From sequence record MN850590.1: DNA of 64,000 bases; one strand, written 5' to 3'. This document shows, piece by piece, positions 1 to 64,000 of this stretch (positions within the stretch are counted from its first letter, which is position 1; each line of letters opens with the position of its first letter). Below the pieces are notes generated by a model, which was given only the letters and a program-made list of their open reading frames with translations, ran no database searches and was not told where the DNA came from. This DNA comes from Escherichia phage moha. The position numbers and the translations under genes are program-made.

Positions 1-69
1 TTCGCCGGACAGTTCATGGTAGTTCCTGAATTCCAAATCAAAGGATATAGCCAAGCATCTTTTGCATAA
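1..69 (+). CDS. 3' end of an upstream CDS (partial, runs off window start)
   Basis: Frame-1 open from window edge to TAA at 67-69; identity not determinable. Confidence 0.3.
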   Translation, partial: FAGQFMVVPEFQIKGYSQASFA

Positions 70-73
70 AGTA

Positions 74-102
74 GTTTACTTCTCCTCTGGTTTTGATATT
101 AT
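74..102 (+). promoter_or_regulatory. early (sigma70-type) promoter: -35 GTTTAC, extended -10 TGaTATTAT
   Basis: GTTTAC 74-79, 17-nt spacer, TATTAT 97-102; flanked by 10-bp inverted repeat 81-90/114-123. Confidence 0.5.
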
Positions 103-128
103 AACCATATCAACCAGAGGAGAATAAT

Positions 129-653
129 ATGTTAGTTTACCGCGTAGAACGTAGTTTTTGTACTCAACGTGAATCATTACCCGGAATTGCTATCGAAGAC
201 GGTAAAGCCGTCAGAATTTGGGAAACCTCTTGGAATAAAGAACCTCGCTCGCCGTACGGTTGGTCGGGTACCGACAACTCTGAAGAAACATGGGAGTTCC
301 TTGATAAACACGGAATACTCTCAGGTAACTTCTACCATCACGGCGACAACTATAATGTCCCTAATCGTCCTACAGTAAATGAAGACAAACTCCTTGAACA
401 AAATATCTTAAGATACTATAGAATTGAGCACACATTTGAATTGAGTGAAGATTGGGCTCAAGGGTTCTATTTTGGATTTGAAAGTGTTGACGCGGTTTAT
501 ACATGGTTTGATGACCAGGTGGATGTTGAACTCTTGAAAGCTAAAGGATACTACATCGCGGTCTATGAAGCACCTGATTTCATACTCGGAAGTTGTCAAT
601 TAATGTTCAGACGTTCATTAGCAGAACAAGTTGATTTTATTTTGCTAAAATGA
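129..653 (+). CDS. hypothetical early protein (T4 motB/cef-region position)
   Basis: 174-aa ORF with GAGGAG RBS 8 nt upstream, preceded by early-type promoter; protein-like composition; synteny upstream of gene 39. Confidence 0.55.
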   Translation: MLVYRVERSFCTQRESLPGIAIEDGKAVRIWETSWNKEPRSPYGWSGTDNSEETWEFLDKHGILSGNFYHHGDNYNVPNRPTVNEDKLLEQNILRYYRIEHTFELSEDWAQGFYFGFESVDAVYTWFDDQVDVELLKAKGYYIAVYEAPDFILGSCQLMFRRSLAEQVDFILLK

Positions 654-682
654 TGTACAACAACTATGGTCTATGATACTAT
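653..682 (+). promoter_or_regulatory. early promoter: -35 ATGTAC, -10 TGaTACTAT
   Basis: -10 hexamer 677-682 centred in palindrome GGTCTAT/ATAGACC (668-687). Confidence 0.45.
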
Positions 683-710
683 AGACCTATCAAAACAAGA
701 GGAGAATATT

Positions 711-938
711 ATGAAACGTCAAATCATTAAAAACGTAACTACTGATTCAAACATCGATGAGTTTGAAGATGTTCTGTTTAATCCTGATTTAGTTGTTGTA
801 CAGAAAAACTGGACTGAATTTTTATGCTACACTGAAGTGGTTTACGTTTACGAAAAACTCGGCGATGAAATGCCTATCTATGGTATCTTCCGTGAAATCA
901 CTGAAAATGGTACAACTTATTGGAAGGAAACTTACTAA
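711..938 (+). CDS. hypothetical small protein
   Basis: Listed ORF 666..938; start moved to internal ATG 711 which has GGAG RBS; the 666 start would lie inside the promoter -10 region. Confidence 0.45.
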
Positions 939-1351
939 TGGCTAATAAATTCCGCGTTAACTCACGGTACCAATTTAAAGATAAACGTGCCCAAGAAGAG
1001 TTTATTAAAGACCACACTGATAATGGGATTTATGCACGACGTCTTGGCATGGAACCATTTAAAGTATTAGATGTTGACCATCTTGGTCGTCCTACTAAAA
1101 TTGTGACATCTACCGGCATGGTTGGATACGCAACAGGCGGTGATATCCTTGATGAAAACTTTATCTGGCTCTCCACGAATGAAGCAGAATTCTTTGACGA
1201 AGTTGGAAATCCATATCAAGCGTCCGAAGAGCAAGATTCTGGTGAACTTGATGAATTGTCTGAATTTCCGGTGATGACGATTACTATCGAAAATAACGAC
1301 CAGGCATGGTCTTTGTATCAAATGTTGAAAGCTCACTTTAAGGAACAATAA
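938..1351 (+). CDS. hypothetical protein
   Basis: Listed ORF 920..1351; ATG 938 overlaps upstream stop (TAATG) and follows GGAAGGA RBS. Confidence 0.5.
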
Positions 1352-1530
1352 TGCCGTTATACGACTATAAATGTCAATCTGAAGATTGTGGTCATGAATA
1401 TGAAAAAATTAAAAGAATTTCTGAACGAGAAAACGATGTTTGCCCTGAATGTCATCGTCTGTCTACTCGTCGGGTTTCTGCTCCTAAACATGTGAACGGT
1501 GGTTTTTACGACTTACTTAAGAAGGGTTAA
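1351..1530 (+). CDS. small zinc-ribbon protein (FmdB-like, CxxC...CxxC)
   Basis: 59-codon ORF not in ORF track (below cutoff); TAATG overlap with upstream stop; N-terminus [18 protein letters not shown] plus second CPEC pair typical of FmdB-type Zn ribbon. Confidence 0.5.
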   Translation: MPLYDYKCQSEDCGHEYEKIKRISERENDVCPECHRLSTRRVSAPKHVNGGFYDLLKKG

Positions 1531-1532
1531 TT

Positions 1533-1955
1533 ATGGCTTTTAAAGGTTTTGAAGTTGGTAAGAAATATCGTATTATTAAAGGACAGGAAGATAATTTCTT
1601 GAGAATTCTTAATACGACTGGTAAACGTCTTAACACTACTCTGCATACAGTTTTATTATCAAGAGATTTTATTGTAGAAGAGATGATTGGTTATGGTGTT
1701 TCAATGATTGCCGCTGAAACCGATGGACCTGGACGTACAATCATTAGTATGCAAGGTGATATTCTAATTTACGGTGCAGAATTTAAATTCTTTGAAGAAG
1801 TTCCTGAATCAGATACAGCCGTAGATTTCAAAAAAGGCTCTATAGAATTTGTTGATGGTTCGGTGATCGTATCAGGTGATGTGGTCATTACAGTTAAAAG
1901 TGAACAAGGGCGTTTGGCTGCAATTGATGCACTTCAGAAAATTAAATTTAAATAA
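1533..1955 (+). CDS. hypothetical early protein (T4 goF-position, 140 aa)
   Basis: ORF immediately upstream of gene 39, size matches T4 goF (~141 aa); followed by hairpin terminator; identity by synteny only. Confidence 0.5.
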   Translation: MAFKGFEVGKKYRIIKGQEDNFLRILNTTGKRLNTTLHTVLLSRDFIVEEMIGYGVSMIAAETDGPGRTIISMQGDILIYGAEFKFFEEVPESDTAVDFKKGSIEFVDGSVIVSGDVVITVKSEQGRLAAIDALQKIKFK

Positions 1956-1974
1956 GGGCTTCGGCCCTTTTTGC
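1954..1974 (+). terminator. intrinsic terminator (GC stem, UUCG loop, U-tract)
   Basis: AAGGGC-TTCG-GCCCTT then TTTTTG. Confidence 0.6.
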
Positions 1975-2018
1975 TTTAGATTTCGGATGATAGAATACCT
2001 TCATAACGAGGAGACAAC

Positions 2019-3836
2019 ATGATTAAAAATGAAATTAAGGTATTGTCAGATGTAGAACATATTAAGAAACGTAGTGGTATGTATATTGGTTCTTCTGCTA
2101 AAGAAGCACATGAGCGTTTTTTGTTTGGTAAATATCAACAAGTTGAATATGTTCCTGGTCTGGTTAAATTAATCGATGAGATTATTGACAACTCGGTTGA
2201 TGAATCTATTCGTACATCATTTAAGTTTGCAAATAAAATTGATGTGCAAATTAAAAATAATCAAGTTTCGGTGGAAGATAACGGACGTGGTATTCCTCAA
2301 GGTTTAGTTACCGACCAAACAGGTGAACAAATTCCTGGGCCTGTAGCAGCCTGGACTATTCCAAAGGCTGGTGGTAACTTTGGTGATGATTCTGAACGCA
2401 AGACTGGTGGTATGAACGGCGTCGGGAGTAGTTTAACTAATATCTTCTCTACGTTGTTTACAGGCATCACGTCAGATGGCGAAAATGAAATCACTGTTAA
2501 TTGTTCAAACGGAATGGAAAACAAATCATGGTCTTCTAAGAAATCTAAATGTAAAGGCACTAAAGTAATCTTCACTCCTGATTTCTCTTCATTTGAAGAG
2601 CATAATTTATCTCAAATTTATTTAGATATTACTTTAGACAGACTTCAAACATTGGCAGTCGTTTATCCTGATATCAAGTTCACATTTAATGGTAAAAAGG
2701 TTGATGGTAATTTTAAACGATTTGCTAAACAATTTGGTGAAGATAACATCATTCAAGAAAATGATAAAGTCTCTATAGCATTCACAACATCACCAGATGG
2801 CTTCCGTCATTTAACTTATGTGAATAACATCCATACTAAAAATGGTGGTCATCATGTTGAATGTGTAATGGATGATATCTGCGAACATCTTTTGCCCGGT
2901 ATTAAAAAGAAATATAAGGGTATTGAAGTCACTAAAGCTCGTGTTAAAGAATGTCTCACAATGTTGATGTTTATTAGAGACATGAGCAACATGCGTTTTG
3001 ATTCTCAGACTAAAGAACGTTTAACGTCAACGTATGGTGATATTCGTAATCATATCCAATTAGATGCTAAGAAAATTGCTCAGGCACTTCTTAAAAACGA
3101 AGCCTTGATTATGCCTATTGTTGAAGCAGCATTAGCTCGTAAATTGGCAGCAGAAAAGGCTGCAGAAACTAAAGCAGCTAAAAAGGCAACTAAAGCTAAG
3201 GTTCATAAGCATATTAAAGCTAACCAATGTGGTAAAGATGCAGATACGACATTGTTTTTAACAGAAGGTGATTCGGCAATTGGTTATCTCATTGATGTTC
3301 GTGACCGTGAACTACACGGCGGATTCCCATTACGTGGTAAGGTGATGAATAGCTGGGGTATGTCATATGCTGATATGATGAAGAACAAAGAGCTCTTTGA
3401 TATCTGTGCTATCACGGGTCTTATTCTTGGTGAAAAGGCAGAGAATACGAACTATCGTAATATTGCAATTATGACCGATGCCGATCATGACGGTCTTGGA
3501 AGTATCTATCCGGCTTTGCTTGCTTTCTTTAGTAATTGGCCTGAATTGTTTGAACAAGGACGTATTCGCTTTGTTAAAACACCTGTAATTATTGCACAAA
3601 TTGGCAAAGCTCAAAAATGGTTTTATACTGTAGCTGAGTATGAAGAAGTTAAAGATACACTGCCTAAGCATAGTATTCGATACATCAAGGGATTAGGCTC
3701 CCTTGAAAAGTCAGAATATCGTGAAATGATTCAGAACCCTGTGTACGACGTAGTTAAACTTCCTGAAAATTGGAAAGAACTCTTTGAAATGTTGATGGGT
3801 GATGATTCAGAACTTCGTAAAGAATGGATGTCCTAA
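2019..3836 (+). CDS. 39: DNA topoisomerase II large (ATPase, GyrB-like) subunit, uninterrupted gene 39 (39+60 equivalent)
   Basis: 605 aa; GHKL ATPase motif VEDNGRGIP; N-terminus resembles T4 gp39; single ORF as in T2-type phages, no bypass element. Confidence 0.9.
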   Translation: MIKNEIKVLSDVEHIKKRSGMYIGSSAKEAHERFLFGKYQQVEYVPGLVKLIDEIIDNSVDESIRTSFKFANKIDVQIKNNQVSVEDNGRGIPQGLVTDQTGEQIPGPVAAWTIPKAGGNFGDDSERKTGGMNGVGSSLTNIFSTLFTGITSDGENEITVNCSNGMENKSWSSKKSKCKGTKVIFTPDFSSFEEHNLSQIYLDITLDRLQTLAVVYPDIKFTFNGKKVDGNFKRFAKQFGEDNIIQENDKVSIAFTTSPDGFRHLTYVNNIHTKNGGHHVECVMDDICEHLLPGIKKKYKGIEVTKARVKECLTMLMFIRDMSNMRFDSQTKERLTSTYGDIRNHIQLDAKKIAQALLKNEALIMPIVEAALARKLAAEKAAETKAAKKATKAKVHKHIKANQCGKDADTTLFLTEGDSAIGYLIDVRDRELHGGFPLRGKVMNSWGMSYADMMKNKELFDICAITGLILGEKAENTNYRNIAIMTDADHDGLGSIYPALLAFFSNWPELFEQGRIRFVKTPVIIAQIGKAQKWFYTVAEYEEVKDTLPKHSIRYIKGLGSLEKSEYREMIQNPVYDVVKLPENWKELFEMLMGDDSELRKEWMS

Positions 3837-3860
3837 GCTCCTTCGGGAGCTTCATTTTAA
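3836..3860 (+). terminator. hairpin / weak terminator after gene 39
   Basis: AAGCTCC-TTCG-GGAGCTT followed by CATTTTA; U-tract interrupted. Confidence 0.45.
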
Positions 3861-3878
3861 TTTTAATAAGGCTTAATT

Positions 3879-4979
3879 ATGAAAGTTATGTTTATCCCAT
3901 CTCGTGCAGTCCCATTTAACCCAGAACGTGTACAAGGTGGTCTTGAAGCAGTACATTTAAATGTGTTGAAATATCTTGTGTCCATCGGTGCCGATATTGA
4001 TTATATTGGTTTTGATAATGACACATTTGGTGATTGGAAGGTTAATCATCATCCTGTTGGTCATCTGACTAAATTCAGTCTAGGTATGAGTTATACTATG
4101 GCTCGTAAGATTGTTGAACTAGCCGGCATCCATGAATACGATTTTGTTGTTACTATGGAACCGACTAAACTAACCGTTCAGGCAATTAAAGACGCAGGTC
4201 TCTCTAAAGTTCATAAGAATTTTATGGCAACACCATTTGAACCGGTATCTCGTGGCATTGTTCAAATTTGGGACCAGACTATTCAAATTCATAAGAATGG
4301 TGGTAAGAGTTATGCTCCTACTAAAGCCTTCCGTGAATTTGAACGTAAATATTGTTATATGACTTCAGGTCTGACTGACAAAATTGATTATGATTATTGG
4401 CGAGCAAATCCTTTGTTTGAAGCCGAAGATTATCCGGTTATTTGTTTGACTGAAAAGCCAGAAGTTCTTCCGGCGACGGATCTGATTATTAGTGCACAAC
4501 GTTATGACACTAAAATGCGTCGTACTGATGTTGCTCTTGAAGCGATTAAAGCACTAGGCGAAAATGGTGCAGGATACTGTCCAAGCAAATGGGCGCCACC
4601 GGCTAAATATCCTGTTATTATTGATGCTCCACACAGTGAAATTATGGAACGTCTTAAAACAGCTAAAGCACTTATTAATACGTGTCCTGACACAGGTACG
4701 GTAGAGAATAGTTCTATTGAAGCCATCTCTAAAGGTGTCCCTGTAATCCAGTTAGTTTTTAAGGATTATCCTCATGCGACATTTGAATACGACCCAGATA
4801 CTGTGCGTGTAGAAATTGATTCCTCTACTCCTAAGAAAGAAGTAGTTGCGCTTTACACAAAAGCTGTATTAGAATTCACTGACACATACGAAGCTCGAGT
4901 TAAACGTGCTGAAGCAGTATGGAAGAAGTATAACCGAGATGCAGTTGTTGCGATGTGGGATAAAATCTTCACAGCGTAA
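3879..4979 (+). CDS. putative GT-B fold glycosyltransferase (GT4-like)
   Basis: 366 aa; N-terminal PFNPERVQGGLEAV (GG-x-E motif) and C-terminal ENSSIEAISKGVPVI (E-x7-E / EAxxxGxPVI motif) typical of GT4 family; occupies the gene 60/mobA locus of T4. Confidence 0.5.
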   Translation: MKVMFIPSRAVPFNPERVQGGLEAVHLNVLKYLVSIGADIDYIGFDNDTFGDWKVNHHPVGHLTKFSLGMSYTMARKIVELAGIHEYDFVVTMEPTKLTVQAIKDAGLSKVHKNFMATPFEPVSRGIVQIWDQTIQIHKNGGKSYAPTKAFREFERKYCYMTSGLTDKIDYDYWRANPLFEAEDYPVICLTEKPEVLPATDLIISAQRYDTKMRRTDVALEAIKALGENGAGYCPSKWAPPAKYPVIIDAPHSEIMERLKTAKALINTCPDTGTVENSSIEAISKGVPVIQLVFKDYPHATFEYDPDTVRVEIDSSTPKKEVVALYTKAVLEFTDTYEARVKRAEAVWKKYNRDAVVAMWDKIFTA

Positions 4980-5071
4980 ATCCTGAATAGCCTGAGGCAC
5001 TATTACACATAAGATGATAGATTATACGGTCTTTAGTAATAGTGCCCTAGGAATCTACTGAAGAGAATATT

Positions 5072-5272
5072 ATGAGAACATATAACGTGGACTTGGAACT
5101 TTTTGATAAAGCAGTGCTCCGGGAATTCCGGCTTATCCAAAGATTTTTTGATATCGAATCAGCAGAGTCCTTTAAAGAACGCTTTAAAGAAATTCGATAT
5201 AAAATACAAACCGATACAGCTACTAAAGAAGAACTTCTTGAAGTAGCAGAAATTTTTAAACGTAACTTGTGA
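5072..5272 (+). CDS. rIIA.1: rIIA.1-like small protein
   Basis: 66 aa ORF directly upstream of rIIA, same size and position as T4 rIIA.1. Confidence 0.6.
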   Translation: MRTYNVDLELFDKAVLREFRLIQRFFDIESAESFKERFKEIRYKIQTDTATKEELLEVAEIFKRNL

Positions 5273-5284
5273 TGAGAGAAAAAT

Positions 5285-7498
5285 ATGATTATTGAAACGG
5301 CTAAAGAAACGATTATTGGTTCAGGCGGTAAGAGCACAGCATTCACTATTCAAGGCAATAGCAAAGTTTATAAGATTTTGTCTAATGACCTTTATACAAA
5401 CAAAGAATTGGCTTGTGTACGTGAATTAATCACAAACTGTATCGATGGACAAATTCTTAATGGTTGCACTGATAAGTTTATTGTTCAGGCTCCAGGTCGT
5501 TTAGACCCACGTTTTGTAGTTCGAGACTTTGGTCCTGGTATGAGTGATTTCACCATTCGAGGTAATGACGAAGAGCCAGGAATCTATAACTCATATTTTG
5601 CTTCAACTAAAACATCGAGTAACGATTTCATTGGTGGATTCGGACTCGGCTCTAAAGCTCCATTAGCATATACCGATACGTTTAACCTTACGTCTTATCA
5701 CAACGGTGAAGTTCGTGGTTACGTAATCTACCAAGATGACACTGGTCCACAGATTAAGCCAACCTTCGTAGATAAGATGGGTCCTGATGACCGGACCGGC
5801 GTTGAAGTAGTTGTACCGGTTAACCCAGAAGATTTTGAAAAGTTCGCATCCGAAATTGCATATGTTATGCGTCCTCTAGGTGATATTGCAGAAGTTCGCG
5901 GTGTTAAAGATATCAAATACTTTCCTGAATTCGATGATGTTTATTTAGCCAAGGAAGCTCCATGGGGTGAACGTGGTAATATCATGGCTGTTTATGGTGG
6001 TATTGTATATCCAATCGGAAGTGTTATTAAAGAACAAACATGGATGATGACGCGATGCACTACAGCTTATATTAAATTCCCTATGGGTGAACTAGATGTA
6101 GCCCCGTCTCGTGAAGCATTGTCATTTGATAAACGTACAGTAGCAAATATCCATAAACGCGTTGCAGAAATCGATGCTAAATTGTTCGCTGAAGATTCTA
6201 AGAAATGGATTGATTGTAAATACCCACGTCATGTGTTCCGTGAAATTGATTCTCTTGGCTATACCGCTCGTAAATACATGGAAAAGGCTGGGTCTAATAT
6301 TGAATCACTGAAATACTCTAAAGAACAACTAACTTATTCCGAGTTGTACAAACGTTTTAAAATGGGACCCGAATGGTGCAACCTTGGCGTTGTATATGAT
6401 ATCGTTTCAGACCCACGACTTCGTCGTATTCGTGAAAGCGGAAGCTCGTCTGCAACTATTTCAATTAATAGCCTGCTAGGTATTAGTCGTAAGCATATTG
6501 ATATCGTTATTGACGATGTGAAAGGCCGCGTACCAATGATGCGTGCTCTGAACGATGCTTTGACTTCCACCGATGCATCAACACTCGTTGATAAGGTTCC
6601 TTCCGGATGGGGTAGTAGCGTATTATTCATTAACCCGGAAGATGAAGTTGCAATGAAACTTCTGGAACGATTAAAGGTTATTTTCGCTGGTGATAGCCTT
6701 AAATTTTATAAGACCTCTGAAATTCTTGCATTAGTTAAACCATGGATTGAAGTTAAAGAACGTTCATCGCAGCCTCGTCCTAAATCCCCAAGTGCTCATC
6801 GGTTCTTTAAGAATGAAAACGATGTTTGGGTATCGGAAGATCTCTTTATTCCAGCGAGTGAAGCTGGTGAAATCCAAGGTTATGCTATAGTTCGTAATCG
6901 TTCTAATGCTGAATGTCTTGACGCAGATAAAGGTTGGTTGAACTATGACTCTAATTTCTTGACCCGTATTGCTGATTTGTCAGATATTAAAGAGTTCACT
7001 GTAGTCCGTCCACAGATTGCTAAGAAAGTTCGTAAACTTGGTGAAGTAGAATGCTTGTTCGAAAAATCAATTAATGACTATATTACGCTAATCGATAAAG
7101 TAGATTATGATGAGTATGTATCACCAAGTCGTAGAGCACAGCCCTATCTAAACCATATTACTCGTAATGAAGAGCTTAACTTCCTTAGTAAGTATTTTAG
7201 CTCTAAGAACAAAGAAATCAGTAAAGATTTTGCAAAACTCTCCACAGTAAATAATCGCTGGGGATGGAATCGATTCGCAGGTGCTACTAATACAGACCTG
7301 AATAAGAAGTTAGAATTGTGTGCTAAAATTTTCGATAAGCTTAAAGATAATGCTTACGATAATGATGATAAAATGATTATTGAATTCGAAACCAATTATC
7401 ATATTGTGTCAGAATACATGGGACGACGTGGTACTCTTTCAAAAGAACAGGTCGCTCAAATCGTTAAATTCATGAAGGCCGTGGAAGCGGCCAAATAA
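5285..7498 (+). CDS. rIIA: rIIA protein (membrane-associated, GHKL-type ATPase fold)
   Basis: 737 aa (T4 rIIA 725 aa); followed by rIIB; recalled similarity to T4 rIIA. Confidence 0.9.
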   Translation: MIIETAKETIIGSGGKSTAFTIQGNSKVYKILSNDLYTNKELACVRELITNCIDGQILNGCTDKFIVQAPGRLDPRFVVRDFGPGMSDFTIRGNDEEPGIYNSYFASTKTSSNDFIGGFGLGSKAPLAYTDTFNLTSYHNGEVRGYVIYQDDTGPQIKPTFVDKMGPDDRTGVEVVVPVNPEDFEKFASEIAYVMRPLGDIAEVRGVKDIKYFPEFDDVYLAKEAPWGERGNIMAVYGGIVYPIGSVIKEQTWMMTRCTTAYIKFPMGELDVAPSREALSFDKRTVANIHKRVAEIDAKLFAEDSKKWIDCKYPRHVFREIDSLGYTARKYMEKAGSNIESLKYSKEQLTYSELYKRFKMGPEWCNLGVVYDIVSDPRLRRIRESGSSSATISINSLLGISRKHIDIVIDDVKGRVPMMRALNDALTSTDASTLVDKVPSGWGSSVLFINPEDEVAMKLLERLKVIFAGDSLKFYKTSEILALVKPWIEVKERSSQPRPKSPSAHRFFKNENDVWVSEDLFIPASEAGEIQGYAIVRNRSNAECLDADKGWLNYDSNFLTRIADLSDIKEFTVVRPQIAKKVRKLGEVECLFEKSINDYITLIDKVDYDEYVSPSRRAQPYLNHITRNEELNFLSKYFSSKNKEISKDFAKLSTVNNRWGWNRFAGATNTDLNKKLELCAKIFDKLKDNAYDNDDKMIIEFETNYHIVSEYMGRRGTLSKEQVAQIVKFMKAVEAAK

Positions 7499-7507
7499 GG
7501 AAACATT

Positions 7508-8455
7508 ATGTACAATATCAAATGCTTGTCCCAAGAAGAACAGTTAGAAGCTTACGGCCTGGTTGAATCAGGCAAATGGACTCGTAAAGAAATTGCCGAT
7601 TACTTCGACATTTCAACAGATACTCTTCGTAAGATTGTTAAGAATTTTAAAGCAGAAGGCGTTGTCCCTGAAGCAAACGATGCCTCTTATGTAATCGAAG
7701 AAGTTCCAGAAAATGATGAACCTATTATCGGCGGCCATCGTCCTGAAATCGTATGGAACGCGTCATCTAAATTTATTTCAATTATTGAAGGACGCGTAGC
7801 ATACAATGCGACTCCATCAAGTCATGCAAATTTTGAAGAAATTAAAGCTAATCTGGTCGCAGGAAACCTTAGTAAAGCTGTCGAACTTATTAACATCAAG
7901 AAAGCTATTAGTAAGTTTGTTGACGGTAATGTTGTTATTGAAGGTGGTAGTTTATTTTATCAAGGTATAGAAATTCGTTCAGGACTGGTTAATCGTATTA
8001 TTGATTCCATGGAAAAAGGCGAAGACTTTAAATTCTATCTGCCGTTCCTTGAAAACCTGTTAGAAAACCCAAGCGAAAAAGCTGTACAACGTTTATTCGA
8101 CTTCTTGGTTGCAAACGATATTGAAATCACTGAAGATGGTCATTTCTATGCGTGGAAAGTAGTTCGTAAGGACTATTTAGACTGCTATAGTGGTACATTT
8201 GATAACTCCCCAGGTAAAGTTGTTTCAATGCCTCGTACTCGAGTTAACGACGATGATACTCAAACCTGTTCTCGCGGTCTCCACGTTTGTGCTAAATCTT
8301 ATATTCGCCACTTTGGTTCAAGCTCAGATAAAGTTGTGAAAGTTAAAGTTCATCCACGTGATGTTGTATCCATCCCGGTTGACTATGGTGATGCTAAGAT
8401 GCGTACATGTCGTTATGAAGTAATTTCAGACGTTACTGAATTATTTGCAGAATAA
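7508..8455 (+). CDS. rIIB: rIIB protein
   Basis: 315 aa; N-terminus MYNIKCL and C-terminal region match recalled T4 rIIB; followed by GGGGAC-UUCG-GUCCCC terminator. Confidence 0.9.
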   Translation: MYNIKCLSQEEQLEAYGLVESGKWTRKEIADYFDISTDTLRKIVKNFKAEGVVPEANDASYVIEEVPENDEPIIGGHRPEIVWNASSKFISIIEGRVAYNATPSSHANFEEIKANLVAGNLSKAVELINIKKAISKFVDGNVVIEGGSLFYQGIEIRSGLVNRIIDSMEKGEDFKFYLPFLENLLENPSEKAVQRLFDFLVANDIEITEDGHFYAWKVVRKDYLDCYSGTFDNSPGKVVSMPRTRVNDDDTQTCSRGLHVCAKSYIRHFGSSSDKVVKVKVHPRDVVSIPVDYGDAKMRTCRYEVISDVTELFAE

Positions 8456-8460
8456 TAATT

Positions 8461-8483
8461 GGGGACTTCGGTCCCCTTTTTTC
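8461..8483 (+). terminator. intrinsic terminator after rIIB
   Basis: GGGGAC-TTCG-GTCCCC then TTTTTTC. Confidence 0.7.
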
Positions 8484-8496
8484 TTTAGGGGTAATT

Positions 8497-8784
8497 ATGA
8501 TTCATCCATTTGACGTATCAGAATCCAAAATCGCTAATCTTCGTGGCCATCATAAATGTAAATCAGTGTATTGCGCTAAATTGGTAAAACACCCAGGTGA
8601 TGCACACTATGGCTGGTTAGAATGTGACGAAGTTGTTATTGAAATCCCACCGGTAGATGCAGAATATCTTGAAGAAGGTGACCGCATTTATTTTGGCGAA
8701 CTACACATTAGAGGTATCTATGGTAAAGACGAACTTGGGACTGTTGAGGCTGAAGAGTCTTCCGACATTTATCCTGTCGAATGA
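8497..8784 (+). CDS. hypothetical protein
   Basis: 95 aa ORF after rIIB terminator with AGGGG RBS; protein-like composition. Confidence 0.5.
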   Translation: MIHPFDVSESKIANLRGHHKCKSVYCAKLVKHPGDAHYGWLECDEVVIEIPPVDAEYLEEGDRIYFGELHIRGIYGKDELGTVEAEESSDIYPVE

Positions 8785-8800
8785 GTTTTTGACTAGCGAA

Positions 8801-9277
8801 ATGAAGGTTAAGATCGCTGATACTGCTCGGTACTCGTTGAAACAAGATCCAGGTCAAATAAAAGAAGACGTTGTTCGACGTTGTAAGGTTGCAGTCTTTG
8901 CAGAGTATGTAGTAGCAAATTGGCTAGACGGATATGTTAATAAAGGTAATGAAGACGTAGAAGACCCGTACACGTATGCATGGGACGTTTTAGCTCATCC
9001 TAAGTACTGTGGTCTACGCGTAGAAGTAAAGACCCATCAGATGGATTCGAAATGGATTTCGGTTACCACAGGATACGGTGGTGATTATCCGGGTGGCAAC
9101 GGAATAAACATAGGGCCCTTCCTTAATCATCGAGTCGCTGACTGTATTATTATATTGAATGTCAAAGAAACCTCACCTGACGTCTTCTCTTATTCTATAA
9201 AGTTTGTGGGAGACCATGAAGACCTAAAGAAAATCGTCCGCAAGAGCAACTACAACGGGTGGTATCTTCATCTTTAA
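8801..9277 (+). CDS. hypothetical protein (T4 denB-position; identity unconfirmed)
   Basis: Listed ORF 8657..9277; N-terminal 48 codons look out-of-frame-like and overlap the upstream ORF, so start placed at ATG 8801 (159 aa). Confidence 0.45.
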   Translation: MKVKIADTARYSLKQDPGQIKEDVVRRCKVAVFAEYVVANWLDGYVNKGNEDVEDPYTYAWDVLAHPKYCGLRVEVKTHQMDSKWISVTTGYGGDYPGGNGINIGPFLNHRVADCIIILNVKETSPDVFSYSIKFVGDHEDLKKIVRKSNYNGWYLHL

Positions 9278-9289
9278 TTTCATAAAAGT

Positions 9290-9319
9290 GTTTACAACTA
9301 AGTAGGACTATGATATATT
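9290..9319 (+). promoter_or_regulatory. early promoter: -35 GTTTAC, -10 TGaTATATT
   Basis: GTTTAC 9290-9295, TATATT 9314-9319; palindrome TAGGACTA/TAGTCCTA 9303-9326. Confidence 0.5.
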
Positions 9320-9345
9320 AGTCCTATCTAAAAGAGGATAACATC

Positions 9346-9609
9346 ATGAAATTTAAATTTTTCTACGCAAAACATAAAGTAACAGGCGAATTTGTTTCAA
9401 TGTACAACACTGCAGATGACGAAGGGATGATTTATACCCATTTGGGTCTATCTCATTGGGACTCAGACGTGCCTTATATGTCATCTGAAGCCGAAATAAC
9501 TCGTTTAGTTAACGGACATATGAACGACCATTTTAGTGTTATTCTTTCTAAAGACCTTAAAGAGGTTATCAACAAAGGATATATGGAACTTGCGGAAGTT
9601 GAGATATGA
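9346..9609 (+). CDS. hypothetical protein
   Basis: 87 aa ORF with GAGGA RBS downstream of early promoter. Confidence 0.55.
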   Translation: MKFKFFYAKHKVTGEFVSMYNTADDEGMIYTHLGLSHWDSDVPYMSSEAEITRLVNGHMNDHFSVILSKDLKEVINKGYMELAEVEI

Positions 9610-9692
9610 GCTCTAAAATGTGGATCGGAATATGGTTGCTTAGTATCCCTATGATTTGTATAATATTTTCAATTGCATTGAGGTACTTATGA
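9606..9692 (+). CDS. hydrophobic micro-protein (28 aa)
   Basis: ATGA start/stop overlap with upstream ORF; MSSKMWIGIWLLSIPMICIIFSIALRYL is a plausible single TM helix; below ORF-track cutoff. Confidence 0.35.
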   Translation: MSSKMWIGIWLLSIPMICIIFSIALRYL

Positions 9693-9796
9693 AAAATGCA
9701 CTTATTGTATTAAGAACAATTTGTGATACGGGTTTTTACATTGCATGTTCGTTCACTGGAACATGGATGGCTTTAACATATTTTAATGTAATTTAA
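9689..9796 (+). CDS. hydrophobic micro-protein (35 aa)
   Basis: ATGA overlap with preceding micro-ORF; MKNALIVLRTICDTGFYIACSFTGTWMALTYFNVI. Confidence 0.3.
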   Translation: MKNALIVLRTICDTGFYIACSFTGTWMALTYFNVI

Positions 9797-9798
9797 TT

Positions 9799-9828
9799 GT
9801 TTACATCACGGTAGGATTATGGTATAGT
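9799..9828 (+). promoter_or_regulatory. early promoter: -35 GTTTAC, -10 TGgTATAGT
   Basis: GTTTAC 9799-9804, TATAGT 9823-9828; palindrome GTAGGA/TCCTAC 9811-9836. Confidence 0.5.
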
Positions 9829-9856
9829 AGTCCTACTGAAACATGAGGAACACAAA

Positions 9857-10057
9857 ATGGCTAAGCTTTTTAAAGATGTTGAAATTGGTGAAAAATTTGT
9901 TCTGAATAATGGTCAGCAGCTTATTCGTGTAGCTTCTATCGCCGGACAAACTCATAACTGTATCGCCCCAACGTGTTGGACTCGATTCTTTATTGAAGAT
10001 GACACTGAATGTTTAACTGTTGAAGAGCTTTTTGAACGTTCTGATATGACCGAATAA
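9857..10057 (+). CDS. hypothetical protein
   Basis: 66 aa ORF with GAGGAA RBS after early promoter. Confidence 0.55.
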   Translation: MAKLFKDVEIGEKFVLNNGQQLIRVASIAGQTHNCIAPTCWTRFFIEDDTECLTVEELFERSDMTE

Positions 10058-10060
10058 AAT

Positions 10061-10089
10061 TGTACAAACTCTTGAGAGCAGAGTATAAT
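10061..10089 (+). promoter_or_regulatory. early promoter: -35 TGTACA, -10 TATAAT
   Basis: TATAAT 10084-10089; palindrome GAGAGCA/TGCTCTC 10074-10095; upstream of ndd. Confidence 0.5.
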
Positions 10090-10133
10090 GCTCTCATGGA
10101 TTACAAAAACATTAATCAATTGAGGAAATTAGC

Positions 10134-10580
10134 ATGTCCAAATATTTAACTCGTAAAGACCTTCTGGCAGTTGGCGGTGAAGTTGTTGCAGTAGTTCGTA
10201 ATGGCGAATACGGTTCTGAAGTTTCTAAAGAGTTTCGTTCTCGTGAAGGTTTTTACTTCTTCGTTAAAGGTTCATCTGATTGGCGACAAGTAGCAGCACG
10301 ATTCTTTGTAGGACGTCAACGTTCTAAACAAGGGTTGGATGCAATTCTTTCTCACATTCGTCAAGGCCGTTCGCAACTAGCCCGTACCATGGGCACTAAC
10401 AATATTGAATATGATGTAATCTTTGTTGCAGCTAAGAACATGAAACCACTGACCACTGGTTATGGTAAAGGTCAATTGGCTCTGGCATTCACTCGCAATC
10501 ATACATCAGAATATCAAACACTCACCGAAATGAACCGTCTTCTGGCCGATAATTTCAAATTCATTCTGCAGAGTTACTAA
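10134..10580 (+). CDS. ndd: nucleoid disruption protein Ndd
   Basis: 148 aa; strong recalled similarity to T4 Ndd ([11 protein letters not shown]...[14 protein letters not shown]...LADNFKF); position between rIIB and 52. Confidence 0.85.
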
Positions 10581-10632
10581 TTTATACGGACCTATTAAGT
10601 TGGGCCTTTAATTTATTTTTGAGGTAATTAAA

Positions 10633-10779
10633 ATGGTAGCATGGATTATTGCATTGCTGTGTTGGTCGTTTTTATTCGTTAACACTTTAGTTACGGGCGA
10701 AACAACAGTATTTCAACAGGCCGTATCACAAGGTACCTTAGCGGTCTTAGCTCTTATTAACGTGTTAAAAGGCGAGTAA
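10633..10779 (+). CDS. small membrane protein (T4 ac-position)
   Basis: 48-codon ORF, hydrophobic (MVAWIIALLCWSFLFVNTLV...); not in ORF track. Confidence 0.35.
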   Translation: MVAWIIALLCWSFLFVNTLVTGETTVFQQAVSQGTLAVLALINVLKGE

Positions 10780-10920
10780 TGATTAAGAAAATCTTAGCAG
10801 GAGCCTTCGGGCTCTTGTTGTTGCTTACGGTTCTGTACTACGGTGTGATGTTTGGACTAATCCAAGTAGTGCTTTTCATTTCAGATGTTATAATGGTTAT
10901 TCGTTCATTAATATGGTGAA
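10780..10920 (+). CDS. small membrane protein
   Basis: 46-codon ORF immediately following, hydrophobic (MIKKILAGAFGLLLLLTVLYYGVMFGL...); ends 3 nt before gene 52. Confidence 0.35.
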
Positions 10921-10923
10921 AAT

Positions 10924-12249
10924 ATGCAATTGAATTCTCGTAATCTAAAAAGTATTATTGATAACGAAGCCTTAGCATATGCGATGTACACCGTTGAAAA
11001 CCGTGCAATCCCAAACATGATTGATGGATTTAAGCCGGTTCAACGTTTTGTGGTCCATCGTGCGTTAGATTTGGCTCGTGGTAATAAAGAAAAATTTCAT
11101 AAACTTGCGTCAATTGCAGGCGGTGTTGCAGATTTAGGTTATCACCATGGTGAATCTTCTGCACAAGATGCAGGTGCATTGATGGCTAACACATGGAACA
11201 ACAACTATCCACTGTTAGATGGCCAAGGCAACTTTGGTTCTAGAACAGTCCAAAAAGCTGCAGCATCTCGTTATATTTTTGCTCGTGTAAGTAAAAATTT
11301 CTATAACGTATATAAAGATACTGAATATGCTCCAGCTCATGAAGATAAAGAACACATTCCACCAAAATTTTATCTTCCTATTATTCCGACAGTTCTTTTG
11401 AATGGCGTCTCTGGTATTGCAACCGGTTACGCAACAAATATTCTGCCTCATAGTTTTAAATCAGTCAAAAAGGCTGTATTACAAGCTCTTCAAGGTAAAA
11501 ATGTCACTAAGCCAAAAGTTGAATTCCCGGAATTCCATGGCGAAGTACATGAAGTTGATGGGCGTTATGAGATTCACGGAACATATAAGTTCACATCTCG
11601 CACTCAAATGCAGATAACTGAAATCCCATATAAATTCGACCGTGAAACGTATGTGAGTAAGGTTCTTGACCCATTAGAAGATAAAGGTCTAATCTCATGG
11701 GAAGATGATTGTGGTGAACACGGCTTTGGGTTTAAGGTGAAGTTCCGTAAAGAGTACTCGCTTCCAGATGACGAAGAGCTACGTCATGAAAAAATCATGA
11801 AAGATTTTAGTCTCATCGAACGTCGTTCACAAAACATCACAGTGATTAATGAAAAGGGTAAATTAGCGGTCTACGATAATGTAGTAGACTTAATCAAAGA
11901 TTTTGTTGAAGTCCGTAAGACTTACGTTCAGAAACGTATTGACAACAAAATCCTTGAATCTGAAAAAGCATTTAAACTGGCTTTTGCTAAGGCGCACTTC
12001 ATCAAAAAAGTTATCAACGGTGAAATTGTGATTCAGGGCAAGACTCGTAAAGCTTTGACTGAAGAGCTAGCACAAATCGAAATGTATAAAGAACATGTCG
12101 ATAAACTGGTAGGTCTTAACATCTTCCATATCACTTCCGACGAAGCACGTAAACTAGCAGAAGAAGCTAAAGCTAAGAAAGAAGAAAATGAGTATTGGAA
12201 GTCTACTGATGTTGTGACAGAGTACACTAAAGACTTGGAGGCACTTTGA
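10924..12249 (+). CDS. 52: DNA topoisomerase II medium (GyrA-like) subunit
   Basis: 441 aa (T4 gp52 442 aa); GyrA-like N-terminal motif RAIPNMIDGFKPVQRF. Confidence 0.9.
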   Translation: MQLNSRNLKSIIDNEALAYAMYTVENRAIPNMIDGFKPVQRFVVHRALDLARGNKEKFHKLASIAGGVADLGYHHGESSAQDAGALMANTWNNNYPLLDGQGNFGSRTVQKAAASRYIFARVSKNFYNVYKDTEYAPAHEDKEHIPPKFYLPIIPTVLLNGVSGIATGYATNILPHSFKSVKKAVLQALQGKNVTKPKVEFPEFHGEVHEVDGRYEIHGTYKFTSRTQMQITEIPYKFDRETYVSKVLDPLEDKGLISWEDDCGEHGFGFKVKFRKEYSLPDDEELRHEKIMKDFSLIERRSQNITVINEKGKLAVYDNVVDLIKDFVEVRKTYVQKRIDNKILESEKAFKLAFAKAHFIKKVINGEIVIQGKTRKALTEELAQIEMYKEHVDKLVGLNIFHITSDEARKLAEEAKAKKEENEYWKSTDVVTEYTKDLEAL

Positions 12250-12326
12250 GTGCCCTAGCCTTAGGATTTCTCGGTGCAATAGCTGTACTAGTGATTTGGC
12301 TGTATTGGTTGGACAAACATGATTAG

Positions 12327-12347
12327 GGAGCTTCGGCTCCTTTTTTG
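12327..12347 (+). terminator. intrinsic terminator after gene 52
   Basis: GGAGC-TTCG-GCTCC then TTTTTTG. Confidence 0.65.
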
Positions 12348-12367
12348 TGCATTTTTCTCACAAAACA

Positions 12368-12396
12368 GTTTACATGTGCTTCAAACATGATATTAT
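12368..12396 (+). promoter_or_regulatory. early promoter upstream of motA: -35 GTTTAC, -10 TGaTATTAT
   Basis: GTTTAC 12368-12373, TATTAT 12391-12396. Confidence 0.5.
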
Positions 12397-12435
12397 AGAC
12401 CTATCAAAACAAAACAACCAAATTGGAGAAATAAA

Positions 12436-13068
12436 ATGTCTAAAGTTACTTACATCATCAAAGCTTCTGAAAACGCTCTGAATGAAAAAACTGCTGCAAT
12501 AATGGTTTATATCATTAAGAACAACTTCACCACTGCTGCCAATGTCCGTGAAGCTCTGGAAGCGGAATACAATGCATCAGTTGTTAACTCTAACATTGGT
12601 GTATTGATTAAGAAAGGTTTAGTCGAAAAATCCGGTGATGGACTTATAGCAACAGGCGAAGCAATGGATATTATCCAAAAAGCTGCAGACCTATTTGCTC
12701 AAGAAAATGCTCCAGAACTTCTTCAGAAACGTAACACCAGAAAAGCACGTGGAGTTACTCCTGAAATGCATGAACTAGCAAACTTTGTTTTTGAAAATAT
12801 TAAAGATAAAGTTGAAGTTAAAGAAATTGGTGAAAACCGTAGTAACTTAGAAGTTCGATTTGCAAAACGAGTTCTAGGTATTCGTCAGATCGAAATTCGT
12901 CGAGATGGCGCTCTTAGAATCTTTGCATACAACATGTCAGAAACTGAATCAAAACTGTTTACTTCTCTTGAAAATGATGTTAAGATTAAGATCGGTGGTA
13001 AATATACTTACATTGACTTCCCTAATGTGTCCAAAGAAATCATTACCCTTGTAACTAACGTACTGTGA
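12436..13068 (+). CDS. motA: middle-transcription activator MotA
   Basis: 210 aa (T4 MotA 211 aa); N-terminus MSKVTYIIKAS and NIGVLIKKGLVEKSGDGLI match recalled T4 MotA. Confidence 0.9.
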   Translation: MSKVTYIIKASENALNEKTAAIMVYIIKNNFTTAANVREALEAEYNASVVNSNIGVLIKKGLVEKSGDGLIATGEAMDIIQKAADLFAQENAPELLQKRNTRKARGVTPEMHELANFVFENIKDKVEVKEIGENRSNLEVRFAKRVLGIRQIEIRRDGALRIFAYNMSETESKLFTSLENDVKIKIGGKYTYIDFPNVSKEIITLVTNVL

Positions 13069-13078
13069 GGAATACATA

Positions 13079-13408
13079 ATGAATAAGCTGAATATTATTA
13101 ACGAACTTCGTAAATGTGCAGAACCTACTCAGGAAGGATGGGATATTTGGTACCACGGGGCTTATTTAGGGACAATTGTAAAGATTAAAGCAGGCCAATA
13201 TACGGTTATTCGTGAAAATAATGACGCGCCATTTGGCCTTCGTAAAAACTACATGGCCGCGATCAGTTCATTTGTTGATGCAGCTTATGAAATCTATAAA
13301 GAAGATTATAAAGAATATCAGCAGTCACAACCGGTTATTCGTTCAATTGGTGTTAACAAAGCTCAGCAGAAAACTTTGTGGCAACGTATTAAAGGATGGT
13401 TTAAATGA
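13079..13408 (+). CDS. hypothetical protein (motA.1-position)
   Basis: 109 aa ORF, translationally coupled chain. Confidence 0.5.
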
Positions 13409-13866
13409 AAACTTTTAAAGAACGTTTAGCTCTGTTAGATAAAGCTTTGTCGCGTGAGACTCCGGAAAGTCTGGCTGCTAAATTAGCTTCTTACGGTGGT
13501 GAATATACAGAACAAAATGTTTTAGATGAAGTTCCTGAAATCTGTTGGCAGACTCTGTATTGGGATGAAAACCAAAAGTATCAACGACGAATTGTCTGCG
13601 CAGCCAACCGTTTTAAATTAAAAGATGGACGAACTCTTATTATTCCAGGTGCTCGTCATTATTCTAAAGATATGGCAGAAGTTTTAGATGTAGTTAAACC
13701 TCAATTAGTTACTCAACAAGTTTGTGATGATGACCAAGGGTTTATTGACCAGTATAGTAATTATTGGACACGTGAAGAAGCAATGATTATTGCAACTTAC
13801 GCTGGACAAGTACGTATTGAACGTGGTGGTAATGAAAAAGAACTTTACTCTGAGGACCTTTACTAA
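13405..13866 (+). CDS. hypothetical protein
   Basis: 153 aa ORF, ATGA overlap with upstream ORF. Confidence 0.55.
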
Positions 13867-14147
13867 TGAATCTTAAACAACTCCAGATTGATGCTATTGA
13901 AGCCCACATTAATCATATCAAACGCCTGAATGCTATGATGGAAGAAAATTATGGTATGTATGCTAATCAGCCTGGTTGGGATGCTTTAGACCATCCTTAT
14001 TTGGTTAATTTATGTAAAGGTGATACGTTAGCAATTATTCGTGATGGGTTAAAACCTTTCTTGCGCGACATGTATATTAAAATGAACGAAGAAATTATTA
14101 GCTCGTTTCAATATCAATTAAGGAAATTAGACGATGAGAATAATTGA
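13866..14147 (+). CDS. hypothetical protein
   Basis: 93 aa ORF, overlapping start/stop. Confidence 0.5.
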   Translation: MNLKQLQIDAIEAHINHIKRLNAMMEENYGMYANQPGWDALDHPYLVNLCKGDTLAIIRDGLKPFLRDMYIKMNEEIISSFQYQLRKLDDENN

Positions 14148-14358
14148 TTCTAAAGCAGATTATTTTAATTCTGTTAATGATAAGAATAAAGCTTTAATTC
14201 GTCACTTTATTACTGAGATGGGATATACTGACTCTAAAGATTTGAAAGAGCACATTATCGAATGTTCTGTGGCTAAAAAGTTTTCTTTCACAGACAAATG
14301 TTTAAATGAGGTTATAAATCATTATGAACAATCTTGTAGCAAAACACGATTTCAATAA
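14134..14358 (+). CDS. hypothetical protein
   Basis: 74 aa ORF. Confidence 0.45.
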   Translation: MRIIDSKADYFNSVNDKNKALIRHFITEMGYTDSKDLKEHIIECSVAKKFSFTDKCLNEVINHYEQSCSKTRFQ

Positions 14359-14432
14359 GGCTTCTGTCCATAAGGACAAAAAGAAATCAGAACTTCAATC
14401 TAAACGTAAACAAAAACATAAGGGTAAAGACT

Positions 14433-14732
14433 ATGCTTACTAAAATCAAAGAAAATCCTGCCACTGAACTTGTTATTCGATGTGAAGAACTTGCAGAGCT
14501 TTATCAGGTTAACCGAGAAGTGTGTCGTAGTGTTATCGTAGATATGGAAGATGAAGTCTGTTCTCGTATTCCTTTTAGTGTCGATTTCAATCACATGAAG
14601 CCCGGTGAAATCACTATCGTCTTTGGTTCTGACTATACTGAAGAACGGGCTCTTAACGTCCTAGAATATGAAATGTCGTTTTTCGACATACAGGACTATA
14701 TTGATAGTTATAAGGAACGATATGAGTCATAA
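14433..14732 (+). CDS. acidic small protein (possible Arn-like DNA mimic)
   Basis: 99 aa, strongly acidic; position near asiA where T4 carries arn; assignment tentative. Confidence 0.45.
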   Translation: MLTKIKENPATELVIRCEELAELYQVNREVCRSVIVDMEDEVCSRIPFSVDFNHMKPGEITIVFGSDYTEERALNVLEYEMSFFDIQDYIDSYKERYES

Positions 14733-14883
14733 TCTTCAGAACGTAGTAGAGGCCGAACGTGAGCGTGAGGCTTTAGTCTATAATGAACTATTAGTTCAAT
14801 TCTTGGTCTTACACTCGTATGAACAGGAAGACTATACCAATTACGTTAAAAGCGTAGAAAAAGCCGTTTACAATCAACACTGA
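14722..14883 (+). CDS. hypothetical small protein
   Basis: Listed ORF 14668..14883; internal ATG 14722 avoids the long overlap with the upstream ORF. Confidence 0.35.
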   Translation: MSHNLQNVVEAEREREALVYNELLVQFLVLHSYEQEDYTNYVKSVEKAVYNQH

Positions 14884-14929
14884 TAATGGTACTATATCCA
14901 TATCAACTAAGTGGAATGAATAAAACGTT

Positions 14930-15202
14930 ATGAATAAAGATATTGAAATCGTACGTGAAATTATTACTATTGCTTCTATTTTGATTAAATTCTCTAGGGA
15001 AGATATTGTTGAAGACCGAGCAAGTTTCATCGGATTCTTGAATGAGATTGGAATTAAAAAAGATGGTCGGCAGCTAAATCAGAATTCGTTCAGAAAACTA
15101 ATTACAAATTTAACTGCCGAAGAAAAGAAAACACTGATTAGTGAATTCAATGAAGGTTTTGAAAATATTTATCGTCATTTAGCGATGTATTCTAACAACT
15201 AA
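14930..15202 (+). CDS. asiA: anti-sigma70 factor AsiA
   Basis: 90 aa; near-identity over recalled T4 AsiA (VREIIT.ASILIKFSREDIVE.RA.FI.FLNEIG...LNQNSFRK). Confidence 0.9.
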   Translation: MNKDIEIVREIITIASILIKFSREDIVEDRASFIGFLNEIGIKKDGRQLNQNSFRKLITNLTAEEKKTLISEFNEGFENIYRHLAMYSNN

Positions 15203-15862
15203 TTATTTAGCCCTTCCTAGTATTCGGACCGCTTGGTTGCATATAGCCGCTAAGCGATCTTCCTCAAGTATATTATTCCCCTTATACCAATACATCGTCA
15301 CAGTTCCAGCATAGATGTTATCCAAATTAAAGTATGGACAACTATACATATAAGAAAGTTCGGCAGTCTTAGATTTTGTAGGCAAAAATGCAAATTCTGA
15401 TTTAGATGAGAAATGACGGCCACTTAAATGAATTATATATTCATTGGCCGTTTTATCCACCGGGAATCCGCCAAGGGACTTTTCAGAAATTGTGCTAGGT
15501 AGTTTGCCTTCATAAGCTATAAGGTCGACAAAATAATTTAAGTTTTTAGGTCTGAAAGAATACACAGCACTAAAATCTGCACCAGATGAGATATGAACTA
15601 TTTGCAGTTGTTCTAGAGCCGCAGATTCAAAACGTAAAGCTCGTTCTTTTTGGATTATTTCAGTATAAGTATCATACTTAGCTCTTACATAATAATCCAG
15701 CAAAATACTTCCTTTGTACCATATTAGTGCCATTAGGAACAAAAGAATAATTACCGCTACTCGGGACATTAAAACCTTTCCAGTAGCGTTATCTTTGAAA
15801 ATACGATCTAGCAACCCAAATAGAATATCACTAGGCGAAAATGACACTTTTGGTGTTGCCAT
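15203..15862 (-). CDS. t: holin T
   Basis: 219 aa (T4 T 218 aa); N-terminal FSPSDILFG..LDR.FKDNATGKVL and C-terminus match recalled T4 holin. Confidence 0.9.
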   Translation of the reverse strand: MATPKVSFSPSDILFGLLDRIFKDNATGKVLMSRVAVIILLFLMALIWYKGSILLDYYVRAKYDTYTEIIQKERALRFESAALEQLQIVHISSGADFSAVYSFRPKNLNYFVDLIAYEGKLPSTISEKSLGGFPVDKTANEYIIHLSGRHFSSKSEFAFLPTKSKTAELSYMYSCPYFNLDNIYAGTVTMYWYKGNNILEEDRLAAICNQAVRILGRAK

Positions 15863-15871
15863 AATACCTCC

Positions 15872-16423
15872 TTACTTAAAGATATTTATAATCGCTTTGA
15901 TAATAGATTTGTTTTCAAGGTCAGGGAATTTAGGGAATTCACCGCCAAGATGTTCATGTTTTTCTAAAAGGGCAAAGAATTTTTTGAGCTCTTTAAATTT
16001 TCGTTTTTCTTCTCTATTAGCAACCTCTGCGTCAATAAGAGAACTTAAAACACTGAATAATTTATAGAGTTCATGAATTTTCTTATCACGTTGAACTACG
16101 CGTTTATATGCTTCATCTTCCTTCCACCCGTCACCGGTCCAAATGTCAAATTCACCAGGTTCTTCTGTAGTAACATTTTGAAGAGCACCTGGAGTGTCAA
16201 TAACAATTTTTTGCTTATCATAAGTCCATACTGTTTTTCCACGATGGTCTTCAACATACACCCATTCTTGTTCGCGTTCATCAAATAAAACAGCATAGCC
16301 TTCTTTAGGGTCTAAAGGTTTTTTAGATGTCGAGTGAGCTGGAAGACCCATACCTTTAATCGGTTTGTAATTTTCTTCTTTGTAAAATTCTTTAGTGTCA
16401 AAATAATAATGATATATTTTCAT
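15872..16423 (-). CDS. 38: tail-fibre assembly chaperone gp38 (T4-type, not T2-type adhesin)
   Basis: 183 aa; N-terminus MKIYHYYFDTKEFYKEENYKP matches T4 gp38. Confidence 0.85.
   Translation of the reverse strand: MKIYHYYFDTKEFYKEENYKPIKGMGLPAHSTSKKPLDPKEGYAVLFDEREQEWVYVEDHRGKTVWTYDKQKIVIDTPGALQNVTTEEPGEFDIWTGDGWKEDEAYKRVVQRDKKIHELYKLFSVLSSLIDAEVANREEKRKFKELKKFFALLEKHEHLGGEFPKFPDLENKSIIKAIINIFK
15883..15890 (-). promoter_or_regulatory. late promoter for holin t, embedded in 3' end of gene 38
   Basis: tatttata on + strand inside last codons of gene 38; GGAGG RBS of t follows. Confidence 0.45.
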
Positions 16424-16450
16424 ATTTAGAAGGGGCCGAAGCCCCTCTCC

Positions 16451-19400
16451 TTATGCTAAACGAACGATATAGTTAAAAGCAACGTTTTTAACTGTGTTTT
16501 CTGTATTTCCTGTGGCATTTACAGTTATTGTATGTCCATGGGAACCAATCGCTACCGAATGAGAGTGGGCACCAATACCTACAGTATGTGTATGGGCACC
16601 GATACCCACAGTATGAGCATGGTTACCTGTGGTACTTGTAGTTCCTGACCAACTATGGGTGTGGGCACCATCTGAAGAAGTTTTGGCCATATTCGACGAT
16701 GCAGTAGCACCGCTCACGGTTGCAGTGAATTTAGCGTTGCCGTTTGGACCCGCACTATTGTATCCATCATAGAATATGCTAGTGGGTATGCCGCCTTGTA
16801 CCTGAGGACCTGAACGCGCGTGTTGGTGCGCACCAGCGGAACTAGTATTACCACTCACTGTATGGCTATGGTTGCCAGTGGTATTACTGGTCTTAGTACC
16901 ATAATCAAAGCTTGAAGTCGTTTTGCTACCGTAATCAAAACTAGAAGTGGTCTTAGTACCCAAATCTGTGCTTGATGCACTTGCACTATGGCTATGTGAC
17001 TTAACACCGTCTGCTTCTGTACTCAATACATCACGCCCAGATGGTTTACCCTTAATAGTTTGCCCACGCATATCAGGAATAGTACCTGTTGGATACGCTG
17101 CCGCTAGTTTAGGATATGCAGACTTATCAAAGGTTTGACCTTCCATTAAAGCGAACCCGGCTGGAACTGAATCACTTGGCCATGGAATCGGAGCACCGAC
17201 TGGATAAGGTATTTGAGCATCAGAATACATCATATACACTTGACCAACGAGATGACCAGCGGGTAATTCTGTTACTGGTGTTTGATATCCACCATTAAGT
17301 CCAATTACCGAAATATAACGGGTATTTTCTGTGGCGTCATATTCAACTATAAGTTTGTCTGCATAAGTCCCAGCATACAGATAAACGTCATAATCATCAC
17401 CGGAGGTATTAATTGTTGCTATATTAGTAAATCCATTACCCGTGCGCCCCCATAAAGTGGCGTTAATACCTTTAGGATTGTTATTACTGGTACGAAGAAC
17501 TACTTCAGTAATTGTAGCCTGTTCTGGTGAATTGGCATTATATCCATTACCACCTATAATCTTAAATTGGACGGTAGAAACTGATTGTGGCATAGTTACA
17601 GTAGCAAATTTATACCATCCTGCAGTTGAACTACCGGACCAAGTTCCGACCTTAACTCTACGTTCTAAAGTTGTGTTCAGGTTAGCAAAATTACCAGAAC
17701 CACCTGTGATGTTACCATCGGTTCCAATCTGGGTTGAACCTATTCTAAGAGGTTTAGCTATATCAACCGTATCAGAGTTTAATGCAATACCATGGGAGTA
17801 GGTGTAACTATGCATACGAACGACGTTTCCGCCATCGCCAATACCCAAATACCATTTTGTGACATCTGCTTTACGTCCTTGGATGAAGTTAGAAGACTCT
17901 TGTGTTGGAGCATTTATTCTAATAGCATCTGATGCTGTATTTATTGTTATACGCTGACCTGCTGTAGTACCGGATGCTTCTACTTTAAATCTACCGCCAC
18001 CGATATCTACATCATGATCCATGGAAACTTTACCATTACTTAATGCAATATAGAACGGACGTAAATTAGAAATACCACCTGTTTCACCAGCGTTCTGCGG
18101 AGTTGGAATAATATAAAGCTTATCTTCAGAACGACGGAAAATAGCACCATATTCGGCATTCCAAATTCTTAATGCATCTGCTGTTCCACCAAATTTAGCT
18201 TGTCCGTTTACAGATAATCCATTATTTGCAACTAAACTTGATTCACTAACAATAGAACCGGCCGATATAATACCACCACCCACACGTAAAGCGCCGGAAA
18301 TTCTAAATTGGAGAGAACCGACAGTTTCAGAACCTGTTGGAGCTAAACGTTGAGAATAAAAATGATAGCCCTGGCCGTCATACAATTCAAATACGGTTTC
18401 ACGATTACCGGCAGTGGAGTCGAATGCATTACCCCAAGCTTTCATAGTTAAATAACTTTTATTTTGTCCTGCACGGGACCCGGCATTCCACTGGATAGTT
18501 CTCGAGCCATCAACTTTGCTAGGGGCGCCAAATTTAAGTCCTGCAGTATTATTAGAACTATTTAAAAATAATTCGTTGTCCAATTTAACAGGTTGGATAG
18601 AAGAAATAGTGCCATCAGCATAAAACTGTACATTATTAGAGCCAGTTACCAATTTCAAAATACCCGGGTTAATTTCCATACCTTCCTGTGTATTAATGTT
18701 GGTTTGGCCTTTACCACGGAAATAATGGGAAAATTTACCGCCAGAATTATATCCAATGTGGGTTTGACCATCACCTGCATTGTTTGTATCAGCCTGGGTT
18801 TGAACCGATAAAAGCGCGGCGTTGATTCCAGGCATGGTCCAGGTTCCGCCTTGGTCTTCTGAGCGTCCAAATAACGCTTTACGAGTACTACGGAAACTGT
18901 CAGGTGTAATAGAAGCAACAGAATTCCAATTACCTACTAAATCATAAACGCCTTGCTTAATATATTTTAAACCAGTTGCAGCATCGCCCAAAGCAATATA
19001 TCTTTCTCCCATTGGAGTAGGAGAGCCGTAGTTGTTAGTATTTTCGTCAGCAGTAATTGTGCCAATAGCAAGTGAACGACGTAATACCATTGCTCCATCA
19101 TTACGAAGACCCATTAATTTAGTAGTAAGTGTATTTCCGGTCCACCAAGAAATTTCATCATTCTTACCAGTTTGAGCTGAAGCGATTTCATGGTAAATGG
19201 TTCCACCTGATTTAGCTCGAACTTTACGAAGATAGTTTATACCATTTTCTTCACCTGTTCCAGGATAAACATATTGAACTAATGACTGCGAATCGTATTG
19301 TCCAAATGCTTTTGTGTCTAAAACAATGGTTTTCGTATTAACTTGTGGAGCAGAAACTATACCATTAGCGGAGTTAATATTGCCTGACGCAGAAATATTA

Positions 19401-19942
19401 CCTTTGCTGACAAATAAATCACCAGTGTCAACTTGGAAATTACCATTACGATTAAAAGTCCAATATTTCGAATCCCCAGTTTCATCAATATAATGGAACT
19501 TAAAACTGCCTTCAGCAACCAATGTACCCGCTGAAAACGTACCATCTTTATAACGTTGCTTAATGAGTGGATGATATTCTGAAATAGAAGTAGTTGAACT
19601 TAAATCTGTAAAGATAGGAGCTTTATTTAGGTGTTGATTTGCCCACGCGCCATTACCAGCTGTTTTAGGTAAAAATTCAATATATTTTCCTGCATAAACA
19701 AACTGATTTCCATTGAGATTATATGTGCCGTTTTGTAAATAATCACCATTTTGAGTTACATTACCGTTAATATCCCCGCCCTTAGCAAAGCCTAGGCTAA
19801 TAATATTACCGAGGTCATCTTTAGTAAAAAGAGTTCGATCTTTTAAGTTTATCGCTAATTCGCCTTCGGCTAATTGTGCTGCAGTAGGATTAACTCCTGC
19901 CACTTTGCTTCTTTTAAATTGTATCTGTTTTAATGTAGCCAT
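16451..19942 (-). CDS. 37: long tail fibre distal subunit gp37 (receptor-binding tip)
   Basis: 1163 aa; C-terminal HxH repeats and terminal [11 protein letters not shown] (intramolecular chaperone end) as in T4 gp37; synteny 36-37-38. Confidence 0.9.
16539..16615 (-). repeat. imperfect 27-nt tandem repeat (about 3 copies) encoding (V/A)xIG(A/S)HxH units
   Basis: Units tgggcaccaatacctacagtatg (16566-16588) and tgggcaccgatacccacagtatg (16593-16615) plus a degenerate copy upstream. Confidence 0.6.
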
Positions 19943-19950
19943 AAGTCCTC

Positions 19951-20613
19951 TTAATAATAGCCGAAATCTTGAACAGAATCTTTAATTACAATCTGGTCGA
20001 AACGAGGAACATGATTAGCCTCAGACGCCGGATTCTGTGAGAAAAAGTTTGGTGCTGTTAAAGTACCAGTCATGGTATCGCCTTTACGCAATACACGAGA
20101 ATTTGCGTTATCCGTAACAATATTTATTCGTCCATCAACATAATCTTTTCTTGTGAGATCATTTGCTGCAACCGGAGCAGTAGCGTTAGAACGGACAGGA
20201 CCAATTGCATAAAAACCGCCCTTAGTGCTGATATCACCGGTACGAGCGTTAATTACAACAGTTCGGTCTGCTGAACCTTGTGATGACTTAAAACCAATAC
20301 CATTCCACGAAACGATGTCAATATTTGCCATATCAAAAGTAGCTGCATCACCGTTACCTGGATAAACACCACACTGTTGACTACTACCTACAGTAGGAAC
20401 ATGTACTCCTCCATTAAATCGAACAGTTGCAGCGTAAGTACCACCATTAGCTTTAGAAACGAAATCGTTATCAGCCGCTTGTGGTTTATTATATTCTGAA
20501 TAGAGTTTAAACGTTTTATACAGGACGTCATCACCTGCTGGCATTAAAGGGAAATTACCTTGATGCCATATGACAGCACCGCCAGTTGTACTACCAGCTT
20601 TTAAATCGGCCAT
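19951..20613 (-). CDS. 36: long tail fibre distal connector gp36
   Basis: 220 aa (T4 gp36 221 aa); synteny; late promoter upstream. Confidence 0.8.
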
Positions 20614-20637
20614 AGTTGTCTCCTTATATGTATACCA

Positions 20638-20645
20638 TATTTATA
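20638..20645 (-). promoter_or_regulatory. late promoter for genes 36-37-38
   Basis: tatttata on + strand, ~25 bp upstream of gp36 start, just downstream of gene-35 terminator hairpin. Confidence 0.5.
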
Positions 20646-20652
20646 CAAAAAT

Positions 20653-20670
20653 GGGAGACCGAAGTCTCCC
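20653..20670 (-). terminator. terminator hairpin after gene 35
   Basis: GGGAGAC-CGAA-GTCTCCC; U-rich on - strand. Confidence 0.5.
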
Positions 20671-20675
20671 TAAAT

Positions 20676-21803
20676 TTATTCTGATGCTTCTTTAAATTCT
20701 TGTCCAAATACCTTACCAGTATCAGTTGAAGATTGAGTAGGTAGTGTCATTATGTCTGGGGCACTTAAAGATTCTGAAACATAATTTACACGAATACCAT
20801 TTATACCAAACTCCGCAGGTTTTGAAACGCTTCCATTGCATGATACTTCAGTTAATATAACGTTTCTTAATCCACCTTGCCCGACTGGAGCTGTACGATA
20901 ACAATAAATCGTGAACCCGTCAGCACCAGCAGGAATTTCTATGTAGTCTTCATATATCTTCCATTCACCTGCGGCCCCATCAAAGTTTGTATCCTTAAAT
21001 GAAATAGGTGAAGTAGAAGGAGATTTAAAGAAACGAATAGAAAGTCGTGTCGTCCCTTGTGCTAACAAATCGGCATCTGCCATTAGTTGGAATTTCATAT
21101 AAAGGAAATCTCCAGGCTTCAATTTATACCCAGCGAGAGGTGTAATAATGGACGGTGTAGGCATCCTTTTAATTTCATTATTAGTACCTCCAACGGCAGA
21201 TAAAAATGTGTCTGACGATTCATACGTACGACTAGGGAAGCCGGTAGCACCAATATCATCTATAGTGTCGTACACAACATCAAGTGGTGTACTATAGTCG
21301 GTTGAAGTTTTCTTATTACTATACTTAATATGTTCTAGTGCTATAGCATTCTTACCAGAAATATAAAATGCAGAATAAGAAATGTCCACTATATTTAAAA
21401 CTTGTTGAGCTAATGGAATAACAGAACTCCCAGCTTTAGTAAACCATGTGAGAACTTCTGGTGGAAAGTTTGTTTTAGAGTTAGTAACAAGAGCAAATAT
21501 AAAATTTGAAGCATATGTGTCCATGTAAGTAACAAATGCACTTGACGTGGCGTCGTTTTCAGTAGAGAAATTATATGTCTTAGATTCAACTACTGCACCC
21601 GTTGTAGGATTTATTACACGAACGTTTAATCCAACGGAAAAAACCTGGGACCCAAGTGGATTATCCTGGAACTTAATATAAGCAGGAGATGTTGATAGCG
21701 GACAAGAGCCCGCTATGCTTAATTTAAATCGTACTGAATTGCTTTCCGATAAAAATGGCGTTTGGACGTATCCTTGTCCAAACTTAGCCATAAATTTTTC
21801 CAT
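20676..21803 (-). CDS. 35: long tail fibre hinge gp35
   Basis: 375 aa (T4 gp35 372 aa); synteny. Confidence 0.8.
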   Translation of the reverse strand: MEKFMAKFGQGYVQTPFLSESNSVRFKLSIAGSCPLSTSPAYIKFQDNPLGSQVFSVGLNVRVINPTTGAVVESKTYNFSTENDATSSAFVTYMDTYASNFIFALVTNSKTNFPPEVLTWFTKAGSSVIPLAQQVLNIVDISYSAFYISGKNAIALEHIKYSNKKTSTDYSTPLDVVYDTIDDIGATGFPSRTYESSDTFLSAVGGTNNEIKRMPTPSIITPLAGYKLKPGDFLYMKFQLMADADLLAQGTTRLSIRFFKSPSTSPISFKDTNFDGAAGEWKIYEDYIEIPAGADGFTIYCYRTAPVGQGGLRNVILTEVSCNGSVSKPAEFGINGIRVNYVSESLSAPDIMTLPTQSSTDTGKVFGQEFKEASE

Positions 21804-21811
21804 AATACCTC

Positions 21812-24800
21812 TTATTCAATCCACTCGAATTTAACAGATTTATTCACAGGGTCCGGAATAATGCGGACGTTACCAATCCTTAAGAAATCCCTTATTGTCA
21901 AGTTTCCGATTGTTGCATTATCAGAAGGTAAAGCACCAATATCAGATGGCTGAGGAGGGTTACCCCCATCAAATACTTGAACAAAACTTGACCAAGAATT
22001 TTTAGTTTTCTGCCATGTACGAGTCCAACGGGTTGTACGTGCTTCTGGGGTTGTTGGATAAGTAATCCAATCTTGGTAAAGTGAATCAAGTGTGTTACCA
22101 AACTGAGTCAGTGTACCAGGAGATTTAACTTCTTCGCCACGTTCTAAGTATGGAAGCCCAGTCACTTCATTAGTTTTTTCAACCATTTTAAAATAACCTG
22201 GGAACTGGTTATAAGTGGCTGAATCGTTAATATCAATTGACCAGAATCCTACATTATCAGATGTTGGCGCACGGGTATATAAATCGGATGTTTTAGTACC
22301 CTGAGAACGAATTCTTGAGTTAACAGTCAAACCGCCAGAATTTATAGTAGCACCTTTGGCAATGATTAAGCTTTCACCAATCGTAACTTGACCGGATTGA
22401 TTATTAATTGATAATGGACGTAATCCATTAAATCCACCGGTCTGATCACCAGATGCAGTAAGCATAAAATATGTGCTGCCGCCATCATTGCGAATAAAGA
22501 ATCCGTAATCACCACTAATTGCTCTGAAAGCATTTGCAGACTTGCTAATGAATTCGCCATTGGCTGTAACTGAACGTCCAAATGTTGCAATGCCATTCGC
22601 ATTTAACGTGCCTGAAGCGTTAACATTTATTGGCATCAAAGTACCATTAATGCTAAACGTTATATTCCCAGCTTTATTACGTTGAGAATAAAAGTGATTA
22701 GATGTTTCATCACCAACTTCAAATACAGTAGAACGTGTTGTATCTGAACCACCACCACCAAATTCATTTCCCCAAACTCTGATAGTCATCGTCTGTGCTG
22801 GGTTAGTTCCAGTTTGAGGTCCTTTCTCAAAAATCAGACGAGTTGCCGTTCCAGTATTAGAAATAGTTAATGTACTATTTGCCGAAACTGAACCACCAAA
22901 CGTAGCAGTACTAGTTGATACAAGAGGGGCACTCAGATTCGTTTGTTGGGTTAAGGTTAGTGAACCATTAACCGTCTGTGCAATGTCCCTACGAATGAAC
23001 TGAGATGAATCTAGGCCATCTAATAAATTACTATCTACGGCTTTAGCTTTCAATGGCAAATAGTTAGCAAGTACACGGTTTAATTCATATGGTGATACTG
23101 CATAGCTATTTTTCTCATATGATTCTAAAGGTTGTGTTGAACCAACTGTATCATTACCAACAAATGTAATAGAACCGGATGAAGTTTTAACGAATCCACG
23201 AATCGCCGTAGTAGCAGCCCATGTTGGTTCAGACTGGACAATCCATTTTAAATTCTTAGGAGATACAGCAGTATTAGCAGAAGTTCCTGTTACAGTTTCA
23301 GCCTGAGTAGCAACCTTAATTACGCCTTCAGACGTTTCAGTGGACTTAGTCCCTAAAAGCTTTTTAGGAGTAATAAGAACATCATCTAAAGTTCCTGCAT
23401 TAGATTCTGCTTGGGTCGCTACACGAAGTGTACCACGTTGTGTTTCATTTGCTTTAGAAATATCAAGAGTATAATGGTTCCACAAGGTTCCTTCTTCAAT
23501 AAGTCCGGAATCAGAATTAACACTGGTACGGTCAGAAGAATCAAAATGAGTTTTAATTTTCAGTGGAGTCGAGATACGAGTATCATCAGTTCCAGTATCA
23601 AATTCAACTTGCGTAGCAAGTTCGGCTATGCCGGATAATCCTTCCGTAGCTTTCCTATCATTTAACGTCTTAGGCGTTACTGCACGTGTATAATCAGTCC
23701 CAGCATTAGTTTCTGTTTGCGTAGCAATTTCAATTAAACCAATACGTCCATCAGTAGAAGTTTTCTTATGTAGTGTTTCAGGAGTTACTACAGCGTGAGA
23801 ATAACCTGCTTGTGATTGACCGGCAATCACTTCACTATCAACAGCTAAAATTACTGCACCTTGTTGAGCATAAGTTGCTTTATATTGGTCAAGGGCTTTA
23901 GGAGAAATAGTTAAATTATTTACGGTTTTATTATAAACGTTAGTGCCTGCAGCACCACGAGTTTCAGCAGGAGTAGCAGAAGTAGTTGATACATATTTAA
24001 CTATACCTGATAGTGTTTCAGAACCCTGACGTGCCTGCAATTTCTTAGGTGTAATAATCGTTGTGTCATCAAGACCAGCATCGGTTTCAGTCTGAGTAGC
24101 AATTTCAGCAAGACCGCGGCGAGTTTCAGTTGCTGTACGCTCATTTAGTTTTTTAGGCGTAACAATAGTATCGTCCACAAATGATGCTGTGGAATTCTGG
24201 TTAACTTGTGCTGTTGTAGCAATTTTAGCGATACCACGTCGAGCTTCAGTTGCTGTACGATTTGCCAACGTTTCAGGAGTAATAGCAACTTCTTTAGCCG
24301 GAGTATTCTCTAAATCAACATTTGCTTGCGCTTGAGTAGCAAGAGCAATAACACCTAAACGAGCTCTAGTTGTATCAGTTCCAGCATCGACACGTTCTAC
24401 AGTTGGGACGTTTTGTTGAACAACCCAATAACTTGTACCAGCAACAGTGTCTTCGATATACGCTAATTCTAATACAGGAACATATGAAGTAGTGCCATTG
24501 AATTCTAGTTCAGTAACAGAGACCCATTGAGCATCAGGTGGATATTCAGAACGTTTAGGGAACTGAAGCAATGCAACAGAAGAAGCAATTGTATCACCTT
24601 CGGCAGCTTTAATTTTTACTGTTTGGCCTTTACGCATGTAGTTCATTGAAATTTTAACAGTGTCACCACTCAAAATTCCTGTAGGCAGCGTAAGATTAAT
24701 AGTTCCGGCTGTAGCGTTATTTGTGCCAAAAATAAGAACTTCTTCATTTGGACGAATATTTGAATCCGCACGGATAATACGAAGACGCGATTTCTGGTCG

Positions 24801-25690
24801 CCTTCCCATATACGCCATAAACTACTTGCAGCATCAAAAACAAAAAACGCGTCAGAGTCATTTCTGCCTTCGGCAATATGAGTCCCGACTTCACCAATAG
24901 ACGTTGTATCATCAAATGTTTTAACAATTGTATGATACAGTGGGTTTAATTTATCTAAATCAACTATGTGGATTATATCACCATTATTAGCATTACGTGG
25001 AAGTGTAATGTTGATTGGTGCTGCACTAGTAAAACGACGAACGATAAAATCATTTGCTTGTGCTTGATATGGTGTCGCAGGTGTAACAGTGATTGATTCT
25101 TTACCATAATCGGTAATATACATCTGCCACAAACGATTACTAAACACAAACAATAGTTGTGAACGCGGACGCGTCATTAAAACTGTACGAACCTGTTCAC
25201 CTCTAAAGTTTAAAATGCTCTGCACAGACGCGTTAATCTGTACTTTAACTGTCCCGGTTCTTCCACCAATATCAGCCAAAACAACAGTATCACCATCAAC
25301 CGGCGTATTTGGCAACGTGAAAACCATATCATTGCCGGCACCAGTGTTAACCGAAATAGATTCACCTGAAGAAAGTTGATAAGTCCCAGAAGCGACAGTT
25401 ATCCATTGTGCATCAGTACGAACTGCACGCCATTGTAAAAGGTTAAATGCCCCGGAAGGAGACACGATATCATTTATTGCTTGATATAAACGGTTGTCAT
25501 AAAGAACAACAAATCCTTTGTTATATCCACGCGTAGAATCATATACTTGAACGGTGTTTTCTTGTACCAGGAAGTCAACGTTTACGCCATCAGTACCTAC
25601 TGTACGGTCGGCTAATGCTACGTTAACAATCTTGTCGCCACCGGCGTCCAGACCGTCTTCGGCTCTGAACTTACGTTTGATGTCGGCCAT
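21812..25690 (-). CDS. 34: long tail fibre proximal subunit gp34
   Basis: 1292 aa (T4 gp34 1289 aa); synteny; late promoter upstream. Confidence 0.85.
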   Translation of the reverse strand: MADIKRKFRAEDGLDAGGDKIVNVALADRTVGTDGVNVDFLVQENTVQVYDSTRGYNKGFVVLYDNRLYQAINDIVSPSGAFNLLQWRAVRTDAQWITVASGTYQLSSGESISVNTGAGNDMVFTLPNTPVDGDTVVLADIGGRTGTVKVQINASVQSILNFRGEQVRTVLMTRPRSQLLFVFSNRLWQMYITDYGKESITVTPATPYQAQANDFIVRRFTSAAPINITLPRNANNGDIIHIVDLDKLNPLYHTIVKTFDDTTSIGEVGTHIAEGRNDSDAFFVFDAASSLWRIWEGDQKSRLRIIRADSNIRPNEEVLIFGTNNATAGTINLTLPTGILSGDTVKISMNYMRKGQTVKIKAAEGDTIASSVALLQFPKRSEYPPDAQWVSVTELEFNGTTSYVPVLELAYIEDTVAGTSYWVVQQNVPTVERVDAGTDTTRARLGVIALATQAQANVDLENTPAKEVAITPETLANRTATEARRGIAKIATTAQVNQNSTASFVDDTIVTPKKLNERTATETRRGLAEIATQTETDAGLDDTTIITPKKLQARQGSETLSGIVKYVSTTSATPAETRGAAGTNVYNKTVNNLTISPKALDQYKATYAQQGAVILAVDSEVIAGQSQAGYSHAVVTPETLHKKTSTDGRIGLIEIATQTETNAGTDYTRAVTPKTLNDRKATEGLSGIAELATQVEFDTGTDDTRISTPLKIKTHFDSSDRTSVNSDSGLIEEGTLWNHYTLDISKANETQRGTLRVATQAESNAGTLDDVLITPKKLLGTKSTETSEGVIKVATQAETVTGTSANTAVSPKNLKWIVQSEPTWAATTAIRGFVKTSSGSITFVGNDTVGSTQPLESYEKNSYAVSPYELNRVLANYLPLKAKAVDSNLLDGLDSSQFIRRDIAQTVNGSLTLTQQTNLSAPLVSTSTATFGGSVSANSTLTISNTGTATRLIFEKGPQTGTNPAQTMTIRVWGNEFGGGGSDTTRSTVFEVGDETSNHFYSQRNKAGNITFSINGTLMPINVNASGTLNANGIATFGRSVTANGEFISKSANAFRAISGDYGFFIRNDGGSTYFMLTASGDQTGGFNGLRPLSINNQSGQVTIGESLIIAKGATINSGGLTVNSRIRSQGTKTSDLYTRAPTSDNVGFWSIDINDSATYNQFPGYFKMVEKTNEVTGLPYLERGEEVKSPGTLTQFGNTLDSLYQDWITYPTTPEARTTRWTRTWQKTKNSWSSFVQVFDGGNPPQPSDIGALPSDNATIGNLTIRDFLRIGNVRIIPDPVNKSVKFEWIE

Positions 25691-25720
25691 TCGTTTTTCC
25701 TTTATTGTTTCAATAATACT

Positions 25721-25728
25721 TATTTATA
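25721..25728 (-). promoter_or_regulatory. late promoter for gene 34
   Basis: tatttata on + strand = TATAAATA on - strand, ~30 bp upstream of gp34 start. Confidence 0.5.
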
Positions 25729-25731
25729 CCA

Positions 25732-25761
25732 GTTTACGCTTTCAAATGAGTGTGTTACTAT
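25732..25761 (+). promoter_or_regulatory. early promoter upstream of rnh: -35 GTTTAC, -10 TGtTACTAT
   Basis: GTTTAC 25732-25737, TACTAT 25756-25761. Confidence 0.5.
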
Positions 25762-25793
25762 AGACAAGTTGACTAACTGAACAAGAGGTTCAT

Positions 25794-26711
25794 ATGGATT
25801 TAGAAATGATGTTGGATGAAGATTACAAAGAAGGTATTGCACTTGCCGACTTTAGTAACATTGCACTGGCAGCCGCATTAAACAACTTTGAAGACGGCGA
25901 TAAAATTACAGTTCCAATGGTTCGCCATGTAATCTTGAATTCAATTCGTAAAAACGTAGTGATGTTCCGTAAGCAAGGCTATACAAAATTTGTATTGTGT
26001 ATGGATAATGCTACTTCGGGTTATTGGCGTCGAGACTTTGCTTACTATTACAAGAAAAATCGTAAAACCGATCGTGAAGCTTCAAAGTGGGATTGGGAAG
26101 GATATTTTACTGCACTCCATCAAGTTGTTGATGAGATTAAGAAATACATGCCATACGTTGTAATGGATATTGACAAGTATGAAGCGGATGACCATATCGG
26201 TGTATTAACTAAATATTTGTCATTAGCTGGACATAAAGTATGTATTGTTGCATCAGATGGTGACTTTACACAATTACACAAATATCCTAACGTTAAACAG
26301 TGGTCGCCACCACAGAAAAAATGGGTTAAAATTAAGAATGGTTCTGCTGAAATTGATTGCATGACTAAAATTCTTAAAGGTGACCGTAAGGATGGTGTTG
26401 CATCTGTTCGAGTTCGTGGCGACTTCTGGTTTACCAGAGTTGATGGTGAACGAACTCCGAGTATGAAAACATCGATTATTGAAGCAATTGCCAATGACCG
26501 TTCTCAAGCTGAAGTATTATTAAGTGCAGAAGAATATAAACGGTATCAAGAAAATTTGGTTCTCATTGATTTTGATTATATCCCTGATAATATTGCTTCA
26601 ACCATTATAGAGTATTATAACTCATATAAACAACAACCTAAAGGCAAGATTTATTCATACTTTGTAAAATCTGGTCTTTCTAAATTAACAAGTGTAATTA
26701 ATGAATTCTGA
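25794..26711 (+). CDS. rnh: RNase H (FEN-family 5'-3' exonuclease)
   Basis: 305 aa, same as T4 RNase H; recalled strong similarity (YWRRDFAYYYKKNR, HKYPNVKQWSP). Confidence 0.9.
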   Translation: MDLEMMLDEDYKEGIALADFSNIALAAALNNFEDGDKITVPMVRHVILNSIRKNVVMFRKQGYTKFVLCMDNATSGYWRRDFAYYYKKNRKTDREASKWDWEGYFTALHQVVDEIKKYMPYVVMDIDKYEADDHIGVLTKYLSLAGHKVCIVASDGDFTQLHKYPNVKQWSPPQKKWVKIKNGSAEIDCMTKILKGDRKDGVASVRVRGDFWFTRVDGERTPSMKTSIIEAIANDRSQAEVLLSAEEYKRYQENLVLIDFDYIPDNIASTIIEYYNSYKQQPKGKIYSYFVKSGLSKLTSVINEF

Positions 26712-26718
26712 GGTAAAC

Positions 26719-26988
26719 ATGGCTAAGAAAGAAGCAGTTGAATTTAATCAAGATGTGCACGGTGAAGAACTGGCTAAACTAGTCAAGGAAGCTTCCGATA
26801 ACAAACTTAAAATTTCTGGTTATAATGAACTGATTAAAGACATTCGTACTCGTGCTAAAGAAGAGCTTGGTGTCGATGGAAAAATGTTTAATCGTTTGTT
26901 AGCTCTTTATCATAAAGACGCTCGTGACCAATTTGAAGCTGAAAACGAAGAGGTAGTCGAGCTTTATGACACAGTTTTCACTAAGTGA
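26719..26988 (+). CDS. dsbA: dsDNA-binding late-transcription enhancer DsbA
   Basis: Listed ORF 26701..26988; ATG 26719 has GAGG RBS and gives 89 aa = T4 DsbA length; synteny. Confidence 0.65.
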   Translation: MAKKEAVEFNQDVHGEELAKLVKEASDNKLKISGYNELIKDIRTRAKEELGVDGKMFNRLLALYHKDARDQFEAENEEVVELYDTVFTK

Positions 26989-27304
26989 TATTAAACCGGT
27001 TGATGAGGCCGGTTTATCTGAACAAGAATTAGCAGTAAAACACGATAAAGATGATATCGCTAAATTGCTTGACCGACAAGAAAACGGATTCATTATCGAA
27101 TCCATGGTTGAACAATTTGGTATGTCTTATTTAGAAGCAACAACTGCTTTCTTGGAAGAAAATTCTATTCCAGAAACACAATTTGCTAAATTTATTCCTA
27201 CAGGAATTGTTGAAAAAATTACAAGCGAAGCAATTGACGAAAACATGCTTCGCCCATCAGTTGCTCGTGGTGAAAAAACTAATACGTTAGATTTCTTATT
27301 ATGA
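26966..27304 (+). CDS. 33: late transcription accessory protein gp33
   Basis: 112 aa = T4 gp33; synteny between dsbA and 59. Confidence 0.7.
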   Translation: MTQFSLSDIKPVDEAGLSEQELAVKHDKDDIAKLLDRQENGFIIESMVEQFGMSYLEATTAFLEENSIPETQFAKFIPTGIVEKITSEAIDENMLRPSVARGEKTNTLDFLL

Positions 27305-27954
27305 TTAAAATACGCATGCCTCCTGATGGAGAACGTTATATTAACGGAAAATCGGTATACAAACTATACTTGATGTGCAAACAACATTTTAATGGTCGGT
27401 ATGACGTAATCAAATATAACTGGTGCATGCGTGTTTCGGATAATGCGTATCAAAAACGCCGAGATAAATATTTCTTTGAAAAACTAGCAGAGAAATATAA
27501 ATTGAAGGAACTCACCTTGATATTCATAAGCAACTTAGTTGCTAACCAAGACGCATGGATTGGTGAGATATCAGACGCTGATGCATTAGTTTTCTATAGG
27601 GAATATATTGGACGTCTCAAACAAGCTAAAGAGACGTTTGCTGAAGACGTACGTAACATCTACTATTTCAGTAAGAAAGTTGAAGTTAGTGCGCTTCAAG
27701 AGATATTTGATTATAATAACAACGTTCAGTCGAGCTACATATTCAAATTGCTACAAAGCAATATAATTTCATTTGAGACTTTCTTATTGTTGGACTCGTT
27801 TTTGAATATTATAGATAAGCACGACGAACTCACCGATAACTTAGTCTGGCAAAATTATTCTATCAAATTAAAGGCATATCGAAAAATACTTCAAATCGAT
27901 GGAAATGCTGCTAAGAAATTGTTCATAGAAACAATCAAATCATGTAAGTATTAA
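27301..27954 (+). CDS. 59: helicase loader gp59
   Basis: 217 aa = T4 gp59; recalled near-identity (YNWCMRVSD.AYQKRRDKYFF, LVANQDAWIG). Confidence 0.9.
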   Translation: MIKIRMPPDGERYINGKSVYKLYLMCKQHFNGRYDVIKYNWCMRVSDNAYQKRRDKYFFEKLAEKYKLKELTLIFISNLVANQDAWIGEISDADALVFYREYIGRLKQAKETFAEDVRNIYYFSKKVEVSALQEIFDYNNNVQSSYIFKLLQSNIISFETFLLLDSFLNIIDKHDELTDNLVWQNYSIKLKAYRKILQIDGNAAKKLFIETIKSCKY

Positions 27955-28071
27955 GCTTTATTTTATCTGTGTTAGAATTACCGTATAAATAAAACATACC
28001 AGCTACGAGGTATAAGTGTCGTAGCAACCGACTGTAAAATTTAATTAATAATCTAAATAAAGGCAAATAAA

Positions 28072-28971
28072 ATGTTTAAACGTAAAAGTACCGCAGACCT
28101 CGCAGCTCAGATGGCTAAACTGAATGGTAACAAAGGTTTCTCTTCAGAAGATAAAGGTGAATGGAAGCTGAAACTCGATGCATCCGGTAATGGTCAAGCG
28201 GTAATTCGTTTCCTGCCGGCAAAAACAGATGACGCACTTCCGTTTACAATTCTTGTTAACCACGGGTTCAAGAAAAATGGCAAATGGTATATTGAAACCT
28301 GTTCATCTACACACGGCGATTATGACTCTTGTCCTGTATGTCAGTACATTAGTAAAAATGACCTGTACAATACCAACAAAACTGAATATTCTCAACTGAA
28401 ACGTAAAACTTCTTATTGGGCTAATATTCTGGTTGTTAAAGACCCTCAAGCTCCAGATAATGAAGGTAAAGTATTCAAATATCGTTTCGGTAAAAAGATT
28501 TGGGACAAAATCAATGCAATGATTGCAGTCGATACTGAAATGGGTGAAACTCCTGTTGATGTAACTTGCCCATGGGAAGGTGCTAACTTTGTGCTGAAAG
28601 TTAAACAGGTTTCTGGTTTCAGTAACTACGACGAATCTAAATTCCTGAATCAATCTGCGATTCCAAACATTGATGATGAATCTTTCCAGAAAGAATTGTT
28701 CGAACAAATGGTTGACCTTTCTGAAATGACTTCTAAAGATAAGTTCAAATCGTTTGAAGAATTGAATACTAAATTTAATCAAGTTCTTGGTACTGCCGCT
28801 CTTGGTGGTGCAGCAGCTGCCGCAGCTTCTGTTGCAGATAAAGTTGCTTCTGACCTTGACGATTTTGATAAAGACATGGAAGCCTTTAGTTCTGCAAAAA
28901 CTGAAGATGACTTCATGAGTTCCTCGTCTTCTGACGATGGCGATCTCGATGACCTGTTAGCTGGTCTATAA
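28072..28971 (+). CDS. 32: ssDNA-binding protein gp32
   Basis: 299 aa; Zn-site C..H..C..C ([14 protein letters not shown]); acidic C-terminal tail; matches T4 gp32. Confidence 0.95.
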
Positions 28972-28977
28972 TAAATT

Positions 28978-29000
28978 GGGAGACTTCGGTCTCCCTTTTG
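28978..29000 (+). terminator. intrinsic terminator after gene 32
   Basis: GGGAGAC-TTCG-GTCTCCC then TTTTG. Confidence 0.7.
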
Positions 29001-29026
29001 AGTATCTGTAAATTGCCGAAAAAGTT

Positions 29027-29055
29027 GTTTACTTCTTACCTGGATGTGTTAGTAT
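29027..29055 (+). promoter_or_regulatory. early promoter: -35 GTTTAC, -10 TGtTAGTAT
   Basis: GTTTAC 29027-29032, TAGTAT 29050-29055. Confidence 0.5.
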
Positions 29056-29084
29056 AGACCTATCAACAACATGAGGAAATCAAA

Positions 29085-29477
29085 ATGGAAATCGGAAAAT
29101 CTTATATCATTAACCCTTTGTTTAAAGACGACTTTGTTCAAGAAGCACCACACAATAACGCTAAGATGTTAAAATTGATTGAACTCCACGGGCCTAGTTT
29201 TGTTGTAAACGGAATGGAACCTGATTATGATAGCGATACGCTAAACGTAGTAAGTGTAACTATGGAAGATGGTACTGTATGTTCTGCTGGTGGTGAAATT
29301 GAAACTTATTTTGAGATTTATCATGATGAGTTCAAATACTTTACTGAGGTAGATTTAGTAAAGCCTCAACCTACTAACGAAGGTGTAACTTTAGGTGTAA
29401 CAAAAATCCATTGTATCGTAGATGAAACTAACGTCGACGAAATCATCAAACTTTTGCAAAAAACTTTTAAAAAGTAG
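29085..29477 (+). CDS. hypothetical protein (frd.3-position)
   Basis: 130 aa ORF with GAGGAA RBS and early promoter. Confidence 0.55.
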   Translation: MEIGKSYIINPLFKDDFVQEAPHNNAKMLKLIELHGPSFVVNGMEPDYDSDTLNVVSVTMEDGTVCSAGGEIETYFEIYHDEFKYFTEVDLVKPQPTNEGVTLGVTKIHCIVDETNVDEIIKLLQKTFKK

Positions 29478-29540
29478 TTTATAACAAGATAGGGCTACTA
29501 TAACATAGCCCTATCAAATAAAAGTGAAGAGGAGAATAAA

Positions 29541-29789
29541 ATGAGATTGCAACGCCAGAGCATCAAAGATTCAGAAGTTAGAGGTAAATGGTACTTCAAC
29601 ATTGTCGGTAAAGACGCTGAACTCCTTGAACAAGCTGAAGAAGCTTTACGTGAAATGGGTTGGAACGAAGAATGTGATGGATGTCCACTCTACGAAGATG
29701 GTGAAAGTGCAGGATTCTGGATTTGCCACTCTGATGTTGAAATGTTCAAAGCCGATTGGAAAGTTGTTAAGAAAAATCTGAGGAAATAA
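29541..29789 (+). CDS. hypothetical protein
   Basis: 82 aa ORF, GAGGAG RBS. Confidence 0.55.
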   Translation: MRLQRQSIKDSEVRGKWYFNIVGKDAELLEQAEEALREMGWNEECDGCPLYEDGESAGFWICHSDVEMFKADWKVVKKNLRK

Positions 29790-29791
29790 TT

Positions 29792-30040
29792 ATGAATGTT
29801 GTTGTTGAATACTCTCAAGGCGCTGATGTCGGATATGAAGTTTATACTTCAGTTAATTTAGACCATCCGGATTTAGCCGAATTCATTGGTGACGCATTTG
29901 ATTTGTCTGGGCGATACACAACAAAACCCCGTGTTTGTGTTACAACATTTGACCAAACCGATGGTTTGGAAATTCAGACAGAACTAGTTTCGTCTAAATC
30001 ACAAATCCAAAAAGTTATTAAAGGACTTAAAAATGCTTAA
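29792..30040 (+). CDS. hypothetical protein
   Basis: 82 aa ORF. Confidence 0.5.
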   Translation: MNVVVEYSQGADVGYEVYTSVNLDHPDLAEFIGDAFDLSGRYTTKPRVCVTTFDQTDGLEIQTELVSSKSQIQKVIKGLKNA

Positions 30041-30620
30041 ATTAGTATTCGCATGCGCACCATCTAAAACAGTTGATGATAAACTGGAATATGCTTTTGG
30101 ATTAGGTGATGGACTTCCATGGAAGCATATCAAACAAGATATGAGTAACTTTGTTGCTCGCACTAAAAACACTGTAATGGTTATGGGTGCTAAGACTTTT
30201 GCATCATTACCTCGTCTACTCCCAGATCGTACTCATGTGGTTGTCACTGATATGGCCAGAAAACTGCCTAGGACTAAAACTGATGAACTTGCACGGTTCT
30301 ATATCACCCAATCTGAATTTATTACCTTGGTAACAGGTGGTGAAATTAACCTGTTTAGCCCTGCAACTGATGTACCGTTTAAACTTTCTACTGAACATGT
30401 TAATGTATCTGTTATCGGCGGTCCTGCTCTACTTAAACAAGCACTGCCTTATGCCGATGAAATCGTGATGACTAAAATCATTAAGAAATGTCGTGTTAAT
30501 TCCGATGTTCAACTTGATAAAGATTTCATCCAAGATATTATGCTTCAACGTTCTATGGTAGAATCTCATTACTACAGAATCGATGAACTCACCGAAATTA
30601 CTGAGAGCGTTTATAAATGA
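30033..30620 (+). CDS. frd: dihydrofolate reductase
   Basis: 195 aa (T4 Frd 193 aa); DHFR-like N-terminus, C-terminus ...LTESVYK as recalled for T4. Confidence 0.85.
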   Translation: MLKLVFACAPSKTVDDKLEYAFGLGDGLPWKHIKQDMSNFVARTKNTVMVMGAKTFASLPRLLPDRTHVVVTDMARKLPRTKTDELARFYITQSEFITLVTGGEINLFSPATDVPFKLSTEHVNVSVIGGPALLKQALPYADEIVMTKIIKKCRVNSDVQLDKDFIQDIMLQRSMVESHYYRIDELTEITESVYK

Positions 30621-31477
30621 AACAATACCAATACCTGATTAAAGATATCTTAGAAAATGGCTACGAAACAGACGACCGTACAGGTACCGGCACTATTGCC
30701 CTGTTCGGAACTAAATTACGTTGGGATCTGACTAAAGGATTCCCTGCAGTAACAACTAAGAAATTAGCATGGAAAGCTTGTATTGCCGAGTTACTGTGGT
30801 TCATGTCTGGTTCTACCAATGTTAATGATTTGCGTATTCGTACTCATGGTAGTCTTATTCAAGGTAAAACTATTTGGGACGACAACTATGAAAATCAGGC
30901 AAAAGACCTTGGATATCATAGCGGCGAACTTGGTCCTATTTATGGTAAGCAATGGCGTGATTTTGGTGGTGTAGACCAATTGGTCAAAACTATCGACCGT
31001 ATTAAAGCTCTTCCTAATGATCGTCGTCAAATAGTTTCTGCATGGAACCCTGCCGAAATTGACCAAATGGCTCTTCCTCCTTGTCATATGTTCTATCAAT
31101 TTAATGTGCGTAATGGACATCTTGATTTACAATGGTATCAACGCAGTGTAGATGTTTTCTTGGGCCTGCCGTTCAACATTGCCTCGTACGCTGCCTTGAC
31201 GCATATTGTAGCGAAGATGTGTAACCTTATCCCAGGTGATTTAGTGTTCTCAGGCGGCAACACGCATATCTACAGCAATCATGTAGAACAATGCAAAGAA
31301 GTTCTTCGTCGTGAACCTAAAGAGTTATGTTCTCTTGAAATTAATTGGCCTAGTAATTTTGAGAATTGGCCTACAAAAATCCAAATGGACTGGGTTACCG
31401 GAACGATGACACATTCTGATTTCGTTCTTAAAAATTACGAATCTCATCCAGCTATCAAAGCTAAAATGGCGGTATAA
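30617..31477 (+). CDS. td: thymidylate synthase (intron-less)
   Basis: 286 aa continuous; catalytic LPPCHM motif; no group I intron interruption. Confidence 0.9.
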   Translation: MKQYQYLIKDILENGYETDDRTGTGTIALFGTKLRWDLTKGFPAVTTKKLAWKACIAELLWFMSGSTNVNDLRIRTHGSLIQGKTIWDDNYENQAKDLGYHSGELGPIYGKQWRDFGGVDQLVKTIDRIKALPNDRRQIVSAWNPAEIDQMALPPCHMFYQFNVRNGHLDLQWYQRSVDVFLGLPFNIASYAALTHIVAKMCNLIPGDLVFSGGNTHIYSNHVEQCKEVLRREPKELCSLEINWPSNFENWPTKIQMDWVTGTMTHSDFVLKNYESHPAIKAKMAV

Positions 31478-31478
31478 A

Positions 31479-31733
31479 ATGATTTTACGTTTTATTAATT
31501 CATATGGCACCACAATTTTTGAAATGAAAAATCCAAGTGAACTGGATATCCCTTCACCAAATAGTGAAATCACAGTTAAAGGTGAACGATTCATTTGTTA
31601 TTCACATGAACGAATTTATGAATATCGTGAATTCTGTGGTGGATTCGGTATAGAAAAAGAACCGTTGGTTTATTTTAATATCACGGTCTTGACTCCTAAA
31701 GAATACGAAGAAATTATTGCAGAGGACATGTAA
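31479..31733 (+). CDS. hypothetical protein
   Basis: 84 aa ORF between td and nrdA. Confidence 0.5.
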   Translation: MILRFINSYGTTIFEMKNPSELDIPSPNSEITVKGERFICYSHERIYEYREFCGGFGIEKEPLVYFNITVLTPKEYEEIIAEDM

Positions 31734-32038
31734 TGAAAATGTGCCGCGTTGTGAATAAATATAAATCCGATTTTGATGTTAATATTCATCGTGGCACATT
31801 CTGGGGAAATTATGTAGGCAAGGATGCCTCTTCCCGAGAAGAAGCTATTGAGCTTTTCAAAAAGGATTTTATTAAGAGAATTAAGTGTGGAGAAATCACA
31901 AAAGCTCATCTAGAACCTTTACGTGGTATGCGTCTGGGATGCACATGTAAACCAAAAGCCTGTCATGGTGATATAATAGCTCTAGTGGTTAATAAACTTT
32001 TTAAAGACGAATTTAATATAGAGGACATATGCAAGTAA
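31733..32038 (+). CDS. hypothetical protein
   Basis: 101 aa ORF, overlaps nrdA start by 10 nt. Confidence 0.5.
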   Translation: MKMCRVVNKYKSDFDVNIHRGTFWGNYVGKDASSREEAIELFKKDFIKRIKCGEITKAHLEPLRGMRLGCTCKPKACHGDIIALVVNKLFKDEFNIEDICK

Positions 32039-34284
32039 CTAAGAGCAGTGGTGTATCACAAAATTTTGATGCACAGAAAATTATTCAAGTCTTAACTTGG
32101 CAATGTGAAGGAACACAAATTGACCCATATGAATTGTATGAAGAAATTAAGACCCATCTTGTCGATGGGATGAGTACCAAAGATATTCAGAAGATTTGTA
32201 TTAAAGTTGCAGCTAACTCGATTTCTGTCGAAGAACCTGATTATCAGTATGTCGCCGCCAAAGGGCTAATGTTTGCACTTCGTAAAGATGTATATGGCCA
32301 GTTTGAACCTCCTGCTTTTATCGACCATATTTCTTACTGTGTTAATGAAGGCAAATACGATCCTGAGTTGTTGTCTCAATATTCAGCAGAAGAAATCATT
32401 TATCTCGATTCACAGATTAAACATGAACGAGACTTTGACCTGACTTATGCTGGTGCTATGCAGCTTAAAGAAAAATATCTAGTTAAAGATAAAACAACTG
32501 GGAAGATTTATGAAACTCCACAGTTTGCTATCATGGCTATTGGCATGGCCTTACATCAAGACGAAACTCATGACCGTTTGAAACATATTATTCGTTTTTA
32601 TGACGCCGTTTCTACTCATCAAGTTTCATTGCCTACTCCAATTATGGCAGGTGCTCGTACTCCAACTCGCCAGTTCTCTAGTTGTGTAGTTATTGAAGCC
32701 GGTGATTCGTTAAAATCTATTAACAAAACTTCAGCATCAATTATTGAATATATTTCTAAACGAGCTGGTATTGGTATCAACGTTGGTATGCTTCGTGCAG
32801 AAGGTTCTAAGATCGGTATGGGTGAAGTTCGACATACAGGTGTTATTCCATTCTGGAAACATTTCCAAACTGCAGTAAAATCTTGTTCTCAAGGTGGTAT
32901 TCGCGGTGGTGCTGCTACAGCGTATTATCCGATGTGGCACTTAGAAGTAGAGAACCTATTAGTTCTGAAAAATAACAAAGGCGTGGATGAAAACCGTATT
33001 CGACATATGGACTACGGAATTCAGATTAATGACCTTATGATGGAACGCCTTGGTAAAAATGATTATATTACTTTATTTAGCCCTCACGAAATGTCAGGCG
33101 AACTATACTACTCGTTCTTTGAAGATCAAGATAAATTCCGTGAGCTTTATGAGAAAGCTGAAAAAGACCCGACAATCAGAAAGAAAAGAATCAAAGCACT
33201 AGAACTCTTTGAATTGTTCATGACTGAACGTTCTGGCACTGCTCGAATTTATCCACAGTTTGTTGATAACACGAATAACTACACTCCATTTATTCGTGAA
33301 AAAGCTCCAATTCGTCAGAGTAACTTATGTTGTGAAATCGCTATTCCAACTAATGATGTGAACGGTCCTGATGCTGAAATTGGTTTATGCACATTATCTG
33401 CTTTTGTATTAGATAAATTTGATTGGCAAGACCAAGATAAAATTAATGAACTTGCTGAAGTACAAGTACGTGCACTTGATAACCTGCTAGACTATCAAGA
33501 TTATCCGGTTCCGGAAGCTTTAAAAGCTAAAAAGCGTCGAAATCTTGGTGTTGGTGTTACGAACTATGCTGCATGGTTAGCTTCTAACTTTGCTTCATAT
33601 GAAGACGCTAACGATTTGACTCATGAATTGTTTGAGAGATTGCAATATGGCCTTATCAAAGCTTCAATCAAACTCGCCAAAGAAAAAGGATGTTGCGAGT
33701 ATTATTCAGACACTAAATGGTCTAGAGGCGAATTACCTATTGACTGGTACAATAAAAAGATTGACCAAATCGCGGCCCCGAACTACGTATGTGATTGGGA
33801 AGAACTTCGAGCTGAACTCAAAGAACATGGAATTCGTAACTCAACGTTGTCTGCACTCATGCCTTGTGAGTCAAGCAGTCAAGTATCAAACTCTACAAAC
33901 GGGATTGAACCGCCGCGTGGTCCAGTGAGTATTAAAGAATCTAAAGAAGGCAACTTCCGTCAGGTTGTTCCTAATATCGAACATAACATGGGTCTTTACG
34001 ACTACGCGTGGAAACTTGCTAAGAAAGGTAATAAACCTTATTTGACCCAAGTTGCTATCATGTTGAAATGGGTGTGCCAATCTGCTTCTGCTAATACTTA
34101 CTATGACCCTGCAGTATTTGAGAAAGGTAAAGTGCCAATGTCAGTAATGCTTGACGATCTGCTTTACTTCTGGTACTTTGGCGGAAAAAACCTCTACTAT
34201 CATAACACTCGTGATGGGTCTGGTACAGACGACTATGAATTAGAAACACCTAAAGCAGAAGATTGTTCTGCTTGTAAGCTTTAA
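32029..34284 (+). CDS. nrdA: aerobic ribonucleotide reductase large subunit
   Basis: 751 aa; active-site region SALMPCESSSQ and C-terminal CSACKL redox pair. Confidence 0.9.
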   Translation: MQVTKSSGVSQNFDAQKIIQVLTWQCEGTQIDPYELYEEIKTHLVDGMSTKDIQKICIKVAANSISVEEPDYQYVAAKGLMFALRKDVYGQFEPPAFIDHISYCVNEGKYDPELLSQYSAEEIIYLDSQIKHERDFDLTYAGAMQLKEKYLVKDKTTGKIYETPQFAIMAIGMALHQDETHDRLKHIIRFYDAVSTHQVSLPTPIMAGARTPTRQFSSCVVIEAGDSLKSINKTSASIIEYISKRAGIGINVGMLRAEGSKIGMGEVRHTGVIPFWKHFQTAVKSCSQGGIRGGAATAYYPMWHLEVENLLVLKNNKGVDENRIRHMDYGIQINDLMMERLGKNDYITLFSPHEMSGELYYSFFEDQDKFRELYEKAEKDPTIRKKRIKALELFELFMTERSGTARIYPQFVDNTNNYTPFIREKAPIRQSNLCCEIAIPTNDVNGPDAEIGLCTLSAFVLDKFDWQDQDKINELAEVQVRALDNLLDYQDYPVPEALKAKKRRNLGVGVTNYAAWLASNFASYEDANDLTHELFERLQYGLIKASIKLAKEKGCCEYYSDTKWSRGELPIDWYNKKIDQIAAPNYVCDWEELRAELKEHGIRNSTLSALMPCESSSQVSNSTNGIEPPRGPVSIKESKEGNFRQVVPNIEHNMGLYDYAWKLAKKGNKPYLTQVAIMLKWVCQSASANTYYDPAVFEKGKVPMSVMLDDLLYFWYFGGKNLYYHNTRDGSGTDDYELETPKAEDCSACKL

Positions 34285-34338
34285 GACTTTTTATTATAAT
34301 TTACTCATGGATGAGTTAATAACTAAGTGAGAAATATA

Positions 34339-35517
34339 ATGAGTACAGTTTTTAACACACAACAAGTCGATGTTTTGAATGAACCGATGTTCTTTGGTTC
34401 TGGTCTTGGCCTCGCACGGTATGATATTCAGCGTCATAAAGTTTTTGAAGAGCTTATCGAAAAGCAGCTCTCGTTCTTTTGGCGTCCCGAGGAAGTAAAC
34501 TTGATGTTGGATTCGGCCCAGTTTAATAAGCTTCCACAGTTCCAACAGGACATCTTTACCAACAACCTTAAGTATCAATCATTATTAGATTCTATCCAAG
34601 GTAGAGCACCATCTGCGGTACTTATGTCATTGCTTTCAGACCCTTCATTAGATACATGGGTTGCTACATGGACTTTCAGTGAAACTATTCACTCTCGTTC
34701 ATATACTCATATTATGCGAAATCTTTATACAGATCCATCGAAGGTGTTTGATGAGATTGTATTAGATGAAGCTATTATGAAGCGTGCCGAATCTATCGGA
34801 CGATATTATGATGATGTTCTGGTTAAAGCTCGTTATTGGGAAAACGCTAAAGCTGATATCGAATACCAAAAAGAAATTAATGCAGACGAAGACGTTATTG
34901 AAGATGCTATTGAGCATGAGACATATTGGAAGCGTGAGCTAATGAAATCTCTTTACCTCTGTTTGCACGTTATTAATGCCTTAGAAGCTATTCGTTTTTA
35001 TGTATCTTTCGCATGCACCTTTAACTTCCACAAGAATATGGAAATCATGGAAGGTAATGCCAAGATTATGAAGTTCATTGCTCGTGATGAACAGCTCCAC
35101 CTCAAGGGCACTCAATATATTATTCGTGCTTTACAAGATGGCGAAGACGGTGATGAATGGGTCAAAATTGCTCAAGAGTGTGAACAAGAAGCAGTTGATA
35201 TTTTCATGGAAGTTAACGCTCAAGAAAAAGAATGGGCTGAACACTTGTTTAAAGATGGTGCTCTTCCAGGTCTAAATGTTAAAATCCTAAGTGAATTTGT
35301 GGATTATCTTACCGTGTCTCGTATGCGTAGTTGTGGTCTGCCATGTCCTCTTAAAGACGTATCAACTCGTCATCCTATTCCATGGATTCGTGAGTATTTG
35401 AACTCTGATTTGGTTCAAGCAGCCCCACAAGAAGTTGAAATTAGTTCTTATCTTGTCGCACAAATTGATAATGATGTAGACCAAAATGTAATCAATTCAT
35501 ACAAAAAATATTTCTAA
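34339..35517 (+). CDS. nrdB: aerobic ribonucleotide reductase small subunit (intron-less)
   Basis: Listed 34327..35517; start at MSTVFN (34339) as in T4 NrdB; diiron ligand motifs; no intron. Confidence 0.9.
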   Translation: MSTVFNTQQVDVLNEPMFFGSGLGLARYDIQRHKVFEELIEKQLSFFWRPEEVNLMLDSAQFNKLPQFQQDIFTNNLKYQSLLDSIQGRAPSAVLMSLLSDPSLDTWVATWTFSETIHSRSYTHIMRNLYTDPSKVFDEIVLDEAIMKRAESIGRYYDDVLVKARYWENAKADIEYQKEINADEDVIEDAIEHETYWKRELMKSLYLCLHVINALEAIRFYVSFACTFNFHKNMEIMEGNAKIMKFIARDEQLHLKGTQYIIRALQDGEDGDEWVKIAQECEQEAVDIFMEVNAQEKEWAEHLFKDGALPGLNVKILSEFVDYLTVSRMRSCGLPCPLKDVSTRHPIPWIREYLNSDLVQAAPQEVEISSYLVAQIDNDVDQNVINSYKKYF

Positions 35518-35521
35518 GGAC

Positions 35522-35541
35522 GGGACTTCGGTCCCACTTTA
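35522..35541 (+). terminator. hairpin terminator after nrdB
   Basis: GGGAC-TTCG-GTCCC then ACTTTATT. Confidence 0.5.
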
Positions 35542-35543
35542 TT

Positions 35544-35954
35544 ATGAAAGATATCGCCGCCGAATATTCCTTTATTAAATATACAGAATTGGAGCTATTA
35601 GAAGATGCAACAATTAAAACAGTTGATGTCCCTAATAAGAAAAATGTCATATATGCTATTGCTATAGATGACGAACTTGTGTATATTGGTAAAACCAAGA
35701 ATTTAAAGAAACGCATTAACTATTATCGAACAGCCATAAATCGAAAAGACCAGACTTCAGATTCAAGAAAATCACTTATGATTTTGGATGCCTTAATGCA
35801 AGGCAAAAAGGTTGAATTCTGGGCCCGCCAATGTTTTGACCTTTCAGTCACCAACGAACTTGGTTCAATGACCATCGCAACAATGGACCTTGAAGAACCG
35901 CTTTTTATCAAAAAGTTCAACCCGCCTTGGAATATCCAACATAAGAAAAAGTAG
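35544..35954 (+). CDS. denA: endonuclease II (GIY-YIG family)
   Basis: 136 aa = T4 DenA; GIY-YIG-like VIYAIAIDDELVYIGKT; synteny after nrdB. Confidence 0.8.
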   Translation: MKDIAAEYSFIKYTELELLEDATIKTVDVPNKKNVIYAIAIDDELVYIGKTKNLKKRINYYRTAINRKDQTSDSRKSLMILDALMQGKKVEFWARQCFDLSVTNELGSMTIATMDLEEPLFIKKFNPPWNIQHKKK

Positions 35955-35983
35955 TTTACATACCACAAGGATTGTGGTACAAT
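35954..35983 (+). promoter_or_regulatory. early promoter upstream of rnlA: -35 GTTTAC, -10 TGgTACAAT
   Basis: GTTTAC 35954-35959, TACAAT 35978-35983; palindrome CCACAA/TTGTGG 35963-35977. Confidence 0.5.
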
Positions 35984-36002
35984 TTAAAAAAAAACTAACT
36001 GA

Positions 36003-37136
<1,134 letters not shown>

Positions 37137-37138
37137 TG

Positions 37139-37168
37139 GTTTACAAACACCAAGGATGGTGATACTAT
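37139..37168 (+). promoter_or_regulatory. early promoter upstream of alc: -35 GTTTAC, -10 TGaTACTAT
   Basis: GTTTAC 37139-37144, TACTAT 37163-37168. Confidence 0.45.
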
Positions 37169-37197
37169 GGGTTTATCAACAACACGAGGAGAAAATT

Positions 37198-37698
37198 ATG
37201 AATATGCAATTGATTACTAACGATATGGTCGTAAACGCTTTTGGAGACACAACTGACGGAATCCGGGTCTTTAAGAAAGGACGTCCAGTTGGTTATCTTA
37301 CTGACCTACGTGTTACACTGGCCAAAAATCTTAAAAAGAAAGTAAAACAAAAAGAGTATTCAACCCGATACGCTGAAGAGAAACGCGAAGCGATGCCAGA
37401 AGCAGTTAATGCTATGGTAGAATTTCTTCAAAACAATTTGACTAAATATGACGCTAATGTGTTCATTAATATTAGTCAACCAAACGTACATATCGCAGGT
37501 ATCAAATTCTATATTATTTGCGACCCTCTTACCGACAAATTCAACCGTCTCGGAATTTCAAGTCCATATCATACAGCAGAAGAGTTGTGTGTATTGTTTG
37601 AATCGTACAAAATCCAGTGTGATGGTTTGAAAACCGTTCTTATCAATGGATTATCCCGAGATGAAATCATTGAGATTATTAAAACATGCTTAAAGTAA
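37198..37698 (+). CDS. alc: Alc (host transcription unfolding/termination on dC-DNA)
   Basis: Listed 37156..37698; ATG 37198 has GAGGAG RBS and gives 166 aa (T4 Alc 167 aa); synteny. Confidence 0.65.
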   Translation: MNMQLITNDMVVNAFGDTTDGIRVFKKGRPVGYLTDLRVTLAKNLKKKVKQKEYSTRYAEEKREAMPEAVNAMVEFLQNNLTKYDANVFINISQPNVHIAGIKFYIICDPLTDKFNRLGISSPYHTAEELCVLFESYKIQCDGLKTVLINGLSRDEIIEIIKTCLK

Positions 37699-38042
37699 AT
37701 CCTATTTACGCTATAGTAGCAGCTTTTGCTCTAGTTTCTACGGTAACAATAGTTGTCTTAAACAACAAAGTTGATTCGTTGAATACTGAATTAGCTTCTG
37801 TCAAAGAGACTGCTAAAAACAATGCTAAAGTATTAGATGACTTCAAGGTTCAATATCAGTCAATCGAAGAAATGACTTATAAGAACCGTGTTTTAGTTGA
37901 CCAACTTAAGGCCGAAAATGAAAAGCTCCGTAAGGATTCGAAGAAGAAGAACGTGGTGGCAAGTAAGCCAGGATTGGTCGAAAAACAAATCAACAGGTCC
38001 TTCGATTCCTTTGCAGAAGACCTCAGGAAGCTCTCAGAATGA
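37686..38042 (+). CDS. i-spanin (inner-membrane spanin subunit, PseT.3-like)
   Basis: 118 aa; N-terminal TM helix then coiled-coil-like periplasmic domain; overlaps downstream lipoprotein gene. Confidence 0.7.
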   Translation: MLKVNPIYAIVAAFALVSTVTIVVLNNKVDSLNTELASVKETAKNNAKVLDDFKVQYQSIEEMTYKNRVLVDQLKAENEKLRKDSKKKNVVASKPGLVEKQINRSFDSFAEDLRKLSE

Positions 38043-38329
38043 TTAAATTAACTGTGGCTGTATTATCTATTGGTCTCCTAGTTGGATGTACTCAGGATGT
38101 GCCAGTAAGCCCTAAAGAAACTTTACATCCTTCATGGCCTACGCCTATTTCCGAATATAACCAGAAATGGCAAGTAAAGGTTATTGATGGTAACCCATGG
38201 GTTGGAATGCCGTTTGAAGACTCTCAAGAATTTCGTATCTGGTTAAACGACGTAAAAAGATATATACATGACCAGAAGACTATGTTATGTTATTATCGTA
38301 GTGGTTTAAAAGAGGAAAAATGCCAATGA
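38039..38329 (+). CDS. o-spanin (outer-membrane lipoprotein, PseT.2-like)
   Basis: 96 aa; signal peptide with lipobox LLVGC; start overlaps i-spanin stop. Confidence 0.7.
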   Translation: MIKLTVAVLSIGLLVGCTQDVPVSPKETLHPSWPTPISEYNQKWQVKVIDGNPWVGMPFEDSQEFRIWLNDVKRYIHDQKTMLCYYRSGLKEEKCQ

Positions 38330-38544
38330 CTAAAGAACAGCATGAATACATTAAAGGGCTTATCTATGAATCTGAAATGGCGGCTATGATTTATGGACGC
38401 CAGATTCAACGATTAGAATCTTTGCCTCCGACTAATGACCGCTTGTTAGTTCAGTCTCGTGCTAATCTGAAAAATGAATATCAGAATAAGTGGGCAGTAG
38501 CGACTAAAGCTCTTCATGAGTATATTGAATCTTTAGTAAAATAG
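38320..38544 (+). CDS. hypothetical protein (pseT.1-position)
   Basis: 74 aa ORF. Confidence 0.5.
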   Translation: MPMTKEQHEYIKGLIYESEMAAMIYGRQIQRLESLPPTNDRLLVQSRANLKNEYQNKWAVATKALHEYIESLVK

Positions 38545-38573
38545 TTTACAAACTCTCGGGAGCAGAGTATAAT
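38544..38573 (+). promoter_or_regulatory. early promoter: -35 GTTTAC, -10 TATAAT
   Basis: GTTTAC 38544-38549, TATAAT 38568-38573; palindrome GGAGCA/TGCTCC 38559-38578; near-copy of promoter at 10061. Confidence 0.5.
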
Positions 38574-38601
38574 GCTCCTATGGATAATTGAGGAAATCTA
38601 A

Positions 38602-38900
38602 ATGAAAACATTACTAGAGAATTACATCAAACGGTCTGATGAGTATATTGATATCTGCCGTGGAATGACACTTGTAGATTATGACAAAGATGCAGCAAAG
38701 GCACTAGATGAAGCAGGTAAAGCTCTTCGTAAAGCTGCTAAAGAAAAAGGGTTGGATTTGCAACAACTCAAAAGTCATATGATTAAATTTATTTCTTCAA
38801 ACGTTAGAAGTACGTCAATTAATAAAAACGTTGCTGAAATTAATAAAGACCGGCGCGAACTCAACATTCGTATTCTTGAAGCTTTCTTAGGAATCAAATA

Positions 38901-38901
<1 letters not shown>
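38602..38901 (+). CDS. hypothetical protein
   Basis: 99 aa ORF with GAGGAA RBS after early promoter. Confidence 0.55.
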
Positions 38902-39988
<1,087 letters not shown>

Positions 39989-40180
39989 ATGAAACGATTA
40001 TATGAAGTGATTGAGGCCATCGAACATCATAAAGAATATTTGTTTGTAGCCTGGCCTTTAGTAAATGGACAGTTCGGTATTGATGTGCTGGACTATGAGC
40101 ATGAAGAACGTTTGGACGGCGGTATATTTGATAACGTCGACCAGGCAATTGAATGGTTAAATGAAAACTATGTACGATAA
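39989..40180 (+). CDS. hypothetical protein
   Basis: 63 aa ORF. Confidence 0.45.
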   Translation: MKRLYEVIEAIEHHKEYLFVAWPLVNGQFGIDVLDYEHEERLDGGIFDNVDQAIEWLNENYVR

Positions 40181-40385
40181 ACATCATGAAATCGAAGATG
40201 AAGCATACAAAATGCTTCGTAAACTAGTGGGACTTAATATGAGTCCTACATTAATCAACAAACTCGCAGGAATTCGTAATGATCTGAATACTCGTTACAA
40301 AGGTGAATATCATGTAGAGTTTGTTCCTGTAGGTGAACCAACCGAGCGATTTGTTGTTCGAGTTAAAGTAAATACTGTGCACTGA
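40161..40385 (+). CDS. hypothetical protein
   Basis: 74 aa ORF; start may be the internal ATG at 40170. Confidence 0.45.
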   Translation: MKTMYDKHHEIEDEAYKMLRKLVGLNMSPTLINKLAGIRNDLNTRYKGEYHVEFVPVGEPTERFVVRVKVNTVH

Positions 40386-40392
40386 GGTAATT

Positions 40393-40668
40393 ATGTTCCC
40401 AACTTATTCTGAAATTGTAAAGGTAGTCTTCAGTCAGATTATTGCTAATAATATGTTTGAAGTGCTTGATAATGCAGCCGAACTCAGAGTTCATGCTCAA
40501 GTAACTCATGTACTTAATGCTTTGCTCCCAGACCAAGTAGATTCTATTGCTATTACTCTTCTCCCTGGATCTGCACACGTCATCGTGGTATTTGATCTTG
40601 ACGGCGATTTAGTTATCCAATGTGATATCAATTTCGGTACACAAAAAATTGAATGCAAAGCAATTTAA
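40393..40668 (+). CDS. hypothetical protein
   Basis: 91 aa ORF. Confidence 0.5.
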   Translation: MFPTYSEIVKVVFSQIIANNMFEVLDNAAELRVHAQVTHVLNALLPDQVDSIAITLLPGSAHVIVVFDLDGDLVIQCDINFGTQKIECKAI

Positions 40669-40691
40669 TGGTTTACAACGCGGTGGAGTTG
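40662..40691 (+). promoter_or_regulatory. early promoter: -35 GTTTAC, -10 TGaTATGAT
   Basis: GTTTAC 40662-40667, TATGAT 40686-40691; imperfect palindrome 40673-40701. Confidence 0.45.
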
Positions 40692-40729
40692 TGATATGAT
40701 TAACTCTACCGACAAATGAGGAAATCGAA

Positions 40730-40966
40730 ATGCTAAGTGAAAACCCAATTACAGTACACGAATTTCAGATTAAAGTAAAAGAATTTGCTCAAGCACTCAT
40801 CAATAAAGTGTCTGAACGTTTCCAAGATGCAACATTACGAGTTATTCAAGAATCTCCACGTTCTTTTCTCATAATCGTTAATCCTAAAGATGGTGACCAG
40901 ATTACTAGCCTTAAATTAGGCAGTGACGGTTTAGTTGAAGCAACTCGCGTATACGGAACACTATAA
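40730..40966 (+). CDS. hypothetical protein
   Basis: 78 aa ORF with GAGGAA RBS after early promoter. Confidence 0.5.
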   Translation: MLSENPITVHEFQIKVKEFAQALINKVSERFQDATLRVIQESPRSFLIIVNPKDGDQITSLKLGSDGLVEATRVYGTL

Positions 40967-41547
40967 TGAAAGCTAGCACATATCTTCAGATTGCTTATCT
41001 GATTTCTCAAGAATCAAAATGTTGTTCATGGAAAGTTGGTGCGGTCATCGAAAAGGATGGGCGCATTATCTCTACGGGTTATAATGGGTCTCCTTCAGGT
41101 GGTACAAACTGTTGTGACCATGCTACCGAACAAGGTTGGTTGAAGAATAAACCAAGCCCGGTCATCGTTGCTGGGCATAAAGAAGGCACTACAGCATTTG
41201 GACGGGTGGATAATTTTGTTTTGGCTAAAGAACATCGGGCCGCTCATAGTGCATGGTCTGCTAATAACGAAATCCATGCTGAATTGAATGCAATTTTGTT
41301 TGCAGCTCGTAAAGGTAATTCTATTGAAGGTGCTACGTTATATACGACACTTTCTCCATGTCCTGATTGCACTAAAGCTATCACACAGTCAGGCATTAAA
41401 AAGGTTGTATATGCAGAATTATATGACCGGTCTCCTGAAAATTGGGCAGACATTCTAAAACAAGCTGGTATTGAAGTAATTCAGTACTCTCGTAATAATC
41501 TTCGTTCTCTGAATTGGGAACAAATTCGAAACTTTTGTGGTGAATAA
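40966..41547 (+). CDS. cd: dCMP deaminase
   Basis: 193 aa = T4 Cd; Zn-binding HAELNAI and PCPDC motifs. Confidence 0.95.
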   Translation: MKASTYLQIAYLISQESKCCSWKVGAVIEKDGRIISTGYNGSPSGGTNCCDHATEQGWLKNKPSPVIVAGHKEGTTAFGRVDNFVLAKEHRAAHSAWSANNEIHAELNAILFAARKGNSIEGATLYTTLSPCPDCTKAITQSGIKKVVYAELYDRSPENWADILKQAGIEVIQYSRNNLRSLNWEQIRNFCGE

Positions 41548-41845
41548 TATGATTTTAACTGAACAAGAGACTATGGTTCTTCGTGAACGTATTAAAACTA
41601 TTCTGTCTGTAGGAGTTCATTGTGTTGTATTTGAAAAGGCTAACGGTGAGGTACGCACTATGTTTGCTTCTCGCGATGAACTTGAAGTCAAATATGAAAA
41701 TAACAATCCGGCAACAGAAGTTCGTTCTGAACCTCGTGAATCAGTTCGAGCATTCGATACCAAGTTAGGTCAGTGGCGTTCTTTCCGCCTTGATAAAGTA
41801 ATTTCGGTTGATGGTACTCCGGTAGAACGTTTGCTTCTTATGTAA
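41537..41845 (+). CDS. hypothetical protein
   Basis: 102 aa ORF between cd and 31. Confidence 0.5.
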   Translation: MVNNMILTEQETMVLRERIKTILSVGVHCVVFEKANGEVRTMFASRDELEVKYENNNPATEVRSEPRESVRAFDTKLGQWRSFRLDKVISVDGTPVERLLLM

Positions 41846-41847
41846 TA

Positions 41848-41872
41848 TGCTTTACGAATAGTATGGTATTAT
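41848..41872 (+). promoter_or_regulatory. middle (MotA-dependent) promoter upstream of gene 31
   Basis: MotA box TGCTTTA 41848-41854, 12 nt, -10 TATTAT 41867-41872. Confidence 0.5.
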
Positions 41873-41902
41873 TAATCTATCGTCAAACAACAAGGAAATA
41901 AG

Positions 41903-42235
41903 ATGTCTGAAGTACAACTCCCAATTCGTGCTGTTGGTGAATATGTCATTCTGGTTTCTGAACCCGCTCAAGCAGGTGATGAAGAAGTTACCGAATCAGG
42001 ACTTGTGATTGGTAAACGTGTTCAAGGTGAAGTTCCTGAACTATGTGTAGTTCATTCTGTAGGTCCTGATGTTCCTGAAGGTTTTGTTGAAGTCGGTGAT
42101 TTGACTCCACTACCAGTTGGACAAATTCGAAATGTTCCACATCCATTTGTGGCTTTGGGACTTAAACAACCTAAAGAAATTAAACAGAAATTCGTAACAT
42201 GCCATTATAAAGCTATTCCGTGTCTTTATAAGTGA
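41903..42235 (+). CDS. 31: co-chaperonin gp31 (GroES functional analogue)
   Basis: 110 aa (T4 gp31 111 aa); recalled near-identity; MotA-box promoter upstream. Confidence 0.9.
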
Positions 42236-42243
42236 TATAAATA
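42236..42243 (+). promoter_or_regulatory. late promoter (TATAAATA) for rIII
   Basis: Exact TATAAATA directly after gene 31 stop; hairpin GAAGAG-AACA-CTCTTC at 42251-42266 in leader. Confidence 0.5.
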
Positions 42244-42359
42244 ACTATATGAAGAGAACACTCTTCTAAGCGGTAGCCTACAACTGAGAGACTTGTCGAA
42301 AGAAGGTGAAATTCAGACGAACGTGGCTACTAAATATTATCTCGAATTGAGAATTTAAA

Positions 42360-42608
42360 ATGATTAAACAATTACAACACGCTCTTGAACTGCAACGTAA
42401 CGCATGGAATAATGGTCACGAAAACTACGGCGCGTCGATTGATGTTGAAGCCGAAGCACTGGAAATCCTGCATTATTTCAAACATCTGAACCCGGTACAG
42501 GCAGCTTTGGCCTCTGAACTGGAAGCAAAAGATGAACTGAAATATGCTAAGCCTTTGGCTTCTGCAGCTCGTAAAGCAGTACGTCATTTTGTTATTACCC
42601 TAAAGTAA
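42360..42608 (+). CDS. rIII: lysis-inhibition accessory protein RIII
   Basis: 82 aa = T4 RIII; recalled strong similarity; late promoter TATAAATA upstream. Confidence 0.85.
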   Translation: MIKQLQHALELQRNAWNNGHENYGASIDVEAEALEILHYFKHLNPVQAALASELEAKDELKYAKPLASAARKAVRHFVITLK

Positions 42609-42686
42609 GTTAAATCGAGGAGCCGTCGAACTGTCTGATTAATGATTTGCGAATCATTATAGTTTTAAGTCCCCGGCAGTTTTACG

Positions 42687-42715
42687 GTGTACCTCTTGAA
42701 TGTATTTTGTACTAT
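42687..42715 (+). promoter_or_regulatory. candidate sigma70-type promoter inside rIII-downstream non-coding region
   Basis: GTGTAC 42687-42692, 17-nt spacer, TACTAT 42710-42715; weaker match than other early promoters. Confidence 0.3.
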
Positions 42716-42871
42716 CACGCGTCAGAAAAAGGTTATCTGTCTAAGTCGTGGTTGGTATGATGACGGGTTTATGGTTATCCTGTCGTTAAATATCCAAAAC
42801 CTATGTTCCCCTTGAGGGCTTGCGCAGGCAATGTCAATAAGTCCTGCATTTTCATTTAAAGAGAATTTATA

Positions 42872-43051
42872 ATGGCAAAACAAGCTAAAGCAAAGAAAGC
42901 AGTTGAAAAGAAAGTTGATGGTACCTCTAAACGCGCTGGATACAAGCGTGGGTCGAACTCTCGTATTAATCAAACAGTTGAGAAGATCATGCGCAGAGCA
43001 CGTGCAGTTCTTCGAGATGATGCTTCTCGTTTTGGAAAGGTTGTTGCATAA
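42872..43051 (+). CDS. small lysine/arginine-rich protein (59 aa), unlisted ORF
   Basis: ATG 42872 to TAA 43049-43051; MAKQAKAKKAVEKKV...; followed by GGGAGAC-UUCG-GUCUCCC terminator; below ORF-track cutoff. Confidence 0.45.
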   Translation: MAKQAKAKKAVEKKVDGTSKRAGYKRGSNSRINQTVEKIMRRARAVLRDDASRFGKVVA

Positions 43052-43056
43052 TTTTA

Positions 43057-43081
43057 GGGAGACTTCGGTCTCCCTTTTGTG
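43057..43081 (+). terminator. intrinsic terminator after small basic ORF
   Basis: GGGAGAC-TTCG-GTCTCCC then TTTTGTG; same hairpin sequence as the gene 32 terminator. Confidence 0.7.
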
Positions 43082-43111
43082 CGTTTAGGGCAGAAAAAGT
43101 TTAAAAAAAAT

Positions 43112-43140
43112 GTTTACTCTCCTGTAGGATGTGTTACTAT
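43112..43140 (+). promoter_or_regulatory. early promoter: -35 GTTTAC, -10 TGtTACTAT
   Basis: GTTTAC 43112-43117, TACTAT 43135-43140. Confidence 0.5.
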
Positions 43141-43182
43141 AGACTTGTACCACCTAATCGATAAAACAAACCGGAGAACAAA

Positions 43183-43551
43183 ATGAAAATCAATCTGAAC
43201 TCATACATCAAATGTAAAGACCACGACGGTTATAAAGCTATCGAAATTAAAGAATTCCAGTGGATGTTATACAAAGAGCAATTTGAGTTCGTAGGTTGTA
43301 TGACCCCTGAAGGTCCTTCAGATGATTTCTCTTGGAAAATTGTGTTAGCAAACTTTTTCACAGGTGACACATATGAATTAAAAACTATTATTACCGGTAA
43401 AATTCGTTCAGAAACATATGTTGACGAAGAAACTGGTTACTCTGAAGATGTTACATGGTATCAAAATGGACGCATTACAGCAGATAACCTGATCGAAAAA
43501 ATGAAAGCCAAAGGTGTTTTAAATTTAGACAATTGGATTAAAGTTGCATAA
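43183..43551 (+). CDS. hypothetical protein
   Basis: 122 aa ORF after early promoter, GGAGA RBS. Confidence 0.55.
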   Translation: MKINLNSYIKCKDHDGYKAIEIKEFQWMLYKEQFEFVGCMTPEGPSDDFSWKIVLANFFTGDTYELKTIITGKIRSETYVDEETGYSEDVTWYQNGRITADNLIEKMKAKGVLNLDNWIKVA

Positions 43552-43555
43552 AACA

Positions 43556-43584
43556 GTTTACTTTGGTACAGGTTATGTTATTAT
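43556..43584 (+). promoter_or_regulatory. early promoter: -35 GTTTAC, -10 TGtTATTAT
   Basis: GTTTAC 43556-43561, TATTAT 43579-43584; 9-bp palindrome GGTACAGGT/ACCTGTACC 43565-43595. Confidence 0.5.
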
Positions 43585-43625
43585 AGACCTGTACCAACAA
43601 ACAACTTAAACATCTGGAGAATAAA

Positions 43626-43991
43626 ATGAACTACACCAACTTCGAACGTAAATATGTTTCTAACGGTATTGCTGGTTCTTCTGAAGTTATTTGCTTATGG
43701 AAACACGAAAACGGTACAGTTTGTGAAATCGAACAGTGCATGACTCCTAATTACGTTTATATGCGATTTGAAAATGGTATCACGGTTTCAATCACGATGG
43801 AAGGTTCAAATTTTAAAATTGCATTAGATGATGATTTCCGTCAGCGTGATTTAGGTACTCATCCTTGCTGGAATGGTGTTAATCGTAAACTTCTGGTTAA
43901 AACTTGGATTCGTCATATCCTGAGCAACCGAGCTAAACCTGAACATCTCGAAGCAATCTTTGATGTAGTTCTTAACGAATTTGATATCTAA
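43626..43991 (+). CDS. hypothetical protein
   Basis: 121 aa ORF after early promoter. Confidence 0.55.
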   Translation: MNYTNFERKYVSNGIAGSSEVICLWKHENGTVCEIEQCMTPNYVYMRFENGITVSITMEGSNFKIALDDDFRQRDLGTHPCWNGVNRKLLVKTWIRHILSNRAKPEHLEAIFDVVLNEFDI

Positions 43992-44026
43992 ATTAATTGG
44001 GAGCTTCGGCTCCCATTGAGGAAATT

Positions 44027-44641
44027 ATGTTTAAAGTTAATACTTTTTATAAAATGAATTTTAAAAATGGGGATATTACTCCACGCCTTAAAAACATGTT
44101 CTCATATGACCTTATCGAGCCTTTTGAAGTTTTAGAAGTTACTGATGCCGGCTCGGTTTGTGAAATTAGAACTTCTGAAGGTAAAATTTATCAGGCCGGT
44201 GTTGGTAAATTCAGTAATTGTTTTACTTTAATATTCTCGACCGATTTAGATGAGCATTTTATTGAATGTCCTAACCCTAAGGTCTATGAAGTTCCACATC
44301 AAGAAACTAAGAAAAATGGACCGCACGAATATACGAAGGTTGAAACTCCTCACGGCGTGATGTGGCGACATAACTCTCCTTTTGGAAGTAAAGGAACATT
44401 TGCTCAACTGGCTAAGCCCTACGACGATGAAAAATATGTAGTAGTCCTTTTATCTGAACAGGGTACTCAAGACCGTGGATGCCAGCGTTCCGGTTTATTG
44501 AGTGAACTCGAAGCTCATAACCTAGCACGTGAATTCGTTGAGAAAAATCCTGGTTCTGAAGCTCTAGTCATGAAAGCAATTACTCAATATATCACTGCTC
44601 AACCTGTTGTTCATCCGGTAGAAATTAATTTCATTAAGTAG
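44027..44641 (+). CDS. hypothetical protein
   Basis: Listed 43997..44641; start moved to ATG 44027 (GAGGAA RBS), since 43997 lies inside the upstream hairpin. Confidence 0.5.
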   Translation: MFKVNTFYKMNFKNGDITPRLKNMFSYDLIEPFEVLEVTDAGSVCEIRTSEGKIYQAGVGKFSNCFTLIFSTDLDEHFIECPNPKVYEVPHQETKKNGPHEYTKVETPHGVMWRHNSPFGSKGTFAQLAKPYDDEKYVVVLLSEQGTQDRGCQRSGLLSELEAHNLAREFVEKNPGSEALVMKAITQYITAQPVVHPVEINFIK

Positions 44642-44695
44642 TGTACATCCAAGGACGGATTAGAGTATAATGATTTCTTTAGTAAGTGGAAAAAT

Positions 44696-44893
44696 ATGAA
44701 ATTTTTAATAGCACAAACAGTCCAATTAAAAGGTGTTGGAATCCCTGGGATGATTTTTAAAGTTCTCAACGAATTTAAAACTGCCGCTGGAATTATCAAT
44801 GAAGCGTATGCTGTTCAATGGGTTGATGGGACTTCTGACATACGTATGGGTAAAGAGTTATCTCCTATTAAAGGGTTGAAACATGTTGAATAA
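44696..44893 (+). CDS. hypothetical protein
   Basis: 65 aa ORF. Confidence 0.45.
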   Translation: MKFLIAQTVQLKGVGIPGMIFKVLNEFKTAAGIINEAYAVQWVDGTSDIRMGKELSPIKGLKHVE

Positions 44894-45101
44894 ATTAATC
44901 CAGAAATTGTTTGGTACGGAAATGATTGAAGTTACTTATCGTGTAACCGACGTTTTTCCATATTACGCGGAAAACCGTTTAGAACCATACGTTACGTCAA
45001 TTAAAATGCCTAAAAATGACAGAAATTTATCTATCGAAGACCGTATACCTGGATACGGACATTGGGCTGATGTTGAAATTATAAGTGTTAAAGATGTCTG
45101 A
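44883..45101 (+). CDS. hypothetical protein
   Basis: 72 aa ORF. Confidence 0.45.
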   Translation: MLNKLIQKLFGTEMIEVTYRVTDVFPYYAENRLEPYVTSIKMPKNDRNLSIEDRIPGYGHWADVEIISVKDV

Positions 45102-45552
45102 ATTAGAAATAAGAAGTAATTTCAAATGGCCGTCATGTGCATTAAGTAACTTTGCTCAATGGCCTTTTGTTATGGATGGTATTCAATTCGGAGGTCTTGA
45201 AGGATTTCTCCAAGGATGTAAGGTGAAAAATGTTGAACAACAAAGACGTATATTTGGGCTGTCAGGACTGGCCGCACAGCAAGCTGGAAGGTCTTATGCA
45301 AGAGCTCAGGACCGTGGGACTCTCTTCTGGTTAGGAGTTCCATTTTCAAGATACTCTGAAGCGTGGAAAGAATTATACACAAATGCATATTTTGAAGCCG
45401 CGATCCAAAACAAGGGGTTTCGTGATGCCTTACAAGCCTCTAAAGGAAAAATTTTGAAGCACAGCATGGCCAGCCACCTAACAAAAGATGATACAATATT
45501 AACCGAAGCCGAATTTATTGATGTGTTAAACCTATTAAGAGACTCTTTATGA
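45085..45552 (+). CDS. NADAR / YbiA-like (DUF1768) protein, T4 30.3-position
   Basis: 155 aa; LSNF...DG...AW..LY motifs resembling YbiA/NADAR family. Confidence 0.55.
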   Translation: MLKMSELEIRSNFKWPSCALSNFAQWPFVMDGIQFGGLEGFLQGCKVKNVEQQRRIFGLSGLAAQQAGRSYARAQDRGTLFWLGVPFSRYSEAWKELYTNAYFEAAIQNKGFRDALQASKGKILKHSMASHLTKDDTILTEAEFIDVLNLLRDSL

Positions 45553-46373
45553 AGCCTACTATTTTGACTGATATTGATGGTGTATGTTTAAGCTGGCAAT
45601 CTGGACTTCCTTATTTTGCCCAAAAATATAACCTTCCATTAGAACATATTTTAAAAATGATTCAGGACGAAAAATTTATTTCTCCTGGTAAACTGTTCAA
45701 TACCGACGATAACCTTGGTAAACAATTAATAGAAAAATATAATAGCTCTGATTTTATTCGTTACTTAGCGCCTTATTCTGATGCTCTTCGAGTTATCAAT
45801 AAACTAAAAGAAGACTATAATTTTGTAGCCGTGACGGCGCTAGGTGATTCAATTGATGCTCGATTGAATAGACAATTTAATTTGAATGCTTTGTTCCCAG
45901 GCGCTTTCTCTGAAGTAATGATGTGTGGTCATGATTCTTCAAAGGAACAATTATTCGAACTAGCTAAAACAAAATATAACGTGATTTGTTACGTTGACGA
46001 TTTAGCTCATCATTGTGACCATGCAGCAGAAATTCTTAATGTACCGATTTATTGGTTGGCTCGTGGTGAACGTGATGCCATTCCTCGTACTGCACAACGT
46101 GTACACACGTGGGATGATATTGAATCTCGTTTGGTTCTGCCTAAGAATAATTCAGATTCAGATCGTGAAGACCTTTTAAAACGATTGGCGGATTTGCTTA
46201 AAGAATCTGGTGCAACAAGCCCAGGTGCATGGCCTAATCAAATTGGTGGCCCCTCGACAACACGTACTCCATATACCTGGCGAACCCCAGGACCAACTGA
46301 TATGCAGCCGTGGTGGACGATTCAAAACTTTCCTTTAGATTCGTCTAAATGGACTTGGTCTATAAATTGTTAA
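45549..46373 (+). CDS. HAD-superfamily phosphatase-like protein, T4 30.2-position
   Basis: 274 aa; N-terminal DIDGV (DxDG) motif; unusual Pro/Trp/Thr-rich C-terminal tail. Confidence 0.55.
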   Translation: MKPTILTDIDGVCLSWQSGLPYFAQKYNLPLEHILKMIQDEKFISPGKLFNTDDNLGKQLIEKYNSSDFIRYLAPYSDALRVINKLKEDYNFVAVTALGDSIDARLNRQFNLNALFPGAFSEVMMCGHDSSKEQLFELAKTKYNVICYVDDLAHHCDHAAEILNVPIYWLARGERDAIPRTAQRVHTWDDIESRLVLPKNNSDSDREDLLKRLADLLKESGATSPGAWPNQIGGPSTTRTPYTWRTPGPTDMQPWWTIQNFPLDSSKWTWSINC

Positions 46374-46382
46374 GGGTTAATT

Positions 46383-46652
46383 ATGTTTGTAGTTCATGAT
46401 ATTACAGATGGCAAAAATACCACACGTGACTACGGTCACGTTAACATGTTCTTTCGAGACTGGCCATTGTTTCGTTCAGTAAAAGACGCAGAAATATTTA
46501 AAGAGTGTGTTGAACAAGGGTTCATCTACATTTCAGAATACTATGTTGAAGGACTCGGTAAATGGATTACAACTTATCAGAAAACGCTGAAATCGCTTCT
46601 AGATGAAGTGGCTTATAATAGAACCGTAACCAAAATCGAGGACATCAAATGA
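46383..46652 (+). CDS. hypothetical protein (30.1-position)
   Basis: 89 aa ORF. Confidence 0.5.
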   Translation: MFVVHDITDGKNTTRDYGHVNMFFRDWPLFRSVKDAEIFKECVEQGFIYISEYYVEGLGKWITTYQKTLKSLLDEVAYNRTVTKIEDIK

Positions 46653-48142
46653 TTTTAGATATTTTAAACCAAATAGCTGCGATCGGTTCTACTAAAACAA
46701 AACAAGAAATCCTTAAGAAAAATAAGGACAACAAATTACTTGAACGTGTGTATCGTTTAACATATGCACGTGGTATCCAGTATTATATTAAGAAATGGCC
46801 AGGACCAGGTGAAAGGTCTCAAGCGTATGGTCTTCTTGAATTAGATGACATGTTGGATTTTATTGAGTTCACATTAGCCACTCGTAAACTCACTGGTAAT
46901 GCTGCAATTAAAGAGCTCATGGGTTATATCGCTGATGGTAAACCTGATGATGTAGAAGTCCTTCGTCGTGTAATGATGCGCGACCTTGAAGTAGGTGCTT
47001 CAGTGTCTATCGCGAATAAGGTGTGGCCTGGACTTATTCAATTGCAACCACAGATGTTAGCATCTGCATATGACGAGAAATTGATTACTAAAAATATTAA
47101 ATGGCCCGCATTTGCCCAATTAAAAGCAGACGGTGCTCGTTGTTTCGCTGAAGTTCGCGATGATGGTGTTCAATTCTTTTCTCGTGCCGGCAACGAATAT
47201 CATGGTCTTACTCTATTAGCGGATGAACTAATGGAAATGACTAAAGAAGCTCGTGAAAGACACCCTAATGGGGTTTTAATCGACGGTGAATTAGTTTACC
47301 ATTCATTTGATATTAAAAAGGCTGTGAGCTCAGGAAATGACCTGTCGTTCTTATTTGGTGATAATGAAGAATCCGAAGAAGTACAAGTTGCGGACCGTAG
47401 CACTTCAAACGGTTTAGCAAATAAATCTCTTCAAGGGACTATTTCTCCTAAAGAAGCTGAAGGTATGGTTCTTCAAGCCTGGGACTATGTTCCTTTAGAT
47501 GAAGTCTATTCTGATGGCAAAATTAAAGGTCAGAAATACGATGTTCGTTTTGCTGCTCTTGAAAATATGGCTGAAGGCTTTAAACGAATTGAGCCAATTG
47601 AAAATCAGTTAGTTCGTAATCTTGACGAAGCTAAAGTGGTTTATAAAAAATATGTTGACCAAGGTCTTGAAGGTATTATCCTTAAAAACCGTGATTCATA
47701 TTGGGAAAACAAACGTTCTAAGAACCTAATTAAATTTAAAGAAGTTATTGATATCGCTTTAGAAGTTGTAGGATACTATGAACACTCTAAAGACCCTAAC
47801 AAATTAGGTGGTGTCGAACTCGTATCACGTTGTCGTCGTATTACAACCGATTGTGGTTCAGGGTTTAAAGATACAACTCATAAAACAGTTGATGGTGTAA
47901 AGGTTCTTATTCCTTTAGATGAGCGACATGATTTGGACCGTGAACGATTAATGACCGAAGCTCGTGAAGGTAAATTGATTGGACGTATTGCTGATTGTGA
48001 ATGCAATGGTTGGGTTCATTCTAAAGGACGTGAAGGCACTGTAGGTATTTTCCTCCCAATTATTAAAGGGTTCCGTTTTGATAAAACAGAAGCGGATTCG
48101 TTTGAAGACGTATTTGGACCGTGGTCCCAGACAGGTTTATAA
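46649..48142 (+). CDS. 30: ATP-dependent DNA ligase
   Basis: 497 aa (T4 ligase 487 aa); adenylation motif KADGARC. Confidence 0.9.
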   Translation: MILDILNQIAAIGSTKTKQEILKKNKDNKLLERVYRLTYARGIQYYIKKWPGPGERSQAYGLLELDDMLDFIEFTLATRKLTGNAAIKELMGYIADGKPDDVEVLRRVMMRDLEVGASVSIANKVWPGLIQLQPQMLASAYDEKLITKNIKWPAFAQLKADGARCFAEVRDDGVQFFSRAGNEYHGLTLLADELMEMTKEARERHPNGVLIDGELVYHSFDIKKAVSSGNDLSFLFGDNEESEEVQVADRSTSNGLANKSLQGTISPKEAEGMVLQAWDYVPLDEVYSDGKIKGQKYDVRFAALENMAEGFKRIEPIENQLVRNLDEAKVVYKKYVDQGLEGIILKNRDSYWENKRSKNLIKFKEVIDIALEVVGYYEHSKDPNKLGGVELVSRCRRITTDCGSGFKDTTHKTVDGVKVLIPLDERHDLDRERLMTEAREGKLIGRIADCECNGWVHSKGREGTVGIFLPIIKGFRFDKTEADSFEDVFGPWSQTGL

Positions 48143-48330
48143 TGAAAGCTTATTTAGAAACAGTTATTGTAGCTAAGAAGGATGGTGGAGATGTTTCCAC
48201 CTCTTGCTCTCAGATTATATTAGATTTTCCTAATGAAAATTCGTATCGGGTTTTCGTAGATAACGTTAATGGGTACGAAAAAGGCCCTAATTTTGAAGTT
48301 TATCGTACTTTGCTCCCGATTGTGGATTAA
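48142..48330 (+). CDS. hypothetical small protein
   Basis: Listed 48121..48330; ATG 48142 overlaps ligase stop (TAATG); followed by terminator hairpin. Confidence 0.4.
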   Translation: MKAYLETVIVAKKDGGDVSTSCSQIILDFPNENSYRVFVDNVNGYEKGPNFEVYRTLLPIVD

Positions 48331-48351
48331 GAGCCTTCGGGCTCTTTTTGG
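48331..48351 (+). terminator. intrinsic terminator before alt
   Basis: GAGCC-TTCG-GGCTC then TTTTTGG. Confidence 0.65.
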
Positions 48352-48385
48352 CATAAATATAAATTATTACTAAAAGGAAAACACT

Positions 48386-50473
48386 ATGTCTGAACAAATA
48401 AACGAAGTGTTTGAATCTGAAGGCAGTCTTCCTGTCGTCAATTTGAACCCTAAAGCTAAAGTTCCACAAGTCTGGAAAATTGGTGATATCGATACAAATA
48501 TTGTAGTTCGTTTATTCTCTTACCTTTCCGAAGGCGACGCTGTAAAACAAGTTAAACTTGGCGACAAATACGCTCATGTTGTTATTATGAGTCTGTCTGA
48601 AAAGGGTAATCTCGCTGAATTGAAAAATGGCCTTGGTCCTGCTCCTATTGATGCAATCAACACCATTTTCAATACAGTATATGAACAAGTTAAAGCTCTT
48701 CGTATGGATGCAGTTCTGTTCCGATTCCCTACCAAGAAATTGAAAGGACGTGGACAACAGCTTCAAACTCTTCTTGCTCGTTTAGTTTCTACTAAAACCG
48801 GTGGTCGTTTTAAAGTATTGTCGGCAATGTATCAATTCACAGGTAAACACACCTATGTGATGATGGTTCGTAAAAATGCCAACATTGAAGATATTAAAGG
48901 CATCCCTAACATTAACACAGAGTTGTACACGAAAGTAGATTCTGATGTTGGCGAAGTTTATGTGAGTAAAAAGACTGGCGAAACGGTTACCAAAGAAACT
49001 GCTATCGCTGGTTCTATTGCCGCGGTAGAAGAAAAACGTAAAGATAAGCCTGTTATTGCTCGCACCAAAATTTCTCGTCGTGCTATTGCAGCAAGTCAAT
49101 CTTTAGAAGCTGACCGACAAGAAGGTGAGTTATTCCAGAAATACGAAAATTCTGCTAAAGAAGTTAGTGGCCCAGCTACAGCCGAATTACTTCCTGAAGC
49201 ATATGAAATCGTACTAGCCCAAGCATCGTCCACAGCAAAAGGCACTTTAGTTGCTGATATCGAAAATAAGATTTATAATCGTATTGATGAATCCTTTAAA
49301 TTTGCTGATGAAGTTTCTTATGGTAGTGTTATTAAGCCGACTTTAGAAAAGTTTGCTAAGAAAATTAAAACCGAAAAAACAACATCTGTTAAAGCATTAG
49401 CTGCTTTTGTTGAAGCTGCAAATGAAATTGCAGACTCTATTAAAGACGAATGGTTTGAAGATTTTAGACGTGATAATTTCCAATTGCCTGACGACGTTTT
49501 AGCTGAAGTATCTGAAAGAACTTGGAAACAACGTAAATCAGCGTTCTTGTCTAATGTGATGTATACTTATGCACGAGAATCGGCTAGAGGCACCTTTAAT
49601 ATAACAATGAATCGGGACCCTAAACAATACTCTGTTGCTGAAAAACGAGCTATTCGCGAATATGCCTCTTCTGCGTATACCGATATCAATAATATGTTGT
49701 TAGGCCGGTATAAACCGGATTTTTATGATGTTGCAGATGAAGATGAAGTTAAACGCGCTATTGATGGTCTTGATTCGGCGTTTTTAAATGGAGACCGTTT
49801 ACCTGAAGGACTAACGTTGTATAGAGCCCAGTCTATCAGAATGCCTATTTACGAAGCAATGGTTAAAAATAAGGTATTCTACTTCAGAAACTATGTTTCT
49901 ACTTCATTAGCTCCTATTATTTTTGGTGGGTTTAAAGAGAACGTTGCCCTTGGACTTGCTCCTGAAGAAGTTCGCAAAGAGCTTAACATTGACAATAATG
50001 ACGAAGGTGTTACTATTTCTCCTAGTCAAGTAAGAACAGCTATGCATGCACCAGAACAAATCCGTGTTAACGTTGGATGGGCTATCGATGGCGCCCATAA
50101 AGTTAACGTGATTTACCCGGGTCAGTTGAGTAATCACCCTAATGAGCAAGAAATTATTTTGCCTAGAGGCATTCTCTTGCAGATAAATAAAATTACAGAT
50201 GCGTCATCTGACACTGGTGCAGGTTTAGAATCCAACCTTAAATTTATTCAAGCTGAAGTCATGTCCTCGGACCAGTTGGACGAAGCTGTCATTTACGATG
50301 GTGATGTTCTCATGGAAACAGGCGAGGTAGTTGCTATGACGGGTGAAATCGAATCAGATGAGCCGGTATCTTTTGCCTCATTTGTAGAAAAAACTAGTGC
50401 ACCTAAAGGTTTGAAATTGTTAGCATCTTTAATGGATTTAGAATCAGTTCCGTTTAAATTTATCCAAGGATAG
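48386..50473 (+). CDS. alt: ADP-ribosyltransferase Alt (virion-packaged)
   Basis: 695 aa (T4 Alt 682 aa); position after ligase and before gene 54; assignment by size and synteny. Confidence 0.7.
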   Translation: MSEQINEVFESEGSLPVVNLNPKAKVPQVWKIGDIDTNIVVRLFSYLSEGDAVKQVKLGDKYAHVVIMSLSEKGNLAELKNGLGPAPIDAINTIFNTVYEQVKALRMDAVLFRFPTKKLKGRGQQLQTLLARLVSTKTGGRFKVLSAMYQFTGKHTYVMMVRKNANIEDIKGIPNINTELYTKVDSDVGEVYVSKKTGETVTKETAIAGSIAAVEEKRKDKPVIARTKISRRAIAASQSLEADRQEGELFQKYENSAKEVSGPATAELLPEAYEIVLAQASSTAKGTLVADIENKIYNRIDESFKFADEVSYGSVIKPTLEKFAKKIKTEKTTSVKALAAFVEAANEIADSIKDEWFEDFRRDNFQLPDDVLAEVSERTWKQRKSAFLSNVMYTYARESARGTFNITMNRDPKQYSVAEKRAIREYASSAYTDINNMLLGRYKPDFYDVADEDEVKRAIDGLDSAFLNGDRLPEGLTLYRAQSIRMPIYEAMVKNKVFYFRNYVSTSLAPIIFGGFKENVALGLAPEEVRKELNIDNNDEGVTISPSQVRTAMHAPEQIRVNVGWAIDGAHKVNVIYPGQLSNHPNEQEIILPRGILLQINKITDASSDTGAGLESNLKFIQAEVMSSDQLDEAVIYDGDVLMETGEVVAMTGEIESDEPVSFASFVEKTSAPKGLKLLASLMDLESVPFKFIQG

Positions 50474-50502
50474 TTTACAAACACATGGATGTGTGATACT
50501 AT
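50473..50502 (+). promoter_or_regulatory. early promoter: -35 GTTTAC, -10 TGaTACTAT
   Basis: GTTTAC 50473-50478, TACTAT 50497-50502; palindrome GGATG/CATCC 50487-50507. Confidence 0.45.
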
Positions 50503-50531
50503 CATCCAATCAACAACATGAGGAAAACGTT

Positions 50532-50825
50532 ATGAAATCTATGCTTCGCTTTAATGGTCAAGAACTAGTAGTTGAAGATGTTATCCCGGCAGATGATGTT
50601 TTTAACGAAGCTGTGATTGACGAATTGAATCGAGTATTCCCAGGTGCATTCCATATTGCTATGGAACCTCTTAAAAACTTTCGTGACCCTGAGCACACTG
50701 ATCAAATTTTTGTCGGTGTAGTGACAGGTCATTTAGAAACAGAGGTACCAATGGTCGTATTAGTTAAATACTCTAAAGATGATACTCCATTCCGAGCACC
50801 AGCATTCCTTTCATTCCGTAAATAA
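50532..50825 (+). CDS. hypothetical protein
   Basis: Listed 50493..50825; ATG 50532 follows GAGGAA RBS downstream of early promoter. Confidence 0.5.
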   Translation: MKSMLRFNGQELVVEDVIPADDVFNEAVIDELNRVFPGAFHIAMEPLKNFRDPEHTDQIFVGVVTGHLETEVPMVVLVKYSKDDTPFRAPAFLSFRK

Positions 50826-50834
50826 ACCCCTAAA

Positions 50835-50857
50835 GGGAGACAACGTCTCCCTTTTTC
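50835..50857. terminator. terminator hairpin between convergent + ORF and gene 54
   Basis: GGGAGAC-AAC-GTCTCCC then TTTTTC. Confidence 0.55.
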
Positions 50858-51820
50858 TTATAGTCCTAAAACTCTTGACGCTGAATTCACCACACCTGTC
50901 AATGTGTTTATATTAGACACGCCACCAGCAGTCCCACCTAATCTAGAAAGTCTTGATACTGCACTTCCTAGCCCAGAATCATTCTGATTATTTCCAAACA
51001 TTCCTGAAACACTACTAATAAGTCCTGATTCCAGCCATTCTAAAGCAGCCTGTCTATTTACAGCACCTGATTGCATAACGCGATAAGCAAATGTTACGTC
51101 AAAAACTGTTATCTGATTATCACCATCATACGTTAACTCAGGAGAAGAGACACTAACAGGAATACATCCAGTGAACATGACAGCGGTATGTGGTAAACCA
51201 TTTCGTGCATGTAAATTAACCTGAATATCTGCTTCGACGTCTTGTGGTAAAGCACGAAGACCTGTTACAGGGTCTTGGACCGAGTTTACCCAGTCTTGCA
51301 TTGCTCTAAAGTTAGATGCTTCAGAATCCATTCTAAAGCTTATTACTAACGGGTCCATTTCACGGCCGGTAATTCGGATGTTCGGTGAGTTATAGTTGAA
51401 ATCCGTTTCATAAGATAATCGGTTCTCAGGCATTTTTACAGAATAAATCATTAAACCTGTATTATTATATGCCATATTGAAGAAGTCTATCAGATAAGCT
51501 CCTACTGTGAACTCACCTAACAAGCTTTGTACCGTACGTTGACTCATTGCTCCAATCAGATATTTACTTATACCTGATTTTCGAATTAATTTCTGTGTTC
51601 CTGCTGTAATCAGGGTTGTTACGCCCTGATTGATATCACCTTGAGACAATCCTAGCCAATCTGAATCCAACCCTAAGTTATTATAAGCAAAACTACCAAT
51701 TGACGAAATTAGTGAAGACGATTTGGTTGATGGTGTAGTAGCAAATACACAACTAAACATATTGTTTCGTTGGAAATCTGCATTTATAGCTTGGTTATTA
51801 AATTCTTCTAAAGAGTACAT
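50858..51820 (-). CDS. 54: baseplate tail-tube initiator gp54
   Basis: 320 aa = T4 gp54; synteny. Confidence 0.8.
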   Translation of the reverse strand: MYSLEEFNNQAINADFQRNNMFSCVFATTPSTKSSSLISSIGSFAYNNLGLDSDWLGLSQGDINQGVTTLITAGTQKLIRKSGISKYLIGAMSQRTVQSLLGEFTVGAYLIDFFNMAYNNTGLMIYSVKMPENRLSYETDFNYNSPNIRITGREMDPLVISFRMDSEASNFRAMQDWVNSVQDPVTGLRALPQDVEADIQVNLHARNGLPHTAVMFTGCIPVSVSSPELTYDGDNQITVFDVTFAYRVMQSGAVNRQAALEWLESGLISSVSGMFGNNQNDSGLGSAVSRLSRLGGTAGGVSNINTLTGVVNSASRVLGL

Positions 51821-52929
51821 TAGAAAGTCCCCGCATAAAGTGAAGAACGGTTTAATGTAATAATTTCTCGCATTGTTATCTCTAACGTAAATGTTGATGG
51901 TAAGTTAGGAGCAACAGCAAGACCATTAAATTGTCCATTTGGAGTTTTATCAAAACGTACGCTTTGAATTTGGCATGGACCAAATACGTCAGTTAATCCA
52001 TCAAATTTAGACGTATAACCAAAGTTTTTAACCATCCAAATTGTAGGGTTGCTTACAACTAATACATTTGTTAATGACGCAGTAATCTTTTCAAACAATG
52101 TCTTATTTTTTACTGCATCATCCGGCGTCATAGGCTCAATAAACGTTGAACGGTACCATTCGTCTAAATAACTTTTAATCTCTTGGGCGTACTGTGATTT
52201 ACCGGTCTCACCATATGAGAAATAGTTAAAATACTGGTAAATGTTTATAATAGCCATAAGGTCTTCAGTTGAACGTGGAGTTAAATCCCATGTAAAGACT
52301 TTAGTACGGTTCTCAGCACCACCATACATACTACGAGAAGTCGTATAAATCTGTTCGTTATTATCAGCCATAAGCCCTTGAGTAATAGAATCTAATGCAC
52401 CAAAAACTGCAGTAGAAGCAATGTTACTTAAAACACCCGTAGCAGTACCTCCACCTTTAGTAATAAGGCTATCACCGATATCATTAAAACGATGTGAAGT
52501 TGTATCAACATCAGATTTGGAACGTGGCAAAAGTATATTAGCAACAGGAGTTTTGTTTATAGTAGACTTATTAGCTCCGGCAGGAAGCAAGCCATTTGAG
52601 AATTTAGTCACTGCATCTTTCACGTTATCAGTTAAATCTGATATGATACCATTAGATGAAGTCCCGGCATACGCCGGACGTAAATTCCTGAGGGATCCTG
52701 AATCGCGTGCAGACATATTGTACGCGGTAAATAATAATCCATTCTTATAAAGGTCTGTTACCTGGAAGTCTCCTGTGGAGTCATTTCCGGCTGCTCTTCC
52801 TGTAGGAAATTGAGCAACATAAGTTTTAGTAGTTGTTTCGGTTTTAGTGCTTTGCCCAGCACTTTCTGAGACTGGGATTGCTTTATTTAAATCCTTTGCA
52901 TCTACTACTATTTCTTTTACACTAATCAT
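51820..52929 (-). CDS. 48: baseplate tail-tube cap gp48
   Basis: 369 aa (T4 gp48 364 aa); synteny. Confidence 0.8.
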   Translation of the reverse strand: MISVKEIVVDAKDLNKAIPVSESAGQSTKTETTTKTYVAQFPTGRAAGNDSTGDFQVTDLYKNGLLFTAYNMSARDSGSLRNLRPAYAGTSSNGIISDLTDNVKDAVTKFSNGLLPAGANKSTINKTPVANILLPRSKSDVDTTSHRFNDIGDSLITKGGGTATGVLSNIASTAVFGALDSITQGLMADNNEQIYTTSRSMYGGAENRTKVFTWDLTPRSTEDLMAIINIYQYFNYFSYGETGKSQYAQEIKSYLDEWYRSTFIEPMTPDDAVKNKTLFEKITASLTNVLVVSNPTIWMVKNFGYTSKFDGLTDVFGPCQIQSVRFDKTPNGQFNGLAVAPNLPSTFTLEITMREIITLNRSSLYAGTF

Positions 52930-52937
52930 AATAATCC

Positions 52938-54710
52938 TTAATTAACACCGGTGGCATGGAAAATTCCAGGAGCCGTTGTACTTGTTACAGGGGTCATATT
53001 CTGGACTACGGTATTCTTTTTGACGACATTATTTGTGTTACTAATCGCCGTTACCGGTTGTTGTTGTTTAGACTCAGAAGCACGTCCTTTCTCTATTGAC
53101 TGAACTTGTTTTGCTTCCGGAGATTTAGACGAAGATTCAGGCTTAACTGTTGTCTGAGCTTTTTTGGCTTCAGCCATTTTATTATTTAGCTTTTCAAATC
53201 TAGCATCTAATTCCTTTTTAATAACAGGAGTTTTATTAAGTTCAGGGTCTTTAATAAGTTTACTTAAATCAGCATAAGACTTCTCGACGTTTTTAGCATT
53301 TTCCGGATTAGTCATATCGATTTTATCGATATAATCCTCAAATCTAACTAGTGCCGCACGAGTTTCATTAGCTTTTATATACGCCTCTTTACGCTCCTCT
53401 TCAGGTAACTCTTTTAATTTTGCTGATTCCGCAGCACGCTCATCGCTTGTACTAAACTCTTCTTTATTGTCATTACCACGAACCCAGTTAGTAACGAATG
53501 TTTTGCCGCGTTGTAACATATCAAGACCTTTAGAAACGGTTCCTAATTCCCCATCGTCACGTTTCATTTGATATTTAGCGACTTTCTCTTGGTCTTCTTT
53601 CTTTAATTTGTTCCCAGTAGTTTCTTGGAATCCTTCTAAAGCACGTCCTTCTATTTCGTCCGCGGTATCGCCAAAACCTATAGCACGCAATATAGACGCA
53701 GAGAGTTTAGCCATTCCTAATTGAATTAGTTCACCTAAGTTCATTAATGCTGTTCCTACACCTTTGACAATAGCAACGGTTAAACCACCCCAGTCTCCAG
53801 CTTCCCACAATTGTTTTATCGAGTCAATAGAAGTGAATATATCACTTAAGAATTTGCCCCACTCTTTAGCTTCATCGGAGAATTTAGTAAAGTTTTCATC
53901 AAATAAATCCCAGGCAGAAGTGAACTTGTCTGTCCAATATTTGAAATGGACTATCAATAAATCAATACCGATAACAATACCAAGAATAAGTGCGGCCATT
54001 TTTGCTGCTTCAATAGCAGCCGTTATAGTGTATTTGAAAAGCATTCCAGCAATTCTGTCTGAAATTGATATTGATTTATTAAACCCGGTTTGAACTGTTT
54101 TGGTGAGCATTGCAATTTTATCGCTCAATTTAAAGCTAATTCCGCCTTTAGAATCGGAAGTAGAATTAGCACTTTCTTGAACCGGTGCTGGGAAGAAATC
54201 TTCGTCTGGTTTATTATCAATCTTTTCAGGTGTAGGGAATGCTTTAAACAACTCATCAGAAGTTTCATTCTCAACCACTTTAACAGGTATTGCGTTCTCA
54301 ATTACTTCAAGAGAGGTGCCTCCTGTATTTTGAATAGCGGTAGATGTTTGTAATTTTTGCTCTAATAATGTAGCTAATCGGTCTAACTTAGAGCTTATTG
54401 CACTAGAAACTTCGTTTATACTTTTAGTGACTTCAGTTTGTTTTTCAATAACTTCTGCGATAAGCTCTGTGCCTTCAGCAGTATTATCTGACGAATTCTT
54501 TAAGTCTCCAATTGATTCAATAATTCCATTGCCTTTATCTTCTACACTTTGTGATGTGAGTTCAGACGCGGCTTGGACATCGTCTAGTTTTGATGAAATG
54601 TCATTCAATGCTTCTAATGAATCGGTAGCTGCTGTTGCAGCTACTTTTTGTGGTTTATTATCGGCAATGACCTTATTTCTACGCATGGATTTCATTTCTT
54701 CAGGTTTCAT
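52938..54710 (-). CDS. 29: tail tape-measure / baseplate hub protein gp29
   Basis: 590 aa = T4 gp29; synteny. Confidence 0.8.
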   Translation of the reverse strand: MKPEEMKSMRRNKVIADNKPQKVAATAATDSLEALNDISSKLDDVQAASELTSQSVEDKGNGIIESIGDLKNSSDNTAEGTELIAEVIEKQTEVTKSINEVSSAISSKLDRLATLLEQKLQTSTAIQNTGGTSLEVIENAIPVKVVENETSDELFKAFPTPEKIDNKPDEDFFPAPVQESANSTSDSKGGISFKLSDKIAMLTKTVQTGFNKSISISDRIAGMLFKYTITAAIEAAKMAALILGIVIGIDLLIVHFKYWTDKFTSAWDLFDENFTKFSDEAKEWGKFLSDIFTSIDSIKQLWEAGDWGGLTVAIVKGVGTALMNLGELIQLGMAKLSASILRAIGFGDTADEIEGRALEGFQETTGNKLKKEDQEKVAKYQMKRDDGELGTVSKGLDMLQRGKTFVTNWVRGNDNKEEFSTSDERAAESAKLKELPEEERKEAYIKANETRAALVRFEDYIDKIDMTNPENAKNVEKSYADLSKLIKDPELNKTPVIKKELDARFEKLNNKMAEAKKAQTTVKPESSSKSPEAKQVQSIEKGRASESKQQQPVTAISNTNNVVKKNTVVQNMTPVTSTTAPGIFHATGVN

Positions 54711-55240
54711 TCAAGCAATCCAATAATTTCTGCTATACCCTTAATAGGACCATTAGGGCCTGGAATAGCAATAGTTGTCGAAAGGTCTTCTGCCCATTTG
54801 ATTACAAAAGCAGGCATCTCAAGGAAAGAAATTTCTTTCTCTTCGTCATTAACTTTTATTAAGCAATTTGATAGCATTTCACTGATTGTAGCGAATTGTT
54901 CAAATTTGCCTGGGGGTCTAAAATAAAAAGTATTACCTTGAAATTGGAATTCTGTTCGTTGGCATACATAGACGTCATCTAGTTTATAAGTGAATCCATC
55001 TTTTTCAACTTCAGACTTAAGTTTGTTATTAAATTCCAATATGTGTAGACATGCAAAATCAAAATCTGCGGGACTCATATTTTTACAAATAGAATCAGCT
55101 AAGATTTTCATGTTTTCATCAGGGCCTTTAACGTCCTTTAAAAGATTATAATGTTTGAGCCCTAATTTGGGAATCATTACCTTTTTATTAGACTGTGGTA
55201 GAATTATTTTCTTTAGAGGTAGAATCAGATTTAAGTTCAT
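54707..55240 (-). CDS. 28: baseplate hub distal subunit gp28
   Basis: 177 aa = T4 gp28; synteny; start may be downstream internal Met (overlaps gp27 by 53 nt). Confidence 0.7.
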
Positions 55241-56360
55241 TTTTAACCTTAACTGGGTTAACAGGTTCTAACACCATTGAGTTGGTAAACATGTACAGAT
55301 GAGTTTGTGAGTTGTTATTTGATAACTCATGAATAACTTCATCGACGTAAAATTCGGATTTGAATTGGTTCTTTTGGTCAACAAATATAATTTTAGTAGC
55401 AGGCGTTATGTTAAAATTGCCTGTAGTAGTGCATTTAGCATATCCGTCATATTGAGCCATTGTCTGAAGACGACTTGCTTCTTCAAATCCATTACGATAG
55501 GTCATTTCGGAATATCCGCCGGATCTTGACACAAGAATAGCATTATCACCATCGCCTGTAACAATAACCGGAATAGATGTATCTAAAAATGAATGAGCGA
55601 ATATCGTGGCGTTTTTAATAGGGTCTCTTGTAAATTGGTTGGCTTTAGTCATCCAGGTAAAATCCCATACTAATGGATACTCAAGCTCTTGAATATACTG
55701 ACCTACAGTATTTGGCTCACCTACAATCATCTTAATGCCTTCCTGACCAATAAGAGTATCGTAGTCAATCATGTTTACGCCTAAAATATCTTGCCATACG
55801 AATACGAACTTATCACTCGCTGTAGCAAGTCCTAATTCTCTGACATATGCCAAATAATCATCAAATGTGCTTGTCCAAGGGATATCAGGAACATAAGCAT
55901 TAATAGTGTTTATTGGCGGAGTAATTAACGCACGGTCTTTGTATATGACACCTAACATTTCACGTATAGATTCGCCTGCATCCGGGAAGAATGGACGCCC
56001 AAATTTAAGGTTCTCTATAGAATGTATTGTTCCAAGCTCAATTGCAATAATATTGTCACCTTTTGAGTCCACAGACACAGAATAATGTCTGCATCCGTAA
56101 ATTCGAGTTCTAACTTGGAGAGGTGTGTTTGAATTTGAAACAGAGATTTGGACTATCTGTCTACCATCCATTTTAGTGTGGATGTTTTTAGTGTCATAAA
56201 ATTGAAGAATCCCTTCATTTCTTCCATATAACGAATCTCGCATGGTTAAAGTTGTTATTGTTGCCGCAAGTTCAACGTATCTATTTTCTTGCCAAGCTGA
56301 ATAATCTTGGTATAATTTAACGCTTAAGTTAGGATATCCTGGACGTTGGAATACTTTCAT
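55188..56360 (-). CDS. 27: baseplate hub subunit gp27
   Basis: 390 aa (T4 gp27 391 aa); synteny. Confidence 0.8.
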
Positions 56361-57109
56361 TTTTTATGGTCCTTTTCTACTAATGTTAAAGCAATACCAC
56401 GTTCAACAGGAATCATTTGCATAATAGAATCCAATGTGTATTGACTCTTTACCAGTGAATGGTTTATCTGATAGAATGTAAAAATCTCATCAGGGTTAAC
56501 TAACAATTTAAAAACCTCTAAGATATCAGTATATGTTTTAACATGACGTTCACAACAACCTAATCTAAGGGTCAAATTAATAGGGTTCATAGAAGCAATA
56601 ACCTTCTCGAGTGAGTCAATGTCTATTGCTTCTATTACTTGGATTTGGTTCTCTTCAGTCAAATCATTCCATGGGTACCATTCATCATTATAATATATTT
56701 CTTTTATGTTTTCACTTATCATTAATGCTTTGTTGTCATAAAACTTTTCAGGGAAAGAAAAACGTATTTTTATACCAGCAACATCAAGTTCAGGTTCGAC
56801 TAGTTCTTTTTGATATATCTCAAATGGTGCAGTTTTTTCTTTAGAGCATTTAGGGCAAGTGAAAATAACGGGAACTTTTGTTTTGCCTATAGAGCCTGCA
56901 AAAACTTGCAGGAATATAAATGGTTGCCATGTTTTAGGGTACTCGCCAAAATAATCATCAATCAGATCGGCAATTATTTCTTTTTGTTCTTGTGGCGAAC
57001 GATGTTCGATATCATTTCTAACTAGTAAAAAGTCTCTATAATCCGCCACGGTGAACGGCTTAAAACGATGAACACCATCCGGTAATTTACAACGAATTAT
57101 ATTAGCCAT
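56357..57109 (-). CDS. 51: baseplate hub assembly catalyst gp51
   Basis: 250 aa (T4 gp51 249 aa); divergent from gene 26 with shared late-promoter palindrome. Confidence 0.75.
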
Positions 57110-57126
57110 AATTACTCCTTTTCTAT

Positions 57127-57134
57127 TATTTATA
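57127..57134 (-). promoter_or_regulatory. late promoter (TATAAATA on - strand) for gene 51 and downstream hub genes
   Basis: Reverse complement of tatttata; overlaps the + strand late promoter by 4 bp. Confidence 0.5.
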
Positions 57135-57138
57135 AATA
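57131..57138 (+). promoter_or_regulatory. late promoter (TATAAATA) for gene 26
   Basis: Part of palindrome TATTTATAAATA 57127-57138. Confidence 0.5.
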
Positions 57139-57156
57139 CACAATAAAGGAGTTAAC

Positions 57157-57783
57157 ATGTACAAATATACGTTTACAGTACGTTTAGGCGATAAAGAAGT
57201 GAATTGTAGAGCCTTTACTTTAAAAGAATATTTAGGACTCATAGGTGCGCGGGCTACCGGTACTATTGAATCCGCAGTGAACAATATTATCACTAATTGC
57301 TCTAATGCTAAAAACTTGACTAAACAAGAAGCCGAGTTATTGTTGGTAAATCTGTGGGCCCATTCATTAGGTGAAGTGAATCAAGAACACACCTGGAATT
57401 GTTCCTGTGGGCATTCATTTCAAGTCTATATGAATCTATTGCACACTCAATTAGATGAACAGGCCGATCCCTGGTATTCGTTCAGCGGTATTAAAATTAA
57501 GTTCCGTCAACCTAAATTATTTGACGATAAAAATATCGCATTAATGATTGCTTCATGTATTGAGGCCGTTTTTGTCAATGGAGAGTCCATCCCTGTTGAA
57601 GATTTAACTGAAGCAGAAATAAACGACCTTTATGGCCTTATAACGGAAGATGACATGATCAATATTAAAAATCTTTTAGTATCACCATCAATTTATCTAG
57701 CAACCCCTATTAAATGTCCCAAATGTGGGGCGTCACACGTTCACACAATACGAGGCCTCAAAGAATTCTTTGAGTTACTATAA
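57157..57783 (+). CDS. 26: baseplate hub subunit gp26
   Basis: 208 aa = T4 gp26; synteny. Confidence 0.8.
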   Translation: MYKYTFTVRLGDKEVNCRAFTLKEYLGLIGARATGTIESAVNNIITNCSNAKNLTKQEAELLLVNLWAHSLGEVNQEHTWNCSCGHSFQVYMNLLHTQLDEQADPWYSFSGIKIKFRQPKLFDDKNIALMIASCIEAVFVNGESIPVEDLTEAEINDLYGLITEDDMINIKNLLVSPSIYLATPIKCPKCGASHVHTIRGLKEFFELL

Positions 57784-58181
57784 TGTCTAATATCAATAAA
57801 CTTTATTCAGATATCGACCCAGAAATGCGTATGGATTGGAACAAGGACGTTGCTCGTTCTGTAGGACTTCGTTCTATTAAAAATAGTCTTCTTGGCATAG
57901 TGACAACTAGAAAAGGCTCACGCCCCTTCGACCCTGAATTTGGATGTGATTTGGTCGATGAACTTTTCGAGAACATGACACCACTTACAGCCGATACGAT
58001 TGAGCGTAATATCCAGGCAGCTGTTCGTAACTATGAGCCACGCATCGACAAACTTTCTGTAAGTGTAACGCCAGTATATGATGACTATACGGTTATAGTA
58101 GAGATTAGATTTTCGGTCGTAGACAACCCTGACGATATTGAACAAATTAAACTTCAGTTAGCGTCAAGCAATAGAGTGTAA
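57783..58181 (+). CDS. 25: baseplate wedge subunit gp25 (lysozyme-like fold)
   Basis: 132 aa = T4 gp25; synteny. Confidence 0.8.
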   Translation: MSNINKLYSDIDPEMRMDWNKDVARSVGLRSIKNSLLGIVTTRKGSRPFDPEFGCDLVDELFENMTPLTADTIERNIQAAVRNYEPRIDKLSVSVTPVYDDYTVIVEIRFSVVDNPDDIEQIKLQLASSNRV

Positions 58182-58206
58182 TGCTTCAAGGCAACCTATG
58201 TATAAT
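58182..58206 (+). promoter_or_regulatory. middle (MotA-dependent) promoter upstream of uvsY
   Basis: MotA box TGCTTCA 58182-58188, 12 nt, -10 TATAAT 58201-58206. Confidence 0.5.
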
Positions 58207-58260
58207 GGTTTTAGGTCCTTCCGATACAGCCGGGAGATTATTAGTTAAAGAGAGAATATT

Positions 58261-58674
58261 ATGAAGCTGGAAGATTTACAGGAAGAGTTAGACGCAGACT
58301 TAGCTATTGATACGACAAAGTTGCAATATGAGACGGCGAATAATGTTAAGTTATACAGCAAATGGCTACGTAAGCACTCATTTATTCGTAAAGAAATGTT
58401 GCGTATAGAGACTCAGAAGAAAACTGCTCTAAAAGCAAGATTAGACTACTACTCGGGACGAGGTGACGGTGATGAATTCAGTATGGACCGATACGAGAAA
58501 TCTGAAATGAAAACTGTCCTGGCTGCAGATAAAGATGTGCTTAAAATAGAGACTACTTTACAATACTGGGGAATTTTACTTGAGTTCTGTAGTGGTGCAC
58601 TTGACGCAGTTAAGTCTCGTAGTTTTGCACTTAAACATATCCAGGATATGCGAGAATTTGAAGCGGGGCAATAA
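58261..58674 (+). CDS. uvsY: recombination mediator UvsY
   Basis: 137 aa = T4 UvsY; MotA-box middle promoter upstream. Confidence 0.85.
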   Translation: MKLEDLQEELDADLAIDTTKLQYETANNVKLYSKWLRKHSFIRKEMLRIETQKKTALKARLDYYSGRGDGDEFSMDRYEKSEMKTVLAADKDVLKIETTLQYWGILLEFCSGALDAVKSRSFALKHIQDMREFEAGQ

Positions 58675-58898
58675 TGCGTTATTCAATTGAAGATGCCTTT
58701 AATAATGACGAAGAATTTGAAACTGAAATTAAATTCTTAATGGAAAAGTATCATCTACGTCGTCAGGATATTCGTATCCTGGCAGACCACCCGTGTGGTG
58801 AAGACGTCCTTTATATTAAAGGAAAATTTGCCGGATATCTTGATGAATATTTTTATTCTAAAGATATGGGCATTGATATGCATATGAGAGTTGTATAA
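58674..58898 (+). CDS. hypothetical protein (uvsY.-1-position)
   Basis: 74 aa ORF, TAATG overlap with uvsY stop. Confidence 0.55.
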   Translation: MRYSIEDAFNNDEEFETEIKFLMEKYHLRRQDIRILADHPCGEDVLYIKGKFAGYLDEYFYSKDMGIDMHMRVV

Positions 58899-58930
58899 AT
58901 AGATATGTAATTTCAACTTAGGAGGCAATC

Positions 58931-59098
58931 ATGTCAGATAAGATTTGTGTTGTCTGTAAAACTCCAATCGATTCTGCATTGGTTGTTGAAACAGACAAAG
59001 GTCCAGCACATCCTGGTCCTTGTTATAACTATGTCCAACAATTGCCGGTTTCAGAAAGTTCAGAAGAGCAATTGAACGAAACCCAACTTTTACTATAG
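58931..59098 (+). CDS. small CxxC protein (uvsY.-2-position), unlisted ORF
   Basis: 55 codons; AGGAGG RBS 6 nt upstream of ATG 58931; MSDKICVVCKTP...PGPCYNY; preferred over overlapping minus-strand ORF 58929..59135. Confidence 0.5.
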   Translation: MSDKICVVCKTPIDSALVVETDKGPAHPGPCYNYVQQLPVSESSEEQLNETQLLL

Positions 59099-59124
59099 TG
59101 TTACCTTTTTTGCCTATGGTTTTT

Positions 59125-59155
59125 GGCCCTTCCAAAAAGGTCGGGCCTTTTTTTT
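59125..59155. terminator. bidirectional terminator between uvsY-region genes (+) and uvsW.1 (-)
   Basis: GGCCC...GGGCC stem with T8 run downstream and A/T run upstream. Confidence 0.55.
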
Positions 59156-59157
59156 AA

Positions 59158-59388
59158 TTAGAAGTCTTCTTCCACATCCTCATCATCGCCTTCAAGTTCG
59201 GCACGCTTACCTGCTAAGGCATCCCTGACAGAAATATCATCTGTATCTTTTAATTCCGTTTCTTTTATACGTTTCTTATAATAAGCTTCCAATTCTTCAA
59301 GCCCTTCTAGGGTATGACAACTAGCAATTTTACCCATGAATTCGTCAATAGATGCTTCGTATAAAAATTGTTTAAATTCAAGTACCAT
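59158..59388 (-). CDS. uvsW.1: UvsW.1 small acidic protein
   Basis: 76 aa = T4 UvsW.1; downstream of uvsW on same strand. Confidence 0.7.
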   Translation of the reverse strand: MVLEFKQFLYEASIDEFMGKIASCHTLEGLEELEAYYKKRIKETELKDTDDISVRDALAGKRAELEGDDEDVEEDF

Positions 59389-59413
59389 TTTTATCTCCTA
59401 AGGGCCGAAGCCC

Positions 59414-60928
59414 TTATAAATTAATTGTTTTCATTACATAGTTAAATTTCTCATCAGCGTAACGTTGGATACGATCAATACCGTGTTTTAACAAGTAATT
59501 AAGATGAGTATACTTCTTTTTAGTATTTAATGATTTAGGTTTTACACCTGCATCGTCGATGAGATCCCAAACTGTAGCAACAGATTTAGAACCATGCTTG
59601 CGAAGCACACGACCTACGGTTTGAAGTACGATAATTTTTGATTTAACACCATGGGCAAAAATAACATGATGAAGATTCTTGACTGAAATACCAGTAGAGA
59701 ATACTCCATATGATGCGACAATAATAATGCCTTTACCATTTTCTGCCATGACTTTAAGCGCGTTACGTGTTTCAGTATCAACTTCGCCTGATACGTAATA
59801 AACTTTTTCGTATCCAAGCTCTTTAATAGCTTCAAATATTTCTTTACCGTGTGTAACGTGTTTAAACATTACAAAGGCGTTCTCGTCTTTCTTAGCCAAT
59901 TTGACTGAAAGTTGAGCAATCCACTTTGTACGACGTTTTAGTCCGGTAATAATTTTAACTTCTTCTTGGTATGTTTTACCTTTTAATTTGGTGGCGAATT
60001 CGTCTGGATAACGAAGGAAAATACTATTAATCTTAAGCTCAGTTACCTGTCCATCTTCCATTAATTTAGACGTGCTAACAGGACGGAAGATTTCGCCGAA
60101 CATACCTACGTACTGCATTACATTGGCCTTTCCGTCTCTTAATGAGCCAGATAAACCGAATTTAAACATACAATTATTTAATCCTGCGATGATTGAAGAA
60201 ATACTTTTGCCTGTTGCTAAGTGGCATTCATCGTTCATCATCATACCGAACTGAGAGAACCATTCTTTAGGCTGCTTAACTACCGTTTGCCATGTGCCAA
60301 CAATAATTGGAGCGTCGTTTTTAGCTCTGTCTGCTTTATCAGCACCACCGCCAATTTTCTTAATCATCGAATGACTAAACAAGCGATAATCAACAAAATC
60401 ATTAGCCATCTGGGTTGTCAATGCTGTTGTAGGGACGATAATGAGAATTTTACCTTCATAGTTCTCTAGATAATACCGAGCTAAAAGTGCTTGGATTAGT
60501 GATTTACCTGCTGATGTCGGAAGGTTTAAAATTCGACGTCGATTAACTAGTCCTTCATATACTGCATCTTTTTGATACCAATGTGGTTCGATTTTGGAGT
60601 TGCCTGAATAAATTTCTTGTTTAGAAAGCCATGCGTCAAAATCTTCTCTGGTAAGGTCTTCGGTCTCAAAGATTTTAGGGTCAATCCATACAGAATAACT
60701 CATATTGCTACAGAACTTTTTTATTTGTCCTACAAGGCCATATGGTAACAAACGGTTGTAATCTAAAAGACGAATTCTACCATCCCATTGCCCATAGCGA
60801 TATTTTGGGTTAAATTTATACCCGTCAGCCTCAAAGCTAAAAAAGTCACGAAGTTCGTAAAACGTACTTTCGTCGCATTCAATGCGCACGTGACTAAAAT
60901 CATAAAAATGTACTTTAATGTCAGTCAT
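59414..60928 (-). CDS. uvsW: DNA/RNA helicase UvsW (SF2)
   Basis: 504 aa; Walker A PTSAGKS, motif II NDECH; late promoter upstream. Confidence 0.9.
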   Translation of the reverse strand: MTDIKVHFYDFSHVRIECDESTFYELRDFFSFEADGYKFNPKYRYGQWDGRIRLLDYNRLLPYGLVGQIKKFCSNMSYSVWIDPKIFETEDLTREDFDAWLSKQEIYSGNSKIEPHWYQKDAVYEGLVNRRRILNLPTSAGKSLIQALLARYYLENYEGKILIIVPTTALTTQMANDFVDYRLFSHSMIKKIGGGADKADRAKNDAPIIVGTWQTVVKQPKEWFSQFGMMMNDECHLATGKSISSIIAGLNNCMFKFGLSGSLRDGKANVMQYVGMFGEIFRPVSTSKLMEDGQVTELKINSIFLRYPDEFATKLKGKTYQEEVKIITGLKRRTKWIAQLSVKLAKKDENAFVMFKHVTHGKEIFEAIKELGYEKVYYVSGEVDTETRNALKVMAENGKGIIIVASYGVFSTGISVKNLHHVIFAHGVKSKIIVLQTVGRVLRKHGSKSVATVWDLIDDAGVKPKSLNTKKKYTHLNYLLKHGIDRIQRYADEKFNYVMKTINL

Positions 60929-60957
60929 GTCAAATTACCATGTAATAAATATAGTTA

Positions 60958-60965
60958 TATTTATA
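60958..60965 (-). promoter_or_regulatory. late promoter for uvsW
   Basis: tatttata on + strand 30 bp upstream of uvsW start codon. Confidence 0.4.
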
Positions 60966-60978
60966 ATGAGGAAATACC

Positions 60979-61647
60979 ATGATCGATAAAGACTATATTG
61001 AAGAGTTACGTGCTCTTTCTGATAAAAAGGAAGCCAAAGCTAAACTGTTCGAATATGCGAAACAATTTGGCATTAGTGTTAAGAAAACAAAATCATTCGA
61101 TAATATTGTTATTGATATCGAAGAAGCTCTTAACGCACTGGCTGATGAACCATTACCTGAAACCGATGGATTATCTATCACCGATTTAATTACTGCCGCA
61201 GATGATGTGGACGGTGTTAATTTCACCAACGAAGAAGTTAAAGAAGAAGCTATTCTGTTGTTTGATTCTCCAACAGAACAAGTTGAAGTATTAGAAGTTG
61301 TCGAACAAGAAAAAGAATTCGACCATGATAAATTCGAAGAAGCAATTACTCAGGTTGTTGAATCCGAAAAAGAGCCTGATCCAGAGGTAAATAAAGAAGT
61401 AAAATTTGTTCTGCCTGAAAATTTTAGTCCTACACTCATTAAATTAGGCAAAGGCCCAGGATATGTTACTGTTCCTTGGTGGATTTATCAATGGATAGCC
61501 GAAACCCCAGATTGGAAATCTCGCCCAACCAGTTTTGTGCACGCTTCTGCTCACCAAACATTATTTAGCTTAATTTATTATATTAATCGCGATGGATCAG
61601 TTCTAATTCGTGAAACTCGTAATTCTTCTTTCGTAACATTAAAATAA
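60979..61647 (+). CDS. inh: inhibitor of prohead protease (Inh)-position protein
   Basis: 222 aa (T4 Inh ~226 aa); acidic; located between uvsW and hoc; assignment by synteny. Confidence 0.55.
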   Translation: MIDKDYIEELRALSDKKEAKAKLFEYAKQFGISVKKTKSFDNIVIDIEEALNALADEPLPETDGLSITDLITAADDVDGVNFTNEEVKEEAILLFDSPTEQVEVLEVVEQEKEFDHDKFEEAITQVVESEKEPDPEVNKEVKFVLPENFSPTLIKLGKGPGYVTVPWWIYQWIAETPDWKSRPTSFVHASAHQTLFSLIYYINRDGSVLIRETRNSSFVTLK

Positions 61648-61656
61648 GGATAACTT

Positions 61657-62787
61657 ATGGCTTTTACAGTTGATATAACTCCTAAAACACCTACTGGAGT
61701 TATAGATGAGACTAAGCAGTTTACTGCTGCACCCAGCGGTCAAACTGAAGGTGGAACTATTACCTATGCATGGAGTGTAGACGATGCTCCCCAAGAAGGA
61801 TCAGCAGAAACTTTTGATTATGTGTTAAAAGGACCTGCCGGAACAAAAACAATTAAAGTTGTTGCAACAAATACTATTCCTGATACTGACGCTGAAACAG
61901 CAGAAGCTACTACAACTATCACAGTTCAAAATAAGACACAGACGACTACCTTAGCCGTAACTCCTGCTAGTCCTTCAGCTGGAGTAATTGGAACCCCAGT
62001 TCAATTTACTGCCGCCTTAGCTTCTCAACCAGCTGGAGCGTCTGCTACGTATCAGTGGTATGTAGATGATTCACAGGTTGGTGGAGAAACTAACTCTACA
62101 TTTAGCTATACTCCAACTGCAAGTGGAGTAAAAAGAATTAAATGTGTAGCCCAAGTAACCGCGACAGATTATGATGCAAAGGAAGTTACTTCGAATGAAG
62201 TATCATTAACGGTTAATAAGAAGACAATGAATCCACAGGTTACATTGACTCCTCCTTCTATTAACGTTCAGCAAGATGCTTCGGCTACATTTACGGCTAA
62301 TGTTACGGATGCTCCAGAAGAAGCGCAAATTGCGTATTCATGGAAGAAAGATTCTTCTCCTGTAGAAGGGTCAACTAATGTATATACCGTTGATACCTCG
62401 TCTATTGGAAGTCAAACTATTGAAGTTACTGCAACTATTACTGCAACTGATTACGATAGCAAAACTATTACAGCAGAAGGTCAAGTTCAGGTAACTGATA
62501 AAGTTGCTCCGGAACCAGAAGGTGAATTACCTTATGTTCATCCTCTTCCACATCGTACTTCAGCTTACATCTGGTGCGGTTGGTGGGTTATGGATGAAAT
62601 ACAAAAAATGACTGAAGAAGGTAAAGATTGGAAAACTGAAGATCCAGATAGTAAATACTACCTGCATCGTTACACTCTTCAGAAGATGATGAAAGACTAT
62701 CCGGAAGTTGATGTTCAAGAATCACGTAATGGATACATCATCCATAAAACTGCTTTGGAAACTGGTATCATCTATACATATCCATAA
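61657..62787 (+). CDS. hoc: highly immunogenic outer capsid protein Hoc (Ig-like domains)
   Basis: 376 aa = T4 Hoc; recalled near-identity over N-terminus and C-terminal capsid-binding region. Confidence 0.9.
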   Translation: MAFTVDITPKTPTGVIDETKQFTAAPSGQTEGGTITYAWSVDDAPQEGSAETFDYVLKGPAGTKTIKVVATNTIPDTDAETAEATTTITVQNKTQTTTLAVTPASPSAGVIGTPVQFTAALASQPAGASATYQWYVDDSQVGGETNSTFSYTPTASGVKRIKCVAQVTATDYDAKEVTSNEVSLTVNKKTMNPQVTLTPPSINVQQDASATFTANVTDAPEEAQIAYSWKKDSSPVEGSTNVYTVDTSSIGSQTIEVTATITATDYDSKTITAEGQVQVTDKVAPEPEGELPYVHPLPHRTSAYIWCGWWVMDEIQKMTEEGKDWKTEDPDSKYYLHRYTLQKMMKDYPEVDVQESRNGYIIHKTALETGIIYTYP

Positions 62788-62792
62788 TAGTA

Positions 62793-62820
62793 AGGGGCTT
62801 CGGCCCCTTTCTTCGTTTTT
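62793..62820 (+). terminator. intrinsic terminator after hoc
   Basis: AGGGGC-TTCG-GCCCCT then TTCTTCGTTTTT. Confidence 0.65.
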
Positions 62821-62882
62821 AAAGCATACAAAACACAACTTGAGATTGATGTATATAATGGCACAAACCAAATAGTACGGGA

Positions 62883-63083
62883 TTGATTATGAGAACTGAA
62901 GTTGAAGTTTATACATTACATGAGGCGGGATTTTCATTCGTAGAAATTGCTCAAAAAATTGGTTTACAACCTAAAGAAGTTGGATTACTATGGACTAAAG
63001 CCGAGACAGCTCGGTCAAAGTTTAAAGCAAAAGAAAAAGTTGTATACCGTAAACGTTTGATTAACAAAAAGGTGAAGAAATGA
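62883..63083 (+). CDS. hypothetical protein (24.3-position)
   Basis: 66 aa ORF. Confidence 0.5.
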   Translation: MIMRTEVEVYTLHEAGFSFVEIAQKIGLQPKEVGLLWTKAETARSKFKAKEKVVYRKRLINKKVKK

Positions 63084-63331
63084 GTTTTGCACAGGAATTA
63101 AGAGAAAGGGCACTGGCCACTAAAGCTAATTTGTTGAGTGATTTTATTACTAACTTCTCTGTGATGGCAGAGAAAGCCGCTGACAAAGGCCAGACACAAT
63201 TCACGTACTACCCGTCAAAGAACGATTTAACTATCACTGAGCAAGTTGGGCAGTGGTTACGTGATAACGGCTTTCAGTATAAAATTAATCACGACCAACG
63301 TGACGGACATTGGATAGAAATCAAGTTCTAA
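63080..63331 (+). CDS. hypothetical protein (24.2-position)
   Basis: 83 aa ORF. Confidence 0.5.
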   Translation: MSFAQELRERALATKANLLSDFITNFSVMAEKAADKGQTQFTYYPSKNDLTITEQVGQWLRDNGFQYKINHDQRDGHWIEIKF

Positions 63332-63333
63332 TA

Positions 63334-63359
63334 TGCTTTACATTTTTTGATGGTATAAT
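63334..63359 (+). promoter_or_regulatory. middle (MotA-dependent) promoter upstream of rnlB
   Basis: MotA box TGCTTTA 63334-63340, 13 nt, -10 TATAAT 63354-63359; -35/-10 spacing too short for a sigma70 early promoter. Confidence 0.45.
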
Positions 63360-63450
63360 GAATCTAGGTTCTATCCATTCAAATTAAACATCGGGTCGGA
63401 GACAGAGTCTCTGCTAATTATTTTGATATTATTATTTATAATGGTGATTT

Positions 63451-64000
63451 ATGTTTAAGAAATACAGCAGTCTTGAAAACCACTACAACTCTAAGTTTAT
63501 TGAAAAACTCTACACTAACGGTTTGACTACTGGTGTTTGGGTAGCACGTGAGAAAATCCATGGGACTAACTTCTCGTTAATAATTGAACGTGACAACGTC
63601 ACATGCGCCAAGCGCACAGGCCCTATTCTTCCAGCAGAAGATTTTTATGGTTATGAAATTGTACTCAAGAAGTATGATAAGGCTATTAAAAACGTTCAAG
63701 AAGTAATGGGTAGTTCTCGAGCTGTATCATATCAGGTCTTTGGTGAATTCGCTGGTGGTGGAATCCAGAAAGGTGTTGACTACGGTGAAAAAGATTTTTA
63801 TGTGTTCGATATCCTTATCAATACAGAAAGTGGTGATAATACGTATTTGACCGATTACGAAATGCAAGATTTCTGTAATGAATTCGGTTTTAAAATGGCA
63901 CCAATGCTTGGTCGTGGCACATTTGATGCTCTTATCATGATTCCAAACGACCTTGATTCTGTCTTAGCCGCTTATAATGCTACTGCGTCAGAAGACCTTG
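63451..64000 (+). CDS. rnlB: RNA ligase 2, N-terminal part (runs off window end)
   Basis: N-terminus [21 protein letters not shown] and nucleotidyl-transferase motif KIHGTN match T4 Rnl2; MotA-box promoter upstream. Confidence 0.85.

Follow-up and report, generated by a model that had tools for sequence, protein, structure and literature searches.

The region upstream of motB.2 in Escherichia phage moha raises the question of how translation of an early gene could be made to depend on the promoter at which its message was started. The DNA analysed here, referred to as the window, is a 64,000-nucleotide stretch of the genome of this T4-type phage, a member of the genus Mosigvirus that is 97–99% identical to phages MM02, JK42 and JS09. 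Early transcription runs along its + strand, on which all the features of the locus lie. The motB.2 homologue, which is the gene proposed to be regulated, occupies positions 129–653 and encodes a protein of 174 aa with 34% identity to MotB.2 of T4. The protein belongs to PHROG 1106, a family of unknown function, and neither a Pfam match, nor a solved relative, nor any similarity to its MotB-like neighbour was found for it. The MotB-like gene ends upstream with a TAA stop codon at 67–69 (the end of the coding sequence in the JS09 record, L001 2569, equals window position 69), and this is where read-through RNA would enter the motB.2 unit. In T4, Bp7, PEi20 and PM2 the gene and its promoter cassette are found after dexA, and in the window phage they follow the MotB-like gene.

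An inverted repeat around an early promoter

Motif and consensus scans place an early promoter of the T4 type directly downstream of the stop codon. Its −35 element, GTTTAC, is found at 74–79 (the hexamer TTTACT at 75–80), and is followed, after a spacer of 16 nt counted from the hexamer TTTACT, by an extended −10 at 94–102, which comprises TG at 94–95, A96 and TATTAT at 97–102. This combination, TTTACT-16-TATTAT at 75–102, is the only promoter-like match in positions 1–2100 that has the extended −10 TG in the consensus scan, and the more general pattern GTTTAC-N(15–19)-TATNAT occurs five times in the window against 0.48 expected, a ten-fold enrichment. Transcription is predicted to start at about position 109, 7 nt past the −10, giving the leader AUCAACCAGAGGAGAAUAAUAUG. 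The late-promoter motif TATAAATA is absent from the motB.2 element, whose promoter is of the early type (GTTTAC / TGn / TATTAT). The orthologous site of phage RB69 has been independently listed as early promoter Pe:7443, annotated ‘1 bp del’, in a model that leaves 21 nt between its end and the ATG (Nolan et al. 2006, PMC1524935 supplement). The well-studied early promoter P8.1 of T4 is probably the orthologue of the motB.2 promoter, as judged by map position only.

The spacer of this promoter and the ribosome-binding site of motB.2 form the two arms of a perfect 13-bp inverted repeat, TTCTCCTCTGGTT at 80–92 and AACCAGAGGAGAA at 112–124. The first-pass annotation had described reverse-complementary arms of 10 bp, TCTCCTCTGG at 81–90 and CCAGAGGAGA at 114–123, bracketing the −10 and with the Shine-Dalgarno (SD) sequence in the right arm. 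Both arms were located, the true ones being longer, and the rest of this description is borne out by the sequence: TATTAT (97–102) lies between 80–92 and 112–124, GAGGAG (117–122) is wholly within the 3′ arm, and the gene begins with ATG at 129. The left arm is thus an anti-SD placed in the promoter spacer, present only in RNA that was begun upstream, and the right arm, defined by the repeat, the fold and the SD pairing, holds both GAGGAG and the GGAG of 119–122. No other perfect 13-bp short-range inverted repeat was found in the 64-kb window, and the mean in shuffled sequences was 0.14.

In the minimum-energy fold of RNA 76–128, an outer stem of 12 bp (80–91 with 113–124) is separated by a 2-nt bulge from an inner stem of 6 bp, in which 94–99, part of the extended −10, pair with 107–112 (AUAUCA) around a 7-nt loop. 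The hairpin contains 18 bp in total, with a ΔG of −23.9 kcal/mol and a z-score of −7.2, and none of 200 shuffled sequences folded as well. Among 61 gene starts in the window, the SD region of motB.2 is the most strongly paired, with a pairing probability of 0.99. A search of positions 1–900 against Rfam gave no significant match, the best E-values being about 0.5 and the scores far under the gathering scores. The motB.2 hairpin element is a real feature and, as described below, a conserved one.

Accessibility of the ribosome site in long and short transcripts

The cost of opening the ribosome site was computed over positions −16 to +3 relative to the start codon. It had been claimed in the first-pass annotation that a transcript started at this promoter lacks the left arm and leaves the site free, while read-through transcripts would sequester it, and the calculation agrees with both parts of this claim. 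The predicted start at about 109 is 3′ of 80–92, and opening the motB.2 site requires 19.2 kcal/mol in read-through RNA (fold z −7.2) versus 5.0 kcal/mol in RNA from the predicted +1, an RNA that is no more structured than expected (z +0.4). The same comparison for motB.2 of six other phages gives 15–21 kcal/mol in the long RNA versus 3–10 kcal/mol in the short one. In an unbiased scan of the 16 units of early promoter and gene in the window, motB.2 had a ΔΔG of 14.3 kcal/mol and the runner-up 4.0 kcal/mol, the difference between long and short RNA being small or nil for the 15 other genes. Hairpins that straddle the −10 and leave the SD outside the stem were seen at five further early promoters (29476–29540, 38544–38601, 40671–40729, 43556–43625 and 654–710), and they impose no read-through penalty on the ribosome site.

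Early promoters matching the consensus precede motB.1 and motB in the JS09 record, beyond the window's edge, and no convincing terminator was found in that record between these promoters and the hairpin; read-through RNA is therefore expected. In T4, the middle promoters PdexA.2 and Pdda.1 have been mapped upstream and would read into motB.2. Judging by what is generally known of ribosome footprints, a ribosome halted at the stop codon at 67–69 would contact only the base of the stem, so that translation of the upstream gene should not open the hairpin.

Together with the promoter motifs, the repeat and its fold, and the conservation and covariation described below, this energy difference points to a promoter-dependent translational switch, a reading that we consider likely, in which a PeSL-like early cassette with an anti-SD in its spacer ties MotB.2 to its own early promoter. 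RNA from the promoters before motB.1 and motB, and from the middle promoters further up, would carry both arms and would fold co-transcriptionally into the 18-bp hairpin, burying the motB.2 SD. From such RNA motB.2 would be poorly translated, and its GGAG would be shielded from the nuclease RegB. RNA begun at the embedded promoter, for which we infer a 5′ end at about 109, would have no left arm and a free SD, allowing immediate translation, and, once translated, this short RNA would be open to RegB cleavage. The net effect would be to confine MotB.2 synthesis to the first minutes of infection and to insulate it from upstream transcription. It weighs against this reading that most of the other promoter-straddling hairpins of the window exclude the SD, so that hairpins at these promoters may have another purpose too.

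The possible involvement of RegB was missed by the first-pass annotation, as was the match to PeSL cassettes. The sequence GGAGAAUAAUA (119–129) is a predicted RegB site: it consists of GGAG and then a 7-mer rich in A and free of C, and so fits the RegB/S1 rule, the known target being GGAG (or GGAU) followed by an A-rich heptamer without C (Durand et al. 2006, PMC1702504). Only two GGAU sites are efficiently cut by RegB in vivo, and the SD of T4 motB.2 is one of them (PMC1702504); it must therefore be exposed on an abundant early RNA. The sites of T4 motB.2, regB and modB are cut by RegB and that of nrdC.8 is cut moderately, and the SD of T4 denV has been reported to be RegB-resistant (PMC1702504). 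RegB is inhibited by secondary structure, but in vivo cleavage persists at some structured sites, possibly while the RNA is nascent, and modB RNA, though structured in vitro, is cut in vivo (PMC1702504); the hairpin may thus be no absolute block. The regB gene is itself expressed from an early promoter that is shut off at 2–3 min, and its own SD is cut by RegB, according to a source whose searched passages make no mention of a hairpin.

Conservation of the element and its recurrence at other genes

Relatives of the locus were gathered by tblastn against phage genomes and by a DNA-pattern scan. The same design recurs before motB.2 in five genera, Mosigvirus, Dhakavirus, Tequatrovirus (T4), Kanagawavirus and Mosugukvirus, with stems that differ in sequence in a compensating manner, and it is still kept where the MotB.2 proteins have diverged to about 33% identity. 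Within Mosigvirus, the arms of the window phage (TTCTCCTCTGGTT / AACCAGAGGAGAA, core TCTGGTT/AACCAGA) are replaced in ESCO47 by TTCTCCTCTAG / CTAGAGGAGAA, with the core TCTAG/CTAGA. The Dhakavirus members Bp7 and LHE83 have the arms TTCTCCTCATG / CATGAGGAGAA, the core being TCATG/CATGA in Bp7, and the Tequatrovirus members T4, PST, AV122, Ozark and CT01 have a 17-bp stem, TCCTCGGT.AGTTGTGGT / ACCATAGCTACTGAGGA, with three G-U pairs. Compact hairpins are found in PEi20 and Kosakonia phage 305 (Kanagawavirus) and in PM2 (Mosugukvirus). In these the left arm starts right after the −10, so that the predicted transcription start is still inside the left arm. G-U pairs are present in the stems of both T4 and PM2, which argues that the structure under selection is that of the sense-strand RNA and not of the DNA. 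At the distant motB.2 loci of Serratia phage 92A1 and of the Pseudotevenvirus phages leN and EC-W1 the design is not clearly kept, and a protein-based search for the locus in IMG/VR returned only three near-identical loci.

Base pairing was counted over eight cassettes anchored at the first base after GTTTAC, taken as the outermost pair; we chose this anchoring ourselves, and the rows mix orthologous and paralogous cassettes, so that the count leans towards structure. With this reading, 92% of the cells are paired and both sides have changed in 7 of the 13 pairs. None of 500 shuffles matched any of the five measures, and slid controls were 50–59% paired.

The locus also has the layout of a PeSL cassette, with a TAA stop (67–69), TTTACT (75–80), a 16-nt spacer, TATTAT (97–102), the SD (117–122) and the ATG (129). 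The spacer is 16 and not 17 nt as in the PST/T4-type PeSL promoter consensus TTTACW N17 TAYWAT (Comeau et al. 2014), and the stem at 80–124, which encloses the −10, corresponds to the subclass described as ‘overlapping the −10’ (Arbiol et al. 2010). A second early-promoter cassette precedes cef at 654–710 (+ strand), with TGTACA-17-TACTAT, a hairpin at 668–687 and the SD AGAGGAGAA; its RB69 orthologue is Pe:6863. This cef cassette is the recombination partner of the motB.2 cassette. In phage F2, a single hybrid cassette consists of the first cassette up to TTCTCCTCT and of the cef cassette from the −10 onward, the crossover lying between the left arm and the −10, and motB.2 is absent at that position. 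The hybrid retains a 9-bp anti-SD/SD pairing for cef. As in PeSL cassettes, the element is thus associated with junctions of insertion, deletion or replacement, as seen in the F2 hybrid without motB.2 and in the location of the cassette, which varies by genus. Between the two cassettes of the window, the left arm and its flank, TTCTCCTCTGGTTTTGATA (80–98), are complementary at 18 of 19 positions to the cef leader and SD (688–706), about 600 nt downstream, which is probably a relic of the cassettes' common ancestry.

An intrinsic terminator at the motB.2 element was considered and rejected, since the stem is followed by TAATATGTTAG, which has no T-run, and the terminator scan calls none. For RB69, the TransTerm list that has been published contains no entry at either the motB or the cef junction. 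Elsewhere in the window, a canonical UUCG-tetraloop terminator, AAGGGCTTCGGCCCTT followed by TTTTGC, is found at 1954–1969, just upstream of the topoisomerase gene 39, and similar UUCG hairpins occur near position 44000. A strong hairpin at 4991–5051, with 16-bp arms that are 88% complementary, a ΔG of about −30 kcal/mol for the region and no T-run, lies between a 366-aa ORF and the rIIA.1-like gene at 5072.

A short-word BLAST of positions 62–134 against the window matched parts of promoters and SDs only, and further copies of the module, that of regB for one, are found outside the 64-kb window. Scanning IMG/VR with the pattern GTTTAC-TTCTCCTC plus a paired SD retrieved the module before three further genes, among them that of the RegB endoribonuclease (Pfam REGB_T4, E 4e-69). 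The spacer/SD hairpin of regB is found in five genera (represented by Mosigvirus, T4, S16, QL01 and Mineola), with differing stems, and the module is also present upstream of nrdC.8 and denV of T4. When the 162 annotated starts of T4 were ranked by SD pairing, regB came first, gene 49 second and nrdC.8 third. The known T4 controls e and soc ranked 33 and 112, respectively, so that this survey, which places gene 49 at rank 2, has specificity but lacks sensitivity. For 6 of the 26 T4 early-promoter-proximal genes, namely regB, nrdC.8, modB, e.8, denV and motB.2, the computed read-through penalty was 7 kcal/mol or more. The modB site (T4 13130) has another geometry, in which the pairing partner of the SD and start codon (GGAGGCTATCATGA) is the −10 region itself, TGATATGATAGCTTC. 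A deposited T4 derivative, ‘Mutant Escherichia phage T4 clone T4_7t1’ in GenBank (T4_7t1, OL964745), carries a 2,054-bp deletion (junction 152/153 = T4 64843/62788), the right end of which is inside the regB promoter spacer, so placed that the −35 is lost and most of the anti-SD arm is kept. If the switch model is right, regB of this clone would be reached by read-through RNA only and would be translationally silent.

We propose tentatively, as a broader reading that may well hold but about which we are somewhat doubtful, that these genes form a conserved and so far undescribed subclass of early cassettes with an anti-SD in the spacer. Its members, motB.2, regB, nrdC.8, denV and modB (about 6 of 26 T4 promoter-proximal early genes), would depend wholly on their own immediate-early RNA for translation and be silent on read-through or middle-mode RNA, and the same switch would set the exposure of GGAG to RegB. 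The regB or motB.2 hairpin may already have been described in older primary papers.

Alternative readings and relation to known systems

The stem-loop might serve mainly the fate of the RNA, by shielding GGAG from RegB on read-through RNA and perhaps by leaving a protective 3′ hairpin on the upstream message after processing. The SD, GGAGAAUAAUA, is indeed of the RegB/S1 type; in T4 the motB.2, regB and modB sites are RegB-cut and that of nrdC.8 moderately so, structure inhibits the enzyme (PMC1702504), and all four of these genes belong to the group of six T4 early genes whose read-through penalty is highest. The correlation is imperfect, however, as denV shares the hairpin design but has an SD reported to be RegB-resistant, and protection of a 3′ end needs no SD in the hairpin, yet what is conserved is that the SD forms part of the 3′ arm. 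As the main role of the element this appears unlikely to us, although it is compatible with the switch. A different possibility is that the element is a PeSL in the published sense, with a stem-loop that attenuates or terminates upstream transcription and a cassette that is mainly a recombination site for gene shuffling. Its anatomy matches in the upstream stop, the −35 and −10, the promoter-overlapping stem-loop, the SD and the ATG; the F2 cassette is a hybrid of the two that flank motB.2, with motB.2 absent; the location of motB.2 differs between genera; and one RB49 stem-loop lowered downstream reporter expression by as much as a strong terminator did (Arbiol et al. 2010). Against this, there is no T-run past the stem and the scan calls no terminator, although attenuation could operate without a T-run, and the RB69 TransTerm list is empty at the motB and cef junctions. 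Homologous recombination requires shared sequence and not a hairpin, and neither termination nor recombination explains why the SD forms the 3′ arm or why the arms covary, which makes this reading quite unlikely.

A function at the DNA level, as the operator of a dimeric DNA-binding protein over the promoter or as a cruciform, is suggested by the perfect palindromic arms that flank the −10 and by the MotB-type DNA-binding proteins encoded by neighbouring genes. This reading was rejected as very improbable, on the grounds that the arm sequences are not conserved and change in a compensating manner, that stem length and position vary by genus, and that the G-U pairs of T4 and PM2 would be mismatched both in DNA and in the opposite strand; the distance of 32 bp between the arm centres, moreover, is unusual for an operator. 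The complementarity could, finally, have arisen by chance between a pyrimidine-rich spacer and a purine-rich SD, TTCTCCTC and GAGGAGAA both being kinds of sequence that are common in AT-rich intergenic regions. The expectation of 0.14 perfect 13-bp short-range inverted repeats per window, the fold z-score of −7.2, the covariation in the part of the stem outside the SD and the position of the motB.2 site as an outlier among 16 comparable window units all speak against it, and with the comparative data strongly contrary as well, the probability of a chance origin is negligible. All four readings are weaker than the promoter-dependent switch, to which RNA stability or RegB shielding, being compatible with it, may add.

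Should the subclass exist, part of the ‘extra consensus’ in the spacers of T4 early promoters would reflect selection on RNA and not contacts with RNA polymerase. The promoter-dependent switch would explain how immediate-early genes are limited to the first minutes despite long read-through and middle-mode transcription units, and it offers a testable reason why some GGAG sites could be open to RegB in one transcript but concealed in another. The output of regB needs tight limiting, and this nuclease gene is among those that would be so restricted. Shuffled T4-like cassettes could also import translational insulation, so that an inserted gene would be expressed on its own terms anywhere. In annotation and engineering, edits in the spacer at such sites would be expected to alter downstream translation.

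The bypass of a hairpin-buried ribosome-binding site by an internal promoter is an established mechanism in T4, where it acts on e, soc, 49 and I-TevI among others (Uzan & Miller 2010); I-TevII, I-TevIII, segB, 25/26 and Aeh1 mobE are further late-gene cases, and the genes known to be controlled in this way ‘are all late genes’ (Edgell et al. 2010). The first-pass annotation had likened the motB.2 element to the control of e, soc and 49. The likeness holds for the regulatory logic, as the SD is predicted to be buried on the long RNA and to be freed by a promoter inside the hairpin, but not for the type of promoter. The hairpins of those genes enclose late promoters (TATAAATA, gp55) and their effect is to delay translation until late, whereas motB.2 has a sigma-70-type early promoter (−35, TGn, −10) with the anti-SD in its spacer, and the predicted effect is expression only from its own early promoter. 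An arrangement with late-promoter motifs is also present in the window at 57110–57156, where two divergent starts (− strand 57109, + strand 57157), probably those of genes 51 and 26, share the inverted repeat ACTCCTTT ... AAAGGAGT, so that the SD of each gene complements that of the other. Its loop contains TATAAATA in both orientations, and T4 genes 4 and 53 are laid out alike; sequestration of the ribosome-binding site has been mentioned for genes 25/26 (Edgell et al. 2010).

With PeSL cassettes (Arbiol et al. 2010; Comeau et al. 2014) the element shares an intergenic early promoter, an overlapping stem-loop, an SD and an ATG, as well as its occurrence at sites of gene insertion, deletion or movement among related phages. 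It differs in that the stem-loops of the published subclasses, although situated around the promoter, have not been described as containing the SD or as having a translational role, and in that the published PST and T4 stem-loops are just upstream of the promoter. The stem of motB.2, without a T-run, also differs from the proposed role of PeSL stem-loops in termination or attenuation. As in the RegB sites of T4 early mRNAs, the SD of the window phage is a GGAG followed by an A-rich, C-free heptamer; what would be new, as predicted from the sequence, is a site that is hidden or exposed according to the promoter of origin. The element is best seen as a variation on late-gene hairpin control and on PeSL cassettes, both of them known, and involves no new principle. 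The insertion sequences IS10 and IS50 reportedly show fold-back inhibition of read-through RNA, a sigma-70 promoter being placed inside an inverted repeat, so that transcripts from outside, which have both arms, are said to sequester the ribosome-binding site and thereby shield the mobile unit. These are bacterial insertion sequences with no sequence relationship to the motB.2 element, and the analogy is one of logic only, but if the subclass is real, the mobile promoter-gene cassettes of T4-like phages would bring their own translational insulator, as IS10 does.

Follow-up and report, generated by a model that had tools for sequence, protein, structure and literature searches.

An RB69 gp3-type gene between topoisomerase gene 39 and rIIA.1 of Escherichia phage moha, probably encoding a DNA arabinosyltransferase that adds a second sugar

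We consider it likely that the 366-aa open reading frame (ORF) that follows gene 39 in Escherichia phage moha encodes a DNA arabinosyltransferase of the RB69 gp3 type, most probably the one adding the second (beta-Araf) sugar to the modified cytosine of the phage DNA. The analysis covers a 64,000-nt stretch of sequence record MN850590.1, hereafter the window, and its own support for this assignment consists of sequence identity, orthology, a GT-B fold, synteny and the phyletic pattern of the family. UDP-sugar binding and Araf transfer by the window protein would follow by analogy from the title of a homologous structure (9IR0, 'with UDP') and from the activity of the DLP3 paralogs (PMC13326640). 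A second-sugar role with a beta-1,3 linkage is what we infer for this particular enzyme.

According to the ORF listing and the sequence, the ATG-started ORF lies exactly at 3879–4979 on the plus strand. At the base composition of the window the chance of 366 stop-free codons is ~4e-12, and ~6e-7 ORFs of 366 codons are expected by chance in the whole window; the ORF is a real gene. The genes run in the order unsplit gene 39, 366-aa ORF, rIIA.1, rIIA and rIIB. Gene 39, described as uninterrupted in a preliminary description of this DNA, is indeed a single frame of 605 aa and represents the unsplit counterpart of the T4 39 + 60 pair. The same description had placed T4 gene 60, with its translational bypass, and mobA in the corresponding region, where both are seen together with 60.1; strictly, however, it is the ancestral gene 39 that 60, 60.1 and mobA break up, and exactly where the ORF lies T4 has only a 54-nt spacer. 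Since GC and GC3 of the ORF match those of the neighbouring genes, there is no sign of its recent acquisition, and recent horizontal transfer was rejected as its origin.

Table 1 Features at the gene 39/rIIA.1 junction of the window
Feature	Position	Strand	Basis or remarks
GC hairpin (AAGGGCTTCGGCCCTT + TTTT), then MotA-box-type middle-promoter candidate	1954..1996	+	Motif only; upstream of gene 39
Unsplit gene 39, topoisomerase II large subunit, 605 aa	2019..3836	+	DNA_gyraseB, HATPase_c, Toprim, TOPRIM_C; RB69 annotation
Terminator-like GC hairpin, 7-bp stem, UUCG loop, then T-rich CATTTTAATTTT	3835..3852	+	Terminator scan; directly 3' of gene 39 stop
Shine-Dalgarno-like TAAGG	3867..3871	+	7 nt from its end to ATG; read from sequence
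366-aa ORF, RB69 ORF003c/gp3 ortholog, PHROG 8302, putative second (beta-Araf) transferase	3879..4979	+	
Imperfect inverted repeat, 16 nt, CCTGAGGCACTATTAC / GTAATAGTGCCCTAGG, 29-nt loop	4991..5051	+	Between 366-aa ORF and rIIA.1
rIIA.1, downstream neighbour of 366-aa ORF	5072..5272	+	PF24210 T4_RIIA1, E 2e-30

Between gene 39 and the ORF we found neither a T4 late promoter (TATAAATA) nor a MotA-box/-10 pair able to initiate upstream of the ATG, in agreement with the earlier impression that the ORF has no visible promoter of its own, and sigma-70-like matches in the region were fewer than in shuffled sequence (7 vs 11.7). The MotA-box candidate upstream of gene 39 (TGCTTTA, 12 nt, TAGAAT at 1972–1996) is, judging from its motifs, a likely promoter for a transcript comprising gene 39 and the ORF. 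Because the search between the two genes was negative and this candidate sits upstream of gene 39, gene 39 is a plausible source of read-through transcription into the ORF, as the preliminary description had supposed. Such transcripts would have to pass the terminator-like hairpin at 3835–3852, whose stem is present in both the MFE and the centroid structures of a 61-nt segment, at a z-score of only -0.5. Downstream of the ORF, the 101-nt region that includes the inverted repeat folds as RNA with an MFE of -27.7 kcal/mol (z -3.8, a stability reached by 0 of 200 shuffles), and the hairpin predicted there could be a terminator, an RNA-stability element, an RNA-processing hairpin or an RNase site.

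The encoded protein is 100% identical to APCEc01_026 of Escherichia phage APCEc01 and 99% identical both to RB69 NP_861693.1 (RB69p003, annotated 'RB69ORF003c hypothetical protein') and to Bas46 bas46_0103 (QXV76947, annotated 'putative hmC-arabinosyltransferase'), and the same flanking genes, unsplit gene 39 and rIIA.1, are found in RB69, Bas46, APCEc01 and the window. The 1.7 kb around the ORF show 99.9% identity to APCEc01 and 98–99% to ~150 further records of Mosigvirus (RB69-like phages); several Mosigvirus genomes share 95–97% identity with the window over 25 kb. In PHROGs the protein matches phrog_8302 ('unknown function') over positions 1–366 of 366 with an E value of 3e-222. A PDB sequence search matched a single chain, 9IQZ/9IR0, which is 98% identical end to end, with 7 substitutions; the fold-library titles of these entries, released 2025-07-16, are 'phage HY126 glycosyltransferase' for 9IQZ and 'phage HY126 glycosyltransferase with UDP' for 9IR0. 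We take He et al. 2026 (Nat Chem Biol) to be the source of 9IQZ.

By these sequence relationships the ORF is the RB69 ORF003c/gp3-type gene of Mosigvirus and not a new finding; we count it as known because it was predicted in 2018, a homolog was crystallised by 2025, and it was placed in a characterised pathway in 2025–26. Novelty of the sugar-transfer function is not supported, as ORF003c of RB69 was proposed in 2018 (PMC6024577) and the crystallised homolog (9IQZ/9IR0) is 98% identical. In the record of Shigella phage JK45 (MK962757, locus piece 601–2204) a complete 1101-nt ortholog is followed by an extra 411-nt CDS that matches the same protein by tblastn, a partial tandem duplicate before rIIA.1, either genuine or produced during assembly. 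Tequatrovirus is the genus given for this record, although its sequence at the locus is Mosigvirus-like.

Arabinose was found in RB69 DNA by Thomas et al. 2018 (PMC6024577), who, on the strength of custom HMMs and of HHpred matches to GT4 structures and T4 alpha-gt, also picked ORF003c (366 residues) as the probable arabinosyltransferase. By MS/MS and NMR the RB69 base was identified as beta-D-Araf-(1-3)-alpha-D-Araf-5-hydroxy-2'-deoxycytidine, the sugar being ether-linked to 5-hydroxycytosine and not to hmC (Lee et al. 2026, PMC13326640). There, RB69p003 is named 'beta-arabinosyltransferase 2' and gp46:47 'arabinosyltransferase 1', both roles being proposals, whereas it was shown experimentally that DLP3 gp76 and gp77 jointly put a third Araf on RB69 DNA from UDP-Araf; the single DLP3 transferases were inactive alone (PMC13326640). 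The same work describes Thanatos as mono-arabinosylated, with the first transferase the only one reported. Mosigvirus NP carries mono- and di-arabinosyl-dC at 1:4 (PMC13390438), and Bas46 and Bas47 are described as doubly arabinosylated. Bas46 without the arabinosyltransferase Aat is sensitive to a plasmid-borne defence (Mahler et al. 2025, as presented in a citing paper, where the gene behind Aat is left unspecified). The accessible literature reports no direct assay of RB69 gp3 or of exactly this protein. The preliminary description had listed additional DNA hypermodification among its candidate functions; the literature does assign the gene to DNA modification, but not one additional to glucosylation, as in these phages arabinosyl-5-hydroxycytosine replaces glucosyl-hmC.

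Scans of the 366-aa protein against Pfam and NCBIfam gave no match even at E <= 1. The Glycos_transf_1 and Glyco_trans_4 Pfam HMMs were unmatched by the window protein and sub-threshold in two distant family members only, and a profile of the family alignment retrieved 9IQZ alone from the PDB sequences, the remaining matches (E > 0.3) being noise. The AF2 model from a 13-sequence alignment, with a pLDDT of 91.8 (60.9 in an earlier 6-sequence run), predicts a GT-B glycosyltransferase with two Rossmann-like domains and an inter-domain cleft. The Pfam search proposed earlier as a check was thus without a match while a GT-B fold is present, and a simple profile search (Pfam, NCBIfam) gives a false negative for this family. 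The nearest structural neighbours are GT4 enzymes (PimA, BshA, MshA, WaaG, sucrose-phosphate synthase) at 10–15% identity, which bears out the GT-B/GT4-like fold expected from the sequence motifs.

Those motifs fared differently. The N-terminal GG-x-E was confirmed: PFNPERVQGGLEAV at residues 12–25 carries a conserved GGLE, whose G20 and G21 hardly vary within the family. The C-terminal E-x7-E was a misreading of ENSSIEAISKGVPVI (residues 276–290), where ENSSIE gives E276-x4-E281; G273 stands eight residues before E281, and the single literal E-x7-E lies in the N-terminal domain, at residue 86. The canonical C-terminal EX7E is not intact, position 273 being a (nearly) invariant Gly, yet E276 and E281 are themselves (nearly) invariant, as are G20/G21, R208, R214, T272-G273-T274 and A282. 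GT4 enzymes have a Gly-rich phosphate loop, an Arg/Lys phosphate pair and a ribose-binding Glu, to which the invariant residues may correspond by analogy. The protein is GT4-like at the level of the fold; two other marks of GT4, an HMM match and an intact EX7E, are both absent.

The family is small. A word-indexed homolog search gave 5 clusters, and an exhaustive HMMER search of 1.84 billion proteins gave 11 representatives at 50% identity. A distant metagenomic member (P0008) lies on a 1.5-kb contig with no gene context, and every placeable member, by tblastn against phage records, belongs to Mosigvirus or to an Acinetobacter T4-like phage. The record OZ038340.1 ('Tegunavirus sp. BRC001') has two family copies, 92.8% identical to the KARL-1 protein, which would fit an Acinetobacter T4-like phage and makes the taxonomic label questionable.

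Taken with the published pathway, the following mechanism appears probable. The protein would be a soluble two-domain GT-B enzyme; the UDP-sugar would bind in the cleft formed by the two Rossmann domains, in contact with the conserved G20-G21 loop, R208/R214 and E276/E281. On replicated phage DNA it would move D-arabinofuranose from UDP-Araf to O3 of the alpha-Araf on 5-hydroxycytosine, and so produce beta-D-Araf-(1-3)-alpha-D-Araf-5-hydroxy-dC, which is the di-arabinosylated base that RB69-type phages carry. The first sugar would come from a sequence-unrelated transferase of the RB69 gp46:47 type, whose gene is expected in the pol-uvsX cluster ~20 kb away, together with genes for a 5-hydroxy-dCMP synthase and for UDP-Araf synthesis, and the second sugar would make the phage DNA harder for host nucleases and defence systems to attack. 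Paralogy of the window protein with the 299-aa first transferase was considered and rejected (BLASTP E 2.9).

In APCEc01, the pol-uvsX cluster comprises a SIS-domain (arabinose-5-P) isomerase, an NTP-transferase/kinase fusion, a small phosphatase-sized ORF, a U32-family protein, a ThyA (thymidylate-synthase) homolog, the 299-aa first-transferase candidate and a 182-aa kinase-sized ORF, and its proteins are 97–100% identical to RB69 gp45–55. By tblastn neither these genes nor T4 alpha-gt and beta-gt matched within the 64-kb window, which stops short of the pol-uvsX region; from the close relatives we infer that Escherichia phage moha carries the cluster outside the window. RB69 ORFs 46/47 and 52/53 correspond to single intact APCEc01 ORFs (299 aa, 561 aa): RB69 NC_004928 598–1498 and 4095–5781 hold two adjacent fragments each, against APCEc01 10555–11454 and 6269–7954 (locus pieces). 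Sequencing errors that shift the frame in the RB69 record, the explanation given in PMC13326640, would account for these splits.

Acinetobacter phage KARL-1 has two tandem paralogs of the window protein (gp208/gp209), 57% identical to each other and 41–43% to the window protein, inside its arabinosylation cluster. By tblastn DLP3 holds the same two copies, which must therefore be the gp76/gp77 pair assayed by Lee et al. (PMC13326640). In the KARL-1 locus piece (2076–9296) the isomerase, kinase/NTP-transferase, phosphatase, ThyA homolog, first transferase, nucleotide kinase and the two paralogs are contiguous. Many Acinetobacter phage records label the paralogs 'putative DNA alpha-glucosyltransferase', a label that is probably wrong.

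The first-transferase (gp46:47) family occurs by tblastn in 348 phage records from at least 10 host genera, with Escherichia, Klebsiella, Serratia, Yersinia, Enterobacter, Proteus, Erwinia and Acinetobacter phages among them. The family of the window protein occurs in 211 (tblastn), ~155 of them Mosigvirus with one copy and ~56 of Acinetobacter type with two. The ~137 phage records with the gp46:47 family and without an ORF003c-family gene, including Klebsiella Marfa-like, Escherichia JS10-like, Yersinia phiR1-RT and Serratia X20 phages, are predicted from this gene content to be mono-arabinosylated; most such genes in these candidates are annotated as hypothetical. Family copy numbers of 0, 1 and 2 parallel the reported mono- (Thanatos), di- (RB69/NP/Bas46) and tri-arabinosylation (DLP3), and because copy number tracks the additional arabinoses, the window protein appears to be a chain elongator rather than a primary transferase.

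This pattern bears directly on the original 2018 proposal, framed as arabinosyl-hmC, in which the protein would be the primary transferase and place the first arabinose directly on the modified cytosine. We regard that proposal as unlikely, since ~137 records have the remainder of the arabinosylation cluster but lack this family (348 vs 211) and its copy number follows the number of extra sugars, while every such phage has the gp46:47 type, and Thanatos, which is mono-arabinosylated, is reported to have no other transferase (PMC13326640). Moreover, the 2018 search used RB69 ORFs 46 and 47 as annotated, i.e., split by the frameshift in the RB69 record, and because of this split the gp46:47 candidate was presumably hidden from it. 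The activity of DLP3 gp76 and gp77 only as a pair (PMC13326640) and the degenerate EX7E motif would also suit a non-catalytic or accessory subunit that helps another transferase. We give this reading little chance, given that the donor-binding residues G20/G21, R208, R214, E276 and E281 are (nearly) invariant in the family, that a homolog with 98% identity has a UDP-bound crystal structure (9IR0), and that the single copy in Mosigvirus leaves the protein without a paralogous partner.

That the enzyme glycosylates a virion protein, a glycan of the host envelope, a small molecule or some further non-DNA target, along the lines of the second candidate in the preliminary description (a virion or host glycan), seems highly improbable. 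The nearest structural neighbours do work on lipids, small molecules and polysaccharides, and in Mosigvirus the gene sits outside the DNA-modification cluster; however, the Acinetobacter paralogs lie inside the DNA arabinosylation cluster and lengthen arabinosyl chains on DNA in vitro (PMC13326640), the family is restricted to phages with poly-arabinosylated DNA, and the placeable ones among its mere 11 representatives (50% identity, 1.84 billion proteins) are all from Mosigvirus or Acinetobacter T4-like phages.

Some observations count against the preferred reading of the protein as the second-sugar transferase. By analogy with the single DLP3 transferases, which are inactive alone, it may need a partner; in addition, the canonical EX7E is not intact, and structurally the protein is nearest to GT4 enzymes, which are retaining. 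The last point applies to both arabinosyltransferases, as retaining GT4 enzymes are also the closest structural relatives of gp46:47 (PMC13326640, Table 1). If the alpha first and the beta second sugar come from one donor, as presumed, then one enzyme of this GT4-like pair must invert. Inversion is atypical for GT4. That the window enzyme or gp46:47 is an inverting transferase on a normally retaining GT4-like scaffold is a tentative and somewhat doubtful proposition; if the enzyme did invert, the displaced E276, replacing the first Glu of EX7E, would be part of the switch.

The arabinosyl-5-hydroxycytosine pathway is how RB69-like (Mosigvirus) phages escape restriction, CRISPR and DNA-glycosylase defences, and it decides which type IV systems still target them, which is relevant to the choice of therapeutic phages. 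Within this pathway the gene described here probably sets whether DNA carries one or two sugars. The 'hypothetical protein' label on most of the ~155 Mosigvirus records is outdated, and Pfam and NCBIfam are without a model for the ORF003c/gp3 family.

Among known systems, the window protein is closest to RB69 gp3, Bas46 bas46_0103, the HY126 enzyme (9IQZ, 9IR0) and PHROG 8302, with 98–100% identity over 366 aa, and it shares with this group the position between gene 39 and rIIA.1 and the genus Mosigvirus, differing by a few conservative substitutions. DLP3 gp76/gp77 and KARL-1 gp208/gp209 resemble the window protein over the full length (41–43% identity) and have the same conserved residues, and the substrate and donor of the Acinetobacter pair are arabinosylated 5-hydroxycytosine DNA and UDP-Araf. 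Unlike the one Mosigvirus copy at the 39/rIIA junction, however, the pair consists of two tandem copies in the cluster, jointly builds the third, beta-1,5-linked sugar and is active only as a pair. The GT4 enzymes are much more remote, at 10–15% identity and with no Pfam/NCBIfam match for the window protein; they retain configuration, whereas the window protein has a proposed beta-linked product, a broken EX7E and, as its acceptor, a sugar on DNA. The T4 DNA glucosyltransferases alpha-gt (GT72) and beta-gt (GT63) have no profile similarity to it (hhalign probability 0.3–0.4%, i.e., below 1%) and occupy a different genome position, which upholds the earlier distinction from the T-even DNA glucosyltransferases: they transfer Glc onto 5-hmC, whereas the window protein is proposed to transfer Araf onto arabinosyl-5-hydroxyC.

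Follow-up and report, generated by a model that had tools for sequence, protein, structure and literature searches.

A quasi-palindromic repeat upstream of rIIA.1 in RB69-like phages may mark a decayed promoter cassette

T4-like phages contain promoter-early and promoter-middle stem-loops (PeSLs and PmSLs), cassettes composed of a promoter and a stem-loop, whose degraded (1/2) forms have been described from hyperplastic regions, where they occupy the junctions of indels (Arbiol et al. 2010; Comeau et al. 2014, PMC4122927). Their -10 boxes are often lost, and their stem-loops are either intact or degraded (PMC4122927). The terminator stem-loop of a PeSL/PmSL consists of a short GC stem and a T-run and is located upstream of the promoter. 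Other hairpins of T4, those of lysozyme gene e, soc and I-TevI, sequester a ribosome binding site (RBS) and are combined with an internal promoter. Quasi-palindrome (template-switch) mutagenesis, which perfects imperfect repeats, reportedly received its classic description in T4 rIIB from Ripley and co-workers. With respect to the locus studied here, the spacer upstream of rIIA.1 has a length of 54 nt in T4 and other Tequatrovirus members and constitutes a textbook early promoter, GTTTAC-TTTACCACAAGGATGTGG-TATAAT (GTTTAC-N18-TATAAT); in T4, it separates gene 60 from rIIA.1.

The spacer at the same position relative to rIIA.1 (4980-5071) was analysed in a window of 64,000 nucleotides, a term that is used here for the whole stretch of DNA. 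Judged by sequence identity, the window is an RB69-like Mosigvirus. Positions 3800-5400 share 99.9% identity with Escherichia phage APCEc01 and 98.2% with RB69, and all 163 records that match this segment are RB69-like T-even phages. The records that were opened belong to Mosigvirus, with the exception of JK45, which is filed as Tequatrovirus in its record. The gene upstream of the spacer corresponds to RB69 ORF003c, which has been proposed to be an arabinosyl-hmC transferase, a GT-B glycosyltransferase (PMC6024577). Among the genera examined, ORF003c is located between gene 39 and rIIA.1 in Mosigvirus only; this segment is hyperplastic and differs in every one of these genera. A tblastn search with ORF003c detected homologues in Acinetobacter phages (42% identity), whose genomic context is different and uninformative for the spacer.

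As judged from location and sequence homology, the closest described category for this spacer is the degraded PeSL/PmSL. It lies in a hyperplastic region, adjoins a lineage-specific gene, resembles a promoter cassette of other phages whose boxes it has lost (see below), and ends in a Shine-Dalgarno (SD) sequence followed by a start codon. Like the 1/2 PeSLs, it possesses a stem-loop without promoter boxes. An intact PeSL/PmSL could be ruled out, because only the SD and the ATG are present, without terminator stem-loop or promoter boxes. In contrast to the stem-loop of a PeSL/PmSL, the hairpin of the spacer is formed by a seemingly new, AT-rich repeat of 11-16 bp that encloses former cassette sequence. 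Furthermore, there is no second genomic copy of the spacer that could mediate PeSL-type recombination. A repeat family was ruled out, because the window contains no further copy of the arm sequence at 0 mismatches and each genome has the spacer only once. The features of the locus are compiled in Table 1.

Table 1. Positions of the repeat, its flanking genes and neighbouring regulatory sites in the window.
Feature	Position	Strand	Remark
Terminator AAGGGCTTCGGCCCTT overlapping the gene 39 MotA-type promoter (TGCTTTA-N12-TAGAAT)	1954..1996	+	
Gene 60plus39, topoisomerase large subunit	2019-3836		
UUCG hairpin with T-rich tail, terminator-like	3835..3852	+	after gene 60plus39
RB69ORF003c homologue, GT-B glycosyltransferase, candidate ara-hmC transferase	3879-4979	+	
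Left arm CCTGAGGCACTATTAC	4991..5006	+	perfect core 4996-5006; without counterpart in the Klebsiella-phage spacer
Loop, 29 nt	5007..5035	+	5009-5035 is block i, presumably homologous to Roth16 ATAAGAATGGATTTATATGGCTTTA
TGATAGATT, TGn/-10-like string in mid-loop	5015..5023	+	5.6 bits on the -10 block
Perfect TATAAT	5021..5026	-	invariant in 16 genomes
Right arm GTAATAGTGCCCTAGG	5036..5051	+	perfect core 5036-5046; block ii plus start of block iii (CCCTA...)
rIIA.1 leader with Shine-Dalgarno, block iii	5047..5071	+	presumably homologous to the Roth16 leader
rIIA.1	5072-5272	+	
MotA-type middle promoter inside rIIA.1, cGCTTTA-N13-TAAAAT	5180..5205	+	T4 PrIIA counterpart
rIIA	5285-7498		
rIIB	7508-8455		

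The initial annotation had described a perfect 11-bp inverted repeat with a 29-nt loop between a glycosyltransferase-like ORF and rIIA.1, and this description was accurate. The two arms are GGCACTATTAC (4996-5006) and GTAATAGTGCC (5036-5046), the loop contains the -10-like string TGATAGATTAT (5015-5025), a GTTTAC -35 element is absent upstream, and the flanking genes are the RB69ORF003c homologue and rIIA.1. The arms can be extended to 16 nt (4991-5006 and 5036-5051) if one G.T (G.U in RNA) and one A.C are tolerated, and their complementarity at the RNA level comprises 15 of the 16 positions. The perfect core contains only four G-C pairs. The predicted helix spans 61 nt and is irregular, with 4+11+5+3 pairs that are broken by a mismatch and by internal loops; within the loop, AAGAU (5011-5015) is predicted to pair with GUCUU (5029-5033). 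C5027 of the window is a minority variant, and the T of most genomes adds a pair to the apical helix. We assume that the modelled hairpin forms in vivo.

Perfect inverted repeats of at least 11 bp with a loop of 3-60 nt occur four times in the window, compared to 1.37 +/- 1.16 expected per 64 kb from dinucleotide-preserving shuffles (n=200). Since four such repeats were reached in 11 of these 200 shuffles, the 11-mer repeat alone is not significant. Three of the four repeats lie in non-coding DNA (P ~0.0014), which makes up ~7% of the window according to a crude ORF tiling; two of them, in the spacers at 80 and 43563, flank the -10 of one canonical early promoter each. The minimum free energy (MFE) of the 71-nt RNA is -25.5 kcal/mol, compared to -11.4 +/- 2.8 kcal/mol for shuffled sequences (z = -5.0), of which one in 200 folded as well. 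For a 96-nt minus-strand RNA, -28.1 kcal/mol was computed (z = -4.5), and the single-stranded DNA yielded -10.1 kcal/mol (z = -3.2). All 71-nt segments across the 64 kb average -10.8 (sd 3.9), and the hairpin is the sixth most stable locus on the + strand among them. When the 34 spacers with a length of 40 nt or more were compared, 4980-5071 proved to have the lowest MFE per nt (-0.28) and to be the longest of those that lack an early, middle or late promoter motif and a terminator; the sole longer gap without signals was discounted as an artefact of ATG-only ORF calling. On account of the enrichment in spacers, the stability of the 71-nt fold and the lowest MFE per nt, the repeat is above chance level. 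A mere coincidence, i.e. a chance 11-bp repeat in AT-rich non-coding DNA, of which ~1.4 would be expected per 64 kb, was already disfavoured by these data. It has further to contend with the extended complementarity of the arms and with an adjacent double change in one group of phages that exactly completes the palindrome (see below), and we regard it as very improbable.

An intrinsic terminator, for which a short G+C-rich stem with a loop of 3-8 nt was required, was ruled out by the large 29-nt loop, the AT-rich stem of 11-16 bp and the missing T-run. The stem is followed by AATCTACTG, which contains no T-run; the sequence next to it is AATCTACTGAAG on the + strand and CTATTCAGGAT on the - strand. 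A terminator scan detected no terminator-like site in 4980-5071, and in the published TransTerm predictions for RB69, terminators appear at 3649-3662 and 5535-5546 but not in the spacer (RB69 2428-2518). What the hairpin shares with the operon terminators (1954-1969, 3835-3852 and 8461-8476) is its location in a spacer 3' of a gene. Each of these terminators consists of a short GC stem, a UUCG tetraloop and a T-run; in the spacer hairpin, the stem is AT-rich, the loop comprises 29 nt and a T-run is lacking.

The spacer occupies the site of the T4 early promoter but contains neither a GTTTAC -35 nor a properly spaced TGnTAnnnT. A T4-type early promoter would combine these two elements, 17-18 nt apart, with an A-rich region further upstream. 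In order to score early promoters, a two-block weight matrix (GTTTAC-N17/18-TGnTAnnnT) was deduced from 14 promoters of the window. The best score within the spacer was -7.0 bits (+ strand), compared to 21.4-36.5 bits for the training sites, and is matched or exceeded at 933 positions of the window. In RB69, published HMM predictions leave the interval from coordinate 156 to 5498 devoid of early and middle promoters. The weight matrix and these predictions rule out an early promoter. A MotA middle promoter, for which (a/t)(a/t)TGCTT(t/c)A centred at -30 and a distance of 11-13 nt from a TAnnnT -10 were required, was likewise ruled out, as the spacer contains no Mot box. A pattern search of the spacer found no TGCTT box at the proper distance from any -10-like hexamer. 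The heptamer that is correctly spaced from TAGATT is ACTATTA and matches the Mot box in three of seven positions, and GTCTTTA (5029-5035) has no -10 downstream. The late promoter TATAAATA is absent from the spacer.

The -10-like string of the loop has to be considered separately. TGATAGATT, whose position reads TGATAAATT in several genomes, could constitute a weak TGn sigma-70 promoter with a start near 5030, which would allow for low, AsiA-insensitive transcription of rIIA.1; the flanking repeat would then be a large-loop version of the palindromes found at early promoters. In the early promoters of the window, an inverted repeat with arms of 5-13 bp and a loop of 3-19 nt is commonly located around or just before the -10. 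TGATAGATT formally fits an extended -10, with TG one base before a hexamer that possesses T1, A2 and T6, and promoters of the TGn/-10 type do not need a -35 and are immune to AsiA (PMC2988021). Moreover, the string is centred in the loop, as is the -10 in the early-promoter palindromes, the -10 region of the loop (GATGATAGATT) hardly differs from GATGATAGAAT in the middle promoter of gene 39, and T4 has a promoter at the same position. However, the score on the -10 block is ordinary; it is equalled at 169 positions of the window, and ~0.24 such sites are expected in a spacer of that size. The string lacks a -35, a MotA box and an AT-rich element upstream, the published HMM searches are empty here, and its counterpart in Klebsiella phage Roth16, GAATGGATTTAT within block i (see below), is not the promoter of Roth16. 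Such a promoter is thus quite improbable in our view.

A -10-like element in the loop is also reminiscent of the RBS-sequestering hairpins of T4, and a transcript started internally would lose the left arm. In contrast to the T4 cases, the stem ends at 5051 and the SD-like GAAGAGA (~5061-5067, with the ATG at 5072) lies outside, which rules out an RBS-sequestering hairpin; according to the fold model, translation of rIIA.1 would therefore not be gated. In the centroid fold, 5052-5075 are unpaired. An overlap of this kind occurs elsewhere in the window: at the early promoter 74-124, the right arm AACCAGAGGAGAA of the repeat 80-124 is the SD of the next gene. A mini-ORF in the loop (ATG 5014 to TGA 5061, 15 codons) was considered noise, as there is no conservation at the protein level with a mini-ORF of Roth16.

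The repeat might also act at the level of DNA, either as a site for a dimeric or looping protein with two 11-bp half-sites 40 bp apart, or as a cruciform, or by means of the minus-strand TATAAT (5026-5021), which could direct an antisense RNA towards the 3' end of ORF003c. It is true that the arms are perfect as DNA, that ATTATA/TATAAT is invariant in 16 genomes with variable neighbours, and that a terminator-like site exists further along on the minus strand. On the other hand, the arm sequence has no further exact copy in the window and the half-sites tolerate private mutations, the fold of the single-stranded DNA is comparatively weak, and extrusion of a cruciform is disfavoured by a 29-nt spacer. 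The TATAAT lacks a -35, a TGn and a MotA box, and by a rough estimate about a hundred such lone hexamers are found per window in DNA of this AT content. We consider a function at the DNA level highly improbable.

For a deduction of the origin of the spacer, other genera are informative. The T4 spacer shows no similarity to it beyond the SD. In representatives of Dhakavirus, Gelderlandvirus, Karamvirus, Jiaodavirus, Winklervirus and Kagamiyamavirus, other small ORFs abut or overlap rIIA.1, and in Winklervirus and Kagamiyamavirus a leader-like motif precedes a different ORF. In Klebsiella phage Roth16, the order is small ORF, GC terminator, ~65 nt, Mot-box promoter (TTGCTTAAA-N-TATAAT), leader and rIIA.1. 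This arrangement is also present in 113 near-identical records, which, together with Roth16, we take to be Slopekvirus-like, judging from the phages listed.

Roth16 was compared with the genus-majority sequence of the Mosigvirus spacer. Positions 5009-5071 are collinear with the terminator and MotA-promoter cassette of Roth16 in three blocks of 25, 10 and 27 nt. In block i, ATAAGATGATAGATTATATGGTCTTTA (5009-5035) aligns with ATAAGAATGGATTTATATGGCTTTA of Roth16 at a score that was reached by one of 2000 shuffles. In block ii, AGTAATAGTG and AGTTATAGTG of Roth16 match in nine of ten positions. Block iii aligns CCCTAGGAATCTACTGAAGAGAATATT with CCCTAAATCACTGAGGAAAATATT of Roth16; for the UTR alone, the score was attained in none of 1000 shuffles. 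The chain of blocks scored 46.8, compared to 19.2 +/- 3.8 and a maximum of 32.9 in 1000 shuffles, and a control with the reverse complement remained at background level. A 42-nt piece with the Mot box, located between blocks i and ii in Roth16, and the -10 ATATAATTTC between blocks ii and iii are both absent in Mosigvirus. In the right arm of the Mosigvirus repeat (GTAATAGTG+CCCTAGG), block ii runs directly into the beginning of block iii, and this junction is specific to Mosigvirus. The left arm, for which Roth16 has no counterpart, is complementary to the junction.

These findings, which draw on short blocks and on one outgroup genus, suggest homology of the two spacers and put the idea of a degenerate promoter-palindrome, which had been raised in the initial annotation, in a different light. 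The part that holds is that the spacer lies at the site of the T4 early promoter and appears homologous to the terminator/MotA-promoter cassette of the Klebsiella phages. In contrast, TGATAGATT is not the remnant of the ancestral -10, because that element was located between blocks ii and iii and is absent, and the 11-bp repeat is not homologous to the -10 palindromes of early promoters.

We consider it about an even bet (probability roughly 0.5) that the repeat is a lineage-specific quasi-palindrome in a decayed rIIA.1 promoter cassette, which gives rise to an intercistronic hairpin with at most a modest, passive effect on the mRNA. An ancestral terminator-promoter-leader cassette would have lost its promoter boxes at about the time when ORF003c came to lie upstream. 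Its remnants would be block i, which now forms the loop, block ii and the leader, which contribute the right arm, and the leader with its SD. The left arm would most likely have been made by one templated, strand-switch inverted copy of ~11 nt, because it is complementary to a Mosigvirus-specific junction and has no counterpart elsewhere. The copy may have comprised only 11 nt, since the left arm deviates at two positions from a perfect copy of the right arm.

The same copying process may later have perfected the palindrome in the clade of AV109, 114, 115, 116 and 118. In these five phages, which all come from one study, an adjacent double change CT to TC at 5047-5048 generates a perfect 16-bp palindrome with -35.3 kcal/mol. 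The resulting CCTCA is the exact product expected from copying the left arm, and it is plausible to regard it as derived because CCCTA is common to Mosigvirus and Roth16. As in quasi-palindrome mutagenesis, an imperfect repeat would thus be perfected in one step. Unlike in the T4 rIIB case, the process is deduced from natural variants instead of a mutational spectrum, and its direction from a single outgroup comparison.

The spacer was found only in Mosigvirus, in 154 records with 94.5-100% identity; outside the genus, matches are limited to the coding sequence of rIIA.1. Scans of IMG/VR and of metagenomes yielded only near-identical Mosigvirus sequences and no more diverse homologues. Variability was estimated from 14 Mosigvirus sequences aligned over 891 nt, which had been picked for divergence of the spacer, such that its variability is inflated relative to the flanks. 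Variable are seven of the 32 sites of the stem arms, five of the 29 loop sites and none of the 20 sites of the rIIA.1 leader 5052-5071. The corresponding fractions are 0.21-0.39 for third codon positions and ~0.03 for first and second codon positions. By these counts, the hairpin evolves roughly at the synonymous rate, and the ribosome-binding leader is constrained.

Four changes break a pair of the stem: T5043C, which converts A-U to A.C and is private to RB69 itself, C4998A in WFbE185, G5036A in GADS24 and G5051C in NHEP36. In ESCO47, C5045T results in a G.U. All natural variants retain the overall fold, with energies ranging from -21.8 to -35.3 kcal/mol. In the loop, two independent changes, C5008T in PhAPEC2 and A5035G in ESCO47, each replace one and the same C.A juxtaposition by a Watson-Crick pair, which hints at structural selection at a level that is statistically not compelling. 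Compensatory substitutions between lineages were not found. Purifying selection on the helix was not detectable in this genus, whose identity of at least 94.5% confers low power.

The proposal that the repeat is an RNA processing or stability hairpin has to be assessed in this context. The hairpin would then be a selected element, that is, a site of RNase III-type cleavage or a protective stem-loop at a 3' end, which would allow the 39-ORF003c message and the rII message to have independent half-lives. The fold is exceptional, it is kept in the ~154 genomes and by each variant, two independent changes add the same pair, and one clade perfects the stem. The location, an intercistronic spacer of a presumably long read-through transcript, resembles that of the RNase III sites in T7 early mRNA, which lie in intercistronic spacers of a long transcript. 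For an RNase III site, ~20 bp or more of double helix, which may be irregular, would be expected between two cistrons; the 4+11+5+3 pairs of the hairpin are a prediction. A dependence on RNase III processing is not known for T4-type phages. The strength of the fold agrees with the proposal, as would read-through transcription of the spacer, but the stem gives no evidence of selection: its variation keeps pace with that of the loop and of third codon positions, four private mutations, including that of the type phage RB69, break its pairs, and compensatory double substitutions between lineages are missing. Moreover, the element is limited to one very young genus and matches no Rfam family; the search gave no relevant match and only two snoRNA hits at chance level (E 1.5 and 8.4), both outside the hairpin. 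A conserved functional RNA helix was not supported, as the stem is no less variable than the loop and no compensatory pair was found. We regard a selected RNA element as unlikely. It is improbable that the repeat is a selected element which, following loss of the ancestral rIIA.1 promoter, sets the stability or processing of the arabinosyltransferase message versus the rII message and belongs, as a large-loop member, to a regulatory class of structure-dependent elements that bracket a -10-like sequence, as inverted repeats do at most early promoters of Mosigvirus. In a limited literature search, no transcript-end data for RB69-type phages were found.

The nearest recognisable + strand promoters 5' of the spacer are the Mot-type promoter of gene 39 (1972-1996), the equivalent of the published Pm:5538, and an early promoter at 74. 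The spacer, having neither a promoter nor a terminator of its own, would be transcribed via read-through from the gene 39 promoter(s), and ORF003c and rIIA.1 would be reached by read-through of the leaky-looking terminator 3835-3852. On the minus strand, a terminator-like site is located at 4474-4457. T4 PrIIA is a middle promoter within rIIA.1 with the start site 2263 (PMC2988021 Table 1). A promoter of this type is conserved inside rIIA.1 of the window, T4, Roth16 and IME08; rIIA therefore needs no promoter in the spacer.

In such a transcript, the irregular hairpin of 61 nt (~-25 kcal/mol) would lie between the ORF003c stop codon and the rIIA.1 RBS and would leave the latter free. It might passively block 3'-to-5' exonucleases and thereby stabilise the upstream 39-ORF003c segment, and its self-contained fold might keep the initiation region of rIIA.1 single-stranded. 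The element by itself matters little. The spacer would document, however, how a T-even regulatory cassette decays after insertion of a gene, here the candidate ara-hmC transferase that would define the RB69-type DNA modification. ORF003c and rIIA.1 of Mosigvirus have no recognisable promoter of their own and appear to rely on read-through from the gene 39 promoter(s). A natural field example of templated quasi-palindrome mutagenesis would be given by the CT-to-TC change. Should the hairpin prove to act in processing or stability, it would offer a handle on the expression of the gene for DNA arabinosylation.

In the JK45 record, an extra ORF lies between two identical spacers. This arrangement, which is possibly an assembly artefact, is not a mobile cassette but a 503-bp tandem duplication that runs from the 3' end of ORF003c across the spacer into rIIA.1, of which it includes the first 16 nt.

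An inverted repeat is present at most of the plus-strand early promoters of the window (GTTTAC-N17/18-TAnnnT). The left arm lies within the spacer between the -35 and -10 elements and the right arm begins 0-3 nt past the -10 element; arm pairs are, for example, TAGGACT/AGTCCTA, TGGATG/CATCCA and TTGGTACAGGT/ACCTGTACCAA. At the early promoters 35954 and 37139, the palindrome is located entirely within the -35/-10 spacer, and the same arrangement is found in the T4 promoter preceding rIIA.1. The right arm of the first repeat (74-124) is the Shine-Dalgarno sequence of ORF 129-653. The ribosome-binding site of this ORF would therefore be free only in transcripts that begin at that promoter. The early promoters also show a conserved initial transcribed motif, aGaCCTATCAAcAA.

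Two further elements are associated with middle promoters. In the long-loop inverted repeat inside rIIA.1, the loop contains the Mot box of the conserved middle promoter PrIIA, and the right arm overlaps its -10 element; a counterpart of this repeat is not obvious in T4. In the cassette that precedes gene 39, the terminator AAGGGCTTCGGCCCTT-TTTGCTTTAG has a T-run that serves as the Mot box (TGCTTTA), and TAGAAT follows. This arrangement is of the PmSL type (middle-promoter/stem-loop cassette), and it agrees with the published Pm:5538 and terminator 5535-5546 of RB69.

Features in the window and in related phages. Positions refer to the window unless another phage is named.
Feature	Position	Strand	Description
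Early promoters with inverted repeat (among others)	74-124, 9290-9326, 9799-9835, 38544-38585, 40671-40712, 43556-43598, 50473-50510	+	
Long-loop inverted repeat	5147-5159 / 5192-5204		inside rIIA.1; arms TTTGATATCGAAT / ATTCGATATAAAA, 12/13 complementary; 32-nt loop
Terminator/middle-promoter cassette	1954-1996		compact; upstream of gene 39
Leader motif	5047-5071; L022 570-594; L024 and L025 about 255-281		
Mini-ORF MIDYTVFSNSALGIY*	5014-5061		15 codons; begins in hairpin loop, stops just short of rIIA.1 Shine-Dalgarno
Tandem duplication	Shigella phage JK45 (L003, MK962757) 1500-2291		503 bp, perfect

A similar leader motif, …CTGA(A/G)GA(A/G)AATATTATG, precedes rIIA.1 in both Mosigvirus and Klebsiella phage Roth16 (locus L022). 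In Winklervirus and Kagamiyamavirus (loci L024 and L025), it precedes another ORF of approximately 110 aa that overlaps rIIA.1. This distribution suggests that deletions or exchanges have taken place between repeated ribosome-binding leaders. The pentanucleotide ATAAG is found at 3866-3871 (…TTTTAATAAGG), directly behind the terminator tail of gene 39 and before ORF003c, and again at 5009-5014, where it starts block i of the hairpin loop (ACATAAGATG). In Roth16, ATAAGA immediately continues the terminator tail. The pair is a possible 5-nt microhomology on either side of the ORF003c insertion, albeit too short to serve as evidence.

Exact matches to the 91-nt spacer of the window occur in only two records, one of which is PNJ-6. 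APCEc01, the closest genome overall, differs at one spacer position. Position 5027 is a C in the window and also in MM02, whereas nearly all other Mosigvirus genomes contain a T. The mini-ORF that begins in the loop is probably without meaning; at the homologous place, Roth16 has an unrelated mini-ORF of 19 codons. Several other 71-nt windows fold at least as well as the hairpin (-25.5 to -29.5 kcal/mol), namely those near 62021, 54601, 16821, 52661 and 58756 on the plus strand and near 16540, 38105 and 35000 on the minus strand.

The duplicated unit of JK45 extends from the 3' part of ORF003c across the entire hairpin spacer into rIIA.1, of which it includes the first 16 nt. The duplication is annotated as an additional ORF of 136 aa. 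It may be genuine or an assembly artefact. The JK45 record is filed under Tequatrovirus; its locus is Mosigvirus-like.

Follow-up and report, generated by a model that had tools for sequence, protein, structure and literature searches.

A probable early cassette of Escherichia phage moha, bracketed by PeSL-type repeats, with an ortholog of T4 Ndd.6 and a Mosigvirus-specific micro-gene

Two micro-ORFs of 28 and 35 codons in Escherichia phage moha (sequence record MN850590.1; the whole 64,000-nucleotide stretch that was analysed is called the window) are read here as the second and third genes of an early three-gene cassette, in which an early promoter is followed by ORF87, micro-ORF1 (Ndd.6) and micro-ORF2, the three genes are translationally coupled, micro-ORF1 specifies a membrane peptide, and PeSL-type repeats bracket the whole; we put the probability of this reading at about 0.8. 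ORF87 extends over 9346–9609, micro-ORF1 over 9606–9692 and micro-ORF2 over 9689–9796, all on the plus strand. The TGA of ORF87 overlaps the start of micro-ORF1 in an ATGA at 9606–9609, and a second ATGA at 9689–9692 joins micro-ORF1 to micro-ORF2; a preliminary description of this DNA had both coordinates and overlap geometry exactly right. Both ORFs are in all likelihood real micro-genes that are translated, and both are accessory.

The window belongs to a Mosigvirus, an RB69-like T-even phage, with 95–99.5% identity to 152 Mosigvirus genomes (megablast). The unit ORF87/micro-ORF1/micro-ORF2 lies between denB and ndd.1/ndd, in synteny with the T4 order rIIB-denB-ndd.6-ndd.5...ndd-ac-52.1-52 and in a region where host-interaction genes (rIIB, denB, ndd, ac) abound; stp is absent from the window. 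The window's ac and 52.1 ORFs have Kyte-Doolittle values of 2.19 and 2.52. T-even early promoters at 9291–9319 and 9800–9828 bear out the earlier placement in a T-even early region.

Both promoters lie in 54-nt direct repeats on the plus strand (9273–9326 and 9782–9835) that are 78% identical and each combine an early promoter with an inverted repeat; a search with the repeat motif returned 2 exact copies against 0.01 expected. The upstream cassette carries a -35-like TTTACA (9291–9296) and a -10 box TATATT (9314–9319) with TG extension (scan score 10/12), and its inverted repeat TAGGACTA-N8-TAGTCCTA at 9303–9326 overlaps the -10 box. The downstream cassette carries TTTACA (9800–9805), TATAGT (9823–9828) and the inverted repeat TAGGATTA-N8-TAGTCCTA; its early promoter drives ndd.1 (9857–10057). 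PeSLs are defined as a repeated intergenic motif made up of an early promoter, a stem-loop that lies between the promoter boxes or overlaps them, and then a Shine-Dalgarno site and start codon, flanking accessory ORFs (PMC2839356; PMC4122927), and both moha repeats have this structure. They share with the PeSLs of Arbiol et al. 2010 (PMC2839356) and Comeau et al. 2014 (PMC4122927) the TTTACW-N17-TAYWAT-type promoter and the stem-loop overlapping the -10 box, as well as the bracketing of small accessory ORFs whose presence varies between related phages; the moha stem (TAGGAYTA/TAGTCCTA) is lineage-specific, unlike those described, and RB69-type phages are not among the phages treated in these two papers. 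Transcription termination at the stem-loops, and excision of the cassette by recombination between the repeats, may be envisaged, consistent with gene content in the slot differing among genera.

ORF87, the first gene of the operon, encodes 87 aa of the RB69ORF270c family (phrog_2390, E = 1e-42 by profile search), has a Shine-Dalgarno dG of -5.8 and shows a dN/dS of 0.04–0.10. It is modelled as a soluble alpha/beta protein (AF2, pLDDT 89). The model had no neighbour in the PDB (nothing with E < 0.3), its matches in BFVD were uncharacterised T4-like phage proteins only, and Pfam and NCBIfam searches with ORF87 returned nothing; these structural comparisons therefore offer no functional clue for the operon.

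Micro-ORF1 encodes MSSKMWIGIWLLSIPMICIIFSIALRYL (28 aa) and, from its sequence and position, is to be regarded as the ortholog of T4 Ndd.6, a gene already catalogued. It matches phrog_8851 with E = 1.9e-10, residues 1–28 aligning to profile positions 1–28 of 28, and T4 Ndd.6 (ndd.6, T4p275, UniProt P39248) matches the same family with E = 1.6e-17; the Smith-Waterman score between the two peptides is 84, against 25.3 +/- 5.3 for 5000 shuffles (z = 11.1). Both are 28 aa long, with about 50% identity, and both lie between denB and ndd, directly after an ORF87 homolog or its remnant, before the ndd genes and in an early-promoter context; they are alike also in the ATGA overlap upstream and the GAGGT-ATGA junction downstream. 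T4 differs in that a 237-nt in-frame deletion has cut the upstream ORF87 to an 8-codon leader, which is still ATGA-coupled to ndd.6. Ndd.6-type ORFs were found in 757 phage records, which fall into four genera (Mosig-, Tequatro-, Dhaka- and Gelderlandvirus), with the core W-x3-W-x3-IP-x-IC-x2-F (W6, W10, I14, P15, I17, C18, F21) invariant in all four. A degenerate pattern of this core, run against 596 Gb of genome sequence from bacteria and archaea to detect host homologs or mimicry, gave no bacterial homolog; the 71 scattered matches are near the chance level by our own order-of-magnitude estimate (a few dozen), many contain stops and none is a short MSSK-type ORF. Pfam and NCBIfam searches with micro-ORF1 and micro-ORF2 likewise returned nothing.

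Substitution patterns point to purifying selection on micro-ORF1. Within Mosigvirus, pairwise comparison puts its dN/dS at 0.07 and site counting at 0.16 (p = 0.05); between Dhaka- and Gelderlandvirus sequences, where dS is unsaturated, Ndd.6 gives 0.02–0.24. It is the least variable part of the locus, with 7% variable columns as against 13–25% in the two promoter-bearing intergenic stretches; most substitutions are synonymous, and the peptide motif is retained at about 60% nucleotide identity. In one T4-like contig (L017/L043), ndd.6 is frameshifted at its 3' end.

The start signals are best read as those of translational coupling, in agreement with the preliminary description. Upstream of micro-ORF1, within the end of ORF87, stands only a weak Shine-Dalgarno-like stretch, GGAAGTTGAG (9594–9603, plus strand), whose duplex with the anti-Shine-Dalgarno sequence (-3.6 kcal/mol) is at the 20th percentile of all window ATGs; such a weak site fits initiation that depends on a terminating ribosome. 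An ATGA overlap by itself says little, since 10 of the 62 plus-strand ORFs of at least 80 aa in the window end in ATGA; conservation is what lifts the finding above chance, micro-ORF1 being kept in four genera and micro-ORF2 in 150/152 Mosigvirus records. The 4-nt overlap at the ORF87/Ndd.6 junction (ATGA or TTGA) is kept in Mosig-, Tequatro- and Dhakavirus, and ATGA at the junction of Ndd.6 with the downstream gene in Mosig- and Tequatrovirus. Where the start has changed from ATG to TTG, in Dhakavirus, the Shine-Dalgarno site is much stronger: dG is -7.1 to -12.9 kcal/mol in each of the six distinct versions with a TTG start, and -2.7 to -3.6 in ATG-overlap versions. TTG must be the start in L010 and L021, since these hold no in-frame ATG, and such co-variation of start codon and Shine-Dalgarno strength makes sense only for translation. 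The Gelderlandvirus copy of Ndd.6 is monocistronic and has an early promoter to itself, together with an AAGAGGT Shine-Dalgarno site. In one metagenomic contig an amber codon, at W38, interrupts ORF87, which would abolish the coupling.

Micro-ORF1 probably resides in the inner membrane as a single helix. With a transmembrane segment taken as about 19 residues of mean Kyte-Doolittle hydropathy at or above 1.6, its best 19-residue mean is 2.49 (residues 7–25), in the top ~2.5% of all 25–60-aa ATG ORFs in the window, and its invariant transmembrane residues cluster on one helix face (R = 0.59, p = 0.025, for 7 positions only). The first reading of both ORFs as single-TM-like is thus sound for micro-ORF1; for micro-ORF2 it is borderline, the best 19-residue mean of 1.45 falling below 1.6 in a segment that contains R9 and D13, and the uncharged C-terminal 22 residues being only moderately hydrophobic. 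In databases, Ndd.6/phrog_8851 bears the label "predicted outer membrane protein". An outer-membrane protein or lipoprotein was taken to have either a lipobox [LVI][ASTVI][GAS]C where the hydrophobic stretch ends or a cleavable signal peptide ahead of a mature domain; micro-ORF1 has neither, and about 10 residues remain after Cys18. A lipoprotein reading of this invariant cysteine was considered and rejected, the -1 residue being an invariant Ile in all four genera. The label is presumably a legacy localisation prediction and finds no support in the present analysis.

Several bacterial membrane proteins of this kind, AcrZ, MgrB, MgtS, KdpF and CydX, are single helices of some 30–50 aa or fewer, of which a conserved face binds a larger membrane protein. 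By analogy Ndd.6, with its conserved helix face, may resemble these small inner-membrane regulators; it differs from them in being phage-encoded and shares no sequence relationship. Within its own locus, T4 Ac, gp52.1 and Stp are also small early products, of unrelated sequence, Ac and gp52.1 being hydrophobic; saDelta9 lacks all three. Genetics has assigned phenotypes to Ac (acridine resistance) and Stp (PrrC activation), but none to Ndd.6 or Ndd.5.

Micro-ORF2 encodes MKNALIVLRTICDTGFYIACSFTGTWMALTYFNVI, 35 aa, where most relatives have 36 aa. Its sole PHROG match is phrog_18561 (E = 2.4e-26), it is confined to Mosigvirus (152 records), and an exhaustive HMMER search of 1.84e9 representatives retrieved its own cluster only. 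Its Shine-Dalgarno site GAGGT (9680–9684, plus strand) lies within the final codons of micro-ORF1, the conserved Arg codon AGG among them, and with dG -6.9 kcal/mol ranks in the top 2.5% for all ATGs of the window. By position micro-ORF2 is the counterpart of T4 ndd.5 (T4p274, UniProt P39247), without detectable homology: comparison with T4 Ndd.5, Ndd.4, Ndd.2 and micro-ORF1 gave z <= 0.9 throughout (Ndd.5, z = 0.9). Both fill the slot after ndd.6, start with MK in an ATGA overlap with its stop, follow a GAGGT-N4/5-ATGA arrangement, encode hydrophobic peptides of 32–36 aa and end just before the next early promoter; Ndd.5 differs in belonging to a separate PHROG family (phrog_5011) and in having a clear TM-grade segment (2.17 vs 1.45).

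Under the cassette reading, ribosomes ending ORF87 at its TGA would re-initiate on the overlapping ATG of micro-ORF1, and the 28-residue peptide would enter the inner membrane as a single helix, the invariant face of which (W6, W10, I14, I17, C18 and F21, with P15 mid-helix) would, on the bacterial analogy, most likely contact a specific host or phage membrane protein. Micro-ORF2 would then be translated from the strong GAGGT in the micro-ORF1 end, across the ATGA overlap, as a lineage-restricted, moderately hydrophobic peptide in the slot that T4 gives to the unrelated Ndd.5.

Data on expression come from T4. Short hydrophobic peptides are poor targets for mass spectrometry. The T4 ndd.5 and ndd.6 transcripts are classed as early, and the two proteins were undetected by mass spectrometry (PMC9697503 Table S2). 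In the literature collection searched, no ribosome-profiling data for T-even phages were found; on the ndd.x genes, ribosome profiling of T4 and screens for small proteins, it yielded just two relevant sources, the Kutter review and the omics tables of Wolfram-Schauerte. The T4 ndd.1–ndd.6 block can be deleted (saDelta9) with a phage yield of about 50%, and in this mutant infection no longer stimulates the synthesis of phospholipids, phosphatidylglycerol included (PMC6071114). Any function of Ndd.6 or micro-ORF2 is expected to be conditional, since the block is dispensable in saDelta9.

It is possible, if clearly the lesser prospect, that only micro-ORF1 is functional, micro-ORF2 being translated through an inherited Shine-Dalgarno site and ATGA while its peptide is effectively neutral; it would then be a young or decaying ORF that occupies the space before the next promoter cassette, with a sequence open to drift or replacement, as in T4 with its unrelated Ndd.5. 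The codon-level selection that the preliminary description named as a check is seen for micro-ORF1 and is weak for micro-ORF2, whose dN/dS of 0.39–0.49 is not significantly below 1 (p = 0.056); it appears weakly constrained, fast-evolving and barely distinguishable from neutral. Its variability is on a par with that of intergenic DNA (20% variable columns vs 25% in the adjoining stretch) and its frame is shifted in two of the 152 records (PECP20 and F2). The same reading gains from its restriction to one genus and one cluster, from the lack of homology to Ndd.5, from Tequatrovirus DNA homology that ends at window position 9695, 6 nt into the ORF (blastn), from the empty slot in Dhaka- and Gelderlandvirus and from the last five codons lying inside the downstream PeSL-type repeat. 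Against neutrality, however, 150 of 152 genomes keep the frame open and a 3-nt CTT indel leaves it in phase; replacements are mostly conservative (L/I, R/K, I/F, L/M, F/L), second codon positions change least and omega has a point estimate below 1, while both frameshifts fall within homopolymer runs typical of sequencing error. That the peptides serve host takeover or superinfection exclusion like T4 Imm and Sp, or counter-defence like rIIA/B, is rather unlikely. An early promoter-proximal position among host-interaction genes, membrane character, variable presence as expected of conditionally useful accessory genes, and the loss of stimulated phospholipid synthesis in saDelta9 (PMC6071114) would fit such a role, of which the preliminary description had named host takeover and superinfection exclusion; yet no Imm or Sp family occurs among the PHROG, Pfam and NCBIfam matches of either micro-ORF, nor any relationship to other characterised families, the T4 ndd.1–ndd.6 block is dispensable at about half yield, and the interval responsible for the saDelta9 phenotype, ~3.4 kb, holds >12 genes, the products being described as unknown. 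A lone label "immunity to superinfection" (Imm), met under one tblastn hit in the related record ESCO10, was discarded as one of several scrambled product names; it stands on the ORF87 homolog.

Membrane-depolarising toxins of the Hok/TisB kind that shut down the host would match the peptides in size (28–35 aa) and hydrophobicity, but this is highly improbable: the ORFs are not covered by any convincing antisense promoter (promoter-like sites on the minus strand occur only at 9400–9371 and upstream), there is no family match and no bacterial homolog in the 596-Gb scan, early depolarisation would harm T-even development, and the invariant Pro/Cys face suggests specific binding, not bulk membrane damage. 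Scarcely credible is an action of the stretch as RNA or DNA, as a structured leader, processing site or recombination spacer with incidental ORFs; AT-rich DNA does readily give short hydrophobic ORFs, and recombinogenic repeats do bound the unit, but an Rfam scan gave nothing above noise (best E 0.24, eukaryotic snoRNA models), the fold energy is no better than that of shuffled sequence (z = +0.5), and the synonymous bias and retained motif of micro-ORF1, like its co-varying start signals, fit translation. A bolder extension of the cassette reading is a long shot: Ndd.6 would be a pan-T-even membrane regulator that clamps one host inner-membrane protein with its invariant face, coupling to ORF87 would fix its dose, and micro-ORF2 and Ndd.5 would be interchangeable, lineage-specific partners swapped by recombination of PeSLs. 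If so, candidate targets would be an enzyme or regulator of phospholipid synthesis, or a membrane-bound defence sensor; the former would explain the loss of infection-induced phosphatidylglycerol synthesis in saDelta9.

As a discovery the two ORFs carry little weight, both being in catalogued phage families and annotated in related RefSeq genomes. They have not been overlooked: micro-ORF1 is T4 ndd.6 (phrog_8851), and micro-ORF2 is phrog_18561, which is routinely annotated. That they fall below the usual ORF cutoffs, as the preliminary description put it, is true only in part: RefSeq RB69 has neither, but most related records annotate micro-ORF2, RefSeq HX01 annotates micro-ORF1, and T4 and T2 carry the latter as ndd.6. 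For annotation hygiene it matters that most of the Mosigvirus records checked, RefSeq RB69 among them, lack the Ndd.6 ortholog and that an unsupported outer-membrane label has been inherited. Selection, overlap, TTG/Shine-Dalgarno compensation and an independent promoter elsewhere together make a clean comparative case for the reality of a 28-codon gene. Ndd.6 is the most widely conserved of the ndd.1–ndd.6 micro-genes and therefore a sensible first candidate in work on the unexplained phenotypes of T4 strains with deletions here.

The 851 bases around the micro-ORFs are 95-99.5% identical to 152 complete Mosigvirus (RB69-like Tevenvirinae) genomes. The gene order of the window (rIIB, small ORF, denB, ORF87, micro-ORF1, micro-ORF2, ndd.1, ndd, ac, 52.1, gene 52) is syntenic with that of T4 (rIIB, denB.1, denB, ndd.6, ndd.5, ndd.4, ndd.3, ndd.2a, ndd.2, ndd.1, ndd, stp, ac, 52.1, 52). 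The stp gene is absent; the ndd-ac gap (10580-10633) is just 52 nt, where T4 has the 26-aa Stp peptide, and the RefSeq record of RB69 also lacks an annotated stp between ndd and ac. ORF87 (9346-9609, plus strand, 87 aa) ends in ...GAG ATA TGA; micro-ORF1 (plus strand, 28 codons, MSSKMWIGIWLLSIPMICIIFSIALRYL) starts at 9606 (ATG AGC TCT...), the A of the ATGA shared with the ORF87 stop, and terminates with TGA at 9690-9692; micro-ORF2 (plus strand, 35 codons, MKNALIVLRTICDTGFYIACSFTGTWMALTYFNVI) starts with ATG at 9689, overlapping the micro-ORF1 stop, and ends at 9796. The sequence is exactly as reported in the preliminary description, namely ORFs of 28 and 35 codons with ATGA stop/start overlaps. 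Such junctions are routine in this genome (10/62 plus-strand ORFs of ≥80 aa end in ATGA), so the overlap by itself is weak evidence and the case must rest on comparison between genomes. A 29-aa TTG-start ORF at 10060-10149, annotated in some relatives (UKE1, NicPhage, FL31) as a hypothetical protein, overlaps the ndd promoter and ndd start and looks like a gene-caller artefact.

By all testable criteria, micro-ORF1 is a member of the Ndd.6 family. It is ~50% identical to T4 Ndd.6 (MSSLWWCFVWLISIPVICLTFTFVMRLL), both being 28 aa, with an alignment score 11 standard deviations over composition-matched shuffles; both match PHROG family phrog_8851 over the full length (E = 1.9e-10 for micro-ORF1, 1.6e-17 for T4 Ndd.6). 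Ndd.6-type peptides were found by tblastn in 757 phage records, and a degenerate DNA pattern built on the shared core retrieved copies from four clades in IMG/VR, named via annotated records as Mosigvirus, Tequatrovirus, Dhakavirus, and Gelderlandvirus. M1, S2, S3, W6, W10, I14, P15, I17, C18, and F21 are invariant across these genera; on a helical wheel, the invariant residues of the hydrophobic segment are clustered on one side (resultant 0.59 vs. random 0.28 ± 0.14, p = 0.025). No other stretch of the Mosigvirus locus varies as little as micro-ORF1 (7% of columns, compared with 13-25% for the two intergenic stretches that carry promoters), whose dN/dS there is 0.07 in pairwise comparison and 0.16 when sites are counted (p = 0.05); between Dhakavirus and Gelderlandvirus sequences, where dS is unsaturated, dN/dS is 0.02-0.24. 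The core pattern, run against 596 Gb of bacterial and archaeal genomes, gave 71 scattered matches, none of them Ndd.6-like, against a chance expectation of a few dozen (an order-of-magnitude estimate made in this analysis). No other micro-gene of the denB-ndd region is as widely conserved as Ndd.6, and the family seems to be restricted to T-even phages.

The preliminary description had called both peptides TM-like, which holds for micro-ORF1 (best 19-residue hydropathy 2.49, TM grade, top ~2.5% of the window's short ORFs) and is borderline for micro-ORF2 (1.45, under the usual TM threshold, with R9 and D13 in the N-terminal half). The label 'outer membrane protein' inherited by Ndd.6 is unsupported: there is no mature domain downstream and no lipobox, since an invariant Ile directly precedes the invariant Cys. 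Ndd.6 would more reasonably be read as a single inner-membrane helix. In one IMG/VR sequence (L017/L043, IMGVR_UViG_2974742932_000001, about 2040-2291 in L017), two extra bases (GG) close to the 3' end of ndd.6 create an 83-aa read-through frame fusing ndd.6 across ndd.5, through either natural mutation or faulty assembly.

The 4-nt overlap between the stop of the ORF87 homolog and the Ndd.6 start is conserved in Mosigvirus, Tequatrovirus, and Dhakavirus. Most Dhakavirus sequences use TTG as the start, in a TTGA overlap (Dhakavirus-type IMG/VR contigs L009, L010, L013-L015, L021, and L022; about 2086-2175 in L009); TTG must be the start in L010 and L021, because these have no in-frame ATG whatsoever. 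All TTG versions follow a strong Shine-Dalgarno (SD) sequence (AAGAGGTG or AGGAGGTG, -7.1 to -12.9 kcal/mol) and the ATG versions, including L011 and L012 of the same genus, a weak one (-2.7 to -3.6 kcal/mol), so that the poorer start codon is offset by a much stronger SD. This co-variation would be difficult to account for without translation of the Ndd.6 ORF. An explanation at the RNA level is unsupported, as the micro-ORF stretch has no match in an Rfam scan and a folding energy not better than that of shuffled sequence (z = +0.5). The weak SD of micro-ORF1 in the window (-3.6 kcal/mol, which ranks at the 20th percentile among all ATGs) is consistent with re-initiation by the ribosome ending ORF87. 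In Gelderlandvirus, Ndd.6 is the sole ndd.x micro-gene kept; it is the only gene between denB and ndd and has an early promoter of its own and an AAGAGGT-N5-ATG site.

Micro-ORF2 shares the slot and junction of T4 ndd.5 (GAGGT, 4-5 nt, ATGA, M-K codons) but fails the sequence criteria for membership of the Ndd.5 family: no homology to T4 Ndd.5 is detectable past the junction (z = 0.9), blastn similarity to Tequatrovirus stops 6 nt inside micro-ORF2, and the PHROG families differ (phrog_18561 for micro-ORF2, phrog_5011 for Ndd.5). It is confined to Mosigvirus (152 records, 86-97% identity; one cluster only in 1.84 billion representatives). The frame is open in 150/152 records, 35- and 36-aa forms differing by an in-frame CTT; the two broken copies, in PECP20 (L053, OQ873415) and phage F2 (L054, MN864145), carry frameshifts in homopolymer runs, of T and of A, respectively. 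Micro-ORF2 has a strong SD (-6.9 kcal/mol, in the top 2.5%) and its amino-acid replacements are conservative for the most part; variability (20% of columns) is at the level of adjoining intergenic DNA, and dN/dS (0.49 pairwise; 0.39 by site counts, p = 0.056) points to weak constraint. Micro-ORF2 is probably translated and possibly functional, but it could be a filler ORF that is young in evolutionary terms or close to neutral.

The full 87-aa ORF87 gene is retained in other T4-like genomes; in T4 itself, 237 nt (79 codons) were deleted in frame between two AAATGAAA repeats. The unannotated 8-codon leader that remains (MKIAEIEL*; T4 L005, NC_000866, 3497-3523, minus strand; compared with sequence L016, 1780-2046) retains both the SD and the ATGA junction to ndd.6 in their original form. 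A metagenomic Mosigvirus contig (L007/L037, IMGVR_UViG_3300029310_000125) has an amber codon in the ORF87 homolog (TGG to TAG, W38*); the micro-ORFs that follow it are undisturbed, and micro-ORF1 would no longer be coupled. ORF87, the leader gene of the coupled set, is confidently predicted to form a small alpha/beta domain (pLDDT 89) that has no neighbour in the PDB, and it yields no functional lead because its BFVD neighbours are only uncharacterised T4-like phage proteins, including those of Citrobacter phage Merlin and Aeromonas phage 44RR2.8t.

ORF87 and both micro-ORFs are exactly bracketed by a 54-nt direct repeat (9273-9326 and 9782-9835, 78% identical). Each copy holds an early promoter, just 5' of ORF87 (9291-9319) and just 3' of micro-ORF2 (9800-9828), both on the plus strand with a sigma-70/T-even early match of 10/12 and a TG extension, as well as TAGGAYTA-N8-TAGTCCTA, an inverted repeat overlapping the -10 box; a weaker copy of the motif lies at 35954-35981. 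Promoter-early stem-loops (PeSLs) lie between or over early promoter boxes, and an SD and a start codon come next; in the hyperplastic regions of T4-type genomes, they border accessory ORFs and bring about the shuffling of these ORFs (PMC2839356; PMC4122927). By sequence, the 54-nt repeats fit this published 'mobile regulatory cassette' definition. The slot holds ORF87, Ndd.6, and micro-ORF2 in Mosigvirus; ORF87, Ndd.6, Ndd.5, and four further micro-genes in T4-likes; ORF88 and Ndd.6, then Ndd.4, in Dhakavirus; Ndd.6 alone in Gelderlandvirus. Such genus-to-genus differences are what PeSL-mediated shuffling would predict.

T4 ndd.5 and ndd.6 transcripts are of the early class and their proteins were undetected by LC-MS (PMC9697503 Table S2), which is unsurprising for hydrophobic peptides of 28-32 residues. 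The T4 saDelta9 deletion takes out 52.1, ac, stp, ndd, ndd.1-ndd.6, and denB; phage yield is ~50% of wild type, infection-induced stimulation of phospholipid synthesis is lost, and the products of ndd.1-ndd.6 are given as unknown (PMC6071114). RefSeq HX01 annotates both micro-ORFs and most Mosigvirus records annotate micro-ORF2; in RefSeq RB69 (L055, NC_004928, 2773-2966, minus strand), both are intact and neither is annotated. Product names are scrambled in ESCO10 (L044, OM386655; denB as 'capsid and scaffold protein', ORF87 as 'Imm'), and the phage F2 record names ndd 'naphthalene 1,2-dioxygenase'. The micro-ORFs are already-known, functionally uncharacterised T-even micro-genes. They were correctly read at the outset as real, probably coupled genes of the early region; the host-takeover or superinfection-exclusion function then suggested is not supported. 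Points of modest interest are how the SD compensates for the start codon, the 8-codon leader that T4 has preserved, the PeSL-bounded cassette, and the breadth of conservation of Ndd.6.
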